From a virus: a DNA stretch of 64,000 nucleotides. Location: positions 43,641-107,640 of IMG/VR virus record IMGVR_UViG_3300026189_000003; one strand, given 5' to 3'. Below, piece by piece: positions 1 to 64,000 of this stretch. The notes beneath the pieces were generated by a model. That model searched no databases. It had not been told where the DNA came from and worked only from the letters and a program-made list of their open reading frames with translations. A program made the translations under genes and the position numbers. How positions within the stretch are numbered: the stretch's first letter is position 1; the number at the start of each line of letters is the position of its first letter.

Positions 1-3000
1 AAATTCAGTTCCATATGGAACAACAACTGTTCTGTTGGCTTCAGTTGATTTATATAAAGTTGCACTGATGCCACCTTCGGTAGGTACTTCATTTACTGTT
101 ACAAAATTCTTTGCAACAAATGATGTGTCAGTAACATGAGGTACTACTGTTCTATAAAAATTACCTTCGTATCTAACTAACTGATCTTTTTCTAATGTTT
201 GATTTGGCACGTAAGCACCAACTTTTGATGGTACTCCGCCAACAGATATTGGAACTTGCACACCGTTTGGATCACTTACTGTTGTTTTAAAATGACTTCT
301 GCTAATATCATAACCTCTAACAGCAAATCCTTTTTCTGTCTTTTCAACTATAACGCCACTGTATGCACTATTTTGTATACTTGGACTAGCATGAGTCACG
401 TGTGAAATGTTATTATCTGGAATGTAAACACTTGTTCTAGTAGAATTAGGTGAGTATGATTCAGTTTGTGCTCTATAACTTGCAAAGTCAACGAATGCTC
501 CTTGTTTATGAGCTAACTGCGGTTGTACATTTCTTAAAATACCACCATATAAATCTGTAATAGATTTGTTTTCATTAATTAATCTCTGAGTAACATATTG
601 CTGATAACCAGTACCACTGAACGTATTAGTTCCTACTGTTTCTCTATCAACATAAACATTATTGTTTGGTCGTTTACCTGTATTGAAATCGTATACACTT
701 GTAGTATTGATTTTTGCTACTCTAGAATTCAATGTATCAAAAAACTTTTCATAATATTCTGCAGGTTTCAGTATTGACATTACTGCTGTTGTACCAAAAG
801 AACTAGCACTGTTAATATAGTATGCTCTTTCACTTGGTGCATTGTCACCAATTTTCCAATTCTTTTTAGCTTCATCGACACTTGGATTTCTATCAACTAA
901 TCCTAAAGTAAGCGGATCAATAACTTTACCTGATGTGTCAACAGGTACATAACTGCTAAAGCCTTCGTGCCTGTAAATATTTTCTTGATTTGTATAACTT
1001 AAATCTAATAAGTTAGCACGTGAACCTTCTCTAATAATACCTTTCTCGATATCATTAATTAATAATGCTCTTGCAGAAGATTGCTTCCAGTTATAGTTCC
1101 TATCCCACCAATGAGGCTTAATTGAGAAGCCTAACATTTCCCATGGATGCGTATCTAGTTTGTCTGAACCATAAAACTTTTTATAAATTCCTCTCCAGTG
1201 TCCTGCTGATCTATCTCCAAATAAATCTTGCGTACTACTCCAGTTCCATGTTTTCCAATCATTTTGATCGTAGCCATTATTTTCAAATATATCTACTTGG
1301 TTGTTAACTGCCCATCTGTGAACTTGTGGCGTAATAACATCTGTGTATTCGCTGTATGAATAATCTTTTTTATTAAAGTAATTGTCAACAGTACTATTGT
1401 ATGAAATATCAGGAACATAATCTGGGTCCATGAATCTATTTTCAATATCGTTGTAAATTCTTTTTTCAATTTCTAGCAATGCTCTATCACGATCATCATT
1501 AAATTTAAGTGTTAATGATCCATCATGTCCTTCAATAAATGTTTTTGTTCCTGATGAATAACTTGCATCACTAACTTCTCTAGGTAAAAATGCATTCGTC
1601 ATTCCTAGCTTGGCTGGTGTTGACGGTATCCATGCAGGTTGTTTTGCAGAGAAGTGATATATTTTAATTACATCATTTACATCTGGCTTAGATGCTCCTA
1701 CGAATATTATTCTAGTTCCTGATGAATTTTCAATAACGTAATCGTTATTCATTGTTAATAATTTGTCGTTATTATAAATGTATAATGATTTTATATCTTT
1801 ATCGTCACGTGGGTTGAATGCATAGCTTATGTCTAATCCAGGTTCACCTATCATTTCTAAAATATCTTGATAGTTTTGTACTGCTTGACTTTGGCTTTGT
1901 GTATTGTTCCAAGTTTTATTTGCACTTGTGATTGTAATAGTTTCTATTTGTGCATTCTTACCGTAATTGGCCATTAAGCTGTAAGCCCATTTCTCACTTA
2001 CTTTTTTATTTGTATTCAATGATTCTAAAACAGTATCAACTAATTTTTGATCAGTCCAGCTTGTAATATCATTGTCTATAGATACTTGTGTTACTTTTTG
2101 TAAAAATTTATTTTTAAATCTAATATAGTCGTCTTGTGCTAGTCTTGTTGACTTAATTACATTTCTATCATTGCTGTTAACATGAGTTAAGAATTTTACT
2201 AAAGGTGCACTGTGTTGTAATATTTCTTGTCCTTGTTCGTTTTCTTTTTTCGTATCTCTATACGTATTATTTCCTAAAGGTTTTCCAGTTATATCTTCCT
2301 GTCTAGAAATAGCTGAACTCATATGTGATAATAAATCACTGTATGAATATTCATCAACTGGATTGTTCAATGCATTATGTGATAAGTTTTTTGGTAACTG
2401 GAATCTTGCTTTCTTTAAGTCTTTAGTTTCAAAGCTATCCCATACTACAAAAACATGGTATCCTTTTGTAACATCAGCTGTCATTTTAATTGTTTGATTT
2501 TTTTCAATGTTGTAATCAACTTTGAATTCTTGTTCAACATTGTTTACATAAACTTTAACTTTAGAATCATCAGCAATTAACGATTCTAAAACAAAAGTAT
2601 TTGCACTTGTATAATCATCAACATTAAAGTTTTGTTCTAAAAGCTGTTTAGATTTTTGTTTCGGTTGAACCCATTCTGTTTCATACACAGATGAGATAGA
2701 ATCAACTAATGTTGAGTTCGCATTATCTACAACTGTTAACTTACCACCCATTCCTGCATGAGTACCACAGTAATAATATACTGTATCTGGTGTGTTTACA
2801 TCTGGTGTAAACTCAACTGTTCTTGCTGTTGCTTTATCATACTCTGCTCCATAAAAAACAGTTTCTGAAACTTGTATGTCATTAATAAAGTATTTTACTT
2901 TAGTTGAATATCTTGTACCACTGCCATGTGTACCGTCGGCTGTTGTGCTTAATGCAAATGGATGTGATCCAGCTGAGTAACCTTTACTTGACAAACTTGA

Positions 3001-5145
3001 ATCAGAAAGATCAAACACATATTTGTTTCCTCTAATCAATATTAAATTTTGTTTCTCAATGCTATCAATATAAAATTTATTTCCGGTACTTGCTATACTT
3101 GGGTTTGTAATAACTTTTTTGTTAACAGTTGATTGTAAAACATTAGGGTAATTAGTTTTTTTATAATAAACTAATCCAGAAGTATCATCTAGCTGATAAT
3201 TTTTAAATTTAATACTACCAACACTAGTATATGTATCGTATGATAATGGAAATCCTAATGACGCATCATCAGTTCCTGTACCTACTGTGTAACCAAATAG
3301 CTGACTACCGTTAAAACTAGAACTGCTATATTTTGATGAATCATCTAGTACTACTCCACTGTTATCATATAAATTGTACAATGGTGGCTGATTGAATTTT
3401 GTTTTACTTTGTGATAATATCCAAGCATAACCAGTCCAATGATATTCTTTACCAGCATTTACTACACCAGATTTAACTGTAATCTTGTCATTGTCAACAA
3501 TAGTTAATCCAGCAACTTTAGTTAATGAAATACTTGTACCTACTCCACTTACTGTCCATATAGAACTAGACACATCAAAGTCTACTCCAGTAATATCCCA
3601 GCTCTTGTCTGATGCACCATCTCCATCTGAATCATGATCCCATGGAAAACTATCACCTGACCATTCAATCGGTGTTGTTTCAAATGCATTGTTTTGGAAT
3701 AGTATTGACATACCATTTTCTAAAATTATACCATCAAGTGTGTAAGTACTTTGTCCTTCGATGTCTGCTTTAGTTTGTGTTGTTGCTAATAAGTTAACTG
3801 TATATTTGTGTACTGCACCATAATTGTACAGTTGAATATCTTTCTTAAATTCGATAATAGGTCTAGTTGCTTTTTTTGATGCATCAAGTTGAAAAGCTGA
3901 TTGTTGTAATTTATCTGTAGCGTCAAAATATCCACCGTCATAACCTGTGACATCTGTTGTTGATACATCCCATGGATGTTCTATCTCAACTAGTTTTTGT
4001 AAATTTCTATAACTTGTAATATTGTTTTTATGAACCCAGCCGTTTGTTCTAGACCACGGATTGTTATCTTTCGAAGAACGATCGATAGTTATGTAATCAT
4101 GTGTAGAAAGATCTGCTTGAGTATCCCATTTCTTTTCATCCCAACTAAAACTTACATCAACACCTGAAGTTGTTTCTGAAGTAAAATCCCAAGGCTGATT
4201 TGTTAAAGTAATATATGATTCTGTGTCTAACACATCTTCATTTACTTGTACTAGTTCTATACCTGTTTCACTGCCTACACCTTCAACATAATATTTTTTA
4301 TCTTGGTATGCTGGCTCTGTCAAATATGTTTTGTTGAATTCAACTAACATACCAGAACTTAATTTTATACCATTTGGTGAAGTATATTCTTTAGCACCAA
4401 CTATTGCAGTAGGGCTGACTTTATGTACAATATTAACTGTATCACTTGCTGATATAGTTATACTAGAGTTTGCAAACTCTAAGTTTAATCCTAATGTTTC
4501 GTAGTCTGTTGTTACAGTTCCGTTGACACTAACAACGTCTATGCTTGACGTGATAGGGTAAGATAGAGTAAAAGCCGTCTGTGAAGCATTAGCTGTAAAA
4601 GCCTCAACAGATCCTGTAACAACAATAGATGGTAAAAGAGGATCTACACTCGGATACCAATAATAGTTTTCGTAGTTGATGAATTTATCATAATCAATTG
4701 GCGGTGCATAACTGTAATATTTTTGATCAAATAATCTATTTTGATTATTTGTTTTACCGTTTTCACTGCTTACATGATTTAGTGCTTCAGTATAAAATAC
4801 TGCATCAATCGTACTTAACGAATCTGGATTTCTAATTATAAGTGATGGCTCTAATTGATAGTCACCACGTTGTTTTGTTTTTTCAATTTTGTAGTTGTCT
4901 TTTTCTTGAGAAAAGTAAACGTCATCTTTTCTACCAATAAATTCTGATGTTTGAATAGCATTAGGAGAACTGAAAAGTTGTTCTACTGTTCCATCAAAAA
5001 AGTTTTTTAACTTTGCTGAATGAAATACTTCAGGTAAAAAGTCTAAAGCCTTAAAGTCATCTGTAGTACTAACATTAGAAGTATACGTATCGCCAATGTT
5101 ACTGTTAGATGTTGATGTGAATGAAACGTTAGACTCGTACGCCAT
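1..5145 (-). CDS. Very large virion/baseplate structural protein (gp7-like position), N-terminal ~1715 aa; runs off the window start
   Basis: Not in the ORF track because no stop falls in the window. ATG at 5145 overlaps the gp6 stop (TAATG). Reads MAYESNVSFT...LDFLPEVF...IDYDKFINYENYYWYP... and is still in frame at position 1 (...VVVPYGTEF). Directly downstream of gp25-gp6. Confidence 0.8.
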   Translation of the reverse strand, partial: MAYESNVSFTSTSNSNIGDTYTSNVSTTDDFKALDFLPEVFHSAKLKNFFDGTVEQLFSSPNAIQTSEFIGRKDDVYFSQEKDNYKIEKTKQRGDYQLEPSLIIRNPDSLSTIDAVFYTEALNHVSSENGKTNNQNRLFDQKYYSYAPPIDYDKFINYENYYWYPSVDPLLPSIVVTGSVEAFTANASQTAFTLSYPITSSIDVVSVNGTVTTDYETLGLNLEFANSSITISASDTVNIVHKVSPTAIVGAKEYTSPNGIKLSSGMLVEFNKTYLTEPAYQDKKYYVEGVGSETGIELVQVNEDVLDTESYITLTNQPWDFTSETTSGVDVSFSWDEKKWDTQADLSTHDYITIDRSSKDNNPWSRTNGWVHKNNITSYRNLQKLVEIEHPWDVSTTDVTGYDGGYFDATDKLQQSAFQLDASKKATRPIIEFKKDIQLYNYGAVHKYTVNLLATTQTKADIEGQSTYTLDGIILENGMSILFQNNAFETTPIEWSGDSFPWDHDSDGDGASDKSWDITGVDFDVSSSIWTVSGVGTSISLTKVAGLTIVDNDKITVKSGVVNAGKEYHWTGYAWILSQSKTKFNQPPLYNLYDNSGVVLDDSSKYSSSSFNGSQLFGYTVGTGTDDASLGFPLSYDTYTSVGSIKFKNYQLDDTSGLVYYKKTNYPNVLQSTVNKKVITNPSIASTGNKFYIDSIEKQNLILIRGNKYVFDLSDSSLSSKGYSAGSHPFALSTTADGTHGSGTRYSTKVKYFINDIQVSETVFYGAEYDKATARTVEFTPDVNTPDTVYYYCGTHAGMGGKLTVVDNANSTLVDSISSVYETEWVQPKQKSKQLLEQNFNVDDYTSANTFVLESLIADDSKVKVYVNNVEQEFKVDYNIEKNQTIKMTADVTKGYHVFVVWDSFETKDLKKARFQLPKNLSHNALNNPVDEYSYSDLLSHMSSAISRQEDITGKPLGNNTYRDTKKENEQGQEILQHSAPLVKFLTHVNSNDRNVIKSTRLAQDDYIRFKNKFLQKVTQVSIDNDITSWTDQKLVDTVLESLNTNKKVSEKWAYSLMANYGKNAQIETITITSANKTWNNTQSQSQAVQNYQDILEMIGEPGLDISYAFNPRDDKDIKSLYIYNNDKLLTMNNDYVIENSSGTRIIFVGASKPDVNDVIKIYHFSAKQPAWIPSTPAKLGMTNAFLPREVSDASYSSGTKTFIEGHDGSLTLKFNDDRDRALLEIEKRIYNDIENRFMDPDYVPDISYNSTVDNYFNKKDYSYSEYTDVITPQVHRWAVNNQVDIFENNGYDQNDWKTWNWSSTQDLFGDRSAGHWRGIYKKFYGSDKLDTHPWEMLGFSIKPHWWDRNYNWKQSSARALLINDIEKGIIREGSRANLLDLSYTNQENIYRHEGFSSYVPVDTSGKVIDPLTLGLVDRNPSVDEAKKNWKIGDNAPSERAYYINSASSFGTTAVMSILKPAEYYEKFFDTLNSRVAKINTTSVYDFNTGKRPNNNVYVDRETVGTNTFSGTGYQQYVTQRLINENKSITDLYGGILRNVQPQLAHKQGAFVDFASYRAQTESYSPNSTRTSVYIPDNNISHVTHASPSIQNSAYSGVIVEKTEKGFAVRGYDISRSHFKTTVSDPNGVQVPISVGGVPSKVGAYVPNQTLEKDQLVRYEGNFYRTVVPHVTDTSFVAKNFVTVNEVPTEGGISATLYKSTEANRTVVVPYGTEF

Positions 5146-8100
5146 TAATACTCTCCCACAGCACCAGAAGTAACTGATCTTAGATTAACTCCTGTTAAAC
5201 CAGAGACAATCTCTACTTGATTAACTGTGGCAGTACTAAAGAATAGTTCATTACTTCCAGCTTTGATTTGAAATAGGTCACCAAATTTTGCTTCTGCATC
5301 TTTTGGTACAATAACCACACTTGATATCTTACTTGACAACCTAGTATGAATAAAAGCGGCAAGTTCACTATAATAAAATGTATCACCAAAGTCCCAATTA
5401 GAAATAGAAAAGTAACTATTGATTGCTTGAATGATTTCTGTTTTAATTTCGTTATCAGTGTAATTTGTATTTGGTATCTTAACTACTCTAAAGATAGCTT
5501 GATTCTGTTCATCAGCAGTTGGTCCAAATAATAATTTAAATTTAGCTGATGAATAAATTAATTGATCACTTATTGATCTATATTTTTCTAATTCACCAAC
5601 ACTGTTTTTAATTTCTTGTGAAGTAGGTTCTGCAGGAAATAATGATCTTGCTTTTCCACTGCTAAACCAGTTTTGTACATTAGTATAATGTGTTTTATCT
5701 AATATAACTAATTCAATAATATTACTTACTGAAGGATCAATTCTTTGTGATCTTGGTGCACTGTGTTTGTAGTGAAAATAAAATTTCTCTGCGTCACTAA
5801 ATGCTCTACCTACAAAAGCCTTGTAAGTTTTTTTATTAGTACTATTATACCCGGCTCTTCTTGTATAAGATGAACTGTTTACATCATTAACTAATTTGAT
5901 TGCTGTGTTCTCTACACCTGAACCATTACCTCTGTAGAAAAAGAAGTTGTTGGCCGCTGTTGAATCAGCTGTTACAAATGCTAATCCGTTAACACTTGAA
6001 GCGGCAAGTTTAGTAGTAACTTGCGTAACATCTGAACTTAATTTATAATATGTGTATCCGTCATAATCAATATAATTTTCAAAAAATACATAATGATTAT
6101 CACTTATTAAATCATCGTGTGCAATTGGATTGTCTGGTGAACCACTATTGTCAGAGTCAATATTTGTTACTTTAATTTTTTTAATATCTACGTAGCCGTC
6201 TTGTTCTGTAAAGCTATCTGAAATACTAAATGTAATTGGATTGACTAGTTTCGCCGCATTGCCTGGATCAGTCAACAATTTAACATCTTTGTTTATGTTT
6301 AAAAGTTCTATAGTATCTTGTACTGCTTTACCAGTAGTTGAATCAATATTTTTATAGTCACTAACATAAAAGAATCTAACTTCATCTTTACTTTCAAATA
6401 CGTAATCTAATCCTCTTATAGTAAATTCATATTTTGGAGATGAAGCTGTAGATGCCGCCGGCACATATTTTGCATAAACCAACCATGAAGTATCACTAGC
6501 TAGAGCTTGATATCCTGGTGGAAATTTACTGTTATATGCTACACTAAATTCATTAGTTGTATCTAGGTAATCGTCAGCTATAACATACCAGCCTTCTTTT
6601 TTAAGACTTGGGTCGTTATAATGATAACCTATTCCAAAGTTTACACCTGCCTGCATCTGTGTTCTAATAGTTTCTTTTTCTGTTGTCGACAATGCAGTTC
6701 TAAAGTTTGGCAATATTTTTCTAATCTTATATCCATTTGTGATTTGCTTATCTAATTGTATTGAACCTGCTGTATCTGAATTTGTAACAACACCATTATT
6801 TCTTACACTTACTACTGTGGTAAAGATACTTTTTGTTGGTGTTGAATAATCATCTACAAATTCTAAAACTGTTCCTGGTCTAATCATACCTAGTTTTTCG
6901 TTATTGTTTAATGGATTATTATGTACACCAGTTGCTTGTGAAAATGTTTTATCGGCCGCACCTGCAATTACAAAATATCCTGTTTGACTTTGACCCGCAC
7001 TAGGATATGTTACCCATTCATTTTTCTCAGTACTAGCTGACTGCATAACAAATTGATTTGCATCATGTGTTGCCTCGACAGCTTTTTTATATGTGTCATA
7101 ATAATAGTTAGATAATAAATTCTTTTGAATTAATGGTTCTAATATGTTTTCAATTATATAAGTGTAACTAGTATAATCTACAACCGTACCAGTTATTTCT
7201 TCACTGTTTAATGTAAAGTCTGGATTTTTATAAAGTATTCCATCTTCTCCATATACGTTTACACTTTTTACTGTTCCTGTAGGATCATTGATATCTAAGT
7301 ATCTAGAATGACCTATGTGCGTTTTGTTTATAGATTTAATTTTTTGAATTGAGTTACTTTGTGTTAAAGGAAAAATATTATAATCTTCAGCATTAATCAT
7401 TCTGTCCTGTGAGTAATAAGACTTAGGAGCATTTTGTTTAATACTAGCATCAGATTCAGTTGCTTGTGAATTTGAAACAGTATAATTTAATGACAATGAT
7501 AATGTAAGAATATATTCTTGTCCTTCGTTGTTTTTATAACTTATATTAATCTCTTTGTTTTGAATTCTGTTTTTTCTTAGTACTTGTCCTTGTCCTGAAC
7601 TTCTTCTAAACCATACTCTAAAATTTCCTTTAGGAGCAACACCAAAGTTACCATCACTAAAGTTAATAGTAGCTTTATCATTGTTTTGAGATTGTACTGT
7701 AAAAATATTTGTATCACTAATAGCTAAACTATTGTATATTGTATTTTGTCCAAATAAACTTGGTACCTTTTTCCATTTTTCTAAAACAACTCCGCTGTTA
7801 GAAACTTTTTGAACATAAACATCTAGTTCATTAATATTAGATAATGGCAAGTCAATTGATCTGTTTGGTACAGGCGAAGCAAAATTATAATCTTCAAAGT
7901 TCATTTCACCTTCTTTAAAATATGCAAAGAAGCCATTATTGATACTTGAAAAACCTTGGTTGTCATTTTTGTAAATTAAATTATATGGCTCTGCTTGGTC
8001 TGGATCTTTTTCATAAAAGTATCCATCCGGATGAATATCTGATTTAACAACGTCAATGGATGTATTAATACCATCTATGTTTTCACTAAAATTTTGTATA

Positions 8101-8690
8101 ACTGGTTGAGTCGTAGTACTATTAATATTGTACATCTCAGAAAGTATAGTATTCACTGTTCCACTTTTAACAGGATCACCAAATTGGTTTGTACTATTGA
8201 AAGCACTGTTAAGAATTTGTAACCACTGATCGTACCATTCTGTATTGTTTGCATCGTTCCATGTAACATTTGTGTTAGATAAATTTGTTCCTTCTGAATC
8301 AACTAAAGGTTCAGTAGTTCTAACTTTGTTAACTTTTAATAATCCTCTTGCTGGAGTATTTCTTTTTGGTGTGTAGTTTACAAGTTTAGCAAGTTTGATA
8401 ATGCTATCTCTTCTTTCGGCTGTATCAAAAAAGTTTTCTCTTGAATTTAAATCTGTTCTAAATGCTAGACTTTGTCCCATGTAAGACAATAAATCTATGA
8501 TAGCAATAAATTCACTTGATTGAATATAGTCATTGAAATCTTCAGGATAGTTTGTTTGAATATAATTCAACATACTTGTTCTGATTGAATCGTAATCGTA
8601 TGACGTAAAGTCTGCCTGTGTAAAACTTCTATATATTGTTTTCCAATCTTCTGCTGAAAATAAATTGTCTTGTCTTTGTATTTGACTCAT
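5145..8690 (-). CDS. gp6: Baseplate wedge subunit, T4 gp6-like
   Basis: N-terminal DFTSYDYDSIR...YPEDFNDY...SSEFIAIIDLLSY...RENFFDTAERRDS; FSDGNFG and ESDASIKQNAP...QDRMINAEDY motifs typical of gp6/baseplate J; follows gp25. Confidence 0.9.
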   Translation of the reverse strand: MSQIQRQDNLFSAEDWKTIYRSFTQADFTSYDYDSIRTSMLNYIQTNYPEDFNDYIQSSEFIAIIDLLSYMGQSLAFRTDLNSRENFFDTAERRDSIIKLAKLVNYTPKRNTPARGLLKVNKVRTTEPLVDSEGTNLSNTNVTWNDANNTEWYDQWLQILNSAFNSTNQFGDPVKSGTVNTILSEMYNINSTTTQPVIQNFSENIDGINTSIDVVKSDIHPDGYFYEKDPDQAEPYNLIYKNDNQGFSSINNGFFAYFKEGEMNFEDYNFASPVPNRSIDLPLSNINELDVYVQKVSNSGVVLEKWKKVPSLFGQNTIYNSLAISDTNIFTVQSQNNDKATINFSDGNFGVAPKGNFRVWFRRSSGQGQVLRKNRIQNKEINISYKNNEGQEYILTLSLSLNYTVSNSQATESDASIKQNAPKSYYSQDRMINAEDYNIFPLTQSNSIQKIKSINKTHIGHSRYLDINDPTGTVKSVNVYGEDGILYKNPDFTLNSEEITGTVVDYTSYTYIIENILEPLIQKNLLSNYYYDTYKKAVEATHDANQFVMQSASTEKNEWVTYPSAGQSQTGYFVIAGAADKTFSQATGVHNNPLNNNEKLGMIRPGTVLEFVDDYSTPTKSIFTTVVSVRNNGVVTNSDTAGSIQLDKQITNGYKIRKILPNFRTALSTTEKETIRTQMQAGVNFGIGYHYNDPSLKKEGWYVIADDYLDTTNEFSVAYNSKFPPGYQALASDTSWLVYAKYVPAASTASSPKYEFTIRGLDYVFESKDEVRFFYVSDYKNIDSTTGKAVQDTIELLNINKDVKLLTDPGNAAKLVNPITFSISDSFTEQDGYVDIKKIKVTNIDSDNSGSPDNPIAHDDLISDNHYVFFENYIDYDGYTYYKLSSDVTQVTTKLAASSVNGLAFVTADSTAANNFFFYRGNGSGVENTAIKLVNDVNSSSYTRRAGYNSTNKKTYKAFVGRAFSDAEKFYFHYKHSAPRSQRIDPSVSNIIELVILDKTHYTNVQNWFSSGKARSLFPAEPTSQEIKNSVGELEKYRSISDQLIYSSAKFKLLFGPTADEQNQAIFRVVKIPNTNYTDNEIKTEIIQAINSYFSISNWDFGDTFYYSELAAFIHTRLSSKISSVVIVPKDAEAKFGDLFQIKAGSNELFFSTATVNQVEIVSGLTGVNLRSVTSGAVGEY

Positions 8691-9124
8691 TATATTGTTT
8701 CTCTTTCAAATTCTAGTTGCATTGTTGCTTGTTGATTATAAGGCAAAACATTGATCCCAATATCTAATCTTAATCCATTTTCGGATTCTACTACATTAGT
8801 ATCAATTAATTGAACTCTAGGATCACTATTGATTACTGCTTGACAATCTTCTACTATTAATTCTTTATTGTGTTCATCTAATGGTTCATACAGCATATCC
8901 CAAATTACTGAACCAAAGTTTGGATTCATAACTCTCTCACCTTTTCTTGTATAAAAATGATTAACTAGATCCTGTTTGATTAAATCGAGATCGAATAGCT
9001 GATTAGATTTGTCACTAGTTAGTGTACTAAATCCTTTATATGTGCCACGTGGAAAAGATCCAGTATTACTACTGTTTGTGGAAGAAGTTGAAACTCCAGT
9101 ATTTGTCGTTGTCGTATATGCCAT
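8690..9124 (-). CDS. gp25: Baseplate wedge subunit, gp25-like
   Basis: IKQDLVNHFYTRKGERVMNPNFGS...LYEP...DPRV, the GPW/gp25 signature. Confidence 0.92.
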   Translation of the reverse strand: MAYTTTTNTGVSTSSTNSSNTGSFPRGTYKGFSTLTSDKSNQLFDLDLIKQDLVNHFYTRKGERVMNPNFGSVIWDMLYEPLDEHNKELIVEDCQAVINSDPRVQLIDTNVVESENGLRLDIGINVLPYNQQATMQLEFERETI

Positions 9125-9143
9125 ATCTTTTTTACTCTACAGA

Positions 9144-9151
9144 TATTTATA
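9144..9151 (-). promoter_or_regulatory. T4-type late promoter TATAAATA upstream of the gp25-gp6 operon
   Basis: Exact T4 gp55 consensus on the minus strand, 19 nt upstream of the gp25 ATG. Confidence 0.7.
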
Positions 9152-9217
9152 GATGATTTTATATGCTGTTTTAATTATATATCATAAATATCTTAAAATA
9201 CAAAACAATGAGAAATT

Positions 9218-9781
9218 ATGGCTTCAAAATTTGAAAATTTCACCAGTGAAGATAGGATAGAAGTATCCTTACTGGATAATGACGTACATTATTTGTACGG
9301 AGATATTGCTGAGGAAAATACAGCTCAAGCTATCAAATGGATATTGCACTCCAATCTTAAAAAGAAGCCAAAAAGAACTCTTACTTTATATATAAATTCA
9401 TATGGCGGAGACGTTTATCAGATGTTTGCATTGATTGATATTATGAAAAATAGCTATCATCATATTAGTACTATCGGTATTGGTAGTATAATGAGTGCGG
9501 CTTTACTCATATTAGCCAGTGGTGCAAAAGGTCATAGATATCTTGGAAAGAATACTGGTATAATGAATCATCAACATTCAGATGCACTTGAATCAAAAAT
9601 GCACGATCTAAGAGCTTCAATGAAAGAAAATGTTCATGTTGAGCAAAGATGTTTCCAAATTTTAAGAGAAGCCACAGGATTTTCACTAGCTGATGTACGT
9701 AAAAAATTCAATAATCCTTCAGATCAGTACTTCACGGCAAAACAATTGGTTGACTTAAAGGTGGCAGATCATATACTATAG
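9218..9781 (+). CDS. clpP: ClpP-like serine protease subunit
   Basis: LYINSYGGDV, GSIMSAALLILASG (catalytic Ser), MNHQ (His), DQYFTAKQLVDLKVAD. Confidence 0.88.
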   Translation: MASKFENFTSEDRIEVSLLDNDVHYLYGDIAEENTAQAIKWILHSNLKKKPKRTLTLYINSYGGDVYQMFALIDIMKNSYHHISTIGIGSIMSAALLILASGAKGHRYLGKNTGIMNHQHSDALESKMHDLRASMKENVHVEQRCFQILREATGFSLADVRKKFNNPSDQYFTAKQLVDLKVADHIL

Positions 9782-9785
9782 GTAT

Positions 9786-10019
9786 ATGAGCGATCAAATC
9801 AAAAACTTTTCCAGCGGGAAAGATTGGTGGTATATGGATAGAAAACAAGCTATCCAACTTCTAGATGTAGTTACTGAAGCATATAATAAGAAGCTTTCAG
9901 AAGAACTATGGTATGATGACCATGATGTAGCTCTAAAAATGTATGAAATCAAAAACGATATCATGCGATTTCCTGACATAATATTCCGTAATGCTGGAAT
10001 TAAAATTGAAAAAGACTGA
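9786..10019 (+). CDS. Hypothetical protein
   Basis: 77-aa ORF 4 nt after clpP on the same strand. Confidence 0.6.
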   Translation: MSDQIKNFSSGKDWWYMDRKQAIQLLDVVTEAYNKKLSEELWYDDHDVALKMYEIKNDIMRFPDIIFRNAGIKIEKD

Positions 10020-10047
10020 TAGTTGGAAAGAAAAATGCAATTACCGG

Positions 10048-10076
10048 TTGACAAGTAATCAATTATAATATATTAT
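10048..10076 (+). promoter_or_regulatory. Sigma70-type early promoter
   Basis: TTGACA-17 nt-TATTAT. Confidence 0.7.
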
Positions 10077-10127
10077 AAGGATGTTATGTTAATAAAGTTA
10101 ATCAAATATCTCGGAGGTAACAAAGAT

Positions 10128-10442
10128 ATGGCAAGAACAAAACAATACGTAGTATACACTAGAGAGTTCTCAAAAGGAAGAGTTAACAATAAAGTTGGCG
10201 TTTTCATCGAGGACAAAAAAAATGCTACAGATAACAACGGCGATGTAAACGGTGGTGTTATCAAATTCAAAAACCTTAAAATGAAAAGATCAACACCAAC
10301 AACTGATCTAGTTTCAAAAGGTTATGACTTCAACGTAAGAGTAATTGGTACTGGTTCGTACGAAACTGCGAAACAAATCAGAAGCTCTGTACTTGAATTA
10401 TTGTCTGATGCAGGTAAAACTGTTATCAATGCTAACGCATAA
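10128..10442 (+). CDS. Small basic hypothetical protein (likely start MARTKQY)
   Basis: GGAGG SD before ATG 10128; own promoter and terminator. Confidence 0.75.
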   Translation: MARTKQYVVYTREFSKGRVNNKVGVFIEDKKNATDNNGDVNGGVIKFKNLKMKRSTPTTDLVSKGYDFNVRVIGTGSYETAKQIRSSVLELLSDAGKTVINANA

Positions 10443-10481
10443 TAATAATAATAAGGTAAGACAATAATAGTATAAACTCTT

Positions 10482-10509
10482 AAAAAGGCGCTTCGGCGCC
10501 TTTTTTTTT
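10482..10509 (+). terminator. Intrinsic terminator
   Basis: AAAAA GGCGC TTCG GCGCC T9. Confidence 0.9.
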
Positions 10510-10615
10510 ACTTATTAACAGATATATTTCTGTTGGTGAAATCGGTTAACAGGAGTGTTAACCAAAATCAATGTGTTTAAATATTAAACACACAATTTAG
10601 TTAGGAGGTCCAATT

Positions 10616-10849
10616 ATGGATATTATTACTAAAATTAAATCATGGGCGTCAGCTTTAGCAGATGTCGGTGTATCACTTATAGCACTAGGTATAGTTCTAG
10701 AAGTGCTATTTGGAGGACAGGGCATTCCGTTCTGGCCTAACATTTCAGTAATCGGAAATGTACAATCAATTATCGCAGGTTTCTCAGCACAAGGTTTAGT
10801 TGGGTTAGTTGCAGTTTGGGTATTGTATCACATATACAAATCTAAATAA
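10616..10849 (+). CDS. Small membrane protein (two hydrophobic segments)
   Basis: AGGAGG SD; hydrophobic 77-aa sequence; followed by a terminator. Confidence 0.8.
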   Translation: MDIITKIKSWASALADVGVSLIALGIVLEVLFGGQGIPFWPNISVIGNVQSIIAGFSAQGLVGLVAVWVLYHIYKSK

Positions 10850-10858
10850 AGACCTCAT

Positions 10859-10883
10859 AAAAAGGTCGCTTCGGCGGCCTTTT
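10859..10883 (+). terminator. Intrinsic terminator
   Basis: AAAAA GGTCGC TTCG GCGGCC TTTT. Confidence 0.75.
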
Positions 10884-10906
10884 ACTTTCACACAAAAGGA
10901 GAAAAT

Positions 10907-11029
10907 ATGAATTTTTTCAAAAATAAATGGACATGGGTTGGCATTGCAGTTGTTTTAGTTGCCGCATGGCTTATGATCGGCGGAGACATTCCAATGATAT
11001 CTGGTGGTGAAACACCGGCCGCAGAATAA
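10907..11029 (+). CDS. 40-aa single-TM peptide (below ORF-track cutoff)
   Basis: AAGGAG SD; MNFFKNKWTWVGIAVVLVAAWLMIGGDIPMISGGETPAAE; followed by a terminator. Confidence 0.75.
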   Translation: MNFFKNKWTWVGIAVVLVAAWLMIGGDIPMISGGETPAAE

Positions 11030-11050
11030 TAAAAATCTAAAGTTTAAATT

Positions 11051-11076
11051 AAGGCGTCTTCATGGCGCCTTTTTTT
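11051..11076 (+). terminator. Intrinsic terminator between convergent genes
   Basis: AAGGCGTC...GGCGCC followed by a T-tract. Confidence 0.75.
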
Positions 11077-12505
11077 ATGACTGGTTTGCTAAACTTTTAC
11101 TTTCGTGATCAGGATATGGTTCTCTAGTTGGGAACCTAGATAATATCGAACCTCTAGTAGCTTCTGTAACTCTAGGAGAATTCAATGCCGGACCATTTCT
11201 AGTTTCTAAAATATTGGTGTACAATAAATTACCATCGCTATCAACTTGTAAAGATATACCACTGACTGCAGAGGCAGTGCCTGCCGCTGGTCCGTTCATG
11301 TGTATTACTGTTGCTGTTTCATAGTGTCCTGTACTAGCAGTGATATTTGACGAACCTTTTGAAGCTGTTAAAAAATGACTTTGTTCACTAAAGATGTTAG
11401 TTGATCCTGTAGTACTCATATGTAACCCATGTGTTTCTTTTGTTCCAGCTTGTAAGTTAAGATCTCCTGCTGATTGTATATGCACTTGTCCATATACATC
11501 GCCCAGATCGGTTGTTGATTTAGGTTGTGTTAATATATTGTTTTGTTTGTGTTGAGTATGATGAGCTTTAATATTGATGTTTCTACCCGCTTCGATATTC
11601 ATATCTCTGTCAGCTCTAAAGTTTATATCTTTTTCTGATCTAACTGAAATTGAATCAGCTCCCCACATTTCAATTTTTCCTGAGTCAGATATTTCTACCC
11701 AACCTGTACCTTTACTGTTTACAACGTATATTGTGTTGTTAGTGTCATCTAATAGTATTTGTGAACCACCAACTGTTCTTAATCTAATGTGTTGCTGACT
11801 AGCATCGTCCATTACAAAAGAATGACCACCCGGTGTTAAAATACCAAAAACTTTTGAAGGAGATTCTCTCCTAGCTGTACTGTCAGATAATCCTCTTATG
11901 TTATCATTTTCTAAACCTTGTGTTGTGATACTTTTATATAATGGTTCGTGTTTAGCTCTTCTTACACCATCAACTGGTTTGCCTGCTTCAGTTTTAAAAA
12001 TATTTAGGCCATCGCTTACTTCTTGGCTGACTCTATTGTGTTCAGCAACAGGAACTACAGGGGCGTCTTCACCAAATGTTGCACCTTTGGCTATTCCTGG
12101 TATCATATGATTCATTCCTGGTTGAAATAAACAACCTAAACAAACACCATTATTTTGATGACCATTTACAAAAGCAACTACAACAATATTACCAACGTCC
12201 GGTGGTGTCATCCACATACCATAACTTCTTTGTGTTGACTCGTAAGCATTTTCTCTATCTGCTTCACCCTTAATTAAAGAACCTTGCGAAGTAGTACCTG
12301 CAAAAGGAGAACTCCATAAAACAGTTTTCCATTTACTTGAATCAGTTTTGTCTGCTTGGCTTCCGTATAAAAAAACTTTTAAACGACCCATTCTAGCCGC
12401 ATCTGTGGCATCCATCACTTCAGCAATCTGTATGCTATTAAGACCAGTTGCTTTAGTCTGATGTTGATTATTAAATGCTCTAGTTGAACTTTCGCCTTTT
12501 TGCAT
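11075..12505 (-). CDS. gp5: Baseplate hub/central spike, gp5/VgrG-like (OB fold plus beta-helix, no lysozyme domain visible)
   Basis: D...RMGRLKV, SYGMWMTPPDVGNIVVVAF, TPGGHSFVMDD, IRLRT, GWVEI, and C-terminal PTREPYPDHE. Confidence 0.8.
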   Translation of the reverse strand: MQKGESSTRAFNNQHQTKATGLNSIQIAEVMDATDAARMGRLKVFLYGSQADKTDSSKWKTVLWSSPFAGTTSQGSLIKGEADRENAYESTQRSYGMWMTPPDVGNIVVVAFVNGHQNNGVCLGCLFQPGMNHMIPGIAKGATFGEDAPVVPVAEHNRVSQEVSDGLNIFKTEAGKPVDGVRRAKHEPLYKSITTQGLENDNIRGLSDSTARRESPSKVFGILTPGGHSFVMDDASQQHIRLRTVGGSQILLDDTNNTIYVVNSKGTGWVEISDSGKIEMWGADSISVRSEKDINFRADRDMNIEAGRNINIKAHHTQHKQNNILTQPKSTTDLGDVYGQVHIQSAGDLNLQAGTKETHGLHMSTTGSTNIFSEQSHFLTASKGSSNITASTGHYETATVIHMNGPAAGTASAVSGISLQVDSDGNLLYTNILETRNGPALNSPRVTEATRGSILSRFPTREPYPDHESKSLANQS

Positions 12506-15207
12506 TAGTAAGCTCCTCCATCATTATATGGTAATGATAATTTTTCTTTTAATTCTTTTGCCACTTTATTTTTCTTTTCTTTTATTTGCCAACTGTTAGG
12601 ATCTTTTGTTAATGAGTTTGCTTTACCTACAACAGTTTCACCAACACCTGAAGCTTTTAAATATTTTTCATAGTTAGTATTCTCTAATACATTTTTATCT
12701 CCAATTGGATTGGTTACATCAAAGTTTACATCAGATGCACCTATTTTGTTTGCTATCTCTGGATTACCGGCAAACTCAACTGTAATTTTTGGTACTGGAA
12801 GTTGATCATTTTGTTCACCGCTATTATCAGTATCTATTTTCTCAACTTTATCTTTCATTGATTGATTGGTACTAGTCACATTGGCGGCGGCATCTTCTTT
12901 TTTATCGTAGCTTGAATATGGCTCCTGTAGTACTAATCCTAAATCAGTAATACTATCTCTTACCATTGACAGTCTTGTCATGAACTGTCCATTGTCAAAT
13001 GTGTTATCAACTCTAACTACTCTGTAGATGGCAGTTAAAAATTGATCCGTATTCATTTTTAATTTTTCTGCTGATGTTTGTATTTCTGATCCTGATGCGG
13101 CTTCTTTAAGAGTCTCTGATGGATATCTGCTTGTGAAAAGTATAACATTTTCTCTTTTGAAATTAACTGCTTCTGTTGAAGAAAAATCAGCTGAGAATTC
13201 TGGTTTATCTAGCCAATATGGATCACCAATAATATCTAGCTCTGCACGTATCATTTCATTACTACCTGTCTTGGCGTTTGTAATTACTGTATTAAATTCG
13301 CTACCTGCACCAACCTCAAACATTCCTTCATTGCTTGGCTGAATGTATCTTTCATAGAACTGTGTTGGAAACTTTGTACCATACTTTTTAATACCTTCTT
13401 TATAACGAGCATCGCTTATTTTTTCTGCTAGTGTACTTTCCGGATCGCTATGAATATTAAAACGATCGTTCTTACCAAAACCAGCTACTGAACTTTCTTT
13501 TTCAAAGTTAATGTCGTTACTGTCTATAGCTGTTAGTTCTCCTAATGTGCCTTTGGCTGGGCTTCCTGGTGAAATACTACGATCATATTTTTCTGCATCT
13601 TTGTTAAATTGTTCTGCTAACGTATTATATGTTTCCAGCGAGTTTGCATCAGGCTCTACACCTAAATCCATGTATGATTGTCTTACTTTTTTAAGAGTGT
13701 CATATCTAAGTACTAGTGTATCATAATTGCTACTACCTGCATTGCCTCCGGAGGCATGAGCCAAGTTAGCGGCATTTTGTGCCTTAATGGCTTTGTTATG
13801 ATCTATGTTGTCTGAATCTTGTTGTATTGATGAGTTCATTGCAGAACCATATCTGTTGTATAATCCTACAACAGTGTCTAACCCAAATACATACTGAAAG
13901 TTAAAGTTGATATCAAAGTTTGTTACGTCAATGTTCATTCCAGTATTATAATAGTCATATCGTTTTACAATAGTTTTGCTTTGCATCATGTAATCAGTAC
14001 GTTTTTTAGAATACTCTTCGTTTGGTTCAATCTCGTCTCTGACAGCGGCATTGATAGTAACCATATCTTGTAAAGATATTGTCCATACAAATTTTCTTGC
14101 ATAATCATTTCTTAATGGATCATATTTTATTATTTCATGATGACAAGCTATCATAGGCAACATTTTTGTTAATTTAATATCTTCCCATTTGTCAGATGTA
14201 AAACTATCAGTAATACTATTAATCGCACCTCTTATCTGTTGTTGTGCATATACATTCCTCGCACAAAAAGTTTCAAGTACTTCACGTATACTAGTATTCT
14301 TTTCAATCTCGATCTTAACTGCACCTTCGTCTGTGCCTTGGTTTTGCAAATTCATTGCATTAATATCGTCTTGTATAGGACTTGCTAAAAATTCTTGTGC
14401 TTTTGAATCATCTGTCTCCTGGCTATCGCCACCTTTCCATGGCCCTCTAACTTTAAATTCATATTGATCTAAAATTAATTTAGTTTGACCTAGATAATGT
14501 TTTTCTTGCTCGTTAACTTTTTTCTTAAATGCTTGTAGAAATTCATCAAATGAATTAATTTGTTCACTGATAGAAAGATCTTGGATTAAATTATGATCAT
14601 CTGATTTAGCAGTATCACTAGATCTTATTGCTTCTACATCATAGATTGTTGCACCATTATCTATTCTATACGTCATTCTATTAATATTAATTGCGTAAAC
14701 TCTTTTAGTGCCTGGTATCTCTTGTTCAGGTATAGAACCATCTTTGGATCTACCTTTCAAATAAACCTGTAAGAAATAAGGATGTGAATAATGATTTTCA
14801 ATATCTAATATTGATGCCGCCTTGTAAATATTTTGTACAAGATTACTACCCAATGGCTGTGTTATTGCCATTCTCATTTTAGTTGAAAATGTCAAACTAG
14901 ACACTTGGTTTGGCGAAGCATAGGCTTCCATATCTAATCTTGTTATCTGTGCAACTGTTCCTGCTGTCTGTGCCAATATGATCATGTCATCAGTAAAAAC
15001 ACTTTTATTGTTTAAGTCATTAATATTAGCTGTAAGTTTCTCTGTACTTCTTTCTAAAGATAACCAATTTTTTGTAACATTGGTTGTAGTCATTGCTAAC
15101 GTAATGTCATACGTTACGTTTTCGTAATTGTGTAATACGTTAGGATTAGGATTGTCTCCATCTTTGAACCAGTTCCAAAAACCTTTATTTGTGTTTGCGT
15201 ACGCCAT
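12505..15207 (-). CDS. Large baseplate hub protein (gp27-like position)
   Basis: NVLHNYENVTY N-terminus and ELDIIGDPYWL...YRVVRVDNTFDNGQFMTRLSM; lies between gp53-like and gp5-like. Confidence 0.6.
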   Translation of the reverse strand: MAYANTNKGFWNWFKDGDNPNPNVLHNYENVTYDITLAMTTTNVTKNWLSLERSTEKLTANINDLNNKSVFTDDMIILAQTAGTVAQITRLDMEAYASPNQVSSLTFSTKMRMAITQPLGSNLVQNIYKAASILDIENHYSHPYFLQVYLKGRSKDGSIPEQEIPGTKRVYAININRMTYRIDNGATIYDVEAIRSSDTAKSDDHNLIQDLSISEQINSFDEFLQAFKKKVNEQEKHYLGQTKLILDQYEFKVRGPWKGGDSQETDDSKAQEFLASPIQDDINAMNLQNQGTDEGAVKIEIEKNTSIREVLETFCARNVYAQQQIRGAINSITDSFTSDKWEDIKLTKMLPMIACHHEIIKYDPLRNDYARKFVWTISLQDMVTINAAVRDEIEPNEEYSKKRTDYMMQSKTIVKRYDYYNTGMNIDVTNFDINFNFQYVFGLDTVVGLYNRYGSAMNSSIQQDSDNIDHNKAIKAQNAANLAHASGGNAGSSNYDTLVLRYDTLKKVRQSYMDLGVEPDANSLETYNTLAEQFNKDAEKYDRSISPGSPAKGTLGELTAIDSNDINFEKESSVAGFGKNDRFNIHSDPESTLAEKISDARYKEGIKKYGTKFPTQFYERYIQPSNEGMFEVGAGSEFNTVITNAKTGSNEMIRAELDIIGDPYWLDKPEFSADFSSTEAVNFKRENVILFTSRYPSETLKEAASGSEIQTSAEKLKMNTDQFLTAIYRVVRVDNTFDNGQFMTRLSMVRDSITDLGLVLQEPYSSYDKKEDAAANVTSTNQSMKDKVEKIDTDNSGEQNDQLPVPKITVEFAGNPEIANKIGASDVNFDVTNPIGDKNVLENTNYEKYLKASGVGETVVGKANSLTKDPNSWQIKEKKNKVAKELKEKLSLPYNDGGAY

Positions 15208-15221
15208 GTTTAACTTCTTTA

Positions 15222-15509
15222 TTAAGCATTTATAGTTGATAGAGCATCAGCACTAGGAATTCTAATTGTAACTCCTGTACGGAAATCTCTAATTGGGTCT
15301 TTTATTTCATTCATATTTCTTCTTGCAAAAACCCACCATAGCCTTGTGTTACCATACAAACTGTATGCTAACAGATCCGGTCTTCGATCAAATTTTGATT
15401 CAATTGTGTAGTACTCATCATTGTCATCCATTGGCATAGATGGCATTTGTAAAATATCTCTATAATCATCGATGATTTTAGTTTTAAAATAAGGTGAGCT
15501 TGACGACAT
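15222..15509 (-). CDS. gp53: Baseplate wedge protein, gp53/LysM-like
   Basis: RPDLLAYSLYGNTRLWWVF...N...DP...G..IRIP. Confidence 0.8.
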   Translation of the reverse strand: MSSSSPYFKTKIIDDYRDILQMPSMPMDDNDEYYTIESKFDRRPDLLAYSLYGNTRLWWVFARRNMNEIKDPIRDFRTGVTIRIPSADALSTINA

Positions 15510-16252
15510 TAAATAAATCCTCCTGAACCATCAGGATTACCTTTTTTAAGATGTTTTCCTGATCTAAAATCATTCAAATTAAATTTATCTCTAATTTGAC
15601 TTGGCACTGGTGCATAAACTAGTTCCATCATTATTGCCATTTGTGCTGGAACATAACTTTGTGATGTTAATGTTTCTAAATCACCATATGATAATGTTTG
15701 TTTTGCAGATGATCTTCTTTCTCTTTCACTTGGTGGTAAATTTGTTACGTCAGCGGCTCTGCCGGTCGCACAAGATACATAATCTACATCTGCATCTAAT
15801 CCAAAACTAACACTTCGTAATAGCACTGGAACTCTTTCAAACATATAAGATCCATATGCACTGAATAATAATGTTGGTGGAGCAATACCTCTCTTGGCTT
15901 CGTTTTCACGTCCATAATAACTTAATGATACCACTCTTAAAAAATGTATAACTGCTAGTAAGTATCTTGCCTCACTTTGATCTTGTGCAGAAAAAGGTGC
16001 TACAACACTCATACTAGGAGAAGCTCTTCTGGCAAACGCATAGTAATCAAAGTTTGTTTGAGGTAAATTGTACTGTGAATATTCAACAGCCGTATGCATT
16101 ATTTGAATACTTGGTGTGTATGGCATTAACAAACCGTTTGTATCTCTAATCGGTTTTAAGATACCTTCTTCGCCTCGTTTACCGTAAATTTCATCTGTAG
16201 CATTAGGCTTTGCTTGTAGCCTTGCTCTAAAATCATGTTTAACTTCTGTCAT
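15509..16252 (-). CDS. Tail tube initiator-like baseplate protein (gp48/gp54-like)
   Basis: PYTPSI, YLLAVIHFLR, PPTLLFSAYG..MF..VPVLL; position upstream of gp53-like. Confidence 0.6.
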   Translation of the reverse strand: MTEVKHDFRARLQAKPNATDEIYGKRGEEGILKPIRDTNGLLMPYTPSIQIMHTAVEYSQYNLPQTNFDYYAFARRASPSMSVVAPFSAQDQSEARYLLAVIHFLRVVSLSYYGRENEAKRGIAPPTLLFSAYGSYMFERVPVLLRSVSFGLDADVDYVSCATGRAADVTNLPPSERERRSSAKQTLSYGDLETLTSQSYVPAQMAIMMELVYAPVPSQIRDKFNLNDFRSGKHLKKGNPDGSGGFI

Positions 16253-16257
16253 ATAGA

Positions 16258-16265
16258 TATTTATA
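16258..16265 (-). promoter_or_regulatory. Late promoter TATAAATA, 5 nt before ATG 16252
   Basis: Exact T4 late consensus. Confidence 0.75.
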
Positions 16266-16306
16266 GAACTAATTAAATACAGTTATAAAAAAAGTAAGGA
16301 AATTGG

Positions 16307-16335
16307 TTGACTTCTAACGATTTTAACCTTATAGT
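16307..16335 (+). promoter_or_regulatory. Sigma70-type promoter of gp55
   Basis: TTGACT-17-TATAGT; the TTG used as start in the ORF track is the -35 box. Confidence 0.7.
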
Positions 16336-16342
16336 AGAACAT

Positions 16343-17182
16343 ATGAAAAGAGTTAATTATCTAAACAACAAGGATATTCTAAAAGAAATACACAAAAGTA
16401 AGAATTCATTCTGCTCTTATGTAGATGTTGATGCGGACTGTCATTATGATTTAATCATTAAAGACACCATTGAGAACATGAATAAAACCAAAATGATGGA
16501 AGCTAGACGAGCCAGAGCGGCAAGATTAACTGTTCTTAAATGCGACGAATTAGGTGTTACTAAGGCTAAATTGGGTTCAGAAGAAATTAAAACACAACAC
16601 GTAAAAGAACAAGACGTTGTTATTAGAGTATATACGTATGATCATGTTCCAGATGATCCAGACAGAAAAACCAATCCTAAAACAGTTGCTGATACTAAAG
16701 TTAAATTAAACTTTATTCCTTTTAAACATTATCGATTAGATGATGAAGGCAATTGGAAATTAGTTGGTAAATCGCATTGGCAAGGCGGCATGGAAAACGG
16801 TAGCTTTTCTTTAACACATGGTAAGATAACAAACAAGTTAGCTTTAATGTACATGAAACTTTGCCAAAGATATGGTAGCAGAGGTAACTGGCGAGGTTAC
16901 ACTTATAATGACGAAATGCAATCACAAGCACTATTACAATTAAGTCAAATTGGACTACAATTTGATGAGTCCAAGAGTGCTAACCCATTTGCCTATTACA
17001 CTGCCGCCATAACCAATTCATTTACCAGAGTATTAAATGTAGAAAAGAAACACCAAAATATTAGAGACGATATTTTACAAGAAGCAGGATATAATCCATC
17101 TTACACAAGACAAATTGAAGACCAAATGAAACAGGCTCAAGCAGAGCTAGGACCTTCGATTGACAATTACAACAAAAAGTAG
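16343..17182 (+). CDS. gp55: Late-transcription sigma factor, gp55-like
   Basis: NYLNNKDIL N-terminus; NWRGYTYNDEM...FDESKSANPFAYYT...NSFTRVLNVEKK; directly upstream of gp47/gp46 as in T4-like phages. Confidence 0.88.
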   Translation: MKRVNYLNNKDILKEIHKSKNSFCSYVDVDADCHYDLIIKDTIENMNKTKMMEARRARAARLTVLKCDELGVTKAKLGSEEIKTQHVKEQDVVIRVYTYDHVPDDPDRKTNPKTVADTKVKLNFIPFKHYRLDDEGNWKLVGKSHWQGGMENGSFSLTHGKITNKLALMYMKLCQRYGSRGNWRGYTYNDEMQSQALLQLSQIGLQFDESKSANPFAYYTAAITNSFTRVLNVEKKHQNIRDDILQEAGYNPSYTRQIEDQMKQAQAELGPSIDNYNKK

Positions 17183-17188
17183 TATAAT
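17160..17188 (+). promoter_or_regulatory. Perfect-consensus sigma70 promoter for gp47/gp46, overlapping the gp55 3' end
   Basis: TTGACA-17-TATAAT. Confidence 0.8.
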
Positions 17189-17222
17189 CTAAAAACAACT
17201 TATAAGTTTGAGATTGAAAAAT

Positions 17223-18227
17223 ATGTTTAAAAAAGCGGCCTGTTTTACAGACATTCACTTTGGATTAAAGAATAATTCTAGGCAACACAATAACGACTGT
17301 GAAAACTTCGTTAAATGGTTTATTAAAGAAGCTAAAGAATGGGGTGCAGAAACCTGCATTTTCCTAGGCGACTGGCATCACCACAGATCATCAATCAACA
17401 TTAGCACACTTAACTACTCAATCTCAAACTTGAAAAGATTAAGTGAGGCTTTTGAGAAAACCTATTTTATTACAGGTAATCATGATTTGTTTTATAGAGA
17501 TAAACGTGAAATATCATCTGTGGTGTTTGCTGAAGAAATTCCAAATATTGAAGTAGTCAATGACATACTTGTAAAAGATGATGTTGCTATTGTGCCATGG
17601 CTGATTGGCAATGAATGGAAAAAAATACAAAAAATTAAATGCAAATATATGTTTGGTCATTTTGAACTGCCAAACTTTAAAATGAATGCTATGGTAGAAA
17701 TGCCAGATCATGGTGAGATACAGGCAACACATTTCAGTCATATTGAAAAAGTGTTTACTGGACATTTTCACAAAAGACAAACCAAAGGTAACATCAGTTA
17801 CATTGGTAATCCGTTTGCCCATAATTATGCTGACGCATGGGATAACGATCGAGGTTGTATGTTCCTTGAGTGGGACAAAGAGCCTCAGTTTAAGATATGG
17901 GCAGATGGACCGAAGTATAGAACTATTACACTCAGCAAACTTTTAGAATCACCAGCTGATTATTTAGAACCGGAAACACACGTTCGTATAAAAATAGATA
18001 TGGATGTCACATATGAAGAAGCAAACTTTATTAAAGAAAACTTTCAAAATACATATAGTTTGAGAGAGATCAGTTTGTTGCCTTACAAAGAAGTAGAAGA
18101 TGAAATAGAGTTCCAAGGTGAAATTAAATTTCAAAGTGTTGACGAGATTGTTTTAGATCAGTTGACAAATATTGAATCAGACACATTTGACAACTCAGTA
18201 TTGATAGAGATTTACAACAGACTATGA
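17223..18227 (+). CDS. gp47: Recombination endonuclease subunit (Mre11/SbcD-like)
   Basis: DIHFG, GDWHH, GNHD and GHFH metallophosphoesterase motifs. Confidence 0.93.
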   Translation: MFKKAACFTDIHFGLKNNSRQHNNDCENFVKWFIKEAKEWGAETCIFLGDWHHHRSSINISTLNYSISNLKRLSEAFEKTYFITGNHDLFYRDKREISSVVFAEEIPNIEVVNDILVKDDVAIVPWLIGNEWKKIQKIKCKYMFGHFELPNFKMNAMVEMPDHGEIQATHFSHIEKVFTGHFHKRQTKGNISYIGNPFAHNYADAWDNDRGCMFLEWDKEPQFKIWADGPKYRTITLSKLLESPADYLEPETHVRIKIDMDVTYEEANFIKENFQNTYSLREISLLPYKEVEDEIEFQGEIKFQSVDEIVLDQLTNIESDTFDNSVLIEIYNRL

Positions 18228-20005
18228 TAAAATTAAAGACGCTGACCATTAAGAACTTCATGAGTGTGGGTGCCGCAACTCAGGTTGTCAAACTGGATCA
18301 ACCCGGACTTACTCTGGTGTTAGGTAACAACTTAGATCTGGGTGGCGAGGGATCACGTAATGGTACAGGTAAAACTACTATAATAAATGCATTGTCATTT
18401 GTGCTGTTTGGCGATGCTGTAACTAATATTAAACGTGATAATTTGATTAATAAAACTAATCAAAAAGGCATGAGTGTTGGTTGTGAGTTTGAAGTCGGTG
18501 GACACAGTTACAGAATCGAACGAGGCAGGAAGCCTAACTATTTTAAATTCTTAGTTGACAATTTAGAAGTAAATGAAAAAGACACTGATGAAGCACAAGG
18601 TGAAAATCGTTTAACACAAGATGAAATCAACAGAGTGTTTGGCATGAGCTTGCCTTTGTTTAAAAACATTATTGCATTAAACACATATAACCAGCCTTTT
18701 TTAGCAATGAAGCCTACAGAGCAACGTGCTATAATTGAAGAACTGTTGGGTATTACACAGCTATCGAATAAAGCAGATAGATTGAAAGAACAAATTACAA
18801 ACAGCAAAAATGATATTAAAGCTGAAGAGTTACGTATTGAAGCTGTTAAAACATCTAATGAAAAGATTGAAGAAACAATCAGAAGATTTAAAATAAAAAG
18901 CCAAGCATGGCAAGATACAAAAGAAAACAATATTAAAAATTTGCAGAATGCAGTTGATGAACTGACACAAATTGATATTGAACAAGAGCTAGAACAACAT
19001 AAAAAATTAGCTGAATGGAAAGAGCTATCACAAGAAATACAAGGCTTTCAAAAACAACTTGATTATGATGTTAGAGAACAAACAAACGCACAAAAGCAAG
19101 TTGATCAATATAACGAACAGTTAAAAACTTTAGAAAACAAAACGTGTCCCATGTGTGAACAACAAATACATGATGACACCGCTCATACAAAAGTAATTAC
19201 TAATACACAACAACAAATACAAACACATACAACTACTATAACAACATTACAAGAAAGTATTACACATACAAATAATCGCATACAACAACTAGGTGATCCG
19301 GGTGTGCGTCCAGAAACAAAATATCAAAATATTGATGATGCATATCAACACAAACAAAATTTAAGTAACTTGCAAAATGATTTACAAAAAACTAAAGAAG
19401 AAACCAATCCGCACAGTGAACAGATTGAAACATTACAAACTAAAAATATTGAAGACATTGATTACGGCATGATCAACAGTTTGACAAAATTAAAAGAACA
19501 CCAAGAGTTTTTATACAGACTATTAACAAGCAAAGACTCATTTATTAGAAAAAAGATTATTGATCAAAATTTATCTTACTTAAATGCAAGACTAAATCAA
19601 TATTTAGAAGAACTAGGACTACCGCACGAAGTTGTATTCCAATCAGATCTAAGTGTTGAGATAACCGAACTTGGTAGAGAACTTGATTTTGATAATTTAA
19701 GTCGAGGTGAAAGAAATAGATTAATACTCGGTTTGAGTTGGGCTTTCAGAGATATATTTGAATCAACTAATACTCCAATCAACTTATTGTTTATTGATGA
19801 GTTAATTGATAGTGGTATGGATACACAAGGTGTTGAATCAAGTATGGCTATTCTTAAAAAGATGACCAGAGAAAGACACAAAAACGTATTCTTAATTTCA
19901 CATAAAGATGAACTTACTGGCAGAGTTAATAGTATTATGAATGTGGTTAAAGAAAATGGTTTCACATCATTTGGCGAAGACTTTGAAGTAGTTAGTGTCC
20001 ACTAA
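18224..20005 (+). CDS. gp46: Recombination ATPase subunit (Rad50/SbcC-like)
   Basis: Walker A NGTGKTT, coiled coil with CPMC zinc hook, LSRGE signature, Walker B LFIDE, ISH. Confidence 0.95.
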   Translation: MIKLKTLTIKNFMSVGAATQVVKLDQPGLTLVLGNNLDLGGEGSRNGTGKTTIINALSFVLFGDAVTNIKRDNLINKTNQKGMSVGCEFEVGGHSYRIERGRKPNYFKFLVDNLEVNEKDTDEAQGENRLTQDEINRVFGMSLPLFKNIIALNTYNQPFLAMKPTEQRAIIEELLGITQLSNKADRLKEQITNSKNDIKAEELRIEAVKTSNEKIEETIRRFKIKSQAWQDTKENNIKNLQNAVDELTQIDIEQELEQHKKLAEWKELSQEIQGFQKQLDYDVREQTNAQKQVDQYNEQLKTLENKTCPMCEQQIHDDTAHTKVITNTQQQIQTHTTTITTLQESITHTNNRIQQLGDPGVRPETKYQNIDDAYQHKQNLSNLQNDLQKTKEETNPHSEQIETLQTKNIEDIDYGMINSLTKLKEHQEFLYRLLTSKDSFIRKKIIDQNLSYLNARLNQYLEELGLPHEVVFQSDLSVEITELGRELDFDNLSRGERNRLILGLSWAFRDIFESTNTPINLLFIDELIDSGMDTQGVESSMAILKKMTRERHKNVFLISHKDELTGRVNSIMNVVKENGFTSFGEDFEVVSVH

Positions 20006-20014
20006 ATATTTTAG

Positions 20015-20698
20015 ATGGACGATCTAAAAAAACATTTTACTCCTGATTACAATAACAAAGATATATGGGATTGGTTAGCAGAAGATACCACTGTACCTTA
20101 TGTTAAACTTGATATGCATATTCCATGGAAAGATATCTATGCTGAAGCACTTGCCATAAAAGACAAATGTATAGTGCATAGAGAAGATGAAGGTGGCGGT
20201 ACTTGGAAAAGTATTTGTATACATGGTGTTGATGCAGAATATACAAATGACTGGATGTACTATGATGGTAAATTTGAACAAGAGCCAGAATATAAATGGA
20301 CATGGGTAGCCGATCAATGTCCTATTACAAAACAATTTTTTGAAAATATATTTCCTTATAAAAGTTATAAACGATTAAGATTTATGTGGGTTGAACCTGG
20401 TGGGTATATCTTACCACATCAAGATAATCAAGAAAGATGTTTAAACCCAATTAATATTTCAATATACAATCCTAAAGATTGTGAGTTTAGATATAAAAAT
20501 TATGGGTCAATTCCTTTTACAAATGGTAGTGCATTTTTGATAGATGTAGGACAACCCCATGCTGTGTGGAATCGTAGCACAGAAGCAAGGCTTCATATAA
20601 TTGCACATGGAAAGAAAGATAAAGCCCGTTTTTTACCGTTGTTAGAAAACAGTTGGAATAAATATTCAATACTACAGGAGCAACAAGATGAATTTTGA
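20015..20698 (+). CDS. Asp/Asn beta-hydroxylase-like 2OG-Fe(II) oxygenase
   Basis: RLRFMWVEPGGYILPHQD...PHAVWN...ARLHII (HxD...H triad, cupin fold). Confidence 0.8.
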   Translation: MDDLKKHFTPDYNNKDIWDWLAEDTTVPYVKLDMHIPWKDIYAEALAIKDKCIVHREDEGGGTWKSICIHGVDAEYTNDWMYYDGKFEQEPEYKWTWVADQCPITKQFFENIFPYKSYKRLRFMWVEPGGYILPHQDNQERCLNPINISIYNPKDCEFRYKNYGSIPFTNGSAFLIDVGQPHAVWNRSTEARLHIIAHGKKDKARFLPLLENSWNKYSILQEQQDEF

Positions 20699-21050
20699 AC
20701 AATTAGTGAGATATACCCTTGAGTATAATAATCAATTAAGGTACTTTCACTGGCAAACTGAAAGTTTTGCACAACACGAAGCACTAGGTAAACTATATGA
20801 TGAACTTACAGCATCATTGGATACTTTAGTTGAAATATGGATTGGTAGAAATGGCAAGATTAAAGTGGACCAGGGTAGTGTTGAATTGGTGGATTATACA
20901 AACATACAAGCAGTGATCGAAAGTGCAGAATCACTAAGATCTGCTTATGAAGATTTTTCAAAAACAATGAATTTTATTGACGTACAAGATCAGATAGATG
21001 ACATTGTAAAATCGTTAAATCAAGCAATATATCTGTTTAACCTAAAATAA
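20688..21050 (+). CDS. Ferritin/Dps-like four-helix bundle protein
   Basis: FHWQT...AQHEALGKLYDEL...D.LVE. Confidence 0.7.
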   Translation: MNFEQLVRYTLEYNNQLRYFHWQTESFAQHEALGKLYDELTASLDTLVEIWIGRNGKIKVDQGSVELVDYTNIQAVIESAESLRSAYEDFSKTMNFIDVQDQIDDIVKSLNQAIYLFNLK

Positions 21051-21122
21051 GACTTATTTTAAGCGTCATACAATGGGGTCAAAGCCACCACCTGGGGTGT
21101 TAGTACCCTCGTATTTCTGTGA

Positions 21123-22313
21123 TTATCGCAATGCTTCTATGTCAAAAGTGTGATCTTTAACTTTGTTAAGCCAGTATGACCATTCGCTGTTTCTGATTAA
21201 ATTGTGTTCGTATTCAAAAACATTTGATAAATTGATTAATGTATTTTGATCTATGTCTTCTAGAATAGAAGTTCTAGTTATATCACCTATGCAATATTTT
21301 ACTTCAACGTTTTCTCGAATATGTTTTATAACTTTTAACACATCACTTGTATTATAATTATCGAGTATATCGTAGTTTCCATCTTGTAGATCTAAAGTGG
21401 TCCAAATTCTACCATTGTATTTTTGATCAAATGTTTGTACAAACTCTTTGTAATTACCTTCATATGTCTTTATTAATAATTCTGTAAAAATTAATGCAGT
21501 TATTGAAACATCATAAAATGTAATTGTTTTAATATCTTCATAAACATTTAATATTTTTTTTAAACTTTCAACACCGTTAGCAACTGAGATATAGTTACTA
21601 TGTTTTTTTGCAAACTGTGATTTTCTTGGTGAAGTAGACATTGGATAGTAATAAGAATGTGGATGCAATTTTTCATATGATAGCATAGAACTTATTTGTT
21701 CAGGTATATCATAATAAACAAATTTTTTGATATTTCTTTCATCACCATTGAACGGTCTAATTTTATAGTCTTTTTTCAGTAGCTCACTGATAACATGACC
21801 TCCAAATTTTAATCTATCAACAGCAAGTGGTGGACGTGTATGATCTGCTTTGACCCACAACGGAGTATAATCATGATGCCAATTTTCTTCTGCTCTAACA
21901 ATATTAGTTAAGTTGTTATGAGATTTAGAATTAAAGTCAGGCTTGCCTACTTGTACCCATTGATCTACATTTATAATAAAATGTTGTGGATGTAAATGAT
22001 AATATCTTTCTTTACGATCTAAAATATGACCAATCAATGCATAGTTTGGTATATCGTCAATCATGCTTTTTAAAAAGTTGTTATCAATATGTGCAAAAAA
22101 GAAAATGCCTTCTTGTATTACTATTGCATACTTTGTTTCCAAATATTCTAACTGTTGATTAATATTGTCAATGTCACAGACAAATATTTTATCTTCATCA
22201 AAATCGTGTATTAAGTTTTGATAAAAATAATCTCGTATACTGTCTAACAGTCCTTTATTCTTTAAAATAATTAAACTAAAATTATTGAGTATTGCTTTGG
22301 TGCTTGACTGCAT
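21123..22313 (-). CDS. Hypothetical protein, 396 aa
   Basis: Long ORF overlapping the resolvase 3' end; no motif recognised with confidence. Confidence 0.7.
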   Translation of the reverse strand: MQSSTKAILNNFSLIILKNKGLLDSIRDYFYQNLIHDFDEDKIFVCDIDNINQQLEYLETKYAIVIQEGIFFFAHIDNNFLKSMIDDIPNYALIGHILDRKERYYHLHPQHFIINVDQWVQVGKPDFNSKSHNNLTNIVRAEENWHHDYTPLWVKADHTRPPLAVDRLKFGGHVISELLKKDYKIRPFNGDERNIKKFVYYDIPEQISSMLSYEKLHPHSYYYPMSTSPRKSQFAKKHSNYISVANGVESLKKILNVYEDIKTITFYDVSITALIFTELLIKTYEGNYKEFVQTFDQKYNGRIWTTLDLQDGNYDILDNYNTSDVLKVIKHIRENVEVKYCIGDITRTSILEDIDQNTLINLSNVFEYEHNLIRNSEWSYWLNKVKDHTFDIEALR

Positions 22314-22785
22314 CTTTATTATTTTCCCAGAACTGTTTATATTCTACATAACAATAGTTTTTGTAAGTTTTAGAATGTTTAAGTTCTTGCCACTGTGCTG
22401 GATCCCATAAAACAAATTCGCCTTGCCTAGATATTTTAACACACAGTAACCATTTGTCATTTGCTTCGCAACTTTCAGATGCTTGTTTGATCCATTCATC
22501 TAGCTGTTTAACTTCTCCACCTAGTGCTAATTGATGCCAACGAAACTCTCCGTAATTCTTTGCTTCAATTACTAGCAAAGGAAAACTGTCAGGCGGGATT
22601 ATGTCTCCTTTAAATCCTCTTGTTTGGCTTTCAGATAATGTTTCTGTTCTTACAATATTTTGTCCTCCTACAAAAGCACCCGAGTATGGAACTCTTGTAA
22701 ATGATTCTTGATATAGTTCAGTAAGAAAGTTTGCTACATCTCTTTCGTATGTTTTTCCTTTGTTTTTAGATTTAGTTCCACTCAT
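22282..22785 (-). CDS. Holliday junction resolvase-like PD-(D/E)xK nuclease
   Basis: SKNKGKTYERDVA...GDII...IEAKN. Confidence 0.8.
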   Translation of the reverse strand: MSGTKSKNKGKTYERDVANFLTELYQESFTRVPYSGAFVGGQNIVRTETLSESQTRGFKGDIIPPDSFPLLVIEAKNYGEFRWHQLALGGEVKQLDEWIKQASESCEANDKWLLCVKISRQGEFVLWDPAQWQELKHSKTYKNYCYVEYKQFWENNKDAVKHQSNTQ

Positions 22786-23117
22786 TTTAATTTCCATTCA
22801 TATCCAATAGTTAATCCTATATTTTCTTTATCGTACTCATATGCAGGTGCTATAAACCATCCTCTATCTGTGTATCTCATAAAAGGTACAACGTCTCCTC
22901 CGCTGTATCCAGTTGCTAGACCTATTTCTAATTTTACATACTTGTCTATATCAAATTCTTTTCCTGCGTATATACTAATTGATTCTTCACTATTATAAAA
23001 CGCACCAGTTATCGTGTTATCTATTTGACATCTTGCATGAGGATGAATACTATTATAATTTCCTTCTAGTCCTATGTGCATTGATACTGCCATTAATATT
23101 GATAAACAGGTATTCAT
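22782..23117 (-). CDS. Small predicted beta-barrel protein (PagP-like pattern)
   Basis: Alternating beta strands, GAFYNS...SIYAG...GLATGY, aromatic near the C-terminus. Confidence 0.5.
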   Translation of the reverse strand: MNTCLSILMAVSMHIGLEGNYNSIHPHARCQIDNTITGAFYNSEESISIYAGKEFDIDKYVKLEIGLATGYSGGDVVPFMRYTDRGWFIAPAYEYDKENIGLTIGYEWKLK

Positions 23118-23771
23118 TTATTTAAACTGATTTTCTTTTCTTTTGCCTTTAGATATTTTACCTTTTCTATTAGCTTTAATTAGCCTTCGAAGATCCTTCC
23201 ATGATTTGAATTTTCTATCATATGCAACCATTCCAGGAAAGGTACGTCGAAATGCTTCTTCAATGTCTTCGTCTATTTTTTTCAAAACATCTTTTTCTGG
23301 GTATGTGCCCAGATTGTCCCAATCACAAATGTCCCAGTTGTTAATATCTTTCCAGTCACCGTCGATTATAATATTACTTCTTTCCCAGTCCATGTGTGCA
23401 TGAGGTGATGTTTCTTTATAATTTTTTAAACAAAACTTTTTATACATATCTCTAAATTCAATTGGATCTACGGTTCTTCTGAAAAATCCAGTTTGGAACA
23501 TTTCTAAAACAGTTACTCCGGGAATTTCTTTGTACTCGCACCATACTTCCGTTTCACTATCAGCTTGGTAGTTTAATAGATAGCCAGGCTTTACTTCATT
23601 AAGTAATCTCACGTGATAGTTTAACCAACCGACGTGTTTGACTCTATATCCTTGAGTCCATTCTTTCCTGTATCTGTTTCCAACCTTGTAAGTTTTTTGA
23701 ACTTTGTTAGGGTTGGTACCTGTTTTGACTAGTATTTTTACTTCTTCGTAGTTCTTAATTTCGTCGCTCAT
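23118..23771 (-). CDS. Protein-kinase-like / phosphotransferase fold protein
   Basis: HMDWERSNIII...ICDWD resembles the HxDxxxxN...DFG catalytic motifs. Confidence 0.55.
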   Translation of the reverse strand: MSDEIKNYEEVKILVKTGTNPNKVQKTYKVGNRYRKEWTQGYRVKHVGWLNYHVRLLNEVKPGYLLNYQADSETEVWCEYKEIPGVTVLEMFQTGFFRRTVDPIEFRDMYKKFCLKNYKETSPHAHMDWERSNIIIDGDWKDINNWDICDWDNLGTYPEKDVLKKIDEDIEEAFRRTFPGMVAYDRKFKSWKDLRRLIKANRKGKISKGKRKENQFK

Positions 23772-23847
23772 TAAAAAAAATTTCCTTTAGATTTAATGCT
23801 ATTACTTAATATAATACATTTTTTTAAAAAAAGCAATGGAAAAAAGG

Positions 23848-23877
23848 TTGACTTTAGATATATGAGTCCCGTATTGT
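23848..23877 (+). promoter_or_regulatory. Sigma70-type promoter pointing into a non-coding region
   Basis: AAAGG-TTGACT-18-TATTGT; same AAAGGTTGACT context as the promoter at 63312. Confidence 0.6.
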
Positions 23878-23883
23878 TACACA

Positions 23884-24240
23884 CTATAGGCACTCTTTAG
23901 GCAGAACAGGCAAAACTTAGGCAATATAGCATCTCTACAAGGCGCGAACTACTCTGTAACAACAGCGGCGAATCGCATGATGCAAGGCAAGTGTTAACTC
24001 AGGCACAAATGATGACAGCTCTGCTAGAAACAGATATGCAACTGTCAGCTTACACGTAAACAGCCAACTTTGGGTATGTGTAGGTTCCGTTGGATGAAGC
24101 AGGAATTATAGGGGTATCGGCCAACCGCCTCTGCAATGTTCCTCAAGTTGGTATGACGATCTCTGGTAATATATCAAAGGTCCCTTCGCCCGGCAACGGG
24201 TGAAGTATGGCCAAATCCAGGTAATAGGTATAAAGAACAC
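23884..24240 (+). ncRNA. Candidate large structured ncRNA of unrecognised class
   Basis: No ORF of 60 aa or more; GC-enriched; many stems, GCAA-capped 9-bp hairpin, two candidate pseudoknots, 5' AGGCA repeats; boundaries approximate. Confidence 0.7.
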
Positions 24241-24349
24241 ATACAACTATCACTTTCTAATACGATGTAATTAAAATTTTTGCTTTTAGAAAACTAACGC
24301 AGAGCGTTGTACAATAGAGCTTATGCTCTATTCCTACGTAGAAACAATC

Positions 24350-24580
24350 TTAGACAATTGGTATCATTGATCCTTTGAACTTTTCAACATTATCTTTTAT
24401 AAACTCCTGTATGACTTTTTTATCTTCATAGGTCAACAGCCAGGCCTGATCGATATTGATTGATCCTCTCATGTACCAACATATTTCAGTGATGTTCTTT
24501 TTAATGTCTAGTGATTCAGTGGCCAACTCGTCAAAGTAGGTTGCGATCTCAGACGGCGAGCTTGTGATTAAGAAGTTACG
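24350..24580 (-). CDS. gp51-like baseplate/tail assembly domain, probably expressed by -1 frameshift from the gp26-like gene
   Basis: 76-codon frame RNFLITSSPSEIATYFDELATESLDIKKNITEICWYMRGSINIDQAWLLTYEDKKVIQEFIKDNVEKFKGSMIPIV; begins at T TTT TTC. Confidence 0.7.
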   Translation of the reverse strand, partial: RNFLITSSPSEIATYFDELATESLDIKKNITEICWYMRGSINIDQAWLLTYEDKKVIQEFIKDNVEKFKGSMIPIV

Positions 24581-25407
24581 AAAAAATCCGCAGGATCCAA
24601 CCTAACTTCAGTTTCAAATTCTTTTTCAGTGTCTGGACAGATAAGAGTTTGTTTAGTATTAGTGCCTACGGTGTTTAGCTCGTTAATTTTTGCATCAATT
24701 TTTTTAGTGTCGTGTGTGGTCGAATTTTCTAAAAACTCTTTGATGTGTTTTGAATCAATTACTGCATCGCCTTCTGGCGTTACAATTTTTTGTATACTCT
24801 CAACAGTGACGTCAACGTTCAAGTTAGCTAATTTTACAAACATGGATTTGAACTGTTTGGCCTGTGCGCCATCAATGTCTTCGATGTTTTTAATTGCTTT
24901 GGCTTGATCGTATGCTGTAAGATTGATTCTTGTTTGTGTTGAGTAGTTGAAAGGTTTAACATAAACAGAACAACCATTATCTAGTACAACACAATTGGTT
25001 TCAGGTATTTCTGTGACCTGTTCCAGAATGTTGTTAAGGTTGATAGAATATGTGGTAGTTTTGTTTGAATGTGGTGATTTAATTTTTGTTTCCATAAATT
25101 CACCATACGTGGCCATTCTTATTGCAATCAGCAACAAGTCCACATCACACACTGGTAAGTTTATTGGATCTTTGACATTAGGTGCACAACTGCCTACAAC
25201 TTGTACAACTGCATCACCATTTAATAGTGCATCCGGATTACGCATGATAACTTCATCTTTACCAGTCATAGCAAACACAGGTATCTCTCCTGTTACAGCC
25301 GAATCCACAACTTCATTGAACTTTCCACGTGACGGGAGTTTCACGTATAATTTTGGAGCTCTATAAAACTGTTTTAACGGATTTTGATTTTTATCTTTTT
25401 GTTCCAT
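24568..25407 (-). CDS. gp26: Baseplate hub assembly chaperone, gp26-like
   Basis: NPLKQFYRAPKLYVKLPSRG, MTGKDE..MRNPDALLNG, DVDLLLIAIRMATYG, C-terminal DPADFF. Confidence 0.8.
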   Translation of the reverse strand: MEQKDKNQNPLKQFYRAPKLYVKLPSRGKFNEVVDSAVTGEIPVFAMTGKDEVIMRNPDALLNGDAVVQVVGSCAPNVKDPINLPVCDVDLLLIAIRMATYGEFMETKIKSPHSNKTTTYSINLNNILEQVTEIPETNCVVLDNGCSVYVKPFNYSTQTRINLTAYDQAKAIKNIEDIDGAQAKQFKSMFVKLANLNVDVTVESIQKIVTPEGDAVIDSKHIKEFLENSTTHDTKKIDAKINELNTVGTNTKQTLICPDTEKEFETEVRLDPADFFVTS

Positions 25408-25421
25408 TTATTATTTCCTAA

Positions 25422-25458
25422 TATTTATAAAGTACACATATTAAGGTCTATATAAATA
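25422..25458. promoter_or_regulatory. Back-to-back late promoters for the gp26-like gene (-) and tape measure (+)
   Basis: TATAAATA on the minus strand at 25422-25429 and on the plus strand at 25451-25458. Confidence 0.75.
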
Positions 25459-25513
25459 TCTTTATAGTAATACTTATAAGGAATATTAACTGCGTACTTA
25501 ATTATTTATCATT

Positions 25514-27862
25514 ATGGATTTTATAGATATTGACATCGACGGAAAAAATGTAAGAATACCAGAATTCGCTTCTGATAAGAGTATTCAGCAGATTCACAAG
25601 GTCCTTAAAGAACAGCTAAAAGTCTCTTTGGGTAACAAAGATGGCAAAGCCATTGCCAAGTTGCTCAGCACAAGAAACACCCAATCACAGAAAATAGCGG
25701 CCGCAGAAGAGAAGGCAAGAAAAAAAGCAGAAAAAGATAGAGAGAGACAGACAAAAGCTCAAGAGAAAGCAAACGATGAACTAAAAAAACATGGTCAAAA
25801 ATTAGATGCCAATCAAGGCATATTAAAAAAAGCCATGGACAACTTGGCAGGTTCAGGTGGTGTGTTTGGATCAGCCATGGGAGGCATAAGCAAGTTTGCA
25901 AGATTTATTAGTCCACTGACAGCGGCCTTTGCCGGTTTGGTAAAAGGTGTACAAGCGGCCTTTAAATTTTTAATGAGATTAGGAAGACTAGAAAATACAT
26001 TGTTCAGAACAGGACTATCAGGATTTTCTGATAGAGATGGTCAAGTGGCAACAGGAGTATCCACTTTTGCCAAGCAGGCACTAGATGCCAATCTAAGTAT
26101 TGATCAGTTTGCAGAATTGACTCAGCAGTTTGCAACAGCGGCCGGTGAGTTTGGAACACAAACTTTATCAGATGCAATCAACAGCACACAGAACTTAATC
26201 AAAGAACAAGGCTTCTTGGGTTTATCAGTAAATGAAATGGCAGGAGCCACTGCTGAAGTTTCTGATGTGTTAAGACAATTAGGTTTCGATCAAACAATGC
26301 AGAGTGGTACTATTGCAACACAGACAGTACAACTTTTGAGAACAACACAGGCATTCACAAAATTAACAAACGCATCAAACGAATTAATTAGAACTTTAAC
26401 CTTACAGGCAAGTCAAGTCAATTCATTTACCAATGCATTACAAATGTTAGATGGTGGTAGCAGATTGTCAACATTGGAAGCGGCACAAACAGCCTTTGCA
26501 GGATTGGCCGCATTTGGAGAAGGTGCAGGTAGCGAATTAGCAATGGCAGTATCAGATGCAATAGGTAAAGGTGGATTACAGTTCACACAATTCGGACAAG
26601 ACTTACAGGCAGTGTCACCGGGACTATTTGCTAGTTTACAAAATTTATCTGAAGTAGTTAAAGCTGATGGTGATGTGATTGGAGCATTAGATGATTTCAA
26701 AGATGCAATTAAAGATGTAGATGAAGGACAAAGACCATTCTTACGTAACTTGATGATTGCAGGAGTACCGATGGCAGACTTTGTAACTAGATTGGCCAAT
26801 ATGTCAGATATCATAGATGACAACAGTTTTTCAATCATGGAAGAAACCAAGGCACGTGAAACAGCAGGACAGCTAGGTAAAATACAAGCAGAGCTGGCTC
26901 AAATCATTGCCAAAGTCAAAACTGCATTTACATCATTGTTGGTTTCATTTTTAACACCAGATGTGATAAACGGTTTTGCAACAGTGATGGAAGTGGTGAT
27001 GGGTGCGTTAGACAAATTAGCAAATTACATCAAAGGTGATTTCTTTGACAGCCTTAATGGTTATATGCACAAGATAGGAAACTTTATATCACAACTGTTT
27101 GATGGCAGTATGTTTAACAATATAATAGGTGGCATGAGCACAGGCTTAACAGATATGTTTGTTGCAATATTAAGCAAAGCAATGGCACTGGTAACACCAG
27201 GTGGTCATGATGCAGATACATTTAAATTATTAGATCAGCACATGGCAAGTTACAAAGATGCTACAGGTAAAATGAAAGGTATGTCACCAGGAAATCCGCA
27301 ATACGCACAATTGCAGAAACAACAATCAGATGCTATCAAGGCCATGTATCTAGCTGAAGGTGGATATGATAAGGATGAGATCGACAAGTATATAAAGACA
27401 GGTAAAGACACATCTAGTTTAAGAAATATGGATAGATTCATGAGAGGCAAAGGCTTCTTTGGTGTAGGCTATGGTGATAGCAATTTAGATCACAAGGCGG
27501 CACTTGTAGATAGTGTAGGACAGTACGGGTACAGCTTTGACGACCAACCCAAGAAACAAATGACATCCACAGGATTCAAAGACAGTGAATATGTGCCAGG
27601 TAGTTCAACTTACGATAATCCATATGCAGGAAAATTTGGTCGTGTAGAAGCAATGGATTTTGGAACATCGGTCACTAAATCAAATATTAAAATAATGCCA
27701 ATGATGGGTGATGCCAGCAGTCCAAGTAAGACTGTAAATGAAAAATTGTTAGAAGAATATATTAAAGCAAATGAATTATCTGCAGAACAAACTGCTGAAT
27801 TACGTAAGATGTATAATGAATTGATAAAAATCAACAGTAATACCAAAGAAACCCAAACTTAA
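25514..27862 (+). CDS. Tape measure-like protein
   Basis: 782 aa, Ala/Gly/Leu-rich and helical; divergent from the chaperone gene and upstream of portal. Confidence 0.65.
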   Translation: MDFIDIDIDGKNVRIPEFASDKSIQQIHKVLKEQLKVSLGNKDGKAIAKLLSTRNTQSQKIAAAEEKARKKAEKDRERQTKAQEKANDELKKHGQKLDANQGILKKAMDNLAGSGGVFGSAMGGISKFARFISPLTAAFAGLVKGVQAAFKFLMRLGRLENTLFRTGLSGFSDRDGQVATGVSTFAKQALDANLSIDQFAELTQQFATAAGEFGTQTLSDAINSTQNLIKEQGFLGLSVNEMAGATAEVSDVLRQLGFDQTMQSGTIATQTVQLLRTTQAFTKLTNASNELIRTLTLQASQVNSFTNALQMLDGGSRLSTLEAAQTAFAGLAAFGEGAGSELAMAVSDAIGKGGLQFTQFGQDLQAVSPGLFASLQNLSEVVKADGDVIGALDDFKDAIKDVDEGQRPFLRNLMIAGVPMADFVTRLANMSDIIDDNSFSIMEETKARETAGQLGKIQAELAQIIAKVKTAFTSLLVSFLTPDVINGFATVMEVVMGALDKLANYIKGDFFDSLNGYMHKIGNFISQLFDGSMFNNIIGGMSTGLTDMFVAILSKAMALVTPGGHDADTFKLLDQHMASYKDATGKMKGMSPGNPQYAQLQKQQSDAIKAMYLAEGGYDKDEIDKYIKTGKDTSSLRNMDRFMRGKGFFGVGYGDSNLDHKAALVDSVGQYGYSFDDQPKKQMTSTGFKDSEYVPGSSTYDNPYAGKFGRVEAMDFGTSVTKSNIKIMPMMGDASSPSKTVNEKLLEEYIKANELSAEQTAELRKMYNELIKINSNTKETQT

Positions 27863-27880
27863 TAAGGTTGATAAAAACAC

Positions 27881-27914
27881 TTGACAACAGCAAAGAAAAC
27901 ATATACTATAAATA
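27881..27914 (+). promoter_or_regulatory. Overlapping sigma70 and late promoters upstream of portal
   Basis: TTGACA-17-TACTAT, and TATAAATA at 27907-27914. Confidence 0.65.
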
Positions 27915-27921
27915 ATATATC

Positions 27922-29643
27922 ATGAGTTGGCGAAAATATTTTAAAGAATACGGTACAGAAGCTGGAACAAACTCTCCAATAGGGAGTACTTCTACATCAG
28001 CAAATAATACCGCTCACAGCAAGTATAACACTTGGTTACCAGAAGTGTATGCTGGTATGCCGAACAGACGTGAAAGATACTATCAATATGACATGATGGA
28101 TCTTGACACAGAAATTAATGCGGCGATGGATACTATTGCTGAATTTTGTTCTCAAATAGACGAAGAAACAGGTTCACCTTTTAGTATCAAATACAAAGAT
28201 GAGCCAACTGACACTGAATCAGGTTTGTTAACTGACACATTAAATCAGTGGAACAAAATTAATCAATGGCAAAAAAGATGCTTCAAGATGGTACGAAACA
28301 CTATCAAGTACGGAGATCAAATGTTTGTCAGAGATCCACAAACATACAAATGGTATTGGGTAGATCCAACTACTGTTGAAAGAATTGTTGTTAATGAAGG
28401 TAAAGGTAAAAAACCTGAAGCATACTTCATTAAAAATTTAGATCTTAATGTTAAAAATTTAAATATCACATCAGATGCTTATTCACATTTTAATTCACCG
28501 TTGAGCGGTGGTAATCAAGCATTAGGTTCACCAATGTCAGGTGGACAATCAAACAGAGCATATCAACCAACAGGACAATCAGCCGCAGGCGGATATGGCG
28601 GAACAAGATTTCAAAGAGATGCAACTGTGTATCCAATTGATGCATCACACGTTGTACATTTAAGTTTAACAGAAGGCATGGATAGATTTTGGCCTTTTGG
28701 AATTAGTTTATTAGAACCTATTTTTAAAACTTTCAAACAAAAAGAACTTTTAGAAGATTCAATAATCATTTACAGAGTACAAAGAGCACCTGAAAGACGT
28801 GTGTTCTATATTGACGTAGGTAATATGCCAACATCAAAAGCAATGTCATTCATTGAAAGAGTTAAAAACGAAATACACCAAAGAAGAATTCCAAACCAAA
28901 CAGGTGGTGGTTCAAATGTTATGGATGCAACTTACAATCCATTGTCAATGATAGAAGACTATTTCTTTGCTCAAACGGCAGAGGGCAGAGGATCTAAAGT
29001 TGAAACACTGCCAGGTGGAACACAACTAGGTGAAATAGATGATTTAAGATATTTTAATGATAAGCTAATGAAAGGTTTAAGAGTACCAAGTGCGTACTTA
29101 CCAAGTTCACCAAACGATCCGCAAACTGCATTCACAGATGGTAGAGTTGGTACAGCTTACATTCAAGAATTTAGATTTACGAAGTTCTGTAAAAGAATAC
29201 AAAACTTCATACAACCTAGTGTTGATAGAGAATTTAAAATGTTCTTAAAACACAGAGGTATTGAAATTGATTCAGGTATGTTTGAATTACAATTTAATGA
29301 ACCACAAAACTTTGGCAAGTACAGACAAATTGAATTAGATACACAGCTAGTTAATATCTTTAACCAAGTACAACAAGTACCTTACATTAGTAAGAGATTT
29401 GCTCTTAAACGTTTCTTAAAAATGAGTGAAGATGAAATTTATGAGAATCAAAGATTATGGGCTGAAGAAAATAAATCTCAAATGCCAGGTGAAGAAGCTG
29501 TTGCAGATGATTTAGGTGCAGTAGGCGGAGCACCAATGCCAGCAAGTGATATGCCAACATCAGCAGATGATGTAAGTCCAGATGACGATGGACAGACTTC
29601 ACCTATACCAGGTGATCAATCAGATAACACAGAAGAAGCTTAA
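27922..29643 (+). CDS. gp20: Portal vertex protein
   Basis: LLEDSIIIYRVQRAPERRVFYIDVGNMP, EDYFF, VETLPGG..LGEIDDLRYF. Confidence 0.97.
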   Translation: MSWRKYFKEYGTEAGTNSPIGSTSTSANNTAHSKYNTWLPEVYAGMPNRRERYYQYDMMDLDTEINAAMDTIAEFCSQIDEETGSPFSIKYKDEPTDTESGLLTDTLNQWNKINQWQKRCFKMVRNTIKYGDQMFVRDPQTYKWYWVDPTTVERIVVNEGKGKKPEAYFIKNLDLNVKNLNITSDAYSHFNSPLSGGNQALGSPMSGGQSNRAYQPTGQSAAGGYGGTRFQRDATVYPIDASHVVHLSLTEGMDRFWPFGISLLEPIFKTFKQKELLEDSIIIYRVQRAPERRVFYIDVGNMPTSKAMSFIERVKNEIHQRRIPNQTGGGSNVMDATYNPLSMIEDYFFAQTAEGRGSKVETLPGGTQLGEIDDLRYFNDKLMKGLRVPSAYLPSSPNDPQTAFTDGRVGTAYIQEFRFTKFCKRIQNFIQPSVDREFKMFLKHRGIEIDSGMFELQFNEPQNFGKYRQIELDTQLVNIFNQVQQVPYISKRFALKRFLKMSEDEIYENQRLWAEENKSQMPGEEAVADDLGAVGGAPMPASDMPTSADDVSPDDDGQTSPIPGDQSDNTEEA

Positions 29644-29647
29644 TATA

Positions 29648-29851
29648 TTAATGTATTGTTTGGTTAGTAGGCTCTACTACTACATCATCATTAATACGAT
29701 CCATTAGGTATTGGGCAACAACTTTTAGATCAGCAATGGTATTTCTTTCTTCTTCGTCAAGGTCTTTACGATCTTCCATTATAACAATGTAATTGTTAAT
29801 AGCATCAAGCTCAGCTTGGAAAAGTTCTTTTACACTTACAATTTTTTCCAT
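29648..29851 (-). CDS. Hypothetical protein
   Basis: 67-aa ORF filling the gap, with AAAGG upstream and a minus-strand TAAATA near 29876. Confidence 0.55.
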   Translation of the reverse strand: MEKIVSVKELFQAELDAINNYIVIMEDRKDLDEEERNTIADLKVVAQYLMDRINDDVVVEPTNQTIH

Positions 29852-29895
29852 TACTTCGTAACCTTTCTTTAAGTTATTTACTAAATAATATTATC

Positions 29896-30096
29896 ATGCG
29901 TATAAAAGAACTAAAAGAAGCCTATTTTCCAGATCAAGACAAGTATTCGTCTGCTCAAATAGGTTCATCAAGAAAAACTCGACTTACTTTAAAACATTTA
30001 AATAAGCTGAGAAAAGTAAGAGAAATACGTTTACAAGATCAACAAGAAAATGCTGAATTTGTATCACGTATGTATAATGTTAACCAAGCTGTTTAA
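29896..30096 (+). CDS. Small prohead core protein (gp67/68 position)
   Basis: Between portal and core genes; RKTRLTLKHLNKLRK; TAAATA upstream. Confidence 0.65.
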   Translation: MRIKELKEAYFPDQDKYSSAQIGSSRKTRLTLKHLNKLRKVREIRLQDQQENAEFVSRMYNVNQAV

Positions 30097-30245
30097 GACC
30101 TAAAAGATCTTTATAAACAGCTTATATTACGGTTTTTTCAAAAAAAACCGCAATATCCCACCGTTTGAGAGAAGAAATTTTCAATTTCTGTTAAATACAA
30201 GCAATTAAAATAGTAGTACGTGCTAATTTATAAGGAGATATCGAT

Positions 30246-31115
30246 ATGTCAGAAATGAGTTCAAAACTAGAGCAAGTTTTAGAATTTCTAGTGAATGGCG
30301 AGCAAGACAAAGCAGAAGCTATGTTACACGACGCCATTGTTGAAAAAGCTAGATCAATTCACGAAGAACTTGTAAACGAAGACTCTACAGCAGAAGAAAA
30401 AGTTGAAGAAGCTACAGAAGAAAAAGTAGAAGAAGCAACTGATTCTGAAGAAGCAGTAGAAGAATCAAAAGAAGAAGAGTCAACAACAGAATCAAAAGAC
30501 GAAGAAGCTGTTGAAGAAACTGTAGGCGGCGAAACAGGCGACGCTGAACAAGATCTTAAAGACGAATTAAAACAAGAAGCTGAAGATAACGCAGAAGAAA
30601 TCGAATACGAAGAAACTAACGAAGACGATGGTGATGAAGACGGTGAAAAAGACGATCATGATCATGAAGACGTAGAAGACAAAGTAGACGATTTAGAAGA
30701 TGCTTTAGAAGAGCTGAAAGATAAATTCGAAAAAATTATGGCCGGTGACGATATGGAAGCTGAAGAAGAAGCTCCAGCCGAAGACGAAATGGAAGTTGAA
30801 ATGCCAGCTGAGGAATCAGTTGAAGTTGAAGCTACTGAAGAGTCTAAGGAAGACGCTTTAGAAGAAGCATCATTGACACCAGTTAAAACAGATAACAAAG
30901 ATGGATCAGAAAAATCAAAATCACCAGTAGCTAACGCAAACATGAAAGACATGGGTGCGGCACCTAGCGTATCAAAAGGTGGTGATGAGAAAGGTGCTCC
31001 AGCCCCGAAAGCGGCTGACATGGGTGCTACAACTGTTCCAAATACTTCGACTGTAGCTGTAGCTAAAGCAGACGGCGGTGACGCAAAAGCTAAATCTACA
31101 ATTTCAGGCAAGTAG
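30246..31115 (+). CDS. Highly acidic prohead core/scaffold-like protein
   Basis: AAGGAG SD; very Glu/Asp-rich with repeated VEE motifs; immediately upstream of gp21. Confidence 0.75.
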   Translation: MSEMSSKLEQVLEFLVNGEQDKAEAMLHDAIVEKARSIHEELVNEDSTAEEKVEEATEEKVEEATDSEEAVEESKEEESTTESKDEEAVEETVGGETGDAEQDLKDELKQEAEDNAEEIEYEETNEDDGDEDGEKDDHDHEDVEDKVDDLEDALEELKDKFEKIMAGDDMEAEEEAPAEDEMEVEMPAEESVEVEATEESKEDALEEASLTPVKTDNKDGSEKSKSPVANANMKDMGAAPSVSKGGDEKGAPAPKAADMGATTVPNTSTVAVAKADGGDAKAKSTISGK

Positions 31116-31142
31116 TATTGTTAAAGAAAGCGAGAACCTAGA

Positions 31143-31775
31143 ATGATTCGTCCATTAACAGAAGCATTAACTTTCGATCAAGCAAAGATTGAAGTTTTAT
31201 CGGAAGGTAAAGACGACCATAAACATCTTAAGATGAAAGGTGTTTTTATTCAAGGTGGCGTAAAAAATCAAAACCAAAGGATTTATCCAGTTAGTGAAAT
31301 CTCAACTGCTGTAGGCAACATCAAATCACGTATTGATGCAGGTTACAGTGTTTTAGGTGAAGCTGACCATCCAGAGAACTTAACAGTAAATTTAGATCGT
31401 GTCTCACACATGATCGAAGAGATTTGGATGGATGGACCTAATGGTATTGGAAAACTAAAAATAATGCCGACACCGATGGGTAAAATTATAGAAACTTTAC
31501 TCAATAGCGGTGCGAAACTAGGTGTAAGTTCAAGAGGGTCAGGTAACGTAAATGAAACCGGTGAAGTTCAAGGATTTGAAATTATCACTGTTGACATTGT
31601 TGCTCAACCTTCGGCCCCCGATGCCTACCCAAAAGCCATTTATGAAGGCTTATGGAATATGAGGGGTGGTCAACAACTACATGGTTTGAGTCAAGCAAGT
31701 TTGTTTGATAAACAAGCCGAGAAGTATTTGGCCAAAGAAATTACGAAACTAATAAGTGAGTTAAACAAGAAGTAA
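31143..31775 (+). CDS. gp21: Prohead core protease
   Basis: GVFIQGGVKNQNQRIYP, LGEADHP, VSH, GVSSRGSG, DIVAQPSAPDAY. Confidence 0.96.
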   Translation: MIRPLTEALTFDQAKIEVLSEGKDDHKHLKMKGVFIQGGVKNQNQRIYPVSEISTAVGNIKSRIDAGYSVLGEADHPENLTVNLDRVSHMIEEIWMDGPNGIGKLKIMPTPMGKIIETLLNSGAKLGVSSRGSGNVNETGEVQGFEIITVDIVAQPSAPDAYPKAIYEGLWNMRGGQQLHGLSQASLFDKQAEKYLAKEITKLISELNKK

Positions 31776-31785
31776 GGAGATTCAG

Positions 31786-32874
31786 ATGGCAGACATTAAA
31801 GAAATTTTTGGATCAGATGTTTTAAGCGAAGAGCTTACGACACAAGTTCAAGAAGCTTGGGAGAAAAAGCTGTCCGAGACTCGAGAGGAAATCTCAGCAG
31901 AACTTAGAGAAGAGTTTGCACAGAGATATGAGAATGATAAATCACAGATTGTTGAAGCAATGGACAACATGATGTCAGATGCATTAAAGAAAGAAATTTC
32001 AGAATTTGCAGAAGACAAAGCAAATGTTGTTAAAGAAAGAGTTGCTTATAAAAAAGCAGTAGGTGAGCATTCAAATATGCTGTCTAAATTTATCACTGAC
32101 GCTTTAGTAAAAGAAGTTAGTGAGCTAAGGGAAGATAGAGATAGCCTTAAAGGTCAATTTACAAAATTGGAAAATTTTGTAGTCAGACAACTCTCTAAAG
32201 AGCTAACTGAATTCGAACAAGATAAGAAAGATCTAGTTGAAAGAAAAGTAAAATTAGTTGCTGAAGGTAAGAAAATTATCGAAGAAACTAAATCAGCTTT
32301 CATCAAGAGAGCCTCTTCTCTTGTAGAGAAAACAGTAGACTCAATTCTACGAAATGAAATGACAACACTTAAAGAAGATATTAAAGTTGCTAAAGAAAAC
32401 AACTTTGGTAGAAAAGTGTTTGAAGCTTTCGCAGGTGAGTATATGAGTTCATACCTTTCAGAAAGTGGTGAAATTAAAAAATTGCAATCAGATATAACTG
32501 AGAAGCAAAATGCAATTTCAGAACTAGAAGGAAAAGTAGAGCAAAAAGATACTGAAATTCAAGAAACAGAAACTAAACTAAAAATCGCTGAGGACAAAAT
32601 GGTTAGAGAAAAAACTTTAGCAGAACTTGTCGCTCCGTTATCAAAAGACAAGCGTCAAGTTATGGTCGAGTTACTTGAATCAGTTCAAACTGCAAACTTA
32701 AAAAAGCAGTTCGACAAATATTTGCCAGCAGTGCTTAATGAAACAGCTGAAGTACAAGAATCAGCTAACATCATTACAGAACACACTGGTGATAGAATAA
32801 ATAATCAATCTATTAATAGTAACGAATCAGACGATATCGTGAACATTAAAAGACTAGCAGGACTAAGGAGTTAA
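31786..32874 (+). CDS. gp22: Prohead core scaffold protein
   Basis: Coiled coil, charged; lies between gp21 and gp23. Confidence 0.85.
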   Translation: MADIKEIFGSDVLSEELTTQVQEAWEKKLSETREEISAELREEFAQRYENDKSQIVEAMDNMMSDALKKEISEFAEDKANVVKERVAYKKAVGEHSNMLSKFITDALVKEVSELREDRDSLKGQFTKLENFVVRQLSKELTEFEQDKKDLVERKVKLVAEGKKIIEETKSAFIKRASSLVEKTVDSILRNEMTTLKEDIKVAKENNFGRKVFEAFAGEYMSSYLSESGEIKKLQSDITEKQNAISELEGKVEQKDTEIQETETKLKIAEDKMVREKTLAELVAPLSKDKRQVMVELLESVQTANLKKQFDKYLPAVLNETAEVQESANIITEHTGDRINNQSINSNESDDIVNIKRLAGLRS

Positions 32875-32878
32875 TACT

Positions 32879-34051
32879 ATGTCAGAAAAAACATTAACTG
32901 AAAATTGGAATGATACTAAGTCAGCACTGTTAGAAGGTTTAGAAGGCCAAAAAAAAGATACTATGAGTGTAATCTTAGAGAACACTCAATCGTACTTGGC
33001 AGAGGCCGCCTCAGCAGGTGCAACAGGAGCCGGTAACGTTGCCGCTCTTAACAAAGTAATTCTTCCAGTAATTAGAAGGGTTATGCCTACAGTTATCGCT
33101 AACGAAATCGTTGGTGTACAACCTATGACAGGACCAGTGGGTCAGATCCACACATTAAGAGTAAGATACGCAGAAACAGACCAAGGCGTTACAGCAGGCG
33201 AAGAAGCATTATCACCAGCTAAAATTGCCAGAGGTTATTCTGGAGAAGAAGGTGCTACGACTGATACAGCCGCAGGTACTTCTACTATGGAAGGTAAAGC
33301 AGGAAACAAGCTATCTATTCAAATTTTAAAACAAACAGTTGAAGCTAAGACAAGAAAACTATCAGCAAGATGGACTTTTGAGTCAGCTCAAGATGCCAAT
33401 GCAATGCACGGTTTAGACGTAGAAGCAGAAATCATGGCCGCTTTAGCACAAGAAATAACAGCTGAGATCGATCAAGAAGTGATCAACTCACTATTATCAT
33501 TGGCTACTGCCGCAGGTTCAGACTACGACCAATCGGCAACAACTGGTACAGCAACTTTCGTTGGTGATAAACACGCCGCTTTGGCAGTTTTAATCAACAG
33601 AGAAGCTAACAGAATCGCACAAAGAACAAGAAGAGGTGCAGGTAACTACGCAGTTATGTCACCAGCCGCTTTAACAGTTCTTCAGTCAGCGACAACTTCA
33701 GCTTTTGCAAGAACAACTGAAGGTACATTCGAAGCACCAACTAATACTAAAATGGTTGGTACACTTAACGGTGCAATGAGAATATATGTAAACTCATACG
33801 CTTCAGACGGTACTTCAATTCTTGTAGGTTACAAAGGTGCAGGTGAAGTAGATTCTCCAGCATTCTATTGTCCTTACATTCCACTAATGAGCTCAGGCGT
33901 TGTAATTGATCCAGCTACATTTGAACCAACAGTGTCATTCATGACAAGATACGGTTATGTAGAATTATCAAACACAGCATCTTCATTAGGTAATGCAGGT
34001 GACTACCTATCAAAAATTAACGTAAACTCAGGTAACTTATCTTTTATCTAA
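32879..34051 (+). CDS. gp23: Major capsid protein
   Basis: RRVMPTVIANEIVGVQPMTGPVGQI, EAKTRKLSARWTFE.AQD, EIDQE, FYCPYIPL, FMTRYG; probable maturation site YLAE/AA. Confidence 0.98.
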   Translation: MSEKTLTENWNDTKSALLEGLEGQKKDTMSVILENTQSYLAEAASAGATGAGNVAALNKVILPVIRRVMPTVIANEIVGVQPMTGPVGQIHTLRVRYAETDQGVTAGEEALSPAKIARGYSGEEGATTDTAAGTSTMEGKAGNKLSIQILKQTVEAKTRKLSARWTFESAQDANAMHGLDVEAEIMAALAQEITAEIDQEVINSLLSLATAAGSDYDQSATTGTATFVGDKHAALAVLINREANRIAQRTRRGAGNYAVMSPAALTVLQSATTSAFARTTEGTFEAPTNTKMVGTLNGAMRIYVNSYASDGTSILVGYKGAGEVDSPAFYCPYIPLMSSGVVIDPATFEPTVSFMTRYGYVELSNTASSLGNAGDYLSKINVNSGNLSFI

Positions 34052-34078
34052 GAGATATATTACAGTTTTACTTTATTC

Positions 34079-34113
34079 AAAACGCCCGGCTTTATGTCGG
34101 GCGTTTTTCTTTT
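34079..34113 (+). terminator. Intrinsic terminator after gp23
   Basis: AAAACGCCCGGC TTTAT GTCGGGCGTTTTTCTTT. Confidence 0.88.
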
Positions 34114-34155
34114 ATGCTCTCCCTAAGATGGTAAATAATTACGAAGGAACAAGTT

Positions 34156-36633
34156 ATGGGCAGAACCACTAGAAAAACCACAGGAACACTGACATTCTCA
34201 AGTGATGTAGAATTTAACAATGAAGCACTCAAAGTTAATACTACAGACCTTACAACAGGTGATAATATTATCACACTTAATAAGAATCAAGGTTCATTAT
34301 CAGATGCAGGACTTGAAGTTGATAAAGCAGGATCAATACAAGCAAGTCTAATTTATAACGACTCTGGAACTGGTACTTGGAGATTTACAGGTGCAAGTGC
34401 AATTGATATGACTGGTGCATCACTGACAAACTTTTCCGTAACGAGCTTAACTAATCTTAATGTAACTAATTTTGTATCTAACAATGTTGATATAGGTGGC
34501 GGAGCCATTGATGGCACTACAATTGGTGGAACAACACCAGGTGCAGGTAGTTTTACCACACTTCAAGCATCAGGTGGTATTACTGGTACACTTACTGGTA
34601 CAGCATCATCGATAGCTAATCATTCAACTACTAATCTAGCAGAAGGTTCAAATCTATATTATACTGACACTAGATGGGATAGTAGATTAGGAACTAAAAC
34701 AACAGATAATTTATCAGAAGGTTCTTCAAATTTATATTTCACAGATGCAAGATGGGATACAAGACTTGGTACAAAGTCAACAACGAATTTAGCAGAAGGC
34801 ACTAACTTATACTTTACCAATGCTAGAGCAGATGCTAGAGCAGATGTTAGAATAGCGGCATCATCAATTAATGCTTTATCAGATGTTAATACATCAGGTG
34901 TTGCAACAAATCATGTACTACAATGGAATGGCACAGCTTTTGTACCAGCATCAATTGGTAATTCTTTTTCTAACATTGTAACAGATAAAGATAATAGCAC
35001 TAGTGCTGTAACAGGTGCCACACTTCAAAACGAAGCGGCATCAGGTCTTACAGCAACTATTACACCACAAGATTCGAGTGCAAAACTTTTAATACAATCT
35101 AATATAAAATACAGTGTACAATCATCAACAGGTAGCACTGCATTTTATATCAGATTATGGAGAGACAAAGGTGCAGGCAGTGAAAAACTATTAGCAGAAG
35201 ATGTAGTATATGAAGCTACAAACACAGCTACAACATTTCAAACTAACTTTAGTGTATTTGATGCCCCGGGTGATACAAGTGCTCACACGTATGCAGTATA
35301 CTATGATGCCTCAACTGCTAATGGTACATTAACACCAAATCCGGCACACTCTGAAGGAACTGCAAGTGAGAATTATATAACGGCTTCTGAATCAATTATA
35401 ACTGCAGATTTAGTCACGTTAACAGGTTCAAATACTTTAACAAATAAAATATTAACATCACCAACTATTACTACTCCAATTATAAATGGCACAATTTCTG
35501 GTACAGCTATTAAAGATGAAGACAATTTTGCTTCAGACAGTAATCAACATTTAGCAACACAGCAAAGTATTAAATCTTATGTTGATGCACAGGTTCAATC
35601 AAAAGATACATTAGGTGAACTTACAGATGTTGATACATCAGGTGCTTCAAATGGTAAGATTATAAAATATAATGGTACTACTTGGGTAGTAGCAGATGAT
35701 ACAGACACAGATACAGGTATATTAAATGTTGTAGAAGATACAACTCCACAACTTGGCGGAGGATTAGATTTAAACTCGCAAAATATTACAGGTACTGGAT
35801 CAATTAACATAACTGGTGGTATTACAGCGTCTACAACAGGTGCATTTAAAGATGGAACATATTCAGGTAACGTTACAGTAAGTGGTAATTTAACTGTTGA
35901 AGGAGATACAACTACAATTGATGTAACTCAGTTAGAAGTTGAAGATCCAATGATTTATCTAAATAGAAATGCTGGTAGTAATTCAACTAACACATATGAC
36001 TCTGGTATATTAATTGAAAGAGGTAGTAGTGAAGTTCATGCTGGTATGATTTGGCAAGAAGCTACAGACAGATTTAAATTTTTAACATCAACAGGAATCA
36101 CACCTTCAACAACAGTTGTACCGTCAATTACATTAGCAGACGTACAAGCGGCTACAGTACATACAAATGGTATATTACCTAGTGCAGATGCTACATATGA
36201 CATTGGAAGTTCGTCATTAGGATATAACATGGTTTACGCAAAAGCAACATCGGCTCAATATGCTGACTTGGCAGAGCTTTATGTTTCAGATGCAGAATAT
36301 GAACCTGGCACAGTTGTCGTGTTTGGTGGTGTCGAAGAAGTAACGCAATCAACAGCCTCTTTAGATCATAAGATTGCTGGAGTAGTTTCTACTAAACCTG
36401 CATACTTAATGAATGACAAACAAGAAGGTTGCACAGTTGCAGTTGCATTAAGAGGTAAAGTTCCGGTTAATGTTATAGGTCCAGTTAGCAAAGGCGACTT
36501 AATTGTTTCAAGTGATACACCAGGTGTTGGTAAAGCACATCCAGGTGTTACAAATTGTGTTTACGTTATTGGAAAATGTATTGAAGATGACGATTCAGAA
36601 AATCTTGTTAGACTAGTTAATTGTGTAGTTTAA
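34156..36633 (+). CDS. Fibre-like virion protein with a C-terminal autocleaving intramolecular chaperone-type domain
   Basis: Thr/Ser/Gly-rich; tandem TTNLAEG.NLY(Y/F)TD.R repeats; C-terminal YADLAELY...YEPGTVVVFGG...GVVSTKPAYLMN...VALRGKVPV. Confidence 0.75.
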   Translation: MGRTTRKTTGTLTFSSDVEFNNEALKVNTTDLTTGDNIITLNKNQGSLSDAGLEVDKAGSIQASLIYNDSGTGTWRFTGASAIDMTGASLTNFSVTSLTNLNVTNFVSNNVDIGGGAIDGTTIGGTTPGAGSFTTLQASGGITGTLTGTASSIANHSTTNLAEGSNLYYTDTRWDSRLGTKTTDNLSEGSSNLYFTDARWDTRLGTKSTTNLAEGTNLYFTNARADARADVRIAASSINALSDVNTSGVATNHVLQWNGTAFVPASIGNSFSNIVTDKDNSTSAVTGATLQNEAASGLTATITPQDSSAKLLIQSNIKYSVQSSTGSTAFYIRLWRDKGAGSEKLLAEDVVYEATNTATTFQTNFSVFDAPGDTSAHTYAVYYDASTANGTLTPNPAHSEGTASENYITASESIITADLVTLTGSNTLTNKILTSPTITTPIINGTISGTAIKDEDNFASDSNQHLATQQSIKSYVDAQVQSKDTLGELTDVDTSGASNGKIIKYNGTTWVVADDTDTDTGILNVVEDTTPQLGGGLDLNSQNITGTGSINITGGITASTTGAFKDGTYSGNVTVSGNLTVEGDTTTIDVTQLEVEDPMIYLNRNAGSNSTNTYDSGILIERGSSEVHAGMIWQEATDRFKFLTSTGITPSTTVVPSITLADVQAATVHTNGILPSADATYDIGSSSLGYNMVYAKATSAQYADLAELYVSDAEYEPGTVVVFGGVEEVTQSTASLDHKIAGVVSTKPAYLMNDKQEGCTVAVALRGKVPVNVIGPVSKGDLIVSSDTPGVGKAHPGVTNCVYVIGKCIEDDDSENLVRLVNCVV
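34624..34850 (+). repeat. Three tandem ~25-aa repeats inside the fibre gene
   Basis: STTNLAEGSNLYYTDTRWDSRLGTK / TTDNLSEGSSNLYFTDARWDTRLGTK / STTNLAEGTNLYFTNARADAR. Confidence 0.8.
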
Positions 36634-37298
36634 ACAGCATAATCATCTTTGATATTGTTAACCTTATTATAAAATTCAGTAAAAACTCTTAACCATTTAG
36701 TCATATCTTTTATCATATCTTGAATATGATAATAACTGATTGGTAAAGTAAAAAAGCTATGTCTTTTTTTAGTATCTTTGTATTTTTTTTCTATTGTTCT
36801 TAAACCATTTAAATCTTTTTCTATATCAATCATTAATCTTTTATAAAAATCATCACTTCTAAATCTATTGTATATAAATTGATGATTTTCATCTTCACTG
36901 ATATATTTTATGTTAACTTCTTGTACATCAAAATATAACGCTCTTACAGGATTAATATTTGGTCTATATTTTTTTAATATACTTGGAAAATAGTAAGTAG
37001 ATCCTTTTGTTAAAAAGTTTTCAATAACCGTAAAATATGAATCTTCTAAATCATACCTTAATTGTAAATCTATTTCTGAATCATTTTTTGTTTGTCGTTG
37101 GTAAGCTAAAACTAATTTATTATAAAGTTTTTTAACTTCTGGTCTTTCAATACCGTCAAAAAACTCGTAAAACTTTTTCTTATTAACACCATTCTTGTGC
37201 ATATATGATTTTAAAACAGGACTCATTTGATTTTTATTTAGATATATTTCTAAATCATTAATAAGTCGCAAGTGTTTTATATGATAGATTTTGCTCAT
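36630..37298 (-). CDS. Hypothetical protein
   Basis: 222-aa ORF with TAAATA-N5-ATG. Confidence 0.7.
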   Translation of the reverse strand: MSKIYHIKHLRLINDLEIYLNKNQMSPVLKSYMHKNGVNKKKFYEFFDGIERPEVKKLYNKLVLAYQRQTKNDSEIDLQLRYDLEDSYFTVIENFLTKGSTYYFPSILKKYRPNINPVRALYFDVQEVNIKYISEDENHQFIYNRFRSDDFYKRLMIDIEKDLNGLRTIEKKYKDTKKRHSFFTLPISYYHIQDMIKDMTKWLRVFTEFYNKVNNIKDDYAV

Positions 37299-37323
37299 AC
37301 ATATATTTACTTTTGTCTTTGAC

Positions 37324-37749
37324 TCATTTCAAGTTAACTAAATCTTTTAGCTTCTTGATGTTTTTCTTATTGCTTAAAGTAATTTTAGCGCCGTTGTGTA
37401 GGGGTTTAGGAAACTGTCCTATGTCTACCCATGCATATCCTGAACTTTCGTGATTAAGTGTAGGTACAAACTCTTTTGGTGTAATTATAGCATACGTGTA
37501 ATATGTAAAACTTTTATCTTTTGAATGATATGTATCTAATGGATTTAAAGTTTCTATAGGCGGAACAAATCCCATTTCTTCTTGTAGTTCTCTTCGTAAA
37601 GCATCCATTGGTTGTTCGTCTTTTTCAATCTTACCTCCCCAAAAAGACCATGTATATGGGTAACTAACTTTGCCACTTCTTAAATTTAAGAGCATTCTGT
37701 TAGTGCTTTTAACGACAAATGTGGTTCCTACTGCTTTATACATATTCAC
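37324..37749 (-). CDS. NUDIX hydrolase
   Basis: GGKIEKDEQPMDALRRELQEEMG Nudix box. Confidence 0.9.
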   Translation of the reverse strand: MNMYKAVGTTFVVKSTNRMLLNLRSGKVSYPYTWSFWGGKIEKDEQPMDALRRELQEEMGFVPPIETLNPLDTYHSKDKSFTYYTYAIITPKEFVPTLNHESSGYAWVDIGQFPKPLHNGAKITLSNKKNIKKLKDLVNLK

Positions 37750-37790
37750 CTTATTATTTTTATTACTTGTTTATTATAGTAAATTTATGT

Positions 37791-39152
37791 CTATGGTGCA
37801 AGTTCTAATTTCCAAAAACCGTTTTTATATTGCCCTCTATGACTGTCTATCCACTCAGCACCAGTCCATCTATATTGAGTACCTGTGTTAGTATTAGTCA
37901 CATAGTGAGTTGAAGATTCTGCTGATGCATCAAAACTGATTGACCACGCACCACTAGTATATTGAATTATATCGTTAGCACCGGCTGAGAATGTACTACC
38001 GAATGTTTTATTACCTGCAAGTATTGGATTAATGATCAAATATCTTTGTCCGTTTTGTGCAGTTGGTAAACCGTTTCCTGGGTAAGATGTTTCAGGGTCG
38101 ACAATTTTATCAACTGCCACCTGTGTATTTGTTGGTAGAGAATCTACATCTAATGTAAACACTAATTTATTTTTATCACTTGGATGATAAGCTATTGTTC
38201 CAAAAACGTCTAAACTAGCATCTTCTGGATCACTGCTTTGTCTTAAAATTAATTTACTAATACCATCTTGCAACTCACCGTACTGTTCTAAAAATTCTTT
38301 CCATTGTTCATTATCGTTAACACCATATGCACCTAGTAATGCTACATTATTTCCAACAACAGAAATCTGTGCATTTTCTGGTGTAATAATTTGTGTAGCA
38401 ATTTGTCCTGGAAAGTTTTCAAAGAAATCAATAAATCTTGGATCATAATCTAAATCGTCAATTGAATCTGTATTATTAACTCTCGCAACAATTTGTTTAA
38501 TGATTGATTGTTTTTTAACTTTAGCAGGAGGATTTAACCATACAGGCAAACTAAATGTTAATGTTGCAACATCAAGTTCACTTGTTGTTCCTTGCGGTAC
38601 TGTTCTAGAAGTATAGTTAATATCAATTAATTCTACGTTAGTTATGTTAGTCCAATCTAATGGATTATCGTTAGCTTGTAGTTCTACAGCAGGATTAAAC
38701 AATACTAATATTTGTTCTAATATTTGTAATTTTTGATCAGTGTTTGAACACCATACATCGACAGCCATGTTTAAGTTATAAGGAACAGGCATATGACGTT
38801 CTACAGTATACGTATTACCTATTTCAGCAATATAATTTTTTGATGACGTATCAAATTTTCTTTCATTAACTTGAACTTTGTCAATTGATCTTGGTTCTTG
38901 TAATCTATCTCTAGCAATTTGTAAATTAGTAATATAAGCACTCATAAAAGGTGCCGAGTTCATAACATTTTCTGAGTTATGTCTTAAAAGGTGTGCGACC
39001 ATTCTTGACATATCAGCATAACGTATTGGAACTCTAATAAATGATTCACTATCGCTGTTATCTTTTTTACCAGTTTGTACAGAAAAATTATCAAACAGTC
39101 TTATAAACTGTAAAATGTATCTTCTTATTTGTTGATCATACCAATATTGCAT
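37791..39152 (-). CDS. gp15: Tail terminator / sheath stabiliser, gp15-like
   Basis: YWYDQQIRRYILQF..LF, RVPIRY, MPVPYNL, QKLQILEQILVLFNP. Confidence 0.85.
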   Translation of the reverse strand: MQYWYDQQIRRYILQFIRLFDNFSVQTGKKDNSDSESFIRVPIRYADMSRMVAHLLRHNSENVMNSAPFMSAYITNLQIARDRLQEPRSIDKVQVNERKFDTSSKNYIAEIGNTYTVERHMPVPYNLNMAVDVWCSNTDQKLQILEQILVLFNPAVELQANDNPLDWTNITNVELIDINYTSRTVPQGTTSELDVATLTFSLPVWLNPPAKVKKQSIIKQIVARVNNTDSIDDLDYDPRFIDFFENFPGQIATQIITPENAQISVVGNNVALLGAYGVNDNEQWKEFLEQYGELQDGISKLILRQSSDPEDASLDVFGTIAYHPSDKNKLVFTLDVDSLPTNTQVAVDKIVDPETSYPGNGLPTAQNGQRYLIINPILAGNKTFGSTFSAGANDIIQYTSGAWSISFDASAESSTHYVTNTNTGTQYRWTGAEWIDSHRGQYKNGFWKLELAP

Positions 39153-39154
39153 TT

Positions 39155-40405
39155 TTAATCCGCCTTAGGTTTTATTACTTTACTTAAGAATTGTCTTTCT
39201 TTGCCGTCTTCTGTAGCAGTTGATGGTGATGTATTATTGATAAAGCTATCAAGTTCTTTAGTTGAACTTACATAAGTTCCTCTCATGTTTTCAGAAATCT
39301 TAATAAATCTGTTACCTTCTTTTCTAAACAATCTACTAGGCGAATAATCAGTTCTTAACACATACTGACCATCTTTGATAGATGATGGAAAACTGTTACC
39401 AGTGTGTGATATTGTAATACCTTTGCCTGCTGTACCATCTTGGTTTTTTAAATTTATCTTATGTGTATCTACTTCGTTAGTATATAAATGACTAACGTCC
39501 ATTCCTTTAGTAGGAACGTTACTTTGTGCTTCGTTAATTATTGCATCATTAATATCAATTTCAGATTGATATGTTGAAATAATATTTTTTAAATCGTCGG
39601 CATTTTCACCACTACCAACAATATCTCTAAATTCTTGTGTGTCTTGCATTGCAACAGCTCTACATCTCCAAATATGCGGCCACCAACCTGGATCATATCC
39701 ATCAGCACCTTTGGCTGTATCTTCAACTACAAAAAACTTATTAATTTTTATATTTTCTTTTGGAGTAAAACTTGATACAGTTGCACTTGTTTCACTTTTA
39801 TCTCCAGTGATAGTTTCGTTTTGTGCAAAGTCTCCACTTATAGGAGTGATCCTAATTGTTTTAGCTTCGTGATTATAATTGATAACAGTTGCTTGAGTAC
39901 CACTAGTACCACCTGTTATAGTTTCACCTTTTCTAAATTTTTTTGTCGGTTTAGCTGACAATGTAATACTTGCAGATTCTAATCTAGAATCATCTTCTAG
40001 ATGAGGCATTTCAAACACATCACCTGGCATAATTTTTCTACCAACTCTGTCAATCATGTCGTTGGTATGAAATGTAATAAAAATAGTATCAGCAGTTTGA
40101 AACAAACCAAACTGTGTTAAATCAAAATCTTGATCAGCTACATTGTATACACCACGTAAATCAAATACGTCTGAATCATACTTTCTATCTCTGTTTTCAC
40201 CAAATAGTAAATCTTGTACATTTAAAACACTTGTTATAGAGTTAGTAGGCTGATCAGAACTTGCACTGTTAGTATTAATATGCGGACCTATGTATTTGTG
40301 TAAAAATACGCCCGTACCTCCCACTAAGAAGTGTTCTTTAATTGTACGATCTGCAAACTTGTAGTCGTTACCTTTATTTGGTTTCCATAAACTTAATCTT
40401 GGCAT
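39155..40405 (-). CDS. gp14: Neck/head-completion protein, gp14-like
   Basis: QDLLFGENRDRKY, DLTQFGLF, GRKIMPGDVFEMPH, WWPHIWR; adjacent to gp13 and gp15. Confidence 0.75.
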   Translation of the reverse strand: MPRLSLWKPNKGNDYKFADRTIKEHFLVGGTGVFLHKYIGPHINTNSASSDQPTNSITSVLNVQDLLFGENRDRKYDSDVFDLRGVYNVADQDFDLTQFGLFQTADTIFITFHTNDMIDRVGRKIMPGDVFEMPHLEDDSRLESASITLSAKPTKKFRKGETITGGTSGTQATVINYNHEAKTIRITPISGDFAQNETITGDKSETSATVSSFTPKENIKINKFFVVEDTAKGADGYDPGWWPHIWRCRAVAMQDTQEFRDIVGSGENADDLKNIISTYQSEIDINDAIINEAQSNVPTKGMDVSHLYTNEVDTHKINLKNQDGTAGKGITISHTGNSFPSSIKDGQYVLRTDYSPSRLFRKEGNRFIKISENMRGTYVSSTKELDSFINNTSPSTATEDGKERQFLSKVIKPKAD

Positions 40406-40461
40406 AGTATTATCCTTACAAAGTATTTATTGAAGTAATAAAATTGGTAAATAATTATGTA

Positions 40462-41208
40462 ATGGCAAAAGAACAAAGCAAAAGACAAGAATTAATTGAA
40501 GATATTAAGACTATACTGGGCGACGGTATGGTAGATGTAGAGCTTGATCCAAAGCACTACGAACAAGGTATTGATTTAGCTGTTGATAAGTTTAGACAAA
40601 AAAGCTCAAATAGTACTGAAGAAGCATACATATTTCTAGAATTTCAACCAGATGTAAACGAATATACACTATCAAGCGAAGTAATAGAAGTAAGAGATAT
40701 ATTCAGAAGATCAGTAGCAGGTTCTAATAGCAGTATTGATTTAGATCCTTTTGAACTAGCTTACACTAATTTGTACTTTTTACAAGGTGGTAGAATTGGT
40801 GGCTTATTAACATGGGATGCTTTTGCTCAATATCAAGAAGTTGTTAGAAGATTATTTGGAGGTCATATAAATTTTAAATATAATCCAAATAATAATAAAC
40901 TAACAATTATGAGAAGACCAAGAGCAAATGAAAATGTTCTTATAAGATGTTACATGGAAAAACCTGTAGATACATTAATTACAGATAGATATAGCAGATC
41001 TTGGATTAGAGATTATTCATTAGCACAATGTAAAATGATGTTAGGTGAAGCAAGATCAAAATTTGGAGCATTGCCAGGTGCTCAAGGATCGGTATCATTA
41101 AATGGTGACACTCTTAAAAATGAAGCCCAAGCATCAATAGAAAAACTTGAAAGAGATATTGAAACTTACGGCACTGGAGAAGATCCACTTACATTCGTTA
41201 TTGGATAA
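40462..41208 (+). CDS. gp13: Neck protein, gp13-like
   Basis: LGDGMVDVELD, WIRDYSLAQCKMMLGEARSKF..LPG..G.V.LNG. Confidence 0.88.
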   Translation: MAKEQSKRQELIEDIKTILGDGMVDVELDPKHYEQGIDLAVDKFRQKSSNSTEEAYIFLEFQPDVNEYTLSSEVIEVRDIFRRSVAGSNSSIDLDPFELAYTNLYFLQGGRIGGLLTWDAFAQYQEVVRRLFGGHINFKYNPNNNKLTIMRRPRANENVLIRCYMEKPVDTLITDRYSRSWIRDYSLAQCKMMLGEARSKFGALPGAQGSVSLNGDTLKNEAQASIEKLERDIETYGTGEDPLTFVIG

Positions 41209-41222
41209 ACTATAAAAATCAG

Positions 41223-41251
41223 TTGACATCTTTGTTTTTATCAAGTAATAT
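41223..41251 (+). promoter_or_regulatory. Sigma70 promoter 6 nt before the dNMP kinase ATG
   Basis: TTGACA-17-TAATAT. Confidence 0.7.
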
Positions 41252-41257
41252 AAACAT

Positions 41258-41881
41258 ATGATCATTGGACTTGTTGGATTTATCGGCTCTGGAAAAAACA
41301 CGGTTGCAGAGTCATTTCAAAAAAAAGGTTACAAATTTGATAGCTTTGCGGCACCATTAAAAGACTGTGCTTCAAGTGTATTTGGCTGGCCTAGAGAAAT
41401 GCTTGAAGGAGATTCAGATCAAAGTAGAAGTTTTAGAGAAGCACCAGACCAGTGGTGGAGTAATAAATTAGGTATAAAAGATTTTACTCCTCGTTTTGCA
41501 TTACAATATCTAGGTACAGAAATATTTAGAGATAGCTTTAATGACAACATATGGTTATCTAGTTTAGAGGGTAGATACATGGGTAATGGGCGTAAAAAAA
41601 CTATAGTGAGCGATTGTCGATTTAAGAATGAGATAGGTTTAATTAAAACTATGGGCGGAGCAGTTGTAAGAGTTTCGCGTGGTGCAGAGCCACATTGGTA
41701 TGAAACAGCTATTCAAGCCGCCGAAGGAGATGCATTTTCTCAGCATACTTTAAGTGAAATGGGTGTACATAAAAGCGAATGGGACTGGGTAAGTTCTAGG
41801 GTTGATTACACAATTTACAACGATAAAGACATTACACACTTAGATAACGAAGTAGACAAAATTATAAAAGATTTATCTTAA
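41258..41881 (+). CDS. gp1: Deoxynucleoside monophosphate kinase, gp1-like
   Basis: IIGLVGFIGSGKNT, SFAAPLKD, TPRFALQYLGTE, SDCRFKNE, HKSE. Confidence 0.92.
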   Translation: MIIGLVGFIGSGKNTVAESFQKKGYKFDSFAAPLKDCASSVFGWPREMLEGDSDQSRSFREAPDQWWSNKLGIKDFTPRFALQYLGTEIFRDSFNDNIWLSSLEGRYMGNGRKKTIVSDCRFKNEIGLIKTMGGAVVRVSRGAEPHWYETAIQAAEGDAFSQHTLSEMGVHKSEWDWVSSRVDYTIYNDKDITHLDNEVDKIIKDLS

Positions 41882-42249
41882 ACATCGGGTTTTAAATCAC
41901 CCTGCTTCCAGCCTACTTCCTCAACACTTTTTACTCTACTACAATTAGCACATATTGTTTTTAAATTATTCCAGCTAGAATTTTTTAAATTACCATCTAC
42001 ATGATAAACATCCATTTGTGCAGGGTGTTTAGCTTTAAACCCACACTTCTCACATATTGACTTTCTTTTGTATCCGCTTTTTTCCCATGAGTGTTTTAAG
42101 CCTGTTCTTAAGCCTAAATCTTCTTTTATACACTGATCGCATTTACTACGATAGTATACTTTGCCTTTACGTCTATAGTTAAACGCACTAGGCCTTGTTT
42201 TACACTTGTGACAAAGCGGTCTAATATGCTTGGAAACTTGTACATTCAT
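41878..42249 (-). CDS. HNH-like zinc-binding protein
   Basis: Four CxxC pairs; VYHVDGNLKN...NLKTICANC. Confidence 0.7.
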   Translation of the reverse strand: MNVQVSKHIRPLCHKCKTRPSAFNYRRKGKVYYRSKCDQCIKEDLGLRTGLKHSWEKSGYKRKSICEKCGFKAKHPAQMDVYHVDGNLKNSSWNNLKTICANCSRVKSVEEVGWKQGDLKPDV

Positions 42250-42314
42250 AAGTGTATTTAACAGATTCGATACCTTTAAAGGTGAGTTGTATTCAGCTTT
42301 ATTTGTGAAAAAAC

Positions 42315-42322
42315 TATAAATA
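42315..42322 (+). promoter_or_regulatory. Late promoter of the tail sheath gene
   Basis: TATAAATA. Confidence 0.7.
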
Positions 42323-42372
42323 TTAATATTAATTTAGGAAACATAATATATGTTTGAACAGGGAGATTTAAA

Positions 42373-45300
42373 ATGCCAACACTAACATCACCAGGTGTAT
42401 CAGTAAGCGTCATTGATGAATCTATGTATGCCCCGGCCGGCCAAGGTACAGTACCTTTGGTTGTACTTGCAACTAAACAGGATAAAACAGATCCAAGTTC
42501 AAGTAACATAGCAGTAGGAACAACTGCCGCTAATGCCGGTAAGCCATATTTGATTACATCTCAACGTGAACTAGTTACAACCTTCGGCGAACCAGCTTTC
42601 CAATCGTTGTCAGGAACACAAATTCACGGCGATGAAAGAAATGAGTATGGTTTGCTATCAACTTATTCTTATTTAGGAATTTCAAATAGAGCTTATGTTG
42701 TAAGAGCAAATATTGACTTAGACGAAGTCAAAGCTTCATCAACAGCTCCAGCACTAACACCAGCAAACGGAACATACTGGTTAGACACTACCAACACAGA
42801 CTTCGGTTTATTTCAAGCGAATACAACCGCAGGTGCATGGGAAAAACTAACACCAGCAGTATTAATGGACAAACCGGGTGCAAATGGTGGTAACGTATCA
42901 TCAGCTGGTACAGGTGCTAAACCAATATCAAGTTATGGTAACAACGGAGACTTTGCTATCGTAGGTTCAGCCACACCAATTAGAGCTTATCAAAAAATAG
43001 GCGGTGCGTGGTTAGTAATCGGCGGTGGTACTTGGAAAGGTGCTTCAGGTACAAACGGTGCTAACGTTTATATTAGACCAGGTACAGGAACACCACCAAC
43101 AGTAGCCAAAACAGGTAACTTCAATGATATATGGTTAAAAACAACTTCAGCAGGACAAGGTGCTAACATCGTTGTTAAGAAATACAGTTCTTCAACAGGT
43201 GCATTTTCATCAGTCACAGCTAACGTCTACTCAAGAGATGATTCAGCTACTGCTTCTTTAGGATCAGGACTTGCAGAAAATGACGTCTATGTAAGATTTG
43301 ACGATTGGTCAGATGAAACTATGGCGGCAGAAATAAAAGCAAACTTGATTTCTTCAGCATCAACTTTAGCAACTACGGCCGTATCTAAAAGAGATATTCT
43401 AACAAACGCAGGTGCAACAGCATCTCCGGAGATAGAATTTAACTTAAGAGTTAGAGGCGCAGGTACTTCAACAGTCATAACTGGTACAACTTCACTACAC
43501 AGTGGAATTAACTTAACTGGTTCTGAAACACACGCGGTATTTGAGCTTAACGGTCAAACAATAACAGCAGTAGGTTCTGGCGCAGGCGGAACAGTATCAC
43601 TAGCAAACGTTGTAACTGCAATTAATAATTCAGCTTCAACAACTGGTGGCGTATCAGCTGATATTGATTATCAAAGTGCTACAAAACAATATCTAAGATT
43701 AACTAGAGCAGGTGGTTATGCAGTCTACATCCAAAAATCAGATGATGACAGTAACGTGGCGACTCAAGCATCAGAAGTAACAGCATTAGGATTTACTCCT
43801 AATCTTGCTGTAGCTTCAGCGGCACATAAAGCATACTACAAAACACTTTGGTCAGATCTAAGTTATGAAGCATCTAATTCAGCACCAACTAGTGATCCAG
43901 TTAATGGAACACTTTGGTACAAATCAACACAAGACGCTGATATCTTTATAGCAGTTAACGATGGCGGAACAATGAAATGGCACGCCTACGCAAACTCAAA
44001 AGATAGATTCACAGCAGGTTCAGTTGTATCAGGTGGTTTAAAAGATTTACAAATTGTATCTTCAGAACCAACTACACAATCAGATGGAACTGCTTTAGAA
44101 TCAGGCGATGTTTGGATTGATTCAAATGAGTTAGACTCATATCCAAAAGTTTACAAATACAACACAGGAACAAGCAAATGGGTATTAATTGATAATACAG
44201 ACCAAAGCTCTGCATCAGGAATAGTTTTTGCAGATGCAGTTGGTAATCCAGGCGGTACAGGTGAAGACGGTCAAGATTGGGGTTCAGCATACAGCAACTT
44301 CCATTCAGATGCACCAGATCCAGCTGTATATCCAGAAGGCATTTTGCTTTTCAATACAAGACTATCAGGTTACAATGTTAAAAAATACGTAACAAACTAC
44401 ACTTTTGATAGTACAAACAACGGAAATGTTTGGGTAACTGAATCAGGTAATAGAGTAGATGGCACACCATTTATGGGTAGAGCCGCTCAAAGAAGAGTTA
44501 TTGTTACTGCAATGCAGGCCGCATTAGCAAACAATGATGATATCAGAGCAGAATCTAGATTCTTTAACTTGATTGCCGCACCAGGATATCCAGAGTTGTT
44601 AGACGAAATGATTACATTAAGTACAGACAGAAAATTAACTGCTTTCGTACTTGGTGATACTCCATTTAGACTAGCACCAGACGGAACTTCAGTACAAAAC
44701 TGGGCAACTAATACAGATAAAGCCGCAACAAATGGTGAAGAAGGTTTAACTTCAGCATCAGCTTTTGCTGGTTTATATTATCCATCAGGTTTTACAACAA
44801 ACTTAGATGGTAATAATGTAACTGTTCCACCAACGCATATTGCGATGAGAACAATTGCATTTAATGATCAGGTTGCTTTTCCATGGTTCGCACCAGCAGG
44901 ATACACAAGAGGTATAGTTGACAATTCAACTTCAGTAGGTTATATCACAACTGAAGGAGAGTTTCAACCAGTAACTTTATCAGAAGGTCAAAGAGATACG
45001 TTATACGCAAACAAGATTAACCCGATTGCGTTTATTCCAAATAGAGGTTTAACAGTGTTTGGTCAGAAAACATTATCACCAGTGTCATCAGCTCTGGATA
45101 GAATTAATGTTGCAAGACTAATAGTACACATGAGATATCAGTTAGACTTATTAGCGAAACCGTTCTTGTTTGAACCAAATGATAGAGTAACAAGAGATCA
45201 AGTAACAGATACATTTAACAGATTCATGGAAGATTTAGTGACTAAGAGAGCACTATTTGATTTCCTAGTAGTTTGTGATGAAACAAATAACACAGGTGCA

Positions 45301-45414
45301 AGAATTGATAGAAATGAATTGTACATTGATATTGCAATACAACCAGTAAAAGCAATTGAATTTATATACATTCCACTTCGAATCAAAAACACAGGTGAGG
45401 ATTTAACAAGTTAA
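42373..45414 (+). CDS. gp18: Contractile tail sheath protein with a large inserted domain
   Basis: SPGVSVSVIDES, PWFAPAGYTRG, RDTLYANKINPI, FGQKT, SALDRINVARL, FEPND, IQPVKAIEFIYI. Confidence 0.97.
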   Translation: MPTLTSPGVSVSVIDESMYAPAGQGTVPLVVLATKQDKTDPSSSNIAVGTTAANAGKPYLITSQRELVTTFGEPAFQSLSGTQIHGDERNEYGLLSTYSYLGISNRAYVVRANIDLDEVKASSTAPALTPANGTYWLDTTNTDFGLFQANTTAGAWEKLTPAVLMDKPGANGGNVSSAGTGAKPISSYGNNGDFAIVGSATPIRAYQKIGGAWLVIGGGTWKGASGTNGANVYIRPGTGTPPTVAKTGNFNDIWLKTTSAGQGANIVVKKYSSSTGAFSSVTANVYSRDDSATASLGSGLAENDVYVRFDDWSDETMAAEIKANLISSASTLATTAVSKRDILTNAGATASPEIEFNLRVRGAGTSTVITGTTSLHSGINLTGSETHAVFELNGQTITAVGSGAGGTVSLANVVTAINNSASTTGGVSADIDYQSATKQYLRLTRAGGYAVYIQKSDDDSNVATQASEVTALGFTPNLAVASAAHKAYYKTLWSDLSYEASNSAPTSDPVNGTLWYKSTQDADIFIAVNDGGTMKWHAYANSKDRFTAGSVVSGGLKDLQIVSSEPTTQSDGTALESGDVWIDSNELDSYPKVYKYNTGTSKWVLIDNTDQSSASGIVFADAVGNPGGTGEDGQDWGSAYSNFHSDAPDPAVYPEGILLFNTRLSGYNVKKYVTNYTFDSTNNGNVWVTESGNRVDGTPFMGRAAQRRVIVTAMQAALANNDDIRAESRFFNLIAAPGYPELLDEMITLSTDRKLTAFVLGDTPFRLAPDGTSVQNWATNTDKAATNGEEGLTSASAFAGLYYPSGFTTNLDGNNVTVPPTHIAMRTIAFNDQVAFPWFAPAGYTRGIVDNSTSVGYITTEGEFQPVTLSEGQRDTLYANKINPIAFIPNRGLTVFGQKTLSPVSSALDRINVARLIVHMRYQLDLLAKPFLFEPNDRVTRDQVTDTFNRFMEDLVTKRALFDFLVVCDETNNTGARIDRNELYIDIAIQPVKAIEFIYIPLRIKNTGEDLTS

Positions 45415-45427
45415 TTAAAGAATAGTT

Positions 45428-45451
45428 AAGGGGATAGGCAACTATCCCTTT
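45428..45451 (+). terminator. Hairpin between sheath and tube genes (terminator or stabiliser)
   Basis: AAGGGGATAG GCAA CTATCCCTTT. Confidence 0.6.
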
Positions 45452-45528
45452 AATAACCCTTTAACAAATTTTTTACAATGGTAAGAAACAAATTAAAGAG
45501 TAAATACAGTAATAAGGAGCAGTAGACA

Positions 45529-46122
45529 ATGGCAACACTTTCAAAATTTGGTGTACCAATCGACGGATCGACAGGTAGAGGTGGTATTTTACAACCTAAA
45601 TTAAAATATAGATTTAGAGTAAGATTCACTAACTTTGGGAATCTAGGTGCTTCTCCACTGCAATTAACACAACAAGTTATGTCAGTAACGAGACCAAAAG
45701 TAAATCATGAGGAAGTACCAGTTCACTCGTACAACTCAATTTCATATATGCAAGGTAAACATACATGGGAAGCGATTAACATTACTTTAAGGGACGATAT
45801 TAACAATAACATTTCTAAACTAGTTGGACAACAAGTTCAGAAACAAATGAACCACTTTGAACAAACTTCAGCAGTAGCTGGATCTAATTACAAGTTTGGT
45901 ACTAAAATAGAAATATTAGATGGTACTAATAACACAGAATTAGAGCAATGGGACGTAGAAGGTTGCTTCTTACAGAACGTTGATTATTCAGATGGTGACT
46001 ATGCAGTGTCAGAACCAGTACAAGTTATTTTGACAATAAGATATGATAACGCAATACATCAAGCACCGGGTGATACAATTTTCCCTCTACTTTCAGTAGG
46101 TCTTGGTGGTACGAACGCATAA
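45529..46122 (+). CDS. gp19: Tail tube protein
   Basis: PKLKYRFRV, GKHTWEAINITLRDD, EQW...GCF, LTIRYDNA; follows sheath. Confidence 0.9.
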   Translation: MATLSKFGVPIDGSTGRGGILQPKLKYRFRVRFTNFGNLGASPLQLTQQVMSVTRPKVNHEEVPVHSYNSISYMQGKHTWEAINITLRDDINNNISKLVGQQVQKQMNHFEQTSAVAGSNYKFGTKIEILDGTNNTELEQWDVEGCFLQNVDYSDGDYAVSEPVQVILTIRYDNAIHQAPGDTIFPLLSVGLGGTNA

Positions 46123-46147
46123 TATTATTAGTCTATAAACTTGTTCG

Positions 46148-47158
46148 ATGAGTACAGTATTAAAACCCGCAAACAGAGCCGCGAAACTTTATACAAGCGG
46201 CTCTGACTTTCAATCAGCACCCAGACAACAACATCAGTTTGTAGTAGTTTTCAACTTATATCCTGATGTTATTGACAGCTTTCTGAGACCACAACAACAA
46301 TTCTTAAAAAACTTTAGAGACAATTTACATTTTATTTGTCATACTGTTGATGCACCTAATTTTAGTGTAGTACAAGATATTGTTAATCAGTACAATCGAA
46401 AAAGAGTTATTAATAGAAAAGTAGAATTTGATCCTATGACGTTAAGAATGTATGACACACATGACGGCTTGGGAATAAAATTTATAAAACTATTGTATGA
46501 ATTTGAATTCAATTCAGCAAGGCTTTATAAGAAAAAAGGATCAGGTACAAGAGATGTTAATGAAGACCACAACTACATTCAAAGTATCTATCAAACAGAA
46601 GAACAGTTTCAACGTACTCATAACTTTGGTTTAAGAGAGTTTGAAGCAGACAAACACAGATTATTAAAAAGCATAGACTTCTATCAACTTGCAGGTAAAG
46701 TTTATACAAAGACAAGAGTAGTACATCCTAGATTGTCTAGAGTAGATATGGATAACTTTGATTATAGCTCGAGTCAACCAGTTAATTTAGCAATGGCATT
46801 TACATATGAAAACTTATTATTTGAAGAAGTAAATGTAGAATTTGAAGAAGCTGAATATGATTTAAAAGCCATGATGGATGAAACAGCAGACTTTGAAGAT
46901 TTTGTTCCAGCTCCACCTTCAACAGAAAAATCTCCGGCTTTGACTAAAAAAGATGGACCACCTCCGGGACATCCTGAATATAACAAAGGTGCAGGAGGAA
47001 AAGAACCAGCACTGGAAACTGCCAACGAAACACTTAACAATTTAAATGTACAAAAAGTTGTTGATGGAGTTGGTAATGTTAAAAATGAAGTAGCTGGAAA
47101 AGTCAGGAATACAGCCAAGTCAATTGGTAGTATGTTTAACTTTGGTGGAAAAGCCTAA
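46148..47158 (+). CDS. Tail-tube-like paralogue (gp19/gp54 fold)
   Basis: VDAPNF...NQYNRKR...FDPMTLRMYD...DYSSSQP..L.M.F.YE. Confidence 0.6.
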   Translation: MSTVLKPANRAAKLYTSGSDFQSAPRQQHQFVVVFNLYPDVIDSFLRPQQQFLKNFRDNLHFICHTVDAPNFSVVQDIVNQYNRKRVINRKVEFDPMTLRMYDTHDGLGIKFIKLLYEFEFNSARLYKKKGSGTRDVNEDHNYIQSIYQTEEQFQRTHNFGLREFEADKHRLLKSIDFYQLAGKVYTKTRVVHPRLSRVDMDNFDYSSSQPVNLAMAFTYENLLFEEVNVEFEEAEYDLKAMMDETADFEDFVPAPPSTEKSPALTKKDGPPPGHPEYNKGAGGKEPALETANETLNNLNVQKVVDGVGNVKNEVAGKVRNTAKSIGSMFNFGGKA

Positions 47159-47592
47159 TGAGCAATAAAAGAATAAGCACACAATTATTTGAAGGTATAG
47201 GAGCAATCAAACAAGTCATAAGACAGTTTGGTACAATTACAAATGAATTGGCTACTAATTCTTTAGATCCATCAACAGCCATACTTGAAAATATTGATCC
47301 ATCAGTTGCTAGACAAAGTATTAATGGTGGCAAGTATGATATTATAAAAGGCATTTTTGACAAACACGTCGAGAACGAGCAGTTGTCAAATGCATATACA
47401 TTATTGGCCTTAGATGCTTTAAAAAAGTTTAATTTAAGATTTGATGAATTACTAGAAGAAAAAGAAAACAGTATTTCATTTAGTGAATTAGGTATTGCAG
47501 TGCTTAATAATTATAGACCAAGTACAAGTCAACTTGGTAATAAACAGCCAATAACTGCAACACCAAATGTTGCAAGACATATTATACAATAA
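47158..47592 (+). CDS. Hypothetical tail-associated protein
   Basis: Translationally coupled (TAATG) to the previous gene. Confidence 0.65.
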   Translation: MSNKRISTQLFEGIGAIKQVIRQFGTITNELATNSLDPSTAILENIDPSVARQSINGGKYDIIKGIFDKHVENEQLSNAYTLLALDALKKFNLRFDELLEEKENSISFSELGIAVLNNYRPSTSQLGNKQPITATPNVARHIIQ

Positions 47593-47613
47593 TAAAACGA
47601 AGTAAATACTTGT

Positions 47614-48039
47614 ATGAGAAAGTTTCACTCGGGTACATATGAGCCAAAGAATCCTCAAAAATATGCTGGGAAAAAGAATCCCAGATATAGATCAGGTTGG
47701 GAATTAACCTTCATGCGAATGTGTGATAACCACCCAGCTGTTTTAAGTTGGCAAAGTGAGCCAGTAAGAATACCATATAGAAATCCATTTACTGGAGACT
47801 ATACATATTACGTTCCTGATTTTGTAATGATATATAAAAATAAGACAGGACGTAAAGTAGCCGAGTTAGTTGAAATAAAACCTAGTAGCCAAACTATTTT
47901 GGAAAGAGCTAAAAATAAGTACGATAAAGCTAGAATAATATTAAATAAAGCAAAATGGAAAGCGGCAGGCGAGTGGGCAAAGAGAAAAGGAATGCGATTT
48001 AGGGTCTTGAATGAAGACTCAATATATGCTATAAAGTAA
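47614..48039 (+). CDS. gp4: Head completion nuclease, gp4-like (TnsA fold)
   Basis: PKNPQKYAG, YRSGWE..FM..CD, WQSE, YVPDF, EIKP, NKAKW.AA. Confidence 0.92.
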   Translation: MRKFHSGTYEPKNPQKYAGKKNPRYRSGWELTFMRMCDNHPAVLSWQSEPVRIPYRNPFTGDYTYYVPDFVMIYKNKTGRKVAELVEIKPSSQTILERAKNKYDKARIILNKAKWKAAGEWAKRKGMRFRVLNEDSIYAIK

Positions 48040-48040
48040 T

Positions 48041-48643
48041 ATGAATAAAAAATTAGAAGAAACATTTAACTTACCAAGCATGGAAGAAGCTATGGAAAAA
48101 GAAAAAGAAGAGATAGAAAACCATATTGAAGAAAACACACTGTCAACACCTTTGTCAGAATATGAAGCAATAGAAGAAGCTACAGAAGAAAAAGAAACTA
48201 GCAAAGAACTTGAAGAACAACAAGTTAAAAAAGCATTATCAACTGCTGAAAAGATCGACAAAGCATTACCACAAGTTAAAGACTTAGAATCACATGATTC
48301 TGATATGGACCAATATTCTACGGAAGCTATAAAGAGCTACAAAGAGCTTATGGATTTAGGTATGGCGTCAGAAGCCAGACACGCAGGTAAGTTTTTTGAA
48401 GTAGCACAAACAATGATGAAGAACGCCATAGAGGCTAAAAACGCCAAAGCTGACAAAAAATTGCGTATGATTGAGCTACAACTTAAGAAACAAAGGGTAG
48501 ATCAATGGGATAATAAAGGCGGAAAAGACGAAGAAATCATTGAAGGAGAGGGCTATATTGTAGGAGATCGCAACAAATTATTAGATCAAATCATTGATAG
48601 AGTTAACGAAAACGACAAAGATACTGACAAAGGAGATAAATAA
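48041..48643 (+). CDS. gp16: Probable terminase small subunit
   Basis: Helical; AIKSYKELMDLG...HAGKFFEVA..M; C-terminal DRNKLL; near gp4 and gp17. Confidence 0.55.
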   Translation: MNKKLEETFNLPSMEEAMEKEKEEIENHIEENTLSTPLSEYEAIEEATEEKETSKELEEQQVKKALSTAEKIDKALPQVKDLESHDSDMDQYSTEAIKSYKELMDLGMASEARHAGKFFEVAQTMMKNAIEAKNAKADKKLRMIELQLKKQRVDQWDNKGGKDEEIIEGEGYIVGDRNKLLDQIIDRVNENDKDTDKGDK

Positions 48644-48647
48644 TTGT

Positions 48648-49271
48648 ATGAAAACGTTTAAGCAATACCTAGCGGAAGCAGTCAAAGAAATTCCAGTTAG
48701 AATAAAAGTAGCATCTGAAGTAACAGATGATATGATGAATACTATTGAGTCTGAATTACAAAGATATGATGTAGTTACAGTAGGCTCTCCACAAAAAACT
48801 ATTATGCAAGAGCATCCATTAGATTTTGGAACTAAAATTAGAAATGCAGAAGTGTTTATAATTGACGCTGTTATAAGAATGCCAATGAGTTTTGAAACGT
48901 TTAGAAGAAATTTATCTGATAAAACGGGTATACCATATGATTACGTTGTAGTCAAAGGTGAGAACGATCCGTTAGAAGCAGAAAACGAAGCTGAGATTAA
49001 AAGAAACACAGCTAACGCAGAAGACTATGAACCAAAGATAGGCCAAGAATATACTGACGAAGAAGGTAAAGTTGAAGGCGAACACTTTGGTGAAAAGCAC
49101 AAAGAGAATTTTTTAAAGACTTTACAAGATAATAAAGAGAAAGATCCAGATAGAGCTGAGGTTACAGTTGAAGGACCATTAAGTCAAAAGAAAGCAGATG
49201 CACCAGCTGACAATAGTCAGCCTAAAGAAAGCGAAGCATCAGCATCTCCTTTAACAAAGGACAACAGATAA
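48648..49271 (+). CDS. Probable internal head protein with an N-terminal capsid-targeting-like sequence
   Basis: Start at 48648 (AGGAG, TAAATA-N5-ATG); MKTFKQYLAE resembles the T4 CTS MKTYQEFIAE. Confidence 0.65.
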   Translation: MKTFKQYLAEAVKEIPVRIKVASEVTDDMMNTIESELQRYDVVTVGSPQKTIMQEHPLDFGTKIRNAEVFIIDAVIRMPMSFETFRRNLSDKTGIPYDYVVVKGENDPLEAENEAEIKRNTANAEDYEPKIGQEYTDEEGKVEGEHFGEKHKENFLKTLQDNKEKDPDRAEVTVEGPLSQKKADAPADNSQPKESEASASPLTKDNR

Positions 49272-49756
49272 TGGAGCCTAAAGTTCAGAAGTATTCAGTA
49301 CACGTGAACGATCTTGGAGACTTTGATTTAGACGAAGATAGATCAATTGCACCATCAATTGAGTTTGCTCTTAAACAGGCAGGCATTGAAGCAACAGTTG
49401 ATCAAAACGAATTTAATAGTTCTGGTGTAGAAGTTAGTACAACAGCTACAGCAGGCGAAGTTGAAACAGCTCTACAAAGAGATGAAATAGATGCAGAGGT
49501 ATCAATTATGGAAGACAACGAGCAATATGTAAAAACTGGTCCAGGTCATTTTAAACAAGATGACTTTACTACTTCAGTTAAAAAATCAAAGAAATTTAAA
49601 TACGTTCCAGCAAAACATGGTGACAATGGTTTAGCAAATGAAGATGAGCTAACCAAAGAAAAAGTCAAAGAGATGGAAGAACGCTTTGATAAGCTGATGG
49701 TAGAATACCAAGAGTTTATAGCTGAGTCATCAGATCAAAAAAAAAGACTGAAATAA
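49271..49756 (+). CDS. Acidic probable internal head protein (short, unshifted product)
   Basis: Coupled to the upstream gene (TAATG); ends YQEFIAESSDQKKRLK across an A9 run. Confidence 0.7.
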   Translation: MEPKVQKYSVHVNDLGDFDLDEDRSIAPSIEFALKQAGIEATVDQNEFNSSGVEVSTTATAGEVETALQRDEIDAEVSIMEDNEQYVKTGPGHFKQDDFTTSVKKSKKFKYVPAKHGDNGLANEDELTKEKVKEMEERFDKLMVEYQEFIAESSDQKKRLK

Positions 49757-50316
49757 GCGAAGCTCCATTTACCCAGCCAACAGGCAGTGCGGCGAATACA
49801 CCTGCACCGACTCCTACATCAAACGCCATTGGCGATGAAGAAAAAAAGCAGGCAAGATCTAGATCACAAGACGCAATAACAAACGTTATTTCCAGAGACT
49901 ATAATGACCTCATAAAGAAAAGAGGTATAGCTAAAAATGATCCTATGTTCCAAAAAGCAATTGGACAAATTTTTTCAATTGGCACAGGACAAAGAAACAA
50001 AGGCAAAATTATCACAGTAGGTGACGTTGATGATGTTGCTAGAAGTATCAGACAAACTAAATCAGGAATAGGTCCTATAAGAACAGGCAAACAAGATGTT
50101 GGCCTAATTAAAAAAGTATTAGGCAGATTACCATCAGGTGAACCTTTCGCAGGGTTAGAAGACATGATTAATACACCAGAAGATGCTGAGAAGTTTATGA
50201 AGATTAGAGATTTAAGCCTTGACATTTTAAACACAATCAGTACAGAGAGAAAACTGAGAGGATTGGCAGACTTACCTAATGCCTTTGATGATTTTGAACG
50301 TTCAGTAACTGGATAA
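49744..50316 (+). CDS. C-terminal extension in the -1 frame (includes track ORF 49945-50316)
   Basis: Frame is open from 49726 to 50316; reads KTEISEAPFTQPTGS...NDPMFQKAIGQ...; first ATG only at 49945. Confidence 0.65.
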   Translation, partial: KTEISEAPFTQPTGSAANTPAPTPTSNAIGDEEKKQARSRSQDAITNVISRDYNDLIKKRGIAKNDPMFQKAIGQIFSIGTGQRNKGKIITVGDVDDVARSIRQTKSGIGPIRTGKQDVGLIKKVLGRLPSGEPFAGLEDMINTPEDAEKFMKIRDLSLDILNTISTERKLRGLADLPNAFDDFERSVTG

Positions 50317-50331
50317 TTAAAAGATTCTATC

Positions 50332-51651
50332 GTGAAAAATATTTCACACATTAAAAATGAGTTAGACGAAATATCGCCAAGTTTTTGTGCGGCCAAATGG
50401 CAACAGGTAACTTTACATTTACAAAATGGTCATACTCATAGTTGTCACCATCCACAAACTCATAAAATACCTTTGGAGGAAATAGAAAAAGATCCTTCAG
50501 CATTGCATAATACTGAGTACAAGAAACAACAACGTAAATTAATGTTAGAAGGCAAACGTCCTGAAGAATGTAGTTACTGTTGGAAAGTAGAAGATACCGA
50601 AGGTGCTCACTTCAGTGACAGGATTAAAAAAAGCAGTAGCTCGTGGGCTAGAAAAAATATACAGACAATAGCTAAACAAGATTGGAACTACAACACAGTA
50701 CCAACACACGTTGAAGTCAGTTTTTCAAATGTGTGTAATATGAAATGCATTTATTGTAGTCCTGTGTTTAGTAGTGAATGGTGGAGTGAAATAAATCAAC
50801 ATGGTGGATATCCTACCAGCGATCAGTTTAACAATTTAGACTGGATCATGGAAACAAGTAGAACACCGTATTTGAAAAGAGAACACAACCCATACATAGA
50901 AGCATGGTGGAAGTGGTGGCCCACTATCAAAGATAAACTTCATGTTTTACGTGTGACCGGTGGTGAACCTTTTTTAAGCAAGGACACAGCCAAGCTGATA
51001 AGTGACATCAAAACAGGAGGGTGTGAACAATTGGACTTGCACATCAACAGTAATCTACAAATACCTTTTTGGAAACTAAACAGTTATCTGAATGACATAT
51101 CCAAATTAAAAGAAGAGCAACTTATAAAAGATGCAAAAATTTTTACCAGCTGTGATGCACATGGAGAACAAGCAGAGTATATCAGAGAAGGTATGGAATA
51201 CGAAACATGGTTAAACAACTGTAAAAAGGTGCTTAAACGCGGTATATCCTTGCATATAATGGTGACAGCAAATGTTCTGAGCATTGATAGTATGAAACTG
51301 TTAATGACGGATATATACCGCTTAAAACAGGATTATAAGGCGGTTACGTACGGGGTCAGCATATTAAACAGTCCTAAGTTTTTAAATGTATTGAACTTGC
51401 CCAAAACCAAATATTGGATAGAAAAGTTCGATGAGCTAGTTGAATATGTGTCTGAACATCCACTTACAGAAAATAACGAGCTGAATTATATACAACGGTT
51501 AAGGAACTATTTTGTTAACAACGAAGTTAATAACAAAGACTTCACAGTGAACAGAGTAGACTGTCTTAAATTTATCCAAGAAATTGACCGCAGACGTAAT
51601 AAAAATTTTACTAATACATTTACTAACTACAAGTTTCTAATACACACCTAA
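50332..51651 (+). CDS. Radical SAM protein with an N-terminal twitch/SPASM-like Cys cluster
   Basis: CNMKCIYC, TGGEPF; N-terminal CAAKW...SCHH...CSYCW. Confidence 0.88.
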   Translation: MKNISHIKNELDEISPSFCAAKWQQVTLHLQNGHTHSCHHPQTHKIPLEEIEKDPSALHNTEYKKQQRKLMLEGKRPEECSYCWKVEDTEGAHFSDRIKKSSSSWARKNIQTIAKQDWNYNTVPTHVEVSFSNVCNMKCIYCSPVFSSEWWSEINQHGGYPTSDQFNNLDWIMETSRTPYLKREHNPYIEAWWKWWPTIKDKLHVLRVTGGEPFLSKDTAKLISDIKTGGCEQLDLHINSNLQIPFWKLNSYLNDISKLKEEQLIKDAKIFTSCDAHGEQAEYIREGMEYETWLNNCKKVLKRGISLHIMVTANVLSIDSMKLLMTDIYRLKQDYKAVTYGVSILNSPKFLNVLNLPKTKYWIEKFDELVEYVSEHPLTENNELNYIQRLRNYFVNNEVNNKDFTVNRVDCLKFIQEIDRRRNKNFTNTFTNYKFLIHT

Positions 51652-51702
51652 AAACGCATACAAGTAACTTTTTAAGTTAGCACATACGGTTTAAATACAA
51701 CT

Positions 51703-52794
51703 ATGTATAATTTACTAAAGCCAACAGATATAAAAATACTAGAAATTGAAGGTTCTTCATATTGCAATGCAGGTTGTCCTTACTGTGCTAGACACTTACC
51801 TGGAACTAGTATTCGCGACACTGGATTTACACAAACACATCTAACGTTAGACGTATTTAAAAAAGCTGTATCTGATCTTGGAAATCATGCACACAATATG
51901 GAATGCTGGTTTGTTGGAAACTTAGGTGATGCAATAATGAATCCAGACATATTATCAATGTGGCAAATAGCTGTTAATAGTTTCAAGTCTTGCGAAATAG
52001 AAACTAATGGCGGATTACGATCAAAAGAATTTTGGAAGCAGATGGGAGAAGTTGGATATCAAGCTAACAAAAAAAATGACACCAACAGTAACATAATAAC
52101 ATTTTCAATTGATGGACTAGAAGATACTAACGAAATTTATAGAAAGAAAGTTAATTGGAATAAGTTGACAGACAACATTAAATCTTATATTGATGCTGGT
52201 GGTACTGCTCACTGGAAATGGTTAACGTTTGAACACAACGAACATCAAATAGAAGAAGCAAAAGCACTTGCAAAAAGTTTAGGATTTAGAAAATTTATAA
52301 CAACACATTCTACAAGATATGCAGAGCAACAAAAAGAAAAAGAATTTTATGATAAATTAAGCGATGATCAAAGAACAGTTGGACTTAAATCAGATATTGA
52401 AAAAATTGTTGAACAAAAACTTAATGAAGTTGATTATTACAAAGAAGAAAAAATGATAAGCTGTAAAAATTTAAAAACAAAAAGAATGTATTTAAATGCA
52501 AAAGGAAAAGTTTGGCCTTGTTGTTGGCATTCGGCCAAATACGACAAGTATGATGACTTACGAGAAATGGATACAGCGTTGATAAAATATTACAAAGATG
52601 GATTTAATGATTTAGCTACAAGAAGTCTACAAGAAATTTTTAGTTCTCAAGCATGGGTAGATTTAACAGGCAGTTGGGAAACATCAGCAATTAATAAAAA
52701 TACACCGTTTCAGTTGTGTGCAAAAAAATGCAAAAATGATAAATGGCAAGCCACTTGTGCTATAAGACAACCTACCCAACATCTTCAAAGATAA
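51703..52794 (+). CDS. Radical SAM protein with a C-terminal SPASM domain
   Basis: CNAGCPYC, GNLGD, ETNGG, FSIDG; C...VWPCC...CAKKC. Confidence 0.88.
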   Translation: MYNLLKPTDIKILEIEGSSYCNAGCPYCARHLPGTSIRDTGFTQTHLTLDVFKKAVSDLGNHAHNMECWFVGNLGDAIMNPDILSMWQIAVNSFKSCEIETNGGLRSKEFWKQMGEVGYQANKKNDTNSNIITFSIDGLEDTNEIYRKKVNWNKLTDNIKSYIDAGGTAHWKWLTFEHNEHQIEEAKALAKSLGFRKFITTHSTRYAEQQKEKEFYDKLSDDQRTVGLKSDIEKIVEQKLNEVDYYKEEKMISCKNLKTKRMYLNAKGKVWPCCWHSAKYDKYDDLREMDTALIKYYKDGFNDLATRSLQEIFSSQAWVDLTGSWETSAINKNTPFQLCAKKCKNDKWQATCAIRQPTQHLQR

Positions 52795-52839
52795 CTTAAC
52801 ACATCATATAAATTTTTTACTAAAAGTTTAAATATTTTT

Positions 52840-53088
52840 ATGATACTGTTTCCAGAAAGAGTAACAACACTTAAAATATATTATTGGATGCCAGATTATA
52901 ACAACATCCTACAACTTTTTATGTGGCAGTTTAATGACATACCACCTGAGTTTAAAAAAGCTCATAAGTTTTTAAATCACTGGCACAACAACGTTGATGC
53001 AGTTATTGAAGAAGTACTTCTTGCACATTCTGGAAAATATAAGCAAGTAGAATTCAATCCAGTTGACGAAATATTTAAACTTCATTAA
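52840..53088 (+). CDS. usg: Usg-like protein
   Basis: TTLKIYYWMPDY..ILQLFMWQ..DIPPEF....KFL.HW...D. Confidence 0.75.
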   Translation: MILFPERVTTLKIYYWMPDYNNILQLFMWQFNDIPPEFKKAHKFLNHWHNNVDAVIEEVLLAHSGKYKQVEFNPVDEIFKLH

Positions 53089-53095
53089 ATACGTA

Positions 53096-53103
53096 TATAA
53101 ATA
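53096..53103 (+). promoter_or_regulatory. Late promoter 5 nt before the terminase ATG
   Basis: TATAAATA-CAGTT-ATG. Confidence 0.75.
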
Positions 53104-53108
53104 CAGTT

Positions 53109-54713
53109 ATGGTAAGAAAAAGTTTAGAAGGTAATCTGACTAAAAGGGCTTATTCTAAGTCTACATATGATGATAAGAAGATACTTGATTTAAAGAAATG
53201 TGCCGATAAGCAACACGGATATCTTTATTTTATGGAAAACTTTATGTGGATTCAACATCCAACTAGAGGTAGATTAAAGTTTGAACCTTATGATTTTCAA
53301 AAGAGTTTATTAGATACCTACAATAGTAATAGATTTGCAATCGCCATGTGTGCGAGGCAGACAGGTAAGACAACCTGTGCGGCAGGATATCTATTATGGT
53401 ATGCAATGTTTCATCCTGATGTCTTAATATTAATTGCGGCACACAAATATCAAGGTGCACAAGACATCATGCAACGTGTGAGATTTGCATATGAAGAAAC
53501 ACCTGATTATATTAGATGTGGTGTAACAAGTTATAATAAAGGATCGATGGATTTTGACAACGGTTCGAGAATCATAGCACAAACAACTACAGAAACAACT
53601 GGTAGAGGTATGTCTATATCACTAGTATACATGGATGAGTTTGCTTTTGTTGAACCACAACAAAAAGCTAATGAGTTTTGGACTTCCTTATCTCCTACAT
53701 TATCAACAGGTGGTAAATGTATTATTACATCAACACCAAATAACGATGATGATGTTTTTGCAGGACTGTGGAGAGGTGCAAACAAACGTGTTGACGAGTT
53801 TGGTCAGCCAACTAGAGATGGTACTGGTATAAATGGTTTCAAAGCAATTGGTGTTCATTGGAGCGAACATCCAGATAGAGATGAACAATGGGCAAAAGAT
53901 GAAAGAGCAAGAATTGGTGAAGAAAGATTTAGACGTGAACATGATTGTGAGTTCATTGCGTTTGATGAAACATTAATTGACGGATTAAAATTAGTTTCAT
54001 TAGCAGGTAAAGATCCTTTATATAAGACAGGACAAGTACGTTGGTATGAAAGACCTAAAAAAGGTCAAACATACGTGGCGGCACTTGATCCAAGTTTAGG
54101 TACAGGCGGAGACTTTGCGGCAATACAAGTTTATAGTGTGCCTGAATTAAAACAAGTTGCCGAATGGCAACATAATAAAACTTCTATACAAGGCCAGGTC
54201 AGGGCGTTGTTAGGTATATTAAAAGAGTTAGATAGCAATTTAAAAGAACAAGGATCACAGTCACCTGAAATATATTGGACAGTTGAGAACAATGCATTGG
54301 GTGAAGGAGCCATTGTAGCCATTGAAGAAATGGATGAAGCTAGATTTCCTGGATTCTTTTTACATGAACCAAGACGTGCAGGACAACAAAGAAGAGATGT
54401 TCACAAACGTAAAGGTTATAACACAACACACAAAGCAAAAATAACAGCTTGTAGTAAACTAAAACATTATGTTGAAACAGGTAAGATGACACTTAATAGT
54501 AGAAATTTAATTAGAGAATTAAAGTTGTTTGTAGCCAGAGGTAATTCTTTCTCTGCTAAAATAGGTGAGAACGATGACCTAGTATCAGCAACATTACTTT
54601 GTTGTAGACTAGTAGCATACCTGGCCAAATATGATCCTGTATTTGAGCAAAGTTTAGGAGAAGAAGGTGATCCTGATCAGGACAATATGACACCAATGCC
54701 AATGATTATATAA
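53109..54713 (+). CDS. gp17: Terminase large subunit
   Basis: ARQTGKTT, GRGMS..LVYMDEFAFV, ITSTPN, LDPSLGTGGD, VENN, NDDLV. Confidence 0.97.
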   Translation: MVRKSLEGNLTKRAYSKSTYDDKKILDLKKCADKQHGYLYFMENFMWIQHPTRGRLKFEPYDFQKSLLDTYNSNRFAIAMCARQTGKTTCAAGYLLWYAMFHPDVLILIAAHKYQGAQDIMQRVRFAYEETPDYIRCGVTSYNKGSMDFDNGSRIIAQTTTETTGRGMSISLVYMDEFAFVEPQQKANEFWTSLSPTLSTGGKCIITSTPNNDDDVFAGLWRGANKRVDEFGQPTRDGTGINGFKAIGVHWSEHPDRDEQWAKDERARIGEERFRREHDCEFIAFDETLIDGLKLVSLAGKDPLYKTGQVRWYERPKKGQTYVAALDPSLGTGGDFAAIQVYSVPELKQVAEWQHNKTSIQGQVRALLGILKELDSNLKEQGSQSPEIYWTVENNALGEGAIVAIEEMDEARFPGFFLHEPRRAGQQRRDVHKRKGYNTTHKAKITACSKLKHYVETGKMTLNSRNLIRELKLFVARGNSFSAKIGENDDLVSATLLCCRLVAYLAKYDPVFEQSLGEEGDPDQDNMTPMPMII

Positions 54714-54731
54714 TCAATGGTAAATAATAGC

Positions 54732-56108
54732 ATGGCAGTAAATTACTCATCAGTTGCAGAAAAAGTATTCAAAGTACTCAAAGGATCTGGATTAAACATT
54801 CAGATGTTTGATGCACAAGATGGAAAAGAACTATCAAATCCTCAACAATCAAGATTTTTTTATGTAGCAGACCCAAACTTGATGATCAATTTAGACGAGC
54901 AAAATCAAGAGTTAAAAGTGCATAAAGGCCCAGAAAACATAGCAGTTTTATCTGATTTACTTAAATCATTAAGAAATTTAGCAAAAGATAACCTTTTAGA
55001 CTTTGATTTAAGGGAATTTGGCAGGGAAATAAAGCCCAAAAATTACACTTATCGGTTAAATAGTAATAAGGTTACAGAAGAAATGGACAACGACATGGAA
55101 AAAGATCAAGATAAAATGAACACTACAGCAAATCTAAGAGATGTTGTATCACAAAAATTAACAGCACCAGTAATGATGCATCAAAGAAGTGCTTCTCAAT
55201 CAGAATTTGATCCAGAGAAAGTTACACAGTTCAGAGATAAAGATGCCAAAATTGCATTTAGATTAAGTGACTTGGCCGCTAGAGCACATGACGATGAGAT
55301 TTCAGTTTACCTTGCAAGAATGAGTGATAAGTTTTCAGGCAATGATCCAGAAGGTTGGTCTTCACCAGCTGAAAGAAATACAGACATAAAAGTAATCAAT
55401 GCGATACTTAAAAAAATTCAAGAACCAAAACCAGTTGCAAAAGCAGAAGCAACAAATTCAGAACTACCAGAGTTTAATCAGTTAGAAGAAGCATTAAACA
55501 GATTAACAGGAACTGATGTAGTAGTTGATGTAGTAGTTGAATCAAGTCATGACTCAATGATTAAAGACAGAGAAGATTACATGGCTAAAAGAAAAGCATT
55601 ACAAGATATTCAAATGAGACCAATGGATGATAAATTAAAAGCAGAAGTTATGCGTAGAAAAGCAGAACTAGAAGATGCGGCTAAAAAAATGGGTCTTAAA
55701 GAAAGTATTACTGAAGGTGGTAATGCTTGGGATTTAGCTGACACAGAAGCTAAAGAAACAATTGAAAACTCAGGCAGTGAACAAGAAGCAATACAAGGAT
55801 TAACAGATATGCTTTACCCAAGTCCAAAAGACGCTGACGAAAATTGGGCTAATGACATAATCAATGATTATATTGAAAGTGTTAAAAAGCATGGTCTTGA
55901 CAAAGTACAAGCTGGTATTGAAAGAGATAGTTTTGAACCTGATATGCCAGAATCAAAAGGAACTGATCACGATAAAGATGGTGATATAGATTCAGATGAT
56001 TATATGGCTTCTAGAGATAAAGCCATTAAAAAAGCAATGGGCAAAGAAGAAGCTGTTGAAGAAGATAACGAATTTATCGCTAGATTAAAAGAGTTATCAG
56101 GCATATAA
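54732..56108 (+). CDS. Probable prohead-associated/internal protein
   Basis: TAAATA-N5-ATG; several (L/I/V)xE sites, DHDKDGDIDSDD motif, C-terminal RLKELSGI. Confidence 0.6.
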   Translation: MAVNYSSVAEKVFKVLKGSGLNIQMFDAQDGKELSNPQQSRFFYVADPNLMINLDEQNQELKVHKGPENIAVLSDLLKSLRNLAKDNLLDFDLREFGREIKPKNYTYRLNSNKVTEEMDNDMEKDQDKMNTTANLRDVVSQKLTAPVMMHQRSASQSEFDPEKVTQFRDKDAKIAFRLSDLAARAHDDEISVYLARMSDKFSGNDPEGWSSPAERNTDIKVINAILKKIQEPKPVAKAEATNSELPEFNQLEEALNRLTGTDVVVDVVVESSHDSMIKDREDYMAKRKALQDIQMRPMDDKLKAEVMRRKAELEDAAKKMGLKESITEGGNAWDLADTEAKETIENSGSEQEAIQGLTDMLYPSPKDADENWANDIINDYIESVKKHGLDKVQAGIERDSFEPDMPESKGTDHDKDGDIDSDDYMASRDKAIKKAMGKEEAVEEDNEFIARLKELSGI

Positions 56109-56127
56109 AAAAATCCAAAAAAAACAC

Positions 56128-56241
56128 TTGACTTTTATCTAAATACTAAATATACTAGTGTTTAATGTTAAAAATATTAAACATTAACAGGCAACAACAT
56201 AGGCTAATAAAGGCACATATAGGCACAAGGAGGCTCAAATT
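56128..56241 (+). promoter_or_regulatory. gp32 promoter/leader: sigma70 plus late boxes, palindrome and phased AGGC(A/T) repeats
   Basis: TTGACT-17-TATACT; TAAATA twice; inverted repeat 56156-56186; AGGCW at 56189, 56201, 56211, 56221, 56231. Confidence 0.75.
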
Positions 56242-57309
56242 ATGGCAACACTAGCAGAAATCCGTGCGAAACTGGCGGAACAAGAAAACAAATCCTCGTC
56301 AAGAGGTTCAGTATCGGATAACGCAATTTATCCGTTCTGGAATATTCCGGAAGGAACAACTTCAACAATTAGATTTTTACCAGATGCAGATAAAAGTAAT
56401 ACTTTTTTCTGGGTAGAAAGAGCAATGATCAAATTACCTTTTCCAGGTGTTAAAGGTCAAGCTGATACTAAACCAACTATTGTACAAGTACCGTGTATGG
56501 AAATGTGGAATGAACCATGTCAAGTACTAGCGGAAGTAAGAACTTGGTTTAAAGATAAATCATTAGAAGATATGGGAAGAAAATATTGGAAGAAACGTTC
56601 TTATATTTTTAATGGTTTTGTAGTTAATTCAACATTAGATGAAGATACTGTTCCTGAAAATCCAATTAGAAGATTTGTAATTAATCCTTCTATCTTTAAT
56701 ATTATCAGATCAGCATTGATGAATCCAGATATGGAAGATCTACCAACTGATTTAGAATCAGGAAGAGATTTCAAATTAACGAAAACTCAAAAAGGTGGAT
56801 ATGCTGACTATTCAACATCAACTTGGAGTTTCAAAGCAAGATCAATTAGTGAATCAGAAAGAGGAGCAATTGATCAATATGGTTTACATAATTTAAGTGA
56901 CTATATGCCTAAGAAACCATCTCAAGAAGAACAAAAAATTATTCAAGAGATGTTTAAAGCATCAGTTGATGGAGAACTATATGATCCAGATAGGTTTGGT
57001 CAATACTATAAACCAGCTGGATTACAGACTTCGGGTTCTACAAACAGTGCACCAGCAACAGCATCAGCGACTGCAACTGCACCAGTAACTGAAACTGCGA
57101 CAGCTACACCAGTAGCACAGGCGCCAGTAACAGCTACACCGGTAGTAGAAGCTCAAGCACCAGTAGTAGAAAATACTCCTGAACCTGCAAAAGTAGAAGT
57201 AGCCGAGACAGTAACGGCAACTGCTACTGAATCAACTTCAGCTACAGGAAGCAAAGTATCCGCTGACGATATTTTGTCAATGATCAGAAGTAGACAAGCA
57301 AACAAATAG
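56242..57309 (+). CDS. gp32: Single-stranded DNA-binding protein
   Basis: IRFLPD, C.E....PC, YWKKRSY, G.DF.LTK...GGYADYSTS; upstream of uvsX. Confidence 0.9.
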   Translation: MATLAEIRAKLAEQENKSSSRGSVSDNAIYPFWNIPEGTTSTIRFLPDADKSNTFFWVERAMIKLPFPGVKGQADTKPTIVQVPCMEMWNEPCQVLAEVRTWFKDKSLEDMGRKYWKKRSYIFNGFVVNSTLDEDTVPENPIRRFVINPSIFNIIRSALMNPDMEDLPTDLESGRDFKLTKTQKGGYADYSTSTWSFKARSISESERGAIDQYGLHNLSDYMPKKPSQEEQKIIQEMFKASVDGELYDPDRFGQYYKPAGLQTSGSTNSAPATASATATAPVTETATATPVAQAPVTATPVVEAQAPVVENTPEPAKVEVAETVTATATESTSATGSKVSADDILSMIRSRQANK

Positions 57310-57320
57310 TAAGTTAATGT

Positions 57321-57349
57321 ATGATGGTGCATATTATTTGCACCATCAT
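57321..57349 (+). promoter_or_regulatory. 11-bp perfect stem-loop between gp32 and uvsX (no U-tract)
   Basis: ATGATGGTGCA TATTATT TGCACCATCAT. Confidence 0.55.
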
Positions 57350-57369
57350 CTTACTCAAGGAGAATTAAA

Positions 57370-58470
57370 ATGGTACGACCGTTCGATGTAAGTAAATTTA
57401 GAAATAGCTTAACAAAAAGCATACAAGGTATTTCTGTAGGATTTGATTCTGATCCAGATACATGGATTTCTACAGGAAATTATACTTTAAATCATCTTAT
57501 CAGTGGAGACTTTGAAAGAGGAATTCCGTTAGGTAGGGTAACTATGTTAGCAGGTGAATCAGGCTCAGGTAAAAGTTTGATAGCATCTGGTAATATTATT
57601 AGAAATGCACAAAAACAAGGAATCTTTTGTGTAGCACTTGACTCAGAAAATGCATTGCATGAAACTTGGTTACAAGATTTAGGAGTAGATACTTCTGATG
57701 ACAAGTTACTAAGAATTAATGTAGCAATGGTTGATGATGTTGCAAAAATTATTAGTGATTTTATTACTAATTACAAAAAAGATTATCAAGATAAACCACA
57801 AGAAGAAAGACCAAAAGTACTTTTTATAATTGATTCTTTAGGTATGTTGTTAACACCAACAGACAGAGATCAATTTGAAAAAGGTGATATGAAAGGTGAT
57901 TTAGGTAGAAAAGCAAAATCACTTACAGCATTAATTAGAAATACTGTTAATTTAATTGGTAGTTTGAATATTGGTTTATTAGCAACCAATCACACTTATG
58001 CATCACAAGATATGTTTGATCCAGATGATAAAGTATCAGGCGGACAGGGTTTTGTATATGCAAGTAGTATTGTTATTGCAATGAAAAAACTAAAATTAAA
58101 AGAAGATGAAGATGGTAATAAAATATCTGATGTTCGTGGTATTAGAGCAAGTTGTAAAGTCATGAAAACCAGATTTAATAAACCATTTGAAGCTGTTCAA
58201 GTTAAAATTCCATACGAATCAGGAATGGATCCATATAGTGGTCTTGTTGATTTGTTTGAGAAAAAAGGCATATTAGTCAAACAAGGAAACAGACTAAAGT
58301 ATGTTGACAGAATGGGCAAAGAACATTTGCATTATCGTAAACAATGGACTGGAGAAAATCTAGATTTGATTATGGCTGAATTTCAAGAACCTTCTGAAAA
58401 ACAAACTATAAATAAAACCGAAGGAGCAACAAGCAATGACGATGCAAATGGAGGCGGAGATGCTACTTGA
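57370..58470 (+). CDS. uvsX: RecA-like recombinase
   Basis: AGESGSGKS, DSENA, IIDSLG, NHTY, SGGQG. Confidence 0.95.
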   Translation: MVRPFDVSKFRNSLTKSIQGISVGFDSDPDTWISTGNYTLNHLISGDFERGIPLGRVTMLAGESGSGKSLIASGNIIRNAQKQGIFCVALDSENALHETWLQDLGVDTSDDKLLRINVAMVDDVAKIISDFITNYKKDYQDKPQEERPKVLFIIDSLGMLLTPTDRDQFEKGDMKGDLGRKAKSLTALIRNTVNLIGSLNIGLLATNHTYASQDMFDPDDKVSGGQGFVYASSIVIAMKKLKLKEDEDGNKISDVRGIRASCKVMKTRFNKPFEAVQVKIPYESGMDPYSGLVDLFEKKGILVKQGNRLKYVDRMGKEHLHYRKQWTGENLDLIMAEFQEPSEKQTINKTEGATSNDDANGGGDAT

Positions 58471-58678
58471 AGCTTGGCAAAAGTTGATAGAGTTTATTCC
58501 AGCAAAAGATAAACCAGATGCGGCAAGATCATATGTGTCACTAATTGACGAATATAGTATTGATGATCAACAAATTCAAGAGATCAAAGATGCTGACGGT
58601 CTTTTAGAAGCGGCACTAAATGAATATTATCATGACGAAAATGAAGATGTCGATGATGATGAATCAGAGGAGTGGTAG
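58436..58678 (+). CDS. Small acidic hypothetical protein
   Basis: AAGGAG SD and TATAAATA at 58407; lies between uvsX and uvsY. Confidence 0.7.
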   Translation: MTMQMEAEMLLEAWQKLIEFIPAKDKPDAARSYVSLIDEYSIDDQQIQEIKDADGLLEAALNEYYHDENEDVDDDESEEW

Positions 58679-59152
58679 ATGCCACAAGGCTGGTACGGGC
58701 AAGTAACATCTGATCTTGGTAAGATTGCTGAATGTATTACTTTCTACGAAGGTGAATTAGATCAAGCTAGAGTAGAATGTGGGTTAACCGGAAACATTGA
58801 AAAGAATGCTTCTAAGGTACCCGGCATAGTTGAGCATAGATTCAACCAATTACAAGAAATTGAAGCTATTCTAGAATTTCTAAATATACAATTACGCAAA
58901 ATTAGAAGTATCCATTATAAAAAGTTCTTAGAAACCTATCAAAGAGCTTTGACATCCAACGATGTGAAAAATTATATTGATGCAGAAGATGAAGTAGTCA
59001 GTATGACCAACATTGTAAATGAGTTTGCATTACTAAGAAATAAGTTTCTTGGACTAATGAAAGCCATTGATGCCAAGCAATTCCAGATCAATAACATAGT
59101 CAAATTACGTGTAGCAGGTCTTGATGATGCAGAACTATTTGCAAAAAAATAG
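58679..59152 (+). CDS. uvsY: Recombination mediator, UvsY-like
   Basis: Helical; DVKNYIDAED, K.FQINNIVKLR..G; uvsX-uvsY-uvsW synteny. Confidence 0.8.
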   Translation: MPQGWYGQVTSDLGKIAECITFYEGELDQARVECGLTGNIEKNASKVPGIVEHRFNQLQEIEAILEFLNIQLRKIRSIHYKKFLETYQRALTSNDVKNYIDAEDEVVSMTNIVNEFALLRNKFLGLMKAIDAKQFQINNIVKLRVAGLDDAELFAKK

Positions 59153-59173
59153 TTTCTGTGTTACAATAATGTT

Positions 59174-59332
59174 ATGAATAAAAGAAATGTGATAATAATC
59201 GCTGGGCTACTAGTAATAGTTGTATTTTCTGTATTTGTATATTTAGAAACACATATAGAAAACAACTGCACTGATGATGGTTGTCCTAGTTTTTTCTTAG
59301 GAACTAAAATTTTAACGGAAATAAAAGAATAG
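59174..59332 (+). CDS. 52-aa membrane peptide (not in ORF track)
   Basis: MNKRNVIIIAGLLVIVVFSVFVYLETHIENNCTDDGCPSFFLGTKILTEIKE; TTGCAA-17-TACAAT ends 6 nt before the ATG; stop abuts the uvsW start. Confidence 0.6.
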   Translation: MNKRNVIIIAGLLVIVVFSVFVYLETHIENNCTDDGCPSFFLGTKILTEIKE

Positions 59333-59333
59333 A

Positions 59334-60785
59334 ATGCAAAAAGCAATATTACAAATAAGAGATGAAGTAAACGTAAAGTTTGAAGGCTTAGACGTCAGCA
59401 CACGAAGAAAAATATCTGACAAACTAAAGTATTTCGTACCTTATGCTTATCATCTACCAGCATATAAACTTGGAAGGTGGGATGGATTCATTAGATTTTG
59501 TGACATTGGCGGAAGAACATATTTAAATTTAATTGATAAAATACTACCTTTGATTGAACAGCAAGGTTATGAAATAGATATTCAAGATAATCGTAAAGAA
59601 TACAATTTTGTATTTGATAAAATTGATAAAAATTATCTCAGCGATATTGTATGGCCTAAAAGTCATACACATGAAGGACAAAAAATAGAATTAAGAGATT
59701 ACCAAGTACAAGTCATAAATGATTTTATAAACAATCCACAGTGTTTGCAAGAGATTGCCACTGGAGCAGGTAAAACAATCATTACTGCCAGTTTAAGTAA
59801 GCTGTGCGAACAATATGGAAGAACAATTATTGTTGTGCCAAACAAATCATTAGTAACACAAACGGAACAAGATTACATCAATGTTGGTTTAGATGTTGGT
59901 GTATATTATGGTGAAAGAAAAGAATTAGGTCGTCAGCATACTATTTGCACTTGGCAAAGTTTAAACAACTTAAACAAAAAAACTAAAAAAGATGAAGCTG
60001 ACTTTCCTATAGAAGAGTTTTTAAAAGATGTAGTATGTGTTATGGTAGACGAAGTACACATGGCTAAAGCAGATGTACTAAAACAGTTATTAACTGGACC
60101 ATTTGCAGGTGTGCCAATTAGATGGGGACTGACTGGAACAATACCAAAAGAAGAATATGAACAAGCAAGTCTTATAGCAAGTTTAGGTGCAGTTATAAGC
60201 AAATTAAGTGCCAGTGAACTGCAAGAAAAAGGTGTGTTAGCAAATTGTCATGTTAATGTTATACAAACACAAGATGTACAAACATTTAGAGGCTATCAAG
60301 AAGAGTTAGCCTATTTGACTACTAACATAGATAGATTAAAATTTTTAAGTAATCTTGTAGAAGAAATTAGAAGTGGAGGTAACACGTTAATATTAGTTGA
60401 TAGAATTAAGTCAGGCGAGCTATTAGCAGATTTGATTCCAGGTTCAGTTTTTATTCAAGGAAAAACTAAAATGGAAGATAGACAAGAAGAGTATGACGAA
60501 GTAGCTACAGAACAGTTTAAAGTTTTAATTGCAACATACGGAGTTGCGGCAGTAGGTATTAACCTACCCAGAATATTTAATTTAGTTCTAATGGAACCTG
60601 GCAAGTCTTTTGTAAGAGTAATACAAAGTATTGGTAGAGGAATTAGAAAAGCGAAAGACAAAGATCATGTGCAAATATGGGATATAACCTCGGCTTGTAA
60701 GTTTTCAAAAAGACATCTTACAACAAGAAAAAAGTTTTACAAAGAGGCAAATTACCCGTATACTATTAACAAGGTAAATTTATAA
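59334..60785 (+). CDS. uvsW: SF2 DNA helicase
   Basis: LRDYQ, ATGAGKT, DEVH, GLTGT, QSIGRGIR. Confidence 0.93.
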   Translation: MQKAILQIRDEVNVKFEGLDVSTRRKISDKLKYFVPYAYHLPAYKLGRWDGFIRFCDIGGRTYLNLIDKILPLIEQQGYEIDIQDNRKEYNFVFDKIDKNYLSDIVWPKSHTHEGQKIELRDYQVQVINDFINNPQCLQEIATGAGKTIITASLSKLCEQYGRTIIVVPNKSLVTQTEQDYINVGLDVGVYYGERKELGRQHTICTWQSLNNLNKKTKKDEADFPIEEFLKDVVCVMVDEVHMAKADVLKQLLTGPFAGVPIRWGLTGTIPKEEYEQASLIASLGAVISKLSASELQEKGVLANCHVNVIQTQDVQTFRGYQEELAYLTTNIDRLKFLSNLVEEIRSGGNTLILVDRIKSGELLADLIPGSVFIQGKTKMEDRQEEYDEVATEQFKVLIATYGVAAVGINLPRIFNLVLMEPGKSFVRVIQSIGRGIRKAKDKDHVQIWDITSACKFSKRHLTTRKKFYKEANYPYTINKVNL

Positions 60786-60788
60786 ATT

Positions 60789-61289
60789 ATGAAAATATTA
60801 ACAACAGACAACAACTATTATAATCTAAATAGAGTACCAGAGCAAGGTGATGACATTCAGTATTGTGTGTTAGATACAACTAATACTAAAAACATTGACT
60901 TCTTTTTTATTCCATTAATTTTTATGGAGACGTTTAATGCTCCGAGTATGATTATGGAAGTAGGCCCATATTCTGTACAGATGCCGATTGATTATAGCAT
61001 TTTGGTCATTGAAAGAGAATTAGGACAATGCGAAATGGTACCATTAACAAGTCTAAATGATAGAGGTTTTGAAGCATTGGTTATCAATCCTTTGACATCA
61101 AAGATAGTTGATAGTCACGAAATTAAAATAGTAAATGTATTCCAAGATGTTAGATGGTATATGCCAAAGTTAAAACATGGACATTTACTAGCAGTACCCG
61201 TTGAAGAAAAGAAACAACCACAATGCTTGTTCTTTGCAAAAGATATAAACCAAATACCAGATGTACTTGAAACAGGAAACATTCTATGA
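60789..61289 (+). CDS. Hypothetical beta-rich protein
   Basis: In operon with uvsW. Confidence 0.7.
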   Translation: MKILTTDNNYYNLNRVPEQGDDIQYCVLDTTNTKNIDFFFIPLIFMETFNAPSMIMEVGPYSVQMPIDYSILVIERELGQCEMVPLTSLNDRGFEALVINPLTSKIVDSHEIKIVNVFQDVRWYMPKLKHGHLLAVPVEEKKQPQCLFFAKDINQIPDVLETGNIL

Positions 61290-61762
61290 CGAAACCTACT
61301 ATAAATTTAAATCAAATGTTAACAGCAATAGATGTTGGTAACAATGATTTTTATAGTAATTTAGATAGTGAACTTAAAAAAGCATTTTCACCTTATGTGA
61401 GTATGAGATTTACTTCGAACGTGAAGTCAAATAAAACATCACAAGAAAATCATATTGAAAATGTTAATGAGTTTTGCAACAAACATTTTAGCACAGTACA
61501 AAAGCATGGTGATGATAGTTTGCTATTTTGGAAACTGTTATGCTTGTCTGGGTCAGGCAAAAAACAATTTCACCCATGGTTAAAAGCACCAAAAGGAAAA
61601 AGAAAAAGAACTAAGATACTTGACTTCTTACATGAATGTTATCCAAACTATAAAAATGATGAAATAGAATTATTAAACTCAATACTAGATAAAAAAGAAA
61701 TAAAGCAGTTAGCAAAAGATTATGGAATGGATGATAAAGACATTAAGACGTTAATAAAATGA
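61286..61762 (+). CDS. Clamp-loader small subunit-like protein (gp62-like)
   Basis: FSPYVSMRF...VNE...H...L.W.LL...K.FHPWLK...YP. Confidence 0.5.
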   Translation: MTKPTINLNQMLTAIDVGNNDFYSNLDSELKKAFSPYVSMRFTSNVKSNKTSQENHIENVNEFCNKHFSTVQKHGDDSLLFWKLLCLSGSGKKQFHPWLKAPKGKRKRTKILDFLHECYPNYKNDEIELLNSILDKKEIKQLAKDYGMDDKDIKTLIK

Positions 61763-62436
61763 GCTATGAATGTAAATTTTGTAAAAAAACATTTGGCAGT
61801 GAAAGAACACTGTTAAGCCATCTTTGTGAACCAAAAAGAAGATGGAATAATAGAAATGAAAAAAATGTACAATTGGCTTTTAGATGTTTTCAACACTTTT
61901 GGAGAGTTACAGCAACTAATATGAAAAGTGAAAAAACATATGATGACTTTATGACTAGCAAATACTATCTTGCTTTCGTTAAATTTGCAAATTACATAAT
62001 GGGAGTTTATATTGCCAATGTTGAAAGTTATATTGAATGGCTTTTAAAACAAAGAACACGTATTGATAAATGGAGCAGTGATGAAGTTTATGAAGCATAT
62101 ATCAAAGAGTTTAACTTTAGAGAAAGTGTTGATAGAGCAGTTGAAAGAACAGTATTAGAACTTCAGAAATGGAGTCAAGATACAAACAAACCATGGAACA
62201 GTTTCTTTAGTCAAGTATCACAACCACGTGCTATACAAATGATTAGAGCAGGTAAAATATCTCCATGGATATTATATAACAGTCAAAGCGGATTACAGTG
62301 GCTTGAATCTTTGAACGAAGAACAGATGATCATGATCAATGATTATATTAATCCAAATGATTGGGGACAACGTTTTAGCAATAGCCCAGAAGACGTAAGG
62401 TTTGTGTTAGACTTAACAAAGAAAGCAGAACTGTAA
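61759..62436 (+). CDS. Hypothetical protein with an N-terminal zinc finger
   Basis: YECKFCKKTF...LLSHLC. Confidence 0.7.
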   Translation: MSYECKFCKKTFGSERTLLSHLCEPKRRWNNRNEKNVQLAFRCFQHFWRVTATNMKSEKTYDDFMTSKYYLAFVKFANYIMGVYIANVESYIEWLLKQRTRIDKWSSDEVYEAYIKEFNFRESVDRAVERTVLELQKWSQDTNKPWNSFFSQVSQPRAIQMIRAGKISPWILYNSQSGLQWLESLNEEQMIMINDYINPNDWGQRFSNSPEDVRFVLDLTKKAEL

Positions 62437-62738
62437 TGAATGAAGATTTAGTTAAAACAATTGCAAAAGCAATGACAATACAACAAAGCACAAACAAATC
62501 GCTTAAAAAACAATGGAGAGATTTAGATATGCAATTGCAGTTGACTGAAAAAGAATTATTTAAACACAATTTAGATACTATAAGTGGTTTAATATCTGAA
62601 GTTGAAAATGTTAAAGCAAGAATACATCAATTGGAAACATATGGTGGAGCCGCGAAAAACAGAATGGAACAATATATTTCTGAAAATGAAGAAGCAATAA
62701 AAGAAATTAAAAAGAGATTAGATGAACAATATAGCTAA
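62436..62738 (+). CDS. Hypothetical coiled-coil protein
   Basis: Coupled (TAATG) 100-aa ORF. Confidence 0.6.
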   Translation: MNEDLVKTIAKAMTIQQSTNKSLKKQWRDLDMQLQLTEKELFKHNLDTISGLISEVENVKARIHQLETYGGAAKNRMEQYISENEEAIKEIKKRLDEQYS

Positions 62739-63306
62739 AACAGATATTGATATTGATACTAAGAATAGAGACGATATTCTTAATCTCATAAAACATATAC
62801 CAGCAAGTATCATTAACGAAAAAGAATCTAAAAAACACAACACTGGAGTATATGTTACAGATGTGCCAGTTAATCCTTTTATAGAAGCATCTAATATTGA
62901 TTATAAAGAAGCAGAAGATAGGGGATATTTTAAATTAGATATATTGAATGTTGGTGTGTATGAAAGTGTAAAAGATGAAACACATCTTGTAGAACTAGTA
63001 ACTAAAGAACCAGATTGGAGTTTGTTAGAACACAAAGAGATAGTAGAACAACTATTTCATATACATAATCATTTTGATATTGTAAACACACTAAAGCCAA
63101 AATCAGTAGAACAACTTGCGGCCGTGTTGGCAATTATAAGACCAGCAAAGCGACATCTAGCCAAACAGAATTGGAATGAAATAGATGACAATGTTTGGAA
63201 AAAACCCACAGACGGCACATACTTCTTTAAGAAAAGTCATGCTGTAGGATATGCAATGGCTATTGTTTTACAACTGAATTTGCTTACGGAACAAGTTGGA
63301 AAATAA
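62722..63306 (+). CDS. Miniature DNA polymerase III alpha (DnaE)-like catalytic fragment
   Basis: DIDID, KHNTGVY, GYFKLDIL, LAAVLAIIRP, YFFKKSHAVGYA. Confidence 0.82.
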   Translation: MNNIAKTDIDIDTKNRDDILNLIKHIPASIINEKESKKHNTGVYVTDVPVNPFIEASNIDYKEAEDRGYFKLDILNVGVYESVKDETHLVELVTKEPDWSLLEHKEIVEQLFHIHNHFDIVNTLKPKSVEQLAAVLAIIRPAKRHLAKQNWNEIDDNVWKKPTDGTYFFKKSHAVGYAMAIVLQLNLLTEQVGK

Positions 63307-63311
63307 AAAGG

Positions 63312-63339
63312 TTGACTTATTAGTATAATATTATATACT
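63312..63339 (+). promoter_or_regulatory. Sigma70-type promoter
   Basis: AAAGG-TTGACT-16-TATACT. Confidence 0.55.
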
Positions 63340-63402
63340 GTAAGAATATAAACAAGTAATCCCAAAGCACACAAATCAGTCTTAGGGTAGAAAAGGTAAA
63401 CA

Positions 63403-64000
63403 ATGACTACAAAAGAAAACAACGCCGTACGAAAGCTCGTACAATCCCAGTATCGAACAACTGGATACAAACTAAAAATTTCAGATCAGAAATTAAATAT
63501 TAAACAACAGATTAGTGACGTACCATACAAAGATCTATGGCCTAGGGAAGTAGGATTCAATATGTTCCAAGCCATGTTGTCTTACTTAAAACAAACAAGC
63601 AATCTTAAACTAGATAGACCAGTTGAAATGTCGGTTAAAGGCATAGTCTTAAAAGAATTTTTTGAAACAATTAATACAACTGCTCCTAAAATGTGTTTCT
63701 ATAATTTAGGAGGAATGAGTGCAACTGATCTAGAGGAATCATCGCATATTCAAAGTGATGTAAAAGGTAACGGTAAAGATCATGGAGAAGATGGTTGTTT
63801 TGGAAAAGGTGAAAAAATAAATTTATTAAATTTCACTGATGTACTTAAAATGTCGTGCAAGGACGGGTTGGCTCATTATTACATAATGACTAATAACAAT
63901 GGAGAAGCAGAAGTTCCAAATGGTATACAACCAGTCGATGTGGAATGGCTTGAAAAGTTCAAAGATGAGTTAGAAGTTGATCTTGAACATGATTGGACAC
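63403..64000 (+). CDS. GHKL (MORC/Hsp90-like) ATPase-domain protein, truncated by the window end
   Basis: Open frame from ATG 63403: REVGFNMFQA, FYNLGGMS, GCFGKGEK, HDWT resemble degenerate Bergerat motifs. Confidence 0.55.
   Translation, partial: MTTKENNAVRKLVQSQYRTTGYKLKISDQKLNIKQQISDVPYKDLWPREVGFNMFQAMLSYLKQTSNLKLDRPVEMSVKGIVLKEFFETINTTAPKMCFYNLGGMSATDLEESSHIQSDVKGNGKDHGEDGCFGKGEKINLLNFTDVLKMSCKDGLAHYYIMTNNNGEAEVPNGIQPVDVEWLEKFKDELEVDLEHDWT

Follow-up and report, generated by a model that had tools for sequence, protein, structure and literature searches.

A pseudoknotted RNA gene of giant T4-related marine phages and its probable kinship with the Methylobacterium-1 RNA

The Methylobacterium-1 RNA, catalogued in Rfam as RF01712, was described by Weinberg et al. 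in 2010 (PMC2864571) as a 103-nt motif of 'three hairpins', found largely in marine metagenomes and in Methylobacterium sp. 4-46, and was left without an assigned function; our literature search found no later functional work on it. The operator of T4 gene 32 consists of a folded 5' element, repeated words and a ribosome-binding site, with gp32 nucleating at the pseudoknot and spreading cooperatively over the repeats (PMC535899). Here we compare with both of these systems a locus in a 107-kb IMG/VR record of a T4-related phage. A sequence-only reading of a 64,000-nt stretch of this record (the window, to which all positions refer) had proposed a stand-alone, pseudoknotted non-coding RNA on the plus strand, and this proposal is borne out by conservation, compensatory changes, invariant G-U pairs and a conserved promoter. 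Positions 23884-24230 of the plus strand are almost certainly the gene for a structured non-coding RNA of ~350 nt, predicted to be transcribed as a unit of its own.

The RNA gene, its promoter and its surroundings

The gene lies in an interval bounded by a 217-aa gene on the minus strand, which ends at 23771, and by a small minus-strand ORF at 24350-24526. Between 23771 and 24350 the longest ORF on either strand has at most 46 aa and none reaches 60 aa, so that the stretch is ORF-free as had been claimed. The further statement that it is the only long stretch of this kind in the window is roughly right; two other gaps of ~600 nt without long ORFs (10443-11074 and 29644-30245) each carry ORFs of 66-77 aa. 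The enrichment in GC likewise holds, with a content of 0.46-0.48 at 23900-24200 against 0.25-0.40 in the flanks.

The promoter read by eye as TTGACT-18-TATTGT was recovered by a promoter scan at 23848-23877 (plus strand) and is of the host (sigma-70) type. It comprises an A-tract and -35 box (GGTTGACT) at 23836-23853 and, 18 nt past the -35 box, the -10 box TATTGT at 23872-23877. All 58 relatives with sufficient upstream sequence have GGTTGAC preceded by an A-tract, and 48 of the 58 have a TAnnnT -10 box at equal spacing, the remainder having CATTAT-type boxes; the spacers are 17-18 nt long. We place the start of the RNA ~7 nt past the -10 box. The promoter/terminator scan found no intrinsic terminator on the plus strand, and the 3' end given here is the point where conservation stops. 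Downstream, a terminator-like hairpin with a T-run at 24296-24308 (AACGC...GCGTT) is read on the minus strand, where it serves the convergent minus-strand genes; it is kept in several relatives, and its plus-strand reading has no U-run. The word TCTAATAC at 24256-24263, ~30 nt past the RNA, occurs at a similar place in several relatives as CTAATACGAT or CTAATACAAT, and shows no enrichment in the window (5 observed, 3.2 expected).

The neighbours of the RNA gene in the window are the gene for a T4-type baseplate hub protein (24568-25407) and that for a PDDEXK_15 protein (22282-22797), annotated in PHROGs as 'RusA-like Holliday junction resolvase'; the portal gene lies in the same region (27922-29643). 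Across the loci the RNA is flanked by the hub gene on one side and the PDDEXK/RusA-like gene on the other, pointing either way depending on the clade, and what follows its 3' end differs from locus to locus, being the hub gene in antisense at some and unrelated ORFs at others. Its surroundings include gp46/47 and the PDDEXK/RusA-like genes, and its stable association is with the replication/recombination module. This is seen from the distant members of the family described below: in L205, a metagenome contig of 70% GC (143-3000), the RNA stands between genes for a RusA resolvase and a Toprim-DnaB primase-helicase, and an integrase and an HNH nuclease are encoded on the contig L173. The adjacency to a resolvase persists in L205 despite a nuclease family other than the marine PDDEXK_15.

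A fold supported by compensatory change

The check for covariation in related phages that the sequence-only reading had proposed was carried out on a structure that counts 63 pairs and 11 helices and takes in both pseudoknots. In an alignment of 25 sequences (A2) these positions are 94% paired, against 35-42% with slid partners, and 36 of the pairs show compensatory change; none of 500 shuffles reached the observed values. In a second alignment of 49 distinct core sequences (A3) the core is 97.5% paired, with compensatory change in 28 of its 38 pairs. Folding energies of the single sequence are no better than those of shuffles (z = -0.93 on the plus and +1.52 on the minus strand) and are uninformative, so the support for the fold is comparative rather than thermodynamic. 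The assignment of the RNA to the plus strand, made earlier from G-U pairs, also holds, as these pairs are invariant across the sequences and would be A-C on the opposite strand.

The predicted transcript begins with an unpaired leader (23888-23923) that bears four AGGCA words at a spacing of 10-12 nt. It is followed by a 5' domain (23929-23983), overlooked in the sequence-only reading, whose architecture differs among clades. In A2 its helix P1 (23929-33/23979-83) is 100% paired with two covarying pairs, P2 (23944-47/23973-76) 95% with three, and P3 (23952-56/23963-67) 82% with two. A linker conserved in alignments A1 and A2 (23984-24012) then carries AGGCA at 23985-89 and 24001-05, AGUGUUAA and AAAUGAU, and resembles the GGUGUUUAAA loop of RF01712.

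The core, compact and held together by the two pseudoknots, opens with two hairpins that had been seen by eye and are now backed by covariation. P4, the pairing TGACAG/CTGTCA (24013-18/24042-47), has four covarying pairs and a conserved loop GGCUCUG...GCAAC, and P5, CTTACACGTA/TATGTGTAGG (24049-58/24075-84), is 96.6% paired with covariation in ten of its ten pairs across the 49-sequence core. The long-range contact proposed for the P5 loop stands as pseudoknot A, in which CCAACTT (24064-70) pairs with AAGTTGG (24145-51); all seven base pairs are formed throughout (100% paired) and six covary. Read by eye, divergent members and the RF01712 seeds keep this contact too, in sequences that bear no relation to those of the window. 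A loop-loop contact had likewise been proposed and holds as GTTGG (24089-93) with CCAAC (24121-25) in the P8 loop. This pseudoknot B is 100% paired, and its two compensatory changes occur in a single lineage, that of L036 (GUCGU/ACGAC). P8 itself, AGGGG/CCTCT (24110-14/24128-32), has a 13-nt loop, is 100% paired and has two covarying pairs, in agreement with the original proposal. It is enclosed by P7 (GGAAT 24102-06/GTTCC 24138-42; 100% paired, four covarying pairs), a helix missed by eye and first proposed by RNAalifold.

Several of the smaller pairings suggested earlier were lost in this comparison: TTCC/GGAA, the inner stem CGG/CCG, CTGG/CCAG and GGTC/GGCC are 63% paired, beneath every shuffle, and the GGAA of the first of them pairs instead with GTTCC, as GGAAT, in P7. 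Towards the 3' end, P9 (GATCT 24158-62/AGGTC 24178-82), with a loop that begins UGGUAAU, is tentative; it is 77% paired with four covarying pairs and breaks down in a clade with a 30-nt insertion, so that it is partly supported only. The hairpin P10 (CTTCGCCC/GGGTGAAG, 24184-24205), recognised from the start, is 98% paired with three covarying pairs and, as read by eye, recurs in high-GC members and in RF01712 seeds. The GNRA character given to its loop is not conserved, the relatives having UUAC, UAAC, UAGC or GAGA in place of GCAA.

Two direct heptamers, TGGTAAT (24164-70) and AGGTAAT (24219-25), alter together between clades. UGGUAAU and AGGUAAU become UAAUAGU twice or GUAUGAU twice, the trinucleotides adjacent on their 5' side change in parallel, and the change is concerted and non-complementary. 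A small peptide read from the ATG at 24009 was also considered; its frame has 16 codons in two clades and is shifted or extended in others. The protein-coding reading was rejected, the substitutions in the stems being compensatory and not synonymous.

Relatives and kinship with the Methylobacterium-1 RNA

Relatives of the locus were not found with the hub protein or the 217-aa neighbour as query, and were found with the portal protein. By portal, the closest cultured relatives are the jumbo phages PA5oct (54% identity), Phosso and Atu_ph07, and related contigs reach 243 and 328 kb. The portal-anchored search gave 80 loci, 21 of which carry the element (nhmmer, query 23800-24300) in either orientation relative to the portal gene. 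The exact pattern CCGTTGGATGA-N-GGCCAACC occurs in 35 viral and 86 metagenome contigs, and ~59 distinct full-length copies were gathered from marine viral and metagenome contigs. The RNA is one that a clade of giant marine phages has maintained. When the region was compared by blastn with 50,697 phage records, no match was obtained. A scan of 185,579 species genomes with the pattern gave 55 matches, about as many as expected by chance, none of them confirmed by nhmmer or a covariance model, and the RNA is thus not found in cellular reference genomes.

A covariance model of the core (R1, 144 positions) extends the family further. It detects freshwater-type copies (L217, L183 and L198) at 75-98 bits and copies of high GC content (55-70%; L173, L205 and L238) at 23-30 bits, L173 scoring 28, as well as weak copies at the syntenic place in a group with 55-58% portal identity; it found nothing significant in the genomes of RaK2 and Atu_ph07. 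Read by eye, the freshwater and high-GC copies retain the 7-bp pairing of the P5 loop with the segment past P7, in unrelated sequences, and each has a P10 of the CUUCGCC type. Blastn of a high-GC member against plasmids and phages returned no match.

It is through one of these divergent members that the RNA can be linked to a catalogued family. Rfam 15 gave no gathering-level match anywhere in the window and no plausible family at E<=10 for 23700-24450. ARAGORN found no tRNA or tmRNA, and no Rfam match to RNase P or to group I or II introns was obtained, as the sequence-only reading had anticipated, nor any to known ribozymes or riboswitches. Its description of the RNA as being of unrecognised class therefore holds for the window copy, which no Rfam model detects, and fails for its divergent homologue L173, which passes the gathering score of RF01712. 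The cmscan check suggested earlier thus gave nothing for the window copy and 45.7 bits for L173 (gathering score 40). With RF01712 specifically, the window copy has no match at E<=10, and L205, L238, L183 and L217 gave no score. In L173 the RF01712 and R1 matches overlap on the same strand, and the cmscan alignment shows the correspondence of P4 and P5. In the window, too, P4 and P5 are followed by the ACCGU(U/A)G of RF01712, with UCCGUUGG coming after P5, and the Rfam model ends at ACCGU(U/A)G, where the window's CCGUUGG starts. The first hairpin of RF01712, with its GGUGUUUAAA-type loop, has no counterpart as a conserved helix, the window having AGUGUUAA in its unpaired linker flanked by AGGCA.

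We also read by eye, as opposed to scoring with a model, the seeds of RF01712 with their flanks, of which the published alignment shows five. All five have a 7-9-bp complement to the P5 loop, and all five have P8. In four of them the P8 loop is able to pair back with the CCGU(U/A)G region, and in the fifth the register seems shifted. Equivalents of pseudoknot B are GUAGU/AUUAC and GUUGU/GCAAC. The partner strand of P7 is present wherever it was looked for, and a CUUCACC...GGUGAAG hairpin occurs in both seeds read that far. One seed has the P4 loop words GGCUCUG...GCAAC. On the strength of the intermediate L173 and of this reading of the published alignment, the window RNA is very probably related to the Methylobacterium-1 RNA, as a divergent and enlarged form, and the RF01712 model appears to cover only the first three hairpins of a larger fold. 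Searches for RF01712 itself found none in 151 genomes of one alphaproteobacterial order and three others and none in the group with 55-58% portal identity, and a pattern derived from its seeds gave 15 matches in IMG/VR, all of them chance.

The best R1 match in the whole genome of PA5oct (21 bits, E = 0.03) lies precisely between the RusA-like and hub genes, at 75796-75969 of NC_071039 (15797-15970 of our locus L256). It stands behind a perfect TTGACA-17-TATAAT promoter, and pairings compatible with the pseudoknots are readable by eye. This segment is a probable compact homologue of the RNA. It overlaps the annotated ORFs gp340 and gp341, of 38-43 aa, which may be a mis-annotated RNA gene; the PA5oct paper places its four ncRNAs in other parts of the genome and reports none here. 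If real, a homologue in a cultured Pseudomonas phage would make the RNA family experimentally tractable.

The AGGCW repeats and candidate roles of the RNA

The 5' leader of nearly all relatives has 2-4 AGGCW words, and the window RNA has six AGGCA words, the four of the leader and the two of the linker. The 107-kb record has just one other AGGCW cluster in non-coding sequence, at 56189-56235 (plus strand), where five such words stand between a 5' hairpin and the Shine-Dalgarno sequence and ATG of a gene for a gp32-like single-strand-DNA-binding protein (56242-57309, plus strand). This protein scores 26.1 bits with the Pfam gp32 model (cut-off 26.8), is 51% identical to its PA5oct homologue and is followed by a RecA/UvsX gene. 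The region upstream of the gene (56120-56241) has a TTGACT-17-TATACT promoter of its own, and the hairpin of the leader is TTAATGTT/AACATTAA. The last of the five words overlaps the Shine-Dalgarno sequence, and the same layout, with a 5' hairpin, 3-5 repeats and the Shine-Dalgarno sequence, is found in five other genomes. Like the T4 gene 32-type operator, the gp32 leader (56150-56241) has a fold, repeats and a ribosome-binding site in cis, and it looks like a T4-style autoregulatory operator with a different repeat word. Repeats and a fold are present in the RNA at 23884-24230 as well, whereas a conserved ORF and a downstream gene 32 are absent.

The repeats were then sought as clusters of three AGGCW words 4-10 nt apart on both strands of eight related records (~1 Mb). 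Such clusters are confined to the RNA leader, in three of the records, and to the gp32 leader, in six; nine of nine are on the sense strand, and the reversed pattern gave no match in the same records. The corresponding leaders of PA5oct, that of gp32 and that of the candidate RNA, lack AGGCW and are rich in UAAA-type A/U words, an observation that weakly supports co-variation of the two leaders.

The best explanation overall, put forward tentatively, is that of a trans-acting RNA. Its single-stranded AGGCW arms would bind a factor that also binds the repeats of the gp32 leader, and the earlier guess of a decoy or protein-binding RNA gains some support from this shared word. By analogy with the T4 gene 32 operator the factor would most likely be gp32 itself, the RNA would imitate the operator and so titrate or recruit the single-strand-binding protein (SSB), and the pseudoknotted core would be a nucleation or stability element or the binder of a second partner. 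This link to gp32 is the more doubtful part of the proposal. T4 gp32 has a site size of 7 nt, which the AGGCW period of 10-11 nt does not match, and T4 gp32 is not known to require an RNA in trans, which counts against a gp32-linked mechanism. The AGGCW repeats could alternatively be DNA operators or ribosome-related words. It is a decidedly unlikely extension that the Methylobacterium-1 RNA and its jumbo-phage branch together form a widespread superfamily of trans-acting mimics of the gp32 operator, which would bind SSB through AGGCW arms nucleated by the double-pseudoknot core and so set the level of free SSB or load it at a nearby origin. If true, no other RNA would have been described before as a sponge or loader for a replication SSB, and a 16-year-old orphan RNA motif would have a function.

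The core is kept in far relatives, both those of 55-70% GC and the RF01712 seeds, that have few or no AGGCW words, and what the core does therefore probably predates, and does not depend on, any link to gp32. In this regard it is possible, if on balance unlikely, that the RNA acts in trans through its core and has no relation to gp32. It would then be a ribozyme, or would serve as decoy or scaffold to a conserved factor of host or phage, for instance a nuclease, the resolvase, RNA polymerase, the ribosome or a defence protein, and the AGGCW arms would be a clade-specific add-on. Such a role would agree with the invariant unpaired words CCGUUGGAUGA, GGCCAACCGC and GGCUCUG...GCAAC and the knotted fold shared by very distant members, with the continued presence of a junction-resolving nuclease gene though its family changes (PDDEXK_15 or RusA), and with the two 3' heptamers, which change in concert as though read by one partner. 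However, the RNA matches no known ribozyme or protein-binding family, its sequence names neither a cleavage site nor a partner, and no co-varying protein gene was identified.

The location in the replication/recombination module speaks to some extent for an origin function, the first guess of the sequence-only reading. An early transcript would form a persistent RNA-DNA hybrid and prime the leading strand, with the fold controlling the hybrid and the AGGCW words on the displaced strand loading gp32. The early-type promoter, the absence of a plus-strand terminator, the invariable placement in that module, where in L205 a Toprim-DnaB primase-helicase gene adjoins, and the repeat period of ~10.5 bp are all in its favour, and the T4 origin oriE sits among baseplate genes with early transcripts. 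Yet a pair of interlocked pseudoknots, kept by compensatory change in members of 33% to 70% GC, far exceeds what known R-loop primers need, the gene is inverted in place between clades, and no A/T-rich unwinding element lies 3' of the RNA. The cumulative GC skew has its minimum at 23.6-24.6 kb, but gene orientation switches at that very place and the minimum is uninformative. We consider an origin RNA very unlikely.

That the RNA is a cis-regulatory leader of the neighbouring resolvase-type gene, of an attenuator or riboswitch-like kind, is highly improbable. At ~11 loci (of the L014, L087 and L105 types) it does lie ~170 nt upstream of the PDDEXK gene and co-directional with it, and Fremin et al. 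(2023; PMC10690425) list candidate RNAs 'upstream of RusA' among 10,006 candidates, which can be counted for such a role. Nevertheless, in the window and at most loci the RNA is divergent from the resolvase-type gene, and its either-way orientation and varying downstream neighbours argue against a leader, as do its own promoter and 350-nt fold. It is just as improbable that the AGGCW words are double-stranded DNA operators by which a phage repressor shuts off two early promoters, the RNA fold being incidental; although at both loci the repeats directly follow sigma-70-type promoters and have a spacing of about one helical turn, two more AGGCA stand ~100 nt into the transcript in a conserved single-stranded linker, nine of nine clusters are sense-oriented, the last word of the gp32 leader overlaps the Shine-Dalgarno sequence, and the covarying fold would be left unexplained.

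Among known systems, the sponges CsrB/RsmZ and 6S RNA are abundant stand-alone RNAs with several short unpaired words that also occur in target mRNA leaders. They differ from the window RNA, for which a sponge mechanism is a conjecture, in their words and partners and in having no knotted core. The primer and origin RNAs, ColE1 RNA II and the T4 oriF, oriG and oriE transcripts, are promoter-driven and untranslated and act in replication, the fold of RNA II being important for its function; they have no homology to the window RNA. GOLLD (RF01998) and ROOL (RF03087) are likewise large, ornate, phage-borne orphan RNAs, and the window RNA matches neither of these Rfam models. The T4 gene 32 operator (PMC535899; PMC3014915) shares with it a folded or pseudoknotted element beside an unstructured run of a repeated word, a set of words which the phage's own gp32 leader has in identical form. 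It differs in acting in cis, in ending in a ribosome-binding site and in its UUAAA/UAAA words, whereas the window RNA is separate and untranslated, uses AGGCW words, has a much larger fold and would bind gp32 only by analogy.

The closest likeness is to the Methylobacterium-1 RNA. Both have a GAUG-type junction, P4, a long P5 and ACCGU(U/A)G in this order, and the seed flanks, by eye, continue into P7, P8, P10 and both pseudoknots. In place of the first hairpin of the motif the window RNA has a linker with AGGCA words, and it adds a repeat-bearing 5' leader and the P1-P3 domain. The published motif is without pseudoknots, phage context or promoter. If this kinship is correct, Methylobacterium-1, an orphan since 2010, would gain a large divergent branch in giant T4-related marine phages, whose RNA is about three times the size of the catalogued motif and has two pseudoknots, an early-type promoter and a place in a replication/recombination module. 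The Rfam model could be extended so that the jumbo-phage copies become recognised, and a repeated word confined in eight related records, apart from the RNA, to the control region of an SSB gene would offer the motif a first functional lead.

Follow-up and report, generated by a model that had tools for sequence, protein, structure and literature searches.

The window, the whole stretch of DNA analysed here, makes up the final 64 kb of a 107.6-kb IMG/VR virus contig (34% GC; estimated completeness 29%) from an uncultured marine giant phage. It holds two arrays of phased AGGC units, one at the predicted 5′ end of a structured non-coding RNA and the other in the leader of a gene for a gp32-type single-strand DNA-binding protein (SSB). 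A preliminary description of this DNA had given the positions and spacings of both arrays, and all of them proved exact. As it had also stated, each array lies just downstream of a TTGACT promoter; both promoters (TTGACT at 23848 and 56128) are sigma-70-like and are preceded by A-rich tracts. Transcription starts at the two loci are predicted from sequence. The coordinates of all features are collected in Table 1.

Table 1 Features of the RNA locus and the SSB locus, and gene-proximal copies of a T4 late-promoter word, in the window.
Feature	Position	Strand	Remarks
RNA promoter, sigma-70-like	23848..23877	+	TTGACT, 18 nt, TATTGT; A-rich tract upstream; GGTTGAC box and A-tract conserved in relatives
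Structured non-coding RNA, ~450 nt	23884..24335	+	Ends inferred; conserved core 24084-24234
RNA array, four YAGGCA units	23888..23923	+	Starts 23888, 23899, 23908, 23919; spacing 11, 9, 11; predicted RNA 5′ end
SSB promoter, sigma-70-like	56128..56156	+	TTGACT, 17 nt, TATACT; T4-late-like TAAATA word overlaps promoter
SSB-leader 5′ hairpin	56163..56186	+	Predicted; fold kept with changed sequence in relatives
SSB-leader array, five AGGCW units	56189..56235	+	Starts 56189, 56201, 56211, 56221, 56231; spacing 12, 10, 10, 10
gp32-type single-strand DNA-binding protein gene, 355 aa	56242..57309	+	Pfam gp32, AlphaFold/Foldseek, annotated homologues
Gene-proximal TATAAATA copies	9144-9151(-), 16258-16265(-), 25422-25429(-), 25451-25458(+), 27907-27914(+), 42315-42322(+), 53096-53103(+)		

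The gene behind the second array had been called gp32 in the preliminary description, and this assignment was borne out. Its Pfam gp32 match (E=1e-5, 26.1 bits) falls just under the cut-off of 26.8 bits, and an AlphaFold model built with 22 homologues (mean pLDDT 64, with a well-modelled core) had the RB69/T4 gp32 core as its top six PDB matches in Foldseek (E 8e-6 to 2e-4, probability 1.00), at an identity to gp32 of only ~15%. Homologues are annotated as SSB in the phages GAP32, CBB and Atu_ph07, and in all three a RecA/UvsX-like gene follows the SSB gene in the same order as in the window. By tblastn, the nearest named relatives of the protein belong to jumbo phages, namely Sinorhizobium phage Phosso (62%), PA5oct (51%) and Atu_ph07 (49%). 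A 10-bp perfect hairpin (ATGATGGTGC ... GCACCATCAT) at 57314-57349, between the SSB stop codon and the SD of the UvsX-like gene, is probably a terminator or attenuator that separates the two genes.

The SSB leader was compared with those of 80 related SSB loci from marine viral contigs (92-54% identity), each read upstream of the start codon. Relatives at 66-92% identity share one order of elements, consisting of a TTGAC promoter with a 17-nt spacer, a hairpin, three to six tandem units and the SD. The consensus of the unit is AYAT-AGGC-W-A-A-Y-A-T, and the units of close relatives are mostly AGGCWAAYAT decamers. Among 62 intervals between units, 40 (65%) measure 10 nt, 12 measure 11-12 nt and six measure 20 nt, the last being places where the intervening unit has decayed. 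AGGC and the pyrimidine before it are strictly invariant in array units, and the word is never inverted (178 AGGC and no GCCT across 64 unique SSB leaders). Copy number varies among leaders (2-6 AGGC overall). Relatives down to 55% identity retain between one and three units, AGGC or TGGC, which are spaced more widely, and in a few distant leaders AGGC is missing and copies of the TGGCA type alone remain.

In the window, the last unit (56231-56235) lies inside the SD AAGGAGG (56227-56233), 8 nt 5′ of the ATG at 56242, and 34 of the 58 unique SDs of relatives read GGAGGC, with a unit fused to the SD in the same way. AGGAGG sites among the contig's own genes were too few for SD statistics to be of use. 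The SSB leader of the related genome G016 (L234 1430-1500) contains four perfect 11-nt AGGCATAACTA repeats directly before the start codon, its last AGGC lying 12-15 nt before the ATG without a GGAG-type SD, and these repeats look like a very recent tandem expansion.

One way to account for an array that merges into the true SD is that the units, each of which contains AGG, mimic the SD and dock 30S subunits as standby sites, boosting translation of an SSB that is needed in large amounts; on the RNA, they would act as a 5′ stabiliser, and no dedicated protein would be involved. The G016 leader, with four perfect units and no other SD, fits such a role, and in Bacillus untranslated RNAs are known to be stabilised by SD-like 5′ elements. 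The pairing itself speaks against it, since AGG alone, three bases rather than at least 4-5 nt, pairs with the anti-SD of 16S rRNA, if the host has the canonical CCUCC tail, and the flanking Y and C mismatch in both registers. Selection for docking would also favour GGAG or AGGA, which the arrays avoid. We therefore regard SD mimicry as decidedly unlikely.

SSB leaders built from repeats of other words occur in related giant phages, with TAGCACAAT in Atu_ph07, CGGTACAA in a Vibrio phage and CAAAGAAGCAAA in GAP32 and CBB. In the last two phages CAAAGAAGCAAA stands twice in the SSB leader, and the similar words CAAAGAAACA and CTAAGAAACA precede the gene for the large subunit of DNA topoisomerase II (L164 290-350, equal to GAP32 240990-241050, and L160 340-400); of these copies, one lies within the promoter spacer and the other immediately 5′ of the SD. 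This distribution hints at a small replication-gene regulon in these enterobacterial relatives.

A T4-late-like TAAATA word is found ~6 nt before the SSB-leader hairpin in many clades, both near and distant, and a late-type start at this word could bring the hairpin into the SSB transcript. Copies of the full T4 late-promoter word TATAAATA are no more numerous in the window than expected (8 matches vs 10). Seven of the eight copies lie 6-56 nt upstream of gene starts, mostly those of structural genes, which suggests that the phage uses T4-type late transcription.

At the other locus, no plus-strand ORF of at least 40 aa was found within 23884-24335, and the GC content of the RNA (42-51%) stands out from that of its immediate AT-rich flanks (21-26%). 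A search of the window with Rfam 15 gave no match at the gathering score, the only matches at E values up to 5 being at chance level (E 3 and 3.5), and tRNA and tmRNA gene searches found none. Relatives of the RNA were reached through the neighbouring 782-aa protein and an invariant 23-nt core word, which yielded 7 viral and 19 metagenome contigs. Across these relatives the 782-aa protein is 38-42% identical, and conservation of the RNA far exceeds that of its neighbours; at 16 of its 98 predicted pairs both bases have changed with pairing maintained. A covariance model of the 150-nt core (R1) scored 174.9 bits at the window RNA, which is the single copy in the contig, and together with a looser core pattern it led to ~30 further homologues. 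In the 250-kb contig G006, the full-length R1 match was weak (E=0.33), and the homologue was accepted after alignment over the whole length and the finding of a 5′ array.

Beyond this group the RNA was not recovered. Neither locus had a blastn match among 50,697 phage records, five large distant contigs searched with the RNA by blastn yielded nothing significant, and searches for related loci with the 217-aa and baseplate flank proteins returned nothing. Model R1 had no match in Phosso, PA5oct, Atu_ph07, Vibrio phage 2.275.O, GAP32, CBB, Turkey5 or XaC1, and no likeness to PA5oct ncRNA001 or ncRNA002 was visible.

In low-GC marine clades, every copy of the RNA whose 5′ end is on the contig opens with YAGGCA (or AGGGCA) units just 3′ of the promoter. 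This 5′ array is kept in the 26 close contigs and in the distant homologues G006, L178, L185 and G016. It has typically three to five units and up to 10 or more, set 9-12 nt apart with drifting spacers. In G016 (L175 about 9870-10010; G016:C1:275540-275700), the 5′ region of the RNA has expanded to at least 10 AGGC units in higher-order repeats of ~40-50 nt, each containing ATTGTTCGCAT; in the SSB promoter of G016 this word lies across the predicted -10 box and the transcription start. In GC-richer clades (L223, L173, L191, L176, L203), the RNA starts at a conserved CATAGTAAC...TGTTTGGTCGAGGC segment and carries no AGGC array, so the array appears to be an optional 5′ module of the RNA. In L176, the terminator hairpin of the upstream gene ends only 7 nt before this segment. 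The SSB gene is absent from all contigs with array-less RNA clades.

Public metatranscriptomes provided a weak hint that the RNA is expressed. Twelve RNA runs from 12 studies held small shares of the stretch, and RNA-library contigs from three studies cover 23906-24164 and not the flanks (3 of 4 runs compared; depth ~3), with the provisos that DNA can be present in RNA libraries, that contigs give no transcript ends and that no weight attaches to the bare regions around the covered part. The 3′ region of the RNA (24296-24335) has two conserved hairpins without a U-run, which, read on the minus strand, resemble a terminator for the convergent baseplate genes. The word (U)GCCUACGUAG after these hairpins is complementary to the 5′ word CUAUAGGCA, so that the RNA ends could pair. 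Pairing of the 3′ word UGCCUACGUAG with CUAUAGGCA is likewise possible and was set aside for want of co-variation support. In most relatives (L102, L103, L107, L108), a small plus-strand ORF that begins MEFI(I/M)KAIIGG and resembles a membrane protein lies 60-120 nt 3′ of the RNA. The window lacks this ORF and has minus-strand genes 3′ of the RNA instead, which indicates that the RNA is not an obligatory leader of it.

We then asked how far the AGGC word is confined to these two places. The total number of AGGCW words in the window is not raised (141 observed vs 164 ± 12 in shuffles). Clusters of at least four AGGC with gaps of at most 16 occur at two loci only, the SSB leader and the RNA, when both strands of the 107.6-kb contig are counted. 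Among 100 versions of the contig simulated with a first-order Markov model, 84 had a largest AGGC cluster of 2 and 16 of 3, and none reached 4. It is thus the clustering at two loci, and not overall abundance, that is exceptional, and this clustering is not due to chance. The other sigma-70-like promoters of the contig have short leaders without an array, and the UvsX leader carries none either. In G016 (302 kb, 85% complete) and G035, three-unit arrays are likewise found at the SSB leader and the RNA alone, and fragments from close relatives have a three-unit array solely at whichever of the two loci they carry. Additional AGGCW pairs in G006-G010 were enriched relative to the control, yet nearly all were coding (Lys-Ala or Glu-Ala codons) and were dropped.

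The preliminary description had listed further AGGC words at 23940, 23985 and 24001. All three are present, and that at 23985 is conserved in most relatives, but the one at 23940 is not conserved, and the one at 24001, though invariant, lies within the structured core and outside the array. It had also described both arrays as apparently unstructured. Their predicted folding is indeed weak (-2 to -7 kcal/mol per 40-70 nt), and the six-unit array of relative L011 has zero pairs in its centroid fold. However, structure avoidance beyond composition had to be rejected, because the arrays are no less structured than dinucleotide shuffles (mean z -0.9 for leaders and +0.06 for RNA arrays); the lack of structure comes from composition. 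Three other explanations of the word were set aside. Base pairing of the RNA with the SSB leader would call for a repeated GCCU, which does not exist; a Rho rut site fails on the similar frequencies of G and C; and for a sigma-54 -24 box the spacing is wrong.

Four genomes contain both loci (the window genome, G006, G016 and G035), and all four have the AGGCW word at both. The longest word shared between leader and RNA 5′ end measured 9, 12, 12 and 16 nt in the four within-genome comparisons and 6-10 nt between genomes, and the true pairing of leaders with RNAs gave the highest sum among the 24 permutations. In G016, GCGATCTAGGCA and ATTGTTCGCAT are common to the SSB leader and the RNA, and in G035 the two loci share a 16-mer that spans one and a half decamers. 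Both arrays are therefore conserved across relatives and, as far as four genomes can tell, their flanking words vary together, so the checks that the preliminary description had proposed on arrays elsewhere in the genome and on co-variation at the two loci speak for a true pair. These comparisons support a real, specific and co-evolving pair of arrays, although the co-variation, coming from four genomes, could also reflect sequence exchange between the loci. They suggest that one factor, perhaps the SSB itself, reads the word at both.

Exchange of this kind is central to the view that the two arrays have no function in common and owe their likeness to tandem slippage and to recombination or gene conversion that occurs now and then between two A/C-rich segments close to promoters. 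Copy number does change fast (3 to 10 or more units), G016 contains perfect 11-mers as well as higher-order repeats, and long words shared within a genome are what gene conversion would leave behind. Yet AGGC is kept at both loci over SSB identities from 92% to 55% while the spacers drift, it is never inverted, and there is no third locus. An origin without shared function consequently seems highly improbable to us.

A second question is whether the units act in DNA or in RNA. The preliminary description had offered helically phased DNA iterons as its own alternative, and a double-stranded reading can be put more generally as direct-repeat operators or iterons for a phage DNA-binding protein that shuts off or times both promoters. 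A spacing of 10-11 bp matches the helical repeat, the same type of promoter precedes both arrays, and GAP32 has a copy of its own word within a promoter spacer. Distant clades add to this. There, AGGCA or TGGCA copies flank the TATAAT -10 box, another lies ~10 nt upstream of the -35 box, and the inverted repeat, with its 5′ arm, overlaps the predicted -10 box; copies in these positions would be absent from the transcript of that promoter.

In the window's clade, by contrast with such an operator, the units of both loci all lie on the sense strand and past the predicted promoters rather than over them, 33-98 nt downstream of the -10 box in the SSB leader and 11-45 nt downstream of it in the RNA. 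Spacings of 9-12 nt within single arrays suit cooperative DNA binding poorly, and the last unit is fused to the SD in most of the leaders compared. The hairpin, which overlaps the promoter in distant clades, would be transcribable from a start at the TAAATA word preceding it. In G006, moreover, the RNA array starts 10 nt 3′ of an ORF and has no adjacent sigma-70 promoter, which fits an RNA element better than a promoter operator. The iteron alternative is thus weakened by the variable spacing and by G006 and keeps the distant-clade copies around the -10 box in its favour, and we judge action on double-stranded DNA to be unlikely. Action in RNA seems most likely to us, given the overlap of the units with the SD, the latitude in their spacing, a G006 array that stands apart from any sigma-70 promoter and the precedent of T4.

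The reading that we prefer, tentatively and with less than even confidence, is that the AGGCW units, as single-stranded RNA, are bound by a single trans-acting factor, for which the phage's own gp32-type SSB is the likeliest candidate, and that they form an autogenous operator on the SSB mRNA and a tail on the RNA. The SSB is the simplest candidate reader because its gene is the only one always linked in cis to the leader array. The SSB mRNA, with its 5′ hairpin followed by three to six weakly structured units that end on the SD, would then be an autogenous translational operator similar to that of T4 gene 32. Surplus SSB, no longer engaged on single-stranded DNA, would coat the leader units and cover the ribosome-binding site. 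The ~450-nt RNA would present the same AGGCW units on an unpaired 5′ tail and bind the factor that binds the SSB leader. It might either dock the factor on itself or soak it up and so relieve repression of SSB; we infer the action in RNA and the identity of the binder, and consider both directions of effect.

Several points count against the SSB as the reader. We know of no OB-fold SSB that reads a word such as YAGGCW. T4 gp32 covers ~7 nt per monomer, which does not match the 10-11-nt period of the units. The copies outside the predicted transcript in distant clades, arrays that are no less structured than their composition dictates and the existence of RNA clades without an array also weigh against it.

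The first of these points leads to an explanation with the same logic at the RNA level and a different reader, either a dedicated phage repressor, RegA-like in role, or a host RNA-binding protein, with the RNA as its sponge or partner. The strict invariance of AGGC and of the preceding pyrimidine would suit a dedicated RNA-binding protein better than an SSB, and a motif shared by an mRNA leader and a sponge RNA is the logic of CsrB/CsrA and CrcZ/Hfq-Crc. The exclusivity, strand bias and co-evolution of the arrays apply to such a protein equally. On the other hand, the RegA (PF01818) and CsrA (PF02599) profiles had no match in the contig (29% of the genome), the SSB gene alone is always linked in cis to the leader array, and a global repressor should have more than one mRNA target, whereas the 85%-complete G016 has a single array-bearing mRNA. 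We hold a different reader to be rather unlikely.

If the SSB is the reader, it could gauge its own level on two RNAs, repressing its mRNA through the phased AGGCW units while the structured RNA buffers free SSB or is itself delivered by SSB, for instance to replication or recombination intermediates. This fuller circuit is doubtful as it stands. If true, the RNA would be the first partner or sponge of its kind for a phage SSB, no RNA partner having turned up in a literature search, and one of the large orphan RNAs of jumbo phages would gain a first function. The circuit between SSB and RNA had been the central proposal of the preliminary description. What stands of it is a specific, conserved and co-varying pair of arrays, one of them before a gp32-type gene, and what has lost ground is the helical phasing that went with iterons. 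Nothing supports the link that it drew between the arrays and a replication origin, and no feature of an origin was found.

Autoregulation of SSB through a repeated unstructured leader is the textbook mechanism of T4. To our knowledge, it has never been settled how gp32 tells its own mRNA from other nucleic acid. The phage group described here provides a natural experiment on this question, with a T4-like architecture, a sharp word (YAGGCW), variable copy number and one other genomic site. Should one protein read both arrays, it would offer a sequence-specific handle on the recognition of RNA by SSB, a first functional clue to the large orphan RNA of marine jumbo phages and, in phage DNA replication, a protein-RNA buffering circuit of a new type. 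The hypothesis is open to test with short synthetic RNAs and recombinant protein, for which the uncultured host is not needed.

Among known systems, the direct-repeat DNA operators include the 11-bp repeats of ParR/parC, the heptads of the omega repressor and the metboxes of MetJ. Like these, the AGGC arrays consist of short non-palindromic units placed head to tail at about one helical turn near promoters. Unlike them, the units lie in predicted transcripts and run into the SD, their spacing at the RNA gene is irregular, and no cognate DNA-binding protein was found.

As a phage-borne, large, conserved and structured RNA with its own predicted promoter, the RNA resembles the large phage RNAs without an assigned function, such as GOLLD, ROOL and the ncRNAs of PA5oct. 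In PA5oct, a related phage, RNA-seq defined highly expressed ncRNAs of 236-619 nt (PMC7318152). No repeat in common with an SSB leader has been reported for any of these RNAs; the RNA described here has one, and it has no Rfam match.

With the sponges CsrB/RsmZ of CsrA and CrcZ of Hfq/Crc, it has in common that a non-coding RNA carries several copies of the short, single-stranded word found at the ribosome-binding site of a regulated mRNA. The word differs, being AGGC in unpaired RNA and neither GGA in hairpin loops, as in CsrB/RsmZ, nor AAnAAnAA, as in CrcZ. Unlike in a simple sponge, the copies on the 5′ tail are joined to a large conserved folded core of ~350 nt that a sponge would not need. 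Unlike in CsrB/CsrA, one mRNA target is visible and CsrA (PF02599) is absent from the contig (29% of the genome). The RNA therefore resembles protein-sponge RNAs in logic only, and is outside the CsrB/CsrA family by word and context.

The closest parallel is the gene 32 operator of T4, the folded 5′ element of which is a pseudoknot that nucleates binding. Next in that operator come over 40 nt of RNA with less structure, which contain UUAAA/UAAA repeats and the ribosome-binding site and on which gp32 binds cooperatively (PMC535899); the autogenous translational operators of T4 and RB69 gene 32 have been reviewed (PMC3014915). The SSB leader of the window shares with them its place before a gene for a gp32-fold SSB and a run of weakly structured repeats of ~50 nt that reaches the ribosome-binding site. 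The candidate for its folded 5′ element is a predicted simple hairpin, in which no pseudoknot was found and the 5′ arm of which, in distant clades, overlaps the predicted -10 box. The leader differs from the T4 operator in its word, AGGCW(AAYAU) with a 10-nt period instead of UUAAA/UAAA. The second, non-coding RNA with the same word has no counterpart in T4. On the evidence of sequence and predicted fold, we class the SSB leader as a putative variant of the T4 gene 32 type of translational operator, set apart from it by word, period and hairpin.
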